Made by a program: the position numbers and the translations under genes. Source: Nitrospinota bacterium (GTDB lineage Bacteria; Nitrospinota; Nitrospinia; Nitrospinales; VA-1). From it: a stretch of 16,246 nt of DNA. The notes under the pieces are model-generated. The model ran no database searches. It worked only from the letters and a program-made list of their open reading frames with translations, and was not told the origin of the DNA. Within the stretch, counting starts at the first letter, position 1, and each line of letters opens with the position of its first letter. The stretch is taken from contig JAYNIA010000004.1 of the NCBI GenBank assembly GCA_038108555.1, positions 115,663-131,908 on the forward strand, given 5' to 3'. Shown one piece after another: positions 1 through 16,246 of this stretch.

Positions 1-194
1 ACGAGCATGGAAAATACCTCAAAAACCTTTAAATGCAGGGAATAGTTCTTTGAAAACTCATCCACTGTTTCAAGCGAAACAGCAAAAACATTCATTATGA
101 TGAGAGTAATGATAAAAATATTAAATCCACGACAGTAAATATCCCCTTTGGATTCAGGTTCGAGAATTTCACTGATTCTAACTTTAATGTCCAT
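1..194 (-). CDS. Ion transporter / voltage-gated K+ channel-like membrane protein, 5' part (runs off the window edge)
   Basis: Not in the ORF track. Manual translation from ATG 194 (SD-like GGGAGAG upstream): MDIKVRISEILEPESKGDIYCRGFNIFIITLIIMNVFAVSLETVDEFSKNYSLHLKVFEVFSMLV. The FxIFIIxLIxxNVxAVxLETV...FExFS pattern is typical of the S1-S2 helices of Ion_trans proteins. Confidence 0.8.
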   Translation of the reverse strand, partial: MDIKVRISEILEPESKGDIYCRGFNIFIITLIIMNVFAVSLETVDEFSKNYSLHLKVFEVFSML

Positions 195-249
195 CTGTCG
201 CTCTCCCACCGTCGTGAGTCATTTGGAACTGGCCTATTTCTTTACTCCA

Positions 250-1674
250 TCAATGTTTCAAACTGGAGGCCCAAACCTCATCACCAAGGACATCCAGCAG
301 ACTTTCTGAAAGGCAGGAGAAATCCAAATCGTCTTCTGCCTTATTCTCTGCTTTTTTATAAATACTCCGTGCCCCCTCCCCATCACCCAGTTTTTCTATA
401 TAACATTCTGCCAAACTGAGGAGATCACAAAAATCTTCTGCGGAGGCTTCTGCCTTTTTGTATAGCTGCCCTGCCCAATTCTCATCACCTAATTTGGCAA
501 AAACATTATCAGCCAATTCATAATACTCAGAAAACTCACTAGCGTTTTCTTCCGCTTTTTTAAAGATATTTAACTGCCAGTTTTTATTCTCAAGTAATTC
601 GAAAACGCTTTCCGCCAGATCACATAGCTCCCTCACATTTTCCGGAAGTGTTTCTGCTCTCTGAAATAATTTTTTGACCCAATCTTTATCTTTCAGGGAT
701 TCAAAAATGCTATAAGCCAGCCAATTCAAATCAAGACTGGTTTCCACACATTCCTCTGCTTTCCGGTAAATTTTTTTAGCCCAACCCTTGTCATTCAAAA
801 GACATGCAACACTGTAGGCCAGCCAATTCAAATCCAGACAATCCTCTGCCTGTTCCTCCGCCTTTTGATAAACATTTCGAGCCCAGGCCGGATCGCCAGC
901 TTCTGCAATTTGATCGGCCAGGTGTTTCAGGTCACAGGCATCCTGCGCATTTTCCTCAGCTGTTTTGAATTTTTGAATCAGATATTCGTCCGTATTTTTA
1001 AAGGAGGGTGGTGGAGATAAGGTTTCTTTTTTAGGGGGGTTTTCGTTTTTGATGGACTTAAAATATTCCAGATAATGGATCTTATCTCCTCCATACAAAA
1101 ACCCCTTTTCGTATTTTGACTTGGGAAGGTTTTTTCTTTCAAAAAAAACTCCGTCCTTGTTTTGCAATAAGGGTTCTTTGTTGAAATACTCAAAAATCTC
1201 GTTGGCGTAGGTGGGACTATCGGTGGCAAGAAACACCCGGCCTCCCTGCGACAATTTTTCCGCTACCTGGGTTACCAATTCAGGTTTAACCAGGCGGCGT
1301 TTGGAATGTCGTTTTTTAGGCCAGGGATCGGGAAGGTTGATATAAATTTCGTTTAATTCTTCCGCGTTAAAAAGGAATGAAAATTTTTCGCGGATATCAC
1401 CATAGATAACCCGGATATTTTTTAATTGGAAGAAATGAATACGTTCCAGTAATTTCTGAATGCATTCTTTGGAAAAATCGATCCCAATAAAATTACTTTC
1501 GGGTTCCCTTCGCGCCATGGCGACTAAAAAATCCCCCATTCCAAAACCAATTTCCAGTTTTAGAGGATGAGAATTCCCGAATTGGGTTTTCCAATCCGGG
1601 TTTTCTTTAACATCTAAAAAGAAAGGGTCTTCCACTGAAAAAGAGGAAGAAGGTCTGGCTGTCAACAATCCCAT
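250..1674 (-). CDS. trmB: tRNA (guanine-N7)-methyltransferase TrmB fused to a C-terminal TPR-like helical repeat region
   Basis: Residues ~35-205 carry TrmB motifs LEIGFGMG, GD, PDPWPKKRHSKRRL, ATD and SKYE. Residues ~230-474 are 34-aa tandem repeats. Confidence 0.9.
   Translation of the reverse strand: MGLLTARPSSSFSVEDPFFLDVKENPDWKTQFGNSHPLKLEIGFGMGDFLVAMARREPESNFIGIDFSKECIQKLLERIHFFQLKNIRVIYGDIREKFSFLFNAEELNEIYINLPDPWPKKRHSKRRLVKPELVTQVAEKLSQGGRVFLATDSPTYANEIFEYFNKEPLLQNKDGVFFERKNLPKSKYEKGFLYGGDKIHYLEYFKSIKNENPPKKETLSPPPSFKNTDEYLIQKFKTAEENAQDACDLKHLADQIAEAGDPAWARNVYQKAEEQAEDCLDLNWLAYSVACLLNDKGWAKKIYRKAEECVETSLDLNWLAYSIFESLKDKDWVKKLFQRAETLPENVRELCDLAESVFELLENKNWQLNIFKKAEENASEFSEYYELADNVFAKLGDENWAGQLYKKAEASAEDFCDLLSLAECYIEKLGDGEGARSIYKKAENKAEDDLDFSCLSESLLDVLGDEVWASSLKH
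253..987 (-). repeat. About 7 tandem 34-aa TPR-like protein repeats within the TrmB fusion
   Basis: Consensus W(A)xxx(Y/F)xKAExxAExxxDLxxLAxxxxxxLxD. Trp-to-Trp spacing is 34 aa, e.g. WARNVYQKAEEQAEDCLDLNWLAYSVACLLNDKG then WAKKIYRKAEECVETSLDLNWLAYSIFESLKDKD. Confidence 0.85.
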
Positions 1675-1696
1675 GGCGGTTAATACATCAGGTTAT

Positions 1697-1858
1697 TTAT
1701 TTTCCCAGTAAATCGTTCATTTTATTAGCAGCATCTTCTGCCGCTTTATCCAGTTTTTCTCCGGCTTTTTCTGCTGGACCTTTTTCTTCGCATCCCACCG
1801 TGCCCATTACGGAGAAAACTAAAAATAAAGCTACTAAAATTTCTTTAATTTTCTTCAT
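1697..1858 (-). CDS. Small lipoprotein, 53 aa
   Basis: Below the ORF-track cutoff. MKKIKEILVALFLVFSVMGTVGCEEKGPAEKAGEKLDKAAEDAANKMNDLLGK*. Strong SD (GAAAGGAGAG), basic N-terminus, hydrophobic stretch, lipobox-like TVG-C, then GPAEKAGEKLD. Confidence 0.85.
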   Translation of the reverse strand: MKKIKEILVALFLVFSVMGTVGCEEKGPAEKAGEKLDKAAEDAANKMNDLLGK

Positions 1859-1987
1859 AACTCTCCTTTCATTCAATTAGCCCTGGAAATTATTTTCTAT
1901 CCATAATTAAGATTCTATTCCGTTCTTAATAAAAAGGAAATTAAAATATTGTGATATGCTATCCAATAAAAATTTTGGTAATTAACT

Positions 1988-2791
1988 ATGAAAAAAAACC
2001 TATCTATTACCTTATCCTTTCTTCTATTTGCTTCCTTCGCCTCTGCTCACGGAATGTCAGAAGCAGAAAAACAAAGCATTCTTCAGGGTGGAAACCTGCA
2101 ATATTTGAAAATTGGTGCATCCCATATGTTAACGGGATACGACCATCTGTTGTTCGTTTTTGGTATTGTATTTTTTCTTACAACTTTTTTGGATGTCGTC
2201 AAATACATCACCGCGTTTACTATTGGCCATAGTATCACCCTTATAACCGCCACATTAATGGGAGTGACCGTAAATTATTATTTGATTGATGCTGTTATTG
2301 CGCTTAGTGTTTGTTATATCGGCTATGAAAACCTGGGTGGATTCAAAAAATTTTTTGAAAAAGGGCTCAACATGATCTGGGCCGTTTTTATTTTTGGTCT
2401 GATTCACGGATTGGGACTCTCCACCCGTCTGCAACAACTTCCGCTGGGAGAAGAGGGCATTGTCTGGAGAATTCTCTCCTTTAATATAGGTATAGAGTTG
2501 GGACAAGTCGCCGCTTTATGTATGATGGTTGCTTTGCTCTTTAAATGGCGGCGCACTCAATCCTTTTTACAAATCAGCGATGTTTCCAACAACGCACTGA
2601 TTTATGCAGGGGCCTTTCTTTTTTTATTCCAAATTCATGGATACTCACATACCCTCGATCCCGATGAATTTCCCTTTCCAGAGGACAGCCATTTCCACGC
2701 CCATGAAAAAATGGATGTGCAGAGCCTTGATCCGGGAAGTGAATATCTTGTAAACCCAAACGCTAATACTTCGAATCCTTTAGATCTGTAA
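1988..2791 (+). CDS. HupE/UreJ family membrane protein (putative Ni/Co transporter)
   Basis: Signal peptide ending ASA-HG. Motifs HMLTGYDHLLF, AFTIGHSITL, FGLIHGLG and SFNIGIELGQ are typical of HupE/UreJ-2 proteins. Confidence 0.88.
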   Translation: MKKNLSITLSFLLFASFASAHGMSEAEKQSILQGGNLQYLKIGASHMLTGYDHLLFVFGIVFFLTTFLDVVKYITAFTIGHSITLITATLMGVTVNYYLIDAVIALSVCYIGYENLGGFKKFFEKGLNMIWAVFIFGLIHGLGLSTRLQQLPLGEEGIVWRILSFNIGIELGQVAALCMMVALLFKWRRTQSFLQISDVSNNALIYAGAFLFLFQIHGYSHTLDPDEFPFPEDSHFHAHEKMDVQSLDPGSEYLVNPNANTSNPLDL

Positions 2792-2797
2792 AAATTT

Positions 2798-2949
2798 TCA
2801 ATTTAACGAGTACTTTTTATTCTCTTTTACCAACTTGCGGGCTTTTTTAAGGTCATCCATGGGGAATTTACAAACATTGTTTTCGCAAACATATACCGTC
2901 TTCCGACCCCCTAGTTTTGAAAAATGAATCATATATTTAAAGAAATGGA
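2798..2949 (-). pseudogene. C-terminal remnant of a YyaL-like (thioredoxin-domain, SPATA20-like) gene
   Basis: Frame reads IHFFKYMIHFSKLGGRKTVYVCENNVCKFPMDDLKKARKLVKENKKYSLN*. GxxTxYVCENxxCxxP is the motif I recognise from the extreme C-terminus of YyaL-family proteins, normally about 700 aa. The rest of the gene is absent. Confidence 0.6.
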
Positions 2950-4671
2950 TTAATCGAGGTGGATGCCAAATCCTATCAGGAACAATTTGGAACAATCTGC
3001 CAGAGTAGCTCCTGAACTGGGTTTGGCGAAAACGTGGACAATACAATAAAACTGGATCGTGCAATACATGGCAATGAAGTCGGTGAACCAGTAACGGTCC
3101 AGCGTCCAGGGTTTTCGCCTGGGCTTTCTCCAGAATAAATAAAGTTCCGTTACGGTTATTCCCAATGACAACAAAACAAAATAAGGCCAGGTCTTTATTA
3201 CTTCCCAGAAATTTTCAAAAAACATTCCGTGATAAAACATTCCTTCCGTCACATGGCCCCATACGAGGTTTCCCATGGCCACAGCCGCAAACGTGGCTAA
3301 AGTTATTCGTAAGACAATATTGTTTTTGAAAAACCTGAAAAAGGTGGGGTAATAAAAACAGCGCACCAGAAATTCTCTGTAATGGAAAGTAAAGCGAATC
3401 CAAAACGTGACTAGATTGGTGGCCATCCACGGCTTGTTGAAGTAAGGGTCCATCCGGTAACCACACACCCGCCATATTCCTGTTTTGAAATGGACCGATC
3501 CTCCCCATAACATCATCCATCGTATTTGGTCCAAAACCGTGGTGGCCAGAACAGATGAGGTGGTTACTTCTTTTCCATCGACATAATATGAAACCATTCT
3601 TGTAATCCTGGCGTTATAAACTTCGATTCCAAAATACTCGAAGAGGTCCACCAATCCATATCGAATCACATCGTTAAAAACGAGATAAACCAGGGCAATT
3701 CCCCAAATCTTGATTCCTTCAATCGCCAGTTTATTTTTATCTTCACAATAAAAATTGTTTTCAAGATAGGTATAACCCTGCCCAATGGTCACACCCCATT
3801 TCCAATTGGGAAGGGAGGCGGGTGTTAAAAAAATGGAAAGATAATTTATGGGAGAAACTTCTTTCGGCATTCGACCACTTTTGTAGTCTACGTGGTACAT
3901 CATCAACCTTTCCCAATGCCAGAAGAACAGCAGGACTCCCAATGGCAGGGTCCAAACCTCCCCATTAACACCTTCCCAAATCGCCCCAACGCAAACCGTC
4001 AACAATGCCGATTGGACGACCAACGTCCTGAGTATCTTTACAAAAGTTTCGAACCGCAGCATTAATGGCCAAATCACCAAATTTAGGGAAAAGCAAAAAA
4101 CGATCCCCCAGGTGGATACAATTGAGGCATTCTTGTACCAGGTGTCATCGGGCTCACCAAAGGCAATGCACGCGAGCACTCCAGCAATCAACCCAAAAGA
4201 AAATTTTTGCGACGGCTTTGGAATATGCAAAACCAAATATACGAGCCAATGGACCAATACCAGACAGGTCGTGGTTCGCAAACCATACAAAACCACCATA
4301 CCAATGAGAAAGGAAATAAACAGCGAAGCCTTTTTGAAACGCATCGGAAGAAAATAAGCGAATAAGAAAGCAACGGCAACCACGGCAAACAGGATCAAAC
4401 GTTCGTCATCATTATTAAATTCATCCGTCGAAGAAAGGAACAGTTCGCTGTCTACGTTGTGGTCGTCGTCAAAAATATCTTCCGTTTCAATTCCCATTTG
4501 CTCAACCAAATGTTGAGGCCGCGGCAGATTCACCCAATCTGCAATATGGGTAAACAGGTAGGCGTAAACCAGCAAAAGCCCGATCACTGCGCAAACAACC
4601 GGCCAGCTTGTCCGGGCATTGTTTTCCTTTTGCTGTTCCTGAGTGAGGGGTTTACTTCCTAAAAAGGACAT
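2950..4671 (-). CDS. Divergent membrane-bound O-acyltransferase (MBOAT, DltB/AlgI-like), 573 aa
   Basis: Many TM segments. GYRMDPYFNKPWMATNLVTFWIRFTFHYREFLVRCFYYP matches the MBOAT NFxxPxxAxxxxxFWxRWHxxLxxxLxxYxYxP region. Candidate catalytic His in LVWGHV (3253-3255). Start overlaps the carrier-protein stop (TAATG). Confidence 0.8.
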   Translation of the reverse strand: MSFLGSKPLTQEQQKENNARTSWPVVCAVIGLLLVYAYLFTHIADWVNLPRPQHLVEQMGIETEDIFDDDHNVDSELFLSSTDEFNNDDERLILFAVVAVAFLFAYFLPMRFKKASLFISFLIGMVVLYGLRTTTCLVLVHWLVYLVLHIPKPSQKFSFGLIAGVLACIAFGEPDDTWYKNASIVSTWGIVFCFSLNLVIWPLMLRFETFVKILRTLVVQSALLTVCVGAIWEGVNGEVWTLPLGVLLFFWHWERLMMYHVDYKSGRMPKEVSPINYLSIFLTPASLPNWKWGVTIGQGYTYLENNFYCEDKNKLAIEGIKIWGIALVYLVFNDVIRYGLVDLFEYFGIEVYNARITRMVSYYVDGKEVTTSSVLATTVLDQIRWMMLWGGSVHFKTGIWRVCGYRMDPYFNKPWMATNLVTFWIRFTFHYREFLVRCFYYPTFFRFFKNNIVLRITLATFAAVAMGNLVWGHVTEGMFYHGMFFENFWEVIKTWPYFVLLSLGITVTELYLFWRKPRRKPWTLDRYWFTDFIAMYCTIQFYCIVHVFAKPSSGATLADCSKLFLIGFGIHLD

Positions 4672-4931
4672 TAGGACTGCAATTTATTAATTACAAAGTT
4701 TGAAAGACTGTCAATGTTTTGAAATATCTCTGCATTAATATCTGACTCCACAAGAGAAATTCCAAACTTTTCTTCCAGATGGAGGACGGTAGTTAAGACC
4801 CGGAGGGAATCTGTTATAAACAACGAGGGCAGGTCGGAAGTATCTGTAAGTTCTATATCAGAAGCTGGGAACTCACTTTGAAAAAATTGTTTTAAATCCG
4901 AAGATATTTTTTCTTTGTTGATGGGTTCCAT
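4671..4931 (-). CDS. Acyl/aminoacyl carrier protein (DltC-like), 86 aa
   Basis: Small acidic protein with DSL phosphopantetheine motif (Ser42, 4806-4808), followed by LEEKFGI and FQNIDSLSNFV. Confidence 0.88.
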   Translation of the reverse strand: MEPINKEKISSDLKQFFQSEFPASDIELTDTSDLPSLFITDSLRVLTTVLHLEEKFGISLVESDINAEIFQNIDSLSNFVINKLQS

Positions 4932-4963
4932 AAAATTACCTTAAAAATATTACAGGCCCAGCC

Positions 4964-6082
4964 CTATAAAATCTTAAAGGCGTTCAGGAGATCATTTTTC
5001 AGGTCTTCAATATTTTTCAGTCCAAACGACAATCGCACCAGGTTTTCACCGATATTGATTTGTCGTTTTTCTTCATCCGTCATGGATGCATGGCTTCCCG
5101 ACCAGGGTTGCGCGATCATGGATGTCACACAAGCCATGCCCGTTCCCGTATTGAAAATTTTTAAAGCCTGCATGAATTTTGGATATCCACCCGGATTTTT
5201 GAGTTCAAAAAACAAAATTCCTGCATATCCATTCAATTGTTTGCCATCTATTTTGGGATAATAAACTTTCTCCACCTGCGGCTGCTGGTTTAGAAAATCT
5301 CTCATTTCCGCACATACACTTTGTTGCTGTTTCAAACGGATGTCCAGGGTTTGCAGACTGCGACGGGTCAGCCATGCATTTTCAGGAGAAAGGAGCAAAC
5401 CTCCATAGAACCGCGTCTCGCGAAACTCATCCGCCAAGTCCTGGCGATCCGTCATTAAAACACCATTCATTACATCACTATGACCGGAAAAATATTTGGT
5501 CCCACTATGCAAAGACACATCTGCTCCCAACTCCAGGGGATGCTGGAATAAGGGGGTGGCCCATGTATTGTCAACCACGACCAATGCTTCCGGATTGTTT
5601 CCTTTAACATGTTTGGAAACTTTTTCGATGTCCACCGTTTTTAAAAACGGATTGGTCGGTGTTTCGAAAAATATCATTTTTGTATCGGAAGGTATTTTTT
5701 CAATATTTGATTCTTCAGAAAAATCCAAAGCCACCAGGTTGAATCCTCTCCGTTCACTGATTCGTTGCAACAATTTAAAGCTGCAGCCATAGATATAGGG
5801 ATTCACCACAAACGTGTCGCCTGTGCGAAGAAGCTCCAGAGTCATAAAAATGGCTGACATGCCACAGGTAACCGCCACAGCATGTTTAGCGTTTTCCAAA
5901 GTGAGCAGGACCTTTTCCAGCTCTGCAACATTGGGATTATTTTTGCGGGTATAAAAATAAGGAGAATCGGCTTCGAAAGCACTGGTTTGATAAACAGGGG
6001 TTACCGCAGGGTGCGCTCCTTCATCGTCTTCGCGAATATGTAAAGCACGAGTGATCGGATCGAATTTGTTTCCGTCTTCTAT
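4964..6082 (-). CDS. PLP-dependent Cys/Met metabolism enzyme (cystathionine gamma-lyase/synthase family); probable ATA start
   Basis: ETPTNP, DNTWATP, HSGTKYFSGHSD (PLP lysine) and LVRLSFG. The frame stays open 61 codons upstream of the track's TTG 5899 and encodes the conserved N-terminus (TRALH, AVTPVYQTSAF, YTRKNNPNVAELE). The family call is firm; the start position is inferred. Confidence 0.88.
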   Translation of the reverse strand: MEDGNKFDPITRALHIREDDEGAHPAVTPVYQTSAFEADSPYFYTRKNNPNVAELEKVLLTLENAKHAVAVTCGMSAIFMTLELLRTGDTFVVNPYIYGCSFKLLQRISERRGFNLVALDFSEESNIEKIPSDTKMIFFETPTNPFLKTVDIEKVSKHVKGNNPEALVVVDNTWATPLFQHPLELGADVSLHSGTKYFSGHSDVMNGVLMTDRQDLADEFRETRFYGGLLLSPENAWLTRRSLQTLDIRLKQQQSVCAEMRDFLNQQPQVEKVYYPKIDGKQLNGYAGILFFELKNPGGYPKFMQALKIFNTGTGMACVTSMIAQPWSGSHASMTDEEKRQINIGENLVRLSFGLKNIEDLKNDLLNAFKIL

Positions 6083-7485
6083 TGGTTCGGCTCCGCCAGA
6101 GAAAGTTTCAGTTTTTCAGGTATCTGCTTGCCCTCAAATTTTGGAAAGGCGGTCCTGTCATTTTCGGACACACCCTCTTCCAGGGAAATAGTTGGAAAAT
6201 GGGCCCGATCAAAAACCTCAAACAGGTTTGATTCTATATAATCCGGCAAAGCAATTTCCAGTCCTGTTTCCTCGGGATTGGATTTGGCAAGTATGAAACG
6301 GAAGCTTTCTTCAGCAGCCAGGGGGATTTCATTCCAAAACTCCTGATTCTTTCTCCGATAAAAAATACTGGCATCCTGAATTGAAGGGTTTTTCGCCTGA
6401 ACATGGATGGAGGTAATGTCGCCTCGCCATTCATAACTATGTTGGACAAAAGTTTCCGTTGGAAGAGCCACTTCCTTGCTCTTTAAGGAACCTTGCAAGT
6501 CGAGGGCCTTGAAATGAACCTCTTTGCCGCAGCTCTCACAGGTTGAATCTTCCTTCAAACTTTCAAGGTGCGCCGACAAACCGAACCGGTGCACCAGTTT
6601 ACTTCCACAATAATTGCAAAATGAACTGGTCGCATCTGTATTGGCAACATTCCCAAGATATACATGCTGAAGTCCCATTTCCTTTGCAATGGCCTGTGCT
6701 TTTTCCAAACGGTCGATTGGAGTACGGACGGTATCGCGCATGCGGTACTCGGGATGAAAGCGGACAAAATGCAGGGGAATTTCCGGACCCAGATTTTCCA
6801 AAACCCAACCCGCCATTTTTCTTGCCGATTCTTCATTGTCACTGATATCGGTGATCATTAGGTTACTGACCTCAAGATGTTTTCCGGCTTGAAGGATTTT
6901 TTTAGTCGCCTCCAAAACCGGTTGCAGCCAGCCCGTCGTCAGTTTTCGATAATACGCTTCATCGATGGCTTTGATGGAGACAGAAAAGATATCAATATAT
7001 GGCAAAAGTTCATCTAATGCTTCTTCAGTGATAAAGCAGGCGGATTTATATAAATTATATATTCCATGCTTTTGCGCAAGTTTGGCAGTGGCAATCACAA
7101 ATTCGTGCCAAACAACGGGGTCGTTATATGTCCAGGAAAGAACGCGAATGTTGTGCCGCAAAGCGGTTTCGATTATGGATTCGGGTGTAAAGGAATGGAC
7201 GTCTTTATCTTCTACAAACTTTGCCTGAGAGGTTTTCCAGTTCTGGCAATACTGGCAATTTAAATTACAGCCAATATTCCCCAGGGAAAGAATTTTTGCG
7301 CCTGGAGCAAAATGGTAAATCGCTTCGGTTTCGATCAATTCTTCGGTGACATGGACTCCCTTACCAAAAGTATAAGTCACCAATCTTCCATCACGGTTTC
7401 CGCGTACTCCACAAAAACCCAATTGCCCTTCCTTCATTTTGCAATTTCGTGGCGAAAGATTGCATTGCACTTCCCCATTTGGCAA
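6079..7485 (-). CDS. amrS: AmmeMemoRadiSam-type radical SAM enzyme with a C-terminal extension (original start may be ATG 7530, interrupted by TAG)
   Basis: CxxxCxxC in GCNLNCQYCQNW (7246-7269). N-terminal CNLSPRNC...GFCGVR, IETEAIYHFAPG, WTYNDP, PLHFVRFHPEY, VYLGNV, and CNYCG...CESCG. Confidence 0.85.
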   Translation of the reverse strand: MPNGEVQCNLSPRNCKMKEGQLGFCGVRGNRDGRLVTYTFGKGVHVTEELIETEAIYHFAPGAKILSLGNIGCNLNCQYCQNWKTSQAKFVEDKDVHSFTPESIIETALRHNIRVLSWTYNDPVVWHEFVIATAKLAQKHGIYNLYKSACFITEEALDELLPYIDIFSVSIKAIDEAYYRKLTTGWLQPVLEATKKILQAGKHLEVSNLMITDISDNEESARKMAGWVLENLGPEIPLHFVRFHPEYRMRDTVRTPIDRLEKAQAIAKEMGLQHVYLGNVANTDATSSFCNYCGSKLVHRFGLSAHLESLKEDSTCESCGKEVHFKALDLQGSLKSKEVALPTETFVQHSYEWRGDITSIHVQAKNPSIQDASIFYRRKNQEFWNEIPLAAEESFRFILAKSNPEETGLEIALPDYIESNLFEVFDRAHFPTISLEEGVSENDRTAFPKFEGKQIPEKLKLSLAEPNQ

Positions 7486-7572
7486 TTGCTGTTCCAGGTT
7501 GGCTAACTAGTATTCACCTTTGAAACTCATTGAGGCTCCAATGGACAATAATTCAAATAGATTTAGGCTAGC

Positions 7573-7581
7573 ATCTTATCA
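7573..7581 (-). promoter_or_regulatory. Candidate extended -10 promoter upstream of the radical SAM gene
   Basis: TG-A-TAAGAT on the minus strand in the AT-rich ~100-nt gap, about 40 nt upstream of ATG 7530. Confidence 0.35.
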
Positions 7582-7631
7582 CTATTCGGAATATTTTAGT
7601 GTTAAGGAAACGTTACATAATAACCAGGCCT

Positions 7632-9833
7632 TCAATGACTGAGAAAGTTTCTCATCCATTCCGGCGCACCTTCACCGGAAACCACCTGAAAATCCGTGGG
7701 TTTTGGGTCTGGTAACGATTGACGGTCGACTTTTCCGTTCGCGGTTAAAGGCATTTTTTCCAACAATACCAACGCAGAAGGAACCATATAAGAGGGGAAT
7801 TTCTGGACGAGCGTTTTCAAGATACTTTCTGTTTCCAAGGTTACATCTTTAAATGGAACGAGGTAGGCAACCAGATAAGGTTGATCATTGGAATGCTTGT
7901 TCACTAAAACCGTGCAAGCCTGCACTCCATCACACCCATTTAGAACCGCTTCGATTTCTCCCGGCTCCACCCGGTAGCCACGGATTTTGACTTGAAAGTC
8001 AACGCGTCCTAAAAACTCCATATCGCCATTGGTCATATAGCGAGCACGATCCCCCGTGCGATAAATCATTTGTCCGGACTTAAAGGGATGAGGAACAAAT
8101 TTCTCCTTCGTCCTTTCTTCCTGATTTAAATATCCACGGGCAATACAAACTCCACCCAGACACATTTCACCAGGAACCCCAACAGGAACTGGATTTAAAA
8201 AAGGATCTAAAATGTAAATTTCAATATTCTCCAAAGGCTTGCCAATAGGGGGCCCCAAAGGACGGGGAGGTTCATCTGCGTTCGTCAAATACGCCGAGAC
8301 AGTAACGGTACCTTCTGCGGGACCATATCCGTTAAAAAAGTTTCTTCCCGGTGCCCATTTTTTTACATTCTCATTGGTACACCGTTCCCCAACCGCGATC
8401 ACGGTTTCCAGGGAATCCAATCCTTCCGAAGAAATCACGTTCAAAAGTGAAGGGGGAAGCAATGCCATGGTAATTTTTTCTTCCCTTAATGTTTTGGGTA
8501 ACGTCAGTAAAGAGAAAAGGGACTTTTTGGTTCCCAGACATAGAGTGCCCCCGGCTGCGAGTGCCATGAAAATTTCCCAAACCGCCACATCAAATCCAAA
8601 AGAAGAAAATTGCAACATCCGAGTTTTTCTATGAACCTTGAAATAGCGGTTTGAAGTATGCGTTAAATTTGCCAACCCGCCATGGGTCAATAGAATTCCC
8701 TTCGGCTTTCCTGTAGATCCGGATGTGAAAATGACATAGGACAGATTTTTTTCTGTCAGTTCAATTTCCGGAGGTGCCTCTGAAAAAGATTGAAATTCGG
8801 TCGGGTCTGAATCGAGACACAGGGTTTTTATTTCACCCACGTCGATTCTTGTTTTTAAATCAGACTGGGTTATTAAAATTGGGGAATTCATTTCATCCCA
8901 AATAGCCTGCAGTCGTTCATCGGGATAGGCTGGGTCTAAAGGTGCATAAGCACCCCCCGCTTTTAATATGGCAAGGATGCCGACAATACATTCAAAGGAA
9001 CGCGACATAAAAATCCTGACACAGACATCGGGACCCACATTGACCGTCTTAAGATAGTTCGCTAAACGATTGGCCCTTTGGTCCAACTCGGAATAAGTTA
9101 AAGTTTCCCCTGCAATTTCCACTGCCGGAGAATTTGGATTTTCTTTTGCAACCTTTTCGATCCAATGATGGATGATGCCATCCCCCGGAAGGCTGGCCTC
9201 GGTATCGTTCCATTGGGATACAATTTTTTCATGTTCCTCTTTAGAAAGTAGCGTCAAACTGGAAACGGGTTTTTCTGGTTCATCCATTCCACTTTGTAAA
9301 AGATTTACGAAATGGTCTGCTAATCGGGATAGCATTTCACCATCAAATAATTCGACACTGCACCCAATTGTTCCCGAAAATATTTTTTCCTTTTCCTTTA
9401 GGTTGATAACCAGGGCAGGTTCGGAGGTTTCCAGATCATCGGGTAAAACAACATTCCGTGACAGAACGGAAGGGTCCCATACATTCAGGATTATCTTGTA
9501 TAGCGGAGTCGACCCGGAGTCTTTCATCTCCAGGGCTTCGATTAGGGTTTCCTGTGAATACGAGTCCGAATCGGCAAGGACAAGGTTTTCTGTTGAAGCC
9601 AGAATTTGCTTAAAGGTCAGGGAGGAATCAATCCTGGAGATGTAATGGATTAGTTTGGGTGAAGAAAAACGGGGAGCGGTACGAGTTCCCAGAACAAATT
9701 CATTTTGGGAAGTGTAACGAAATATTAAAACTTGCAGAAGGGCAAACAAAACCTGAAACGGCGAGCAGTTTTGCTCCTTACAAAACGAATCAAACTTTTC
9801 TTTCAGGTCTTCAGGAATTTCAAAACCAAACAT
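7632..9833 (-). CDS. Stand-alone NRPS-like amino acid adenylation enzyme (truncated condensation domain plus A domain, no thiolation domain)
   Basis: A-domain cores present: LTYSEL, LKAGGAYAPLD, YVIFTSGSTGKPKG, FDVAVWE, NGYGPAE, GEMCLGG..ARGYL, YRTGD, GRVDFQVKIRGYRVEPGEIE, PSYMVP, NGKVDR. The first ~200 aa resemble the second half of a C domain (no HHxxxDG). No GGxS PCP motif. Confidence 0.9.
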   Translation of the reverse strand: MFGFEIPEDLKEKFDSFCKEQNCSPFQVLFALLQVLIFRYTSQNEFVLGTRTAPRFSSPKLIHYISRIDSSLTFKQILASTENLVLADSDSYSQETLIEALEMKDSGSTPLYKIILNVWDPSVLSRNVVLPDDLETSEPALVINLKEKEKIFSGTIGCSVELFDGEMLSRLADHFVNLLQSGMDEPEKPVSSLTLLSKEEHEKIVSQWNDTEASLPGDGIIHHWIEKVAKENPNSPAVEIAGETLTYSELDQRANRLANYLKTVNVGPDVCVRIFMSRSFECIVGILAILKAGGAYAPLDPAYPDERLQAIWDEMNSPILITQSDLKTRIDVGEIKTLCLDSDPTEFQSFSEAPPEIELTEKNLSYVIFTSGSTGKPKGILLTHGGLANLTHTSNRYFKVHRKTRMLQFSSFGFDVAVWEIFMALAAGGTLCLGTKKSLFSLLTLPKTLREEKITMALLPPSLLNVISSEGLDSLETVIAVGERCTNENVKKWAPGRNFFNGYGPAEGTVTVSAYLTNADEPPRPLGPPIGKPLENIEIYILDPFLNPVPVGVPGEMCLGGVCIARGYLNQEERTKEKFVPHPFKSGQMIYRTGDRARYMTNGDMEFLGRVDFQVKIRGYRVEPGEIEAVLNGCDGVQACTVLVNKHSNDQPYLVAYLVPFKDVTLETESILKTLVQKFPSYMVPSALVLLEKMPLTANGKVDRQSLPDPKPTDFQVVSGEGAPEWMRNFLSH

Positions 9834-9844
9834 ATAAGATTAGG

Positions 9845-10930
9845 CTAGGTAAACCTGCTGCCTTTTCCGGTGAGTTGTTTTTGTAGTAGAGAAACTTCCT
9901 TACCCTGACAATCCTCGATTCGGCCAATAACTTGCGATGGAAGATCGTGTTTTTTACAAATTTCAGCGATGGCTTCCACTTCTTTTTCACCCTCTACCAC
10001 CAGGCAAAATCCGGTCCCCATATTAAAGACTTCAAACATTTCGGCTTCACTCACCCCACCTCTATCCTGAATCAGATTAAAAACTTCATGCACCGGTTGC
10101 AAATTGTCTATGACAAAACGAATGTTGTCGCATTCCACACGGTTGAGATTGCAAAACCCGCCACTGGTGATATGAACCATTGCTTTAAGATCGATTCCTG
10201 AATCGAGCATTTCCATTACCGGTTTCACGTAAATTTTTGTGGGGATCAATAACGCCTCTCCCAATGTCTGATCCAAAAACTCTTCGTAATCATTGACCCG
10301 AGACTTTTGCTCTTCCAGAGTTTCTCCCAGTAAAACCCGACGGGCCAGGGTAAGTCCGTTCGAATGGACCCCACTCGATGCCAGTCCAACAATGAGATTA
10401 CCCGGCTTAATATTTTTTCCGGTATTGACCTTGTCGAGAGAAACATGGCCGATGCAGGCACCAATGAGGTCTATCCCCGAAATAATTTCTTTGATTTGGG
10501 AAATTTCTCCTCCGGATATACTGATATTAGATTGCCGGGCTCCTTCCGCCAACCCTTCACCCAACTGCTTGAACACCTCCGGGTCGGTGTGCGAACAGGC
10601 AATATAATCGACCATACTGACAGGACGGGCACCAACGCAAATAACGTCATTCACATTCATCGCCACGCAATCTATACCAATGGTGTCGTAACGATTGAGC
10701 ATTTCAGCAATCAGAATTTTGGTTCCCACACCATCCGTTCCGAAAGCAATTCCTTCACCATTGCCAAGGTCAATGACGTTTGCAAAATAACCTATATCCG
10801 CTGCAAGGGGATAACGGTCACTGAATTTTCGTGTGGGTAAAACATGGCTGAGTAATCCTGAAAGTGCCGTTTCCGCCCCTTGGCTTGATACTCCGCTCTG
10901 GTCGTATTGGGATTTTTCTGATTCGGTCAT
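9845..10930 (-). CDS. purM: Phosphoribosylformylglycinamidine cyclo-ligase (AIR synthetase), divergent
   Basis: YxxSGV, TDGVGTK, GIDCVAMNVND, DYIA, GGE, GLASSGVHSNG, PTKIYV, HITSGG and FNMGTG. Confidence 0.9.
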   Translation of the reverse strand: MTESEKSQYDQSGVSSQGAETALSGLLSHVLPTRKFSDRYPLAADIGYFANVIDLGNGEGIAFGTDGVGTKILIAEMLNRYDTIGIDCVAMNVNDVICVGARPVSMVDYIACSHTDPEVFKQLGEGLAEGARQSNISISGGEISQIKEIISGIDLIGACIGHVSLDKVNTGKNIKPGNLIVGLASSGVHSNGLTLARRVLLGETLEEQKSRVNDYEEFLDQTLGEALLIPTKIYVKPVMEMLDSGIDLKAMVHITSGGFCNLNRVECDNIRFVIDNLQPVHEVFNLIQDRGGVSEAEMFEVFNMGTGFCLVVEGEKEVEAIAEICKKHDLPSQVIGRIEDCQGKEVSLLQKQLTGKGSRFT

Positions 10931-10971
10931 AAAAACATTAAAAAGGTGAGTGTTTAAACATTTCGGCGGCT

Positions 10972-11000
10972 ATCATACCTTGGAGTCCTACCACAAGCAA
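10972..11000 (-). promoter_or_regulatory. Candidate sigma70 promoter for purM and downstream genes
   Basis: Minus strand TTGCTT (11000-10995), 17-nt spacer, TATGAT (10977-10972). Confidence 0.55.
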
Positions 11001-11075
11001 TTCCCTTTCCTACTTTAATTTAATTGATCCCTGAAAAGGTTCGTTTTTCCGGCATTAATAATTTCACCCAATATT

Positions 11076-11108
11076 TAAGTTTACACTTACGTAAGTTTAT
11101 ACTAAAAT
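11076..11108 (+). promoter_or_regulatory. Sigma70 promoter overlapped by tandem palindromic operator boxes (probable ArsR autoregulation site)
   Basis: TTTACA (11080-11085), 17 nt, TAAAAT (11103-11108). Boxes TAAGT-TTAC-ACTTA (11076-11089) and TAAGT-TTAT-ACTAA (11092-11105). Confidence 0.7.
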
Positions 11109-11114
11109 AGATTT

Positions 11115-11435
11115 ATGTTTGAAACCATACAGGCTCTGGCGGAACCCAATCGGTTCGCAATACTACAGTTACTGAAAAACTCTGAGTTATCTGCGGGGAA
11201 AATTGCAGACAACTTCAAGGACATCACTCGTCCAGCGGTTTCCCAACATCTGGGAGTTTTGAAAAATGCCGGACTCATTGTGGAACGAAGAGTCGGAACC
11301 AGCAGAATTTATCGCGTACAGCCAAAAGGGTTTTCAAAGCTCAAAACTCTATTAGAAGGTTTTTGGGACCCTAAACTGGAAAAACTTAAAATGGCGGCTG
11401 AAAAAGAGGAAAAGAAAAAAAGGAGAAAGTCATGA
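11115..11435 (+). CDS. ArsR/SmtB family transcriptional regulator
   Basis: ALAEPNRFAILQLL, SAGKIA, ITRPAVSQHLGVLKNAGLIVERRVG winged HTH. Confidence 0.93.
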   Translation: MFETIQALAEPNRFAILQLLKNSELSAGKIADNFKDITRPAVSQHLGVLKNAGLIVERRVGTSRIYRVQPKGFSKLKTLLEGFWDPKLEKLKMAAEKEEKKKRRKS

Positions 11436-11902
11436 CTGACTCGTTTGAATTGACACGTGAAATTTTTATAAACGCCCAACCTGAAACCGTATTTTCATTT
11501 TTAACGGAAGAATCAAAAATGAAGGAGTGGTATGGAGAAATTGTTGAATCTGATCCAAAACCAGGGGGAGTCTTTCGTGTTGCTAAAAAGGATGGAACCG
11601 CAGATTGCCGCGGCCACTATGTTGAAATCATTCCGAACAAAAAAGTAGTTTTTAACTGGGGAGGAATTGAAGGCCTTGAGCCGGATGAGTCTACTGTGGA
11701 AATTCTTTTAGAAGCAAAAGAAAGTGGAGGCACTCAATTAAAGCTGCGCCACTATAATGTACGTTTGAAATCAGCTGCGGATTCATTTGGACAGGGTTGG
11801 AAGGAGCACGCACTGCCTCTCCTCAAAATCGTGTCTGAAGGAGGAACTCCTGAGGGTCTTTGTTTCGAGTCGGGACATGAATGTGGACAGGAAACGTCCT
11901 AA
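11432..11902 (+). CDS. SRPBCC (AHSA1/START-like) domain protein
   Basis: REIFINAQPETVFSFLT..MKEW, DPKPGGVFR, GHYVEIIPNKKVVFNW, GTQLKLRH and GW. ATGA overlap with the ArsR gene; this pairing is common. Confidence 0.9.
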   Translation: MTDSFELTREIFINAQPETVFSFLTEESKMKEWYGEIVESDPKPGGVFRVAKKDGTADCRGHYVEIIPNKKVVFNWGGIEGLEPDESTVEILLEAKESGGTQLKLRHYNVRLKSAADSFGQGWKEHALPLLKIVSEGGTPEGLCFESGHECGQETS

Positions 11903-11918
11903 AGAATAAAAAAAACCG

Positions 11919-12308
11919 CTAAACCTTACTGAATTTATGCACATAAAAATCTGCAACATCTTTTATTGATAAAACGCCTTCCACATTTTCATTTTTTTTG
12001 ACGACTAAATGGCGAATGTTTTTGGTCTGCATTTTAAGAAAAGCTCTGACCATGGATTCTTCAATATCAATATAAAACATGTCTTTTGTCATTACCTTTG
12101 AAACGAGGGTACTGGCAGCAAAATCATTTTCTGCAACAACCTTTTTTAATAAATCAGTTTCTGTAAAAATTCCAACATAATGCTTCCCTTCTGTAACCAA
12201 AATAGACCCTACCTCATATTTTTTCATTCTTTTACAGGCTTCGTATACAGTCATTTTGGAACTGATGTGAATCACAGGTGATTTAAGAAAATCCTTGACC
12301 TTGTCCAT
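11919..12308 (-). CDS. CBS domain pair protein
   Basis: Two CBS repeats (VGSILV..YVGIFTETDL; IRHLVV..VEGVLSIKD). SD GGAGG upstream. Confidence 0.92.
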   Translation of the reverse strand: MDKVKDFLKSPVIHISSKMTVYEACKRMKKYEVGSILVTEGKHYVGIFTETDLLKKVVAENDFAASTLVSKVMTKDMFYIDIEESMVRAFLKMQTKNIRHLVVKKNENVEGVLSIKDVADFYVHKFSKV

Positions 12309-12375
12309 GATATGTCCTCCCCGAGACCTTTACCCTATCTATATATCCGATATCTTTTTGAATTCGATTATTCCC

Positions 12376-13854
12376 TTAAAAAGGTATTCTGGTTTTTACC
12401 ATTACAAAAACACAAATTGCAAGATTGACTGCCAGACCAATGATCCCTGAATGGATGCCGTTCACGCGGCTCCAACCCAATGCAATCAATATCATTGTTA
12501 CCGCAAGGCCAACTAACATCCCTGTTAAAACCGTGCGGGCGTTTAATGATCGGCTATGGACTCCAAGATAGATGGCCGGAACACATTGAATCAATAATTC
12601 AAACTTTATTTTCAGTAATTGAATTAAATTTCCCTCATAAGCCAATGCGGCCCATACCAAGGGCACCATCAAAACCCATGTGATGTACTTTCCAACCTGT
12701 GTTAGATGCGCCTGATCTGCATCGGGCCGAAACGTTTTGGAATAAATATCATGTGTGATCATCGAACTGATACTGAGCAAAGCTGAATCGGCCGTTGACA
12801 TCACTGCCGCCAATAAGGCCGCAAAGATAACCACCACCAGCCAGTAGCCGAATGCAGACTGTTGCATGATCTCCAGACACATTTGGGTCAACACCGTTTC
12901 AGAGGGGATGGGTCCACTTCCGGAAAACTTATTTTCCAAATCGGGAAGATGGGCTGCCATAAGCAAACCGATCATCACCGATACGAGAGCAGTTATCAAT
13001 GGCATGAAAGCCATGACCGCGAGGGACCGTTTTAAAGTACCAACATTTCTTGCAGCATACACTCTTTGAATCGCCTGGGGATAAATCGCGGCTCCCAATC
13101 CAACCAATAGTACAAAGCTCATCCAGTTTCTTGCACCATCGCCATCGGGAGGTTTGATTTTATGCAGGGTTGCCGGGTCGCTTGCCAGCTTTTGAATTGC
13201 ATCGGGGATGCTGCCAAACTGGGAAAATGCCAAACCCATGAGGATGATAAATCCGACCAGCAACATTCCTCCCTGTATGGCGTCGGTCCAGGCAACACTT
13301 CTCATTCCACCCAAAGATTCGTAAATCAACATGACCAGTGCGAGACCAATCACCCCCGCCCACATGGGAATTCTACCCTGCGAAATTCCTGCGAAAGCGG
13401 TTCCTAATGTACGCATTTGTGCCAAAGTGAAATTAGCCAACGCATAAATCATGATTACCGTTACTAGAATTCTTAAACCCTGGCTTTGATATCGATGAAA
13501 AATATAATCCCCGGGAGTCAGGAATTTATTTTCTCTGCTTAACCGGTAAAGCTGGGGAGCGAACAGCAAATAGCAGACAACAATTGCGGTCATAAAGTGA
13601 ACACAAACCAAAAAGCTCAGTCCATGTCTATAGGTTGCACCGCTGAACCCCAACAAGGTATTGCCGCTGTATTGTGTTGCATATAAGGTGAGAAAAAGAA
13701 CAGTAAAACCCAGGTTCCTTCCTGCCAGGAAAAAATCCTGCATATCGTCTTTTCGTCTTTGCTTGTAGGCATAAAAGCCAATTCCCAAAAGACTCAAAAC
13801 ATAAATGCCAACAATGATCAGGGCCCCCGGCCCAAATGGCAACGCTTCAATCAT
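12376..13854 (-). CDS. Sodium:solute symporter (SSS) family protein
   Basis: DFFLAGRNLG, ATQYSGNTLLG, YESLGGMRSVAWTDAIQG and AAVMSTADSALL, with many TM helices. Start moved to ATG 13854 (SD GGGAGAG, overlapping the upstream stop). Confidence 0.93.
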   Translation of the reverse strand: MIEALPFGPGALIIVGIYVLSLLGIGFYAYKQRRKDDMQDFFLAGRNLGFTVLFLTLYATQYSGNTLLGFSGATYRHGLSFLVCVHFMTAIVVCYLLFAPQLYRLSRENKFLTPGDYIFHRYQSQGLRILVTVIMIYALANFTLAQMRTLGTAFAGISQGRIPMWAGVIGLALVMLIYESLGGMRSVAWTDAIQGGMLLVGFIILMGLAFSQFGSIPDAIQKLASDPATLHKIKPPDGDGARNWMSFVLLVGLGAAIYPQAIQRVYAARNVGTLKRSLAVMAFMPLITALVSVMIGLLMAAHLPDLENKFSGSGPIPSETVLTQMCLEIMQQSAFGYWLVVVIFAALLAAVMSTADSALLSISSMITHDIYSKTFRPDADQAHLTQVGKYITWVLMVPLVWAALAYEGNLIQLLKIKFELLIQCVPAIYLGVHSRSLNARTVLTGMLVGLAVTMILIALGWSRVNGIHSGIIGLAVNLAICVFVMVKTRIPF

Positions 13855-14080
13855 TGGGCTCTCCCTGATCTTCCGGATCACGCCAGACCCGCAGAATTAC
13901 AAAGGCTATAAAAAAACTGATAAGGATACTTACGACTAGGGCGAACAAAGCCCAGGCTGGGATTCCCAGCCAGTTTCCGGTTAGCGGCCAAATGGGTGCC
14001 ATCGCCAAAAACAGGATAACAATTCCAGCTCCCACCCAGGGAACCCGAATGGGATCTTTAAAACTTTTCTGGTTTTTCAT
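13847..14080 (-). CDS. Small two-TM membrane protein, likely SSS accessory subunit (DUF3311/DUF997-like)
   Basis: Two hydrophobic helices with a PIWP...LGIPAWA loop. Overlaps the SSS start, the usual arrangement for these partners. Confidence 0.75.
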   Translation of the reverse strand: MKNQKSFKDPIRVPWVGAGIVILFLAMAPIWPLTGNWLGIPAWALFALVVSILISFFIAFVILRVWRDPEDQGEPND

Positions 14081-14139
14081 GGAATTAGGAAAGAATTAAA
14101 CCCTTTTTCTAAATTATACAAAAAGCTAGAATACACTTA

Positions 14140-15558
14140 ATGTTATTCAACTCCCTCACATTTTTAGTTTTCTTCGTAGTAATTTTAGGATTTCACTACA
14201 CCGTCTCCTCCTGGCGGGTTCAAAAGTCTATTCTGCTGATAGCCAGCTATATTTTTTACGCGGCCTGGAATCCTCCGTTCGTAATTTTACTATGGATTTC
14301 AACATTGGCAGACTGGTATGTGGCGAAAGCTCTGGCAATAGAAGAGGTGAGGGTAAAACGCCGGTTGCTTTTATCTGCCAGTCTTACGGTGAATCTTGGT
14401 TTGCTCGGGTTTTTTAAATACGGTGAATTTATTCTGGAAAATTTTGTCGAACTGGCCAGCCTTTGCGGCTTTTCTTATGTTCCCGCTAAGTGGGATATCA
14501 TTCTTCCCGTTGGAATTTCATTTTATACTTTTCAAACCCTCTCCTATACCCTGGACGTTTACTTTAAAAAAGCTGAACGCTGCCAATCGTTTCTTGACTT
14601 CGCACTTTATGTAACTTTTTTTCCACAGCTGGTTGCGGGACCCATTGTAAGAGCAACGGATTTTCTACCTCAATGCGAAGAGCCTAAACGTGCCACTCGC
14701 GATCAATTTGGCTGGGGACTCTATTTCATCACTCTGGGATTATTCCAAAAAGTGGTTCTTGCTGACGGAATGTTATCTTCCGCCTCCGACACCGTTTTCA
14801 ATTTTAAAGATGGTTCTATTTACTTTCTCGATGCATGGCTGGGACTCCTGGCTTTTTCTGCACAGATTTTTTGCGACTTCGCTGGCTACTCCACCTGCGC
14901 CATTGGCGTCGCTTTATGCCTTGGGTTTATTTTGCCGGACAACTTCCGTTCCCCTTATGCAGCGATTGGGTTTTCTGATTTCTGGCGCCGGTGGCATATC
15001 ACCCTTTCCAGTTGGTTACGCGATTACCTCTACATACCCCTGGGTGGGAACCGACATGGAACCTCACGCACCTTATTCAACCTTATGTTTACCATGTTCC
15101 TGGGTGGGCTTTGGCATGGTGCCTCATGGACGTTCATCGTATGGGGCCTGCTTCATGGGACTTATCTGGTCGTTGAACATTTGTTGAAACAAAAATTTCC
15201 CGACCTCAATTGGGTCAAATCGCTTGCGGGTCGATTTATTCTTACAGGTATTACTTTCATTCTCGTGAGTATTGCATGGATTTTTTTTCGAGCGGGAGAT
15301 TTTCCAACGGCTTGTATGATTTTGGGTTCTCTGATTAGTTTTTCAGGCGCACAAATTCTGCCGACCTTGGAAATCATCCAGGTTTCAGTTGTGGTTGGTA
15401 CGCTGCTTGGATCGCATTGGTATTTGCATGAAAAAAGGCTGGAGCACGCCATGCAGGATATGCCGGCATGGTGGGTGGTTGTCATTTGGACCACCATGTT
15501 ATTTGGAATAATTTTAATGCAGGGAGGGGCAAATGCCTTCATCTACTTCCAGTTTTAA
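14140..15558 (+). CDS. MBOAT family O-acyltransferase, AlgI/PatA-like
   Basis: MLFNS..FL.FF, ASYIFYAAW, LPVGISFYTFQ, FFPQLVAGPI, DFAGYS, NFRSPY, DFWRRWHITLSSWLRDYLYIPLGGNR, GLWHGA and terminal FIYFQF. Confidence 0.93.
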   Translation: MLFNSLTFLVFFVVILGFHYTVSSWRVQKSILLIASYIFYAAWNPPFVILLWISTLADWYVAKALAIEEVRVKRRLLLSASLTVNLGLLGFFKYGEFILENFVELASLCGFSYVPAKWDIILPVGISFYTFQTLSYTLDVYFKKAERCQSFLDFALYVTFFPQLVAGPIVRATDFLPQCEEPKRATRDQFGWGLYFITLGLFQKVVLADGMLSSASDTVFNFKDGSIYFLDAWLGLLAFSAQIFCDFAGYSTCAIGVALCLGFILPDNFRSPYAAIGFSDFWRRWHITLSSWLRDYLYIPLGGNRHGTSRTLFNLMFTMFLGGLWHGASWTFIVWGLLHGTYLVVEHLLKQKFPDLNWVKSLAGRFILTGITFILVSIAWIFFRAGDFPTACMILGSLISFSGAQILPTLEIIQVSVVVGTLLGSHWYLHEKRLEHAMQDMPAWWVVVIWTTMLFGIILMQGGANAFIYFQF

Positions 15559-16246
15559 AACATACGAGCTCACACGCATTATCCCCAAGCAACATTGGTT
15601 GCTGTTGGCGGCCGTTACTCTTGTTTTAACCGCTATGCTGACACTAGGGTGGGAGCTCTATGTCCGAAGCCTGGGATATGCACCTGTGCTCAATGACACC
15701 GAAGATTTATGGGCGAGTCGAAGGTCAATTGTTGATGAGGAACCGAATCGTACCGTTTTGATAGGCTCCTCCAGAATGCTGTTTGATTTTGATATGGATG
15801 TTTATGAAAAAGAGTTTGGGGATCGACCACTACAACTTGCCACTGTGGGAACCAATCCGGGACCTTACCTTGAAGACCTTGCCAATCATCCTGACTATTC
15901 GGGAACGGTTATTGTAGGTGTGGTGCCGGGACTTTTTTTCGCCCCGGGAGGTCCCCCCATGAAAAGTCCCATGAACCACTTGAAACGTTTCAGGGAATGG
16001 AGTCCGACTCAAAAATTCAGCCATCAGGTATCCAAAATAATAGAGAAGTGGTTTGCATTTTTAAACAATGATGATTTAACCCTGAACCAGTTATTTCTCG
16101 ATCTAAAAATTCCAAACCGGGAAAAAGTAAAAGGCAAACCCGAGCTACCTCCCTATTTTCACGAAGTCGATGACGAAAGACAGGGAGGTATGACAGTTTT
16201 TGCAGCAAATAACATTTCGCTGCAAAAACGAATCCAACAAATCTGG
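15533..16246 (+). CDS. Membrane-anchored SGNH/DltD/AlgJ-like partner of the MBOAT, 5' part (runs off the window edge)
   Basis: Not in the ORF track. ATG 15533 with SD GGAGGGG, 238 open codons: MPSSTSSFKTYELTRIIPKQHWLLLAAVTLVLTAMLTLGWELYVRSLGY...TVLIGSSRMLFDFD...QLATVGTNPGPYLEDLA...VIVGVVPGLFF. One N-terminal TM helix and a GSS motif at 15764. Confidence 0.8.
   Translation, partial: MPSSTSSFKTYELTRIIPKQHWLLLAAVTLVLTAMLTLGWELYVRSLGYAPVLNDTEDLWASRRSIVDEEPNRTVLIGSSRMLFDFDMDVYEKEFGDRPLQLATVGTNPGPYLEDLANHPDYSGTVIVGVVPGLFFAPGGPPMKSPMNHLKRFREWSPTQKFSHQVSKIIEKWFAFLNNDDLTLNQLFLDLKIPNREKVKGKPELPPYFHEVDDERQGGMTVFAANNISLQKRIQQIW

Follow-up and report, generated by a model that had tools for sequence, protein, structure and literature searches.

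Closest described systems

The Dlt system for teichoic acid D-alanylation resembles the cluster described here in that a stand-alone adenylation (A) enzyme, a carrier protein and a DltB-fold protein are encoded in one operon. Known relays of the Dlt type carry ordinary residues, such as D-Ala, whereas the present cluster brings its own monomer-building enzymes, belongs to a diderm host and has an A enzyme that is NRPS-derived, with half a condensation domain. For polymer acylation by MBOAT systems, one report (PMC12148441) describes conservation of an FxYxxF shuttle.

The radical SAM (rSAM) enzyme of the cluster is comparable to AmrS (AmmeMemoRadiSam), sharing a PFL-activase-like fold and the cysteine layout save one position, but it belongs to a paralogous clade that scores about 300 bits against about 600. 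Pairing of C-H functionalization with subsequent PLP-dependent ring closure, feeding an NRPS, is represented by Orf29/Orf30 (norcoronamic acid), GnmY and PazA/PazB; the available portions of two reports describe a radical enzyme beside a PLP enzyme as the source of a free non-standard amino acid for a dedicated A domain (PMC13351049, PMC7277169). As far as these portions go, Orf29 is B12-dependent, whereas a Pfam search of the cluster rSAM returned no B12-binding domain, and GnmY and Orf30 belong to the aspartate aminotransferase superfamily rather than the Cys/Met family. PazA is an Fe/αKG halogenase in place of an rSAM enzyme, and none of these systems feeds an MBOAT. AbmM, responsible for the sulfur-for-oxygen swap of albomycin, is likewise an rSAM enzyme of a biosynthetic cluster with extra Fe-S ligands; nevertheless, it ranks 36 among rSAM folds (10% identity), and an AbmM/ThmA-type swap was rejected for lack of close homology (no PDB sequence match, Z 10.0). 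The pavettamine pathway of leaf symbionts was also set aside, as the genes described there differ. The initial annotation had recognized no characterized pathway, and the portions of open-licence main texts covered, supplements aside, contain no description of this cluster or of its rSAM clade; PMC13149037 includes an extended-data figure on uncharacterized CGS and rSAM neighborhoods.

Organization of the cluster

The window is a stretch of 16,246 nucleotides from a Nitrospinota bacterium (contig JAYNIA010000004.1). Gene calls and domain matches bear out the five adjacent minus-strand genes first proposed for it, all present and linked:

2950..4671, minus strand, Pfam-negative protein with a predicted MBOAT fold, membrane-bound (573 aa; no C-terminal FxYxxF)
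4671..4931, minus strand, stand-alone carrier protein (Ser42 in a DSLR signature)
4964..6082, minus strand, Cys/Met-metabolism PLP enzyme (372 aa; Cys_Met_Meta_PP E 2.6e-89)
6079..7530, minus strand, long-clade AmrS-like radical SAM gene (483 codons by homology; interrupted at codon 8)
7507..7509, minus strand, in-frame TAG at rSAM codon 8 (CAG/Gln in three close relatives)
7632..9833, minus strand, stand-alone adenylation enzyme (half condensation domain and A domain; pocket code DVWLIVGVT)
9845..10930, minus strand, purM (11 nt upstream of the cluster)

The reported tight junctions (an ATAG overlap, a 32-nt gap and a TAATG overlap) were all found again, the PLP gene starting at ATA (6080-6082) and overlapping the rSAM stop, while promoter and terminator scans of the cluster remained at chance level. 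The purM gene is a host neighbor rather than a member of the system, since it is the sole copy in the genome and is not found next to the five genes in Magnetococcia or in the second Nitrospinota family.

The cluster is a widespread chassis of A domain, carrier and MBOAT joined to an rSAM and Cys/Met PLP pair. With moderate confidence, we favor a reading in which the likely product of the pair is an apolar, non-standard α-amino acid in free form, which the A domain likely loads on the carrier and the MBOAT likely transfers across the inner membrane to a putative envelope acceptor; this reading takes in the early stop in the rSAM gene of this genome.

The radical SAM and PLP enzymes

Assignment of the rSAM to the AmrS type, as initially annotated, agrees with its TIGR04337 match (306.5 bits, cut-off 220). 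The protein contains CxxxCxxC, an N-terminal C-x-L-S-P-x-x-C...C, two C-terminal CxxC pairs and an extra β domain of ~130 aa with EVFDRAHFPT; its C-terminal domain had no match in the ESM Atlas. In place of the N-terminal CxxC and ~350-aa length of canonical AmrS, the clade has a length of about 480 aa and C-x-L-S-P in 80/81 sequences (CxxCP in 0/81), so that the second N-terminal Cys is a Ser, leaving three Cys plus Ser, and EEIETEA stands for DPIEKKP. Both forms coexist in four genomes, and a plasmid collection yielded canonical AmrS and none of the long clade. Neither amrA (AMMECR1) nor amrB (Memo) is among the recurring neighbor families of the rSAM; in this genome, AMMECR1 lies on a different contig and Memo gave no match, and neither was found in Pseudomonas G181. 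A canonical AmrS role was rejected for this paralogous clade.

The gene itself had been correctly identified earlier, but its true start, ATG 7530, places an overlooked TAG in frame at 7507-7509. The open frame from TTG 7485 misses the first 15 residues, and a restart there would lose the conserved A-x-L-E strand. An assembly error is unlikely, since four sequencing runs of one study, two of which may be the source of the assembled DNA, list no other letter at the site. Among the 36 tRNA genes found, an incomplete set, none has a CUA anticodon for TAG suppression. The TAG at codon 8, the CAG of close relatives and the agreement of the four runs suggest that this rSAM copy is probably crippled; the same gene carries a frameshift in Nitrospinota genome G013.

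The PLP enzyme falls, as claimed, in the Cys/Met family. Throughout its clade, the PF01053 residues K196, Y98 and R350, which we take to be the catalytic Lys, the PLP-stacking Tyr and the carboxylate-binding Arg, are invariant, as are Y44, R46 and C100, and GTGMACVTS replaces the ESLG motif. Scores stay far below the equivalogs for cystathionine γ-synthase/lyase and methionine γ-lyase (best 235 bits versus 594 for a 311-aa ORF; 275 bits versus the same cut-off for a full-length Pseudomonas member).

In the favored reading, the rSAM would first act on a small substrate, an amino acid or a member of the SAM/Met pool, by activating one of its C-H bonds; this step is probably lost or weakened in this genome, judging from its sequence. 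The PLP enzyme would then remove a γ-substituent, either eliminating it or closing a ring, to leave an apolar residue that is unsaturated or contains a strained ring, a proposal based on the PLP family and on the logic of Orf29/Orf30 and PazA/PazB. Pseudomonas loci combine rSAM, PLP enzyme and a LysE exporter with no carrier and no detected A domain, which makes an amino acid in free form the likely product and a free substrate the most likely one for the pair; the initial "free or carrier-bound" is thereby narrowed to free.

A less probable but serious alternative keeps the relay and makes the rSAM a sulfur-inserting or C-S-forming enzyme, with the PLP enzyme supplying sulfide or cleaving a Cys thioether to yield a thio-amino acid. 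The near-universal three Cys plus Ser, which to us is reminiscent of the LipA auxiliary cluster, speaks for it, as do the cystathionine γ-lyases/homocysteine desulfhydrases that the PLP clade matches best among PDB sequences. This PLP clade is missing from 44/72 non-Nitrospinota rSAM loci, and three loci carry unrelated Cys/Met enzymes instead (OAH-sulfhydrylase, MGL/CGS or cystathionine β-lyase enzymes), in keeping with a generic function, as C-S lyase or in sulfide chemistry. However, the rSAM fold is nearest PFL-activase (Z 18.5) rather than LipA (12.8), BioB (12.9) or AbmM, a tight PLP clade with its own invariant pocket exceeds the needs of a generic sulfide donor, and most loci without the clade have no detected Cys/Met enzyme.

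The adenylation enzyme and the carrier

The A enzyme consists of an AMP-binding domain and the C-terminal half only of a condensation domain (Pfam profile 230-456), which lacks HHxxxDG; as initially stated, there is no PCP, and the protein ends in a conserved tail, W-[MLF]-x-x-F. It is not a DltA equivalog (TIGR01734, 276.2 bits versus 559.85; NF003417, 296.1 versus 476). In the pocket, Asp235 (presumably in GrsA numbering) is kept and the lining is apolar.

The code DVW[LM][IV]VG[VI]T is common to Nitrospinota, Magnetococcia and NRPS modules of two Pyrinomonadaceae (Acidobacteriota) genomes, where the modules share contigs with the rSAM and PLP pair and where, of the 22 and 86 candidate pockets, this one matches best. 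The A domains form a single clade (support 0.997), and an rSAM genome without a PLP gene in the locus had no such code in two pockets examined. At the sequence level, the pocket code thus follows the pair into Acidobacteriota NRPS modules, and its sharing across these groups ties the A domain to the pair, which supports the functional link proposed earlier.

The carrier is a stand-alone protein, as in Dlt, of 86 aa with D41-S42-L43, the DSL previously noted, and Ser42 as phosphopantetheine site; PF00550 gives 20.3 bits, just below the 20.8 cut-off (E 6.6e-4), and an ACPS gene is present in this genome. The DSLR signature occurs in 12/14 module-linked carriers (two lack it) versus 1/53 others, spanning two MBOAT lineages, although these counts, like those for the pocket code, represent about three independent lineages. 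In 54/55 metagenome loci, the MBOAT gene is immediately preceded by a carrier gene. Consistent with this co-variation, the A domain would adenylate the residue and load it onto Ser42.

The MBOAT-fold membrane protein

The 573-aa membrane protein has no match in Pfam, NCBIfam or PDB sequences, nor do 16 distant homologues in Pfam (0/16), and its family, when clustered at 50% identity, comprises 865 clusters (matches with E up to 0.001). In its AlphaFold model (pLDDT 92.5), however, the fold is that of an MBOAT, confirming the divergent MBOAT initially suspected: DltB is the first Foldseek match (E 9e-7) and leads the VIA comparison (Z 18.8, rmsd 4.1, 373 aligned), in which all ten top rows are MBOATs, the top matches including DltB, PORCN, HHAT and LPCAT3. 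Identity to DltB is 11-12%, with no PF03062/TIGR04091 match, and profile comparison with the AlgI-type MBOAT of the window is weak (probability 1.3%, E 0.04, 56 columns). N468 and H473 are invariant, the latter, a candidate for the catalytic His, in 56 sequences, inside G-N-L-x-W-G-H.

No recurring FxYxxF-ending frame accompanies the cluster among stop-terminated frames of 109 loci, a search of locus frames rather than of microproteins elsewhere in the genome; the AlgI-type gene ending at 15558 was recovered as positive control. DltD (PF04914) has 0 matches in this genome, which is 92% complete, with positive controls in B. subtilis and L. lactis. The "Dlt-like" description therefore holds for the A/carrier/MBOAT logic, which the fold supports, and fails for the DltD/DltX arm; without DltD or shuttle, the cluster is not a Dlt member. 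For the last step, the MBOAT would take the carrier thioester and acylate a lipid or glycan directly, without a DltX/DltD shuttle, the fold being predicted and the acceptor conjectural.

It is improbable, though worth weighing, that the MBOAT instead releases or condenses a small metabolite, secreted or membrane-bound (an aminoacyl-lipid or acyl-amino-acid), and does not modify a surface polymer. This would suit the searches that found neither a DltD/SGNH partner nor FxYxxF, the service of the same monomer code to NRPSs, the PS-decarboxylase-like gene that follows the PLP gene in Magnetococcia genome G140, and the eukaryotic lipid and protein MBOATs scoring near DltB (Z 15.7-17.0). On the other hand, the top structural match, DltB, is a carrier-using MBOAT, and sister loci encode sulfatase-family proteins with a membrane anchor, for which polymers on the outer face are conceivable targets. 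This alternative and the favored reading differ in the acceptor only, the first three steps being common to both.

Distribution and modularity

The rSAM occurs in 10 of 120 Nitrospinota genomes, nine of which, from two families, keep the order A-rSAM-PLP-carrier-MBOAT; in the tenth, the contig ends within the rSAM gene. Recurrence in a distant taxon, the check proposed at the outset, was found in Magnetococcia G140, with all five genes within 7 kb in a rearranged, divergent order; in G061, the two halves each open a contig, so that the second phylum is represented by one whole and one split locus. The five-gene form is rare, as 0/72 non-Nitrospinota rSAM loci have this MBOAT within the locus DNA examined. 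The same PLP clade accompanies the rSAM in 28/72 of these loci, and 35/72 carry LysE. In sister loci of the chassis, the additional genes are of the sulfatase family, PS-decarboxylase-like or TauD, which points to chemistry of the envelope or of lipids and to tailoring enzymes that can be exchanged.

That two unrelated modules, now decaying, came together by chance is very unlikely: each stands alone in most loci and Nitrospinaceae show repeated loss or breakage (the TAG here, the G013 frameshift, an A domain reduced to an 81-aa stub in G001, a deletion between purM and the carrier in G010), but the link outlives both a reshuffled gene order in another phylum and the switch to a different MBOAT lineage, the module's own PCP-less A enzyme needs an external carrier whose signature co-varies, and selection is purifying, with dN/dS far below 1 wherever computable (dN 0.05-0.18, dS 1.3-2.7; two pairs saturated).

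More tentatively than the favored reading itself, the data may indicate a new rSAM/PLP pathway to an undescribed amino acid, with its own A code, spread from Pseudomonas to myxobacteria and Acidobacteria, which nitrite-oxidizing Nitrospinota and magnetotactic Magnetococcia would use to decorate the Gram-negative envelope with a self-made non-standard residue through a Pfam-invisible MBOAT with no Tyr shuttle. If true, biosynthesis of a new amino acid would be coupled to envelope display in a marine nitrite-oxidizer lineage, by an MBOAT family that seems to work without FxYxxF. It would also open the first reaction for any AmrS-family rSAM, for which a six-gene operon in culturable Pseudomonas is tractable, and DVWLIVGVT would flag the monomer in NRPS clusters.

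Among 201 genomes of the class of G062, none yielded the PLP clade, a negative that carries no information because a contig end truncates even the known positive. Of 301 genomes from the order of G063, one has the MBOAT, and its locus contains the chassis alone.

The five-gene cluster and its products

The five adjacent minus-strand genes constitute a real, conserved variant of the Dlt-type relay, one that brings along a putative pathway for its own monomer and is apparently undescribed. All five are present in the window with the junctions given by the initial annotation (an ATAG overlap, a 32-nt gap and a TAATG overlap), in a genome of 2.9 Mb that is 92% complete and whose closest protein relatives, among the best 80 of 279 relatives from a genome scan, bear Nitrospinaceae titles. 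The first gene encodes an adenylation (A) enzyme in which, as first noted, no PCP was detected; ahead of its A domain lies a condensation domain reduced to its C-terminal half and lacking HHxxxDG. The second product is a radical SAM enzyme (rSAM), a ~480-aa paralogue of AmrS that coexists with canonical AmrS in four genomes, but differs from it by a C-x-L-S motif in place of CxxC and by an extra beta domain. Its closest fold is PFL-activase; an AbmM-like identity was rejected by fold comparison. An ATA that overlaps the rSAM stop (window 6079-6082) serves as start of the PLP gene, a start kept in close relatives (L022, L039, L043 and L122) and replaced by ATG in the other Nitrospinota family.

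The product of the last gene, a putative membrane protein, gave no match in Pfam, NCBIfam or PDB sequence searches. Its predicted structural model (pLDDT 92.5) has DltB as first match (Foldseek E 9e-7; VIA Z 18.8, rmsd 4.1, 373 aligned), and each of the ten VIA matches scoring Z > 8 is an MBOAT, so that its earlier description as a divergent MBOAT is upheld by the model. Residue H473 shows no variation across 56 homologues.

Distribution and synteny

Among 120 Nitrospinota genomes, the rSAM occurs in 10 and the MBOAT family in 23. The five-gene order is present in nine of the ten rSAM-bearing genomes, spanning two families; the tenth contig stops inside the rSAM gene. In Magnetococcia, the MBOAT was found in 4/56 genomes and the rSAM in 2/56, both of the latter among those four: in one (G140), MBOAT and carrier form one arm of a divergent arrangement whose other arm holds A enzyme, rSAM and PLP gene, all within 7 kb, while in the other (G061) the two halves of the cluster sit at the starts of two contigs. 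The synteny that the initial annotation proposed to look for in distant taxa was therefore found, in two Nitrospinota families and in one whole and one split magnetococcal locus. Transfer of the cluster between lineages is possible. PCP-less A enzymes of both phyla close with a conserved W-[MLFI]-x-x-F tail (window 7632-7670), possibly a docking or membrane helix, which is missing from NRPS-embedded A enzymes and from those of A/carrier/MBOAT loci lacking the rSAM and PLP pair.

The A domain, carrier and MBOAT form a chassis that also occurs by itself. Of 77 metagenome MBOAT loci, 55 extend far enough upstream to show the adjacent gene, and in 54 of these the carrier lies directly upstream of the MBOAT; of the 44 that reach further, 43 include an adenylation enzyme. 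An rSAM or PLP gene is found in only four of the 77. The chassis adenylation enzymes vary, being of amino-acid or acyl-CoA-ligase type. Genes repeatedly seen beside the chassis encode a sulfatase-family protein, a membrane protein of ~230 aa, a TauD dioxygenase and a pair made up of PS-decarboxylase-like and TPR proteins. The chassis-only trio is an undescribed system in its own right: in L023-L034, L129-L173, L211 and L212 it accompanies the sulfatase-family and ~230-aa membrane proteins, sometimes joined by the PS-decarboxylase-like and TPR genes or by TauD. In L044, L045 and L128, a single locus holds two tail-to-tail MBOAT clusters of the same family.

The rSAM and PLP pair

A genome scan for rSAM relatives gave 279 stretches, of which the best 80 were taken, 72 of them outside Nitrospinota. 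Within these 72 (from the best 80 of 279), the same PLP clade accompanies the rSAM in 28 loci, LysE in 35 and YczE in 25, and, within the DNA covered, the MBOAT family of the cluster in none. A compact Pseudomonas operon (L052-L070) comprises Lrp, YczE, rSAM, Cys/Met PLP enzyme, class I aminotransferase and LysE; since no A domain was detected in this operon, the product of the pair is likely a free, exported amino acid, for which the operon offers a tractable candidate pathway. The genes flanking L067, titled Leclercia, are those of the Pseudomonas loci, and its title may be wrong.

The same rSAM clade occurs in an uncharacterised multi-radical cluster (L050, L051, L076, L088, L117; mostly Acidobacteriota, one Bradyrhizobium) with SPASM rSAM, HemN-like rSAM, methyltransferase, HgcAB-like fusion, GNAT-like, ThiF and M20 peptidase neighbours; in L051 the HgcAB-like fusion exceeds the NF043039 cut-off. 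In Actinomycetota (L086, L100, L105-L107, L110, L111, L118, L119), the neighbours are ferredoxin, cupin, class V aminotransferase, Zn-ADH, AurF-like protein, RraA-ferritin fusion, GATase and LysE; further Streptomyces loci pair the rSAM with SPASM and HemN-like or B12 rSAM enzymes.

Co-variation between the modules

The A-domain pocket code of the source genome, at positions we take to follow GrsA numbering, is DVWLIVGVT, and it recurs with conservative changes in every A enzyme examined that sits with the rSAM and PLP pair. A code of this type is also found in C-A-T NRPS modules on the pair's own contig in two Pyrinomonadaceae genomes, where no other pocket among the 22 and 86 candidates fits better, and these A domains form a single clade (FastTree, support 0.997). 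Amino-acid-type A enzymes of chassis-only loci carry the code DNLFLALVD. The DSLR carrier signature is present in 12/14 module-linked loci versus 1/53 others (six duplicate loci left out), counts that include non-independent kin and cover about three lineages; the single case among the 53 is the relic in G010, a Nitrospinaceae genome. Because the module-linked MBOATs split into two lineages, the signature does not reflect simple descent of one operon. At the sequence level, this co-variation supports a functional link between the pair and the A domain.

Proposed pathway and alternatives

The PLP enzyme retains K196, Y98 and R350 and has Y-G-C, as in methionine gamma-lyase. It is missing the Glu of the ESLG motif, presumably the binder of a distal amine, which suggests an uncharged side chain. 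Asp235 is retained in the A pocket, whose other positions are apolar (GrsA numbering).

From the genes present, the folds of their products, the conservation of catalytic residues and the co-variation, we infer the following chemistry, which we favour somewhat over all else. The rSAM would functionalise, by radical chemistry, a substrate from the Met/SAM pool or similar; the PLP enzyme would then carry out gamma-elimination or ring closure to give an apolar non-standard alpha-amino acid, which the A enzyme would adenylate and load on carrier Ser42 for transfer by the MBOAT to an envelope lipid or glycan. Orf29/Orf30 and PazA/PazB provide a radical-then-PLP precedent (PMC13351049, PMC7277169), although their enzyme families differ from the pair described here (PMC7277169, PMC10491745).

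An unlikely but serious alternative to this radical-then-PLP route is that the rSAM inserts sulfur and the PLP enzyme supplies sulfide or acts as a C-S lyase. A small lipid or secreted product rather than a polymer appears less probable still, and mere chance neighbourhood of the five genes is highly improbable.

Comparison with known systems

The Dlt-like logic first proposed stands insofar as the cluster would work like Dlt, with a predicted DltB fold; it is nevertheless not a Dlt system, as the A enzyme fails the DltA cut-off and no DltD was found in the source genome (92% complete). The FxYxxF shuttle is a reported feature of DltX and PatA (PMC12148441). A scan did not detect it at the cluster, although it did recover it on an unrelated AlgI-type gene of the window. 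That gene encodes a separate canonical AlgI/PatA-type MBOAT with terminus FIYFQF and, with the partner ORF that follows it and is cut by the window end, takes up 14140-16246; it is not conserved beside the five genes. Although the rSAM passes TIGR04337, the cluster is not an AmmeMemoRadiSam system. In agreement with the initial annotation, which recognised no characterised pathway, searches of the open-licence literature turned up no description of the cluster or rSAM clade; subscription papers may cover the Pseudomonas or Streptomyces clusters.

A lesion in the rSAM gene

The monomer pathway is probably broken in this particular genome by a lesion that the initial annotation overlooked. The rSAM gene starts at ATG 7530, and its codon 8 is TAG, versus CAG in three close relatives. 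No alternative letter is listed at this site in contigs from four runs, all of one study, two of which may be the source of this DNA. A restart at TTG 7485 would cost 15 residues, including an A-x-L-E strand seen in 48-49/52 aligned homologues; this region is open in 81/81 loci examined (80 by pattern, one by eye). No suppressor tRNA for TAG was found in the incomplete tRNA set of the genome. As the rSAM dN is not elevated (0.073 and 0.095; two relatives compared with each other give 0.071), the stop looks recent.

Module loss recurs within Nitrospinaceae. The same rSAM gene is frameshifted in G013, which an assembly error may explain; in G001, the A enzyme is reduced to a stub of 81 aa after purM, and in G010 carrier and MBOAT come directly after purM. 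Elsewhere in the window (250-1674), a TrmB tRNA methyltransferase carries a fused helical repeat region at its C-terminus; contig C14 has another TrmB match, which is shorter.
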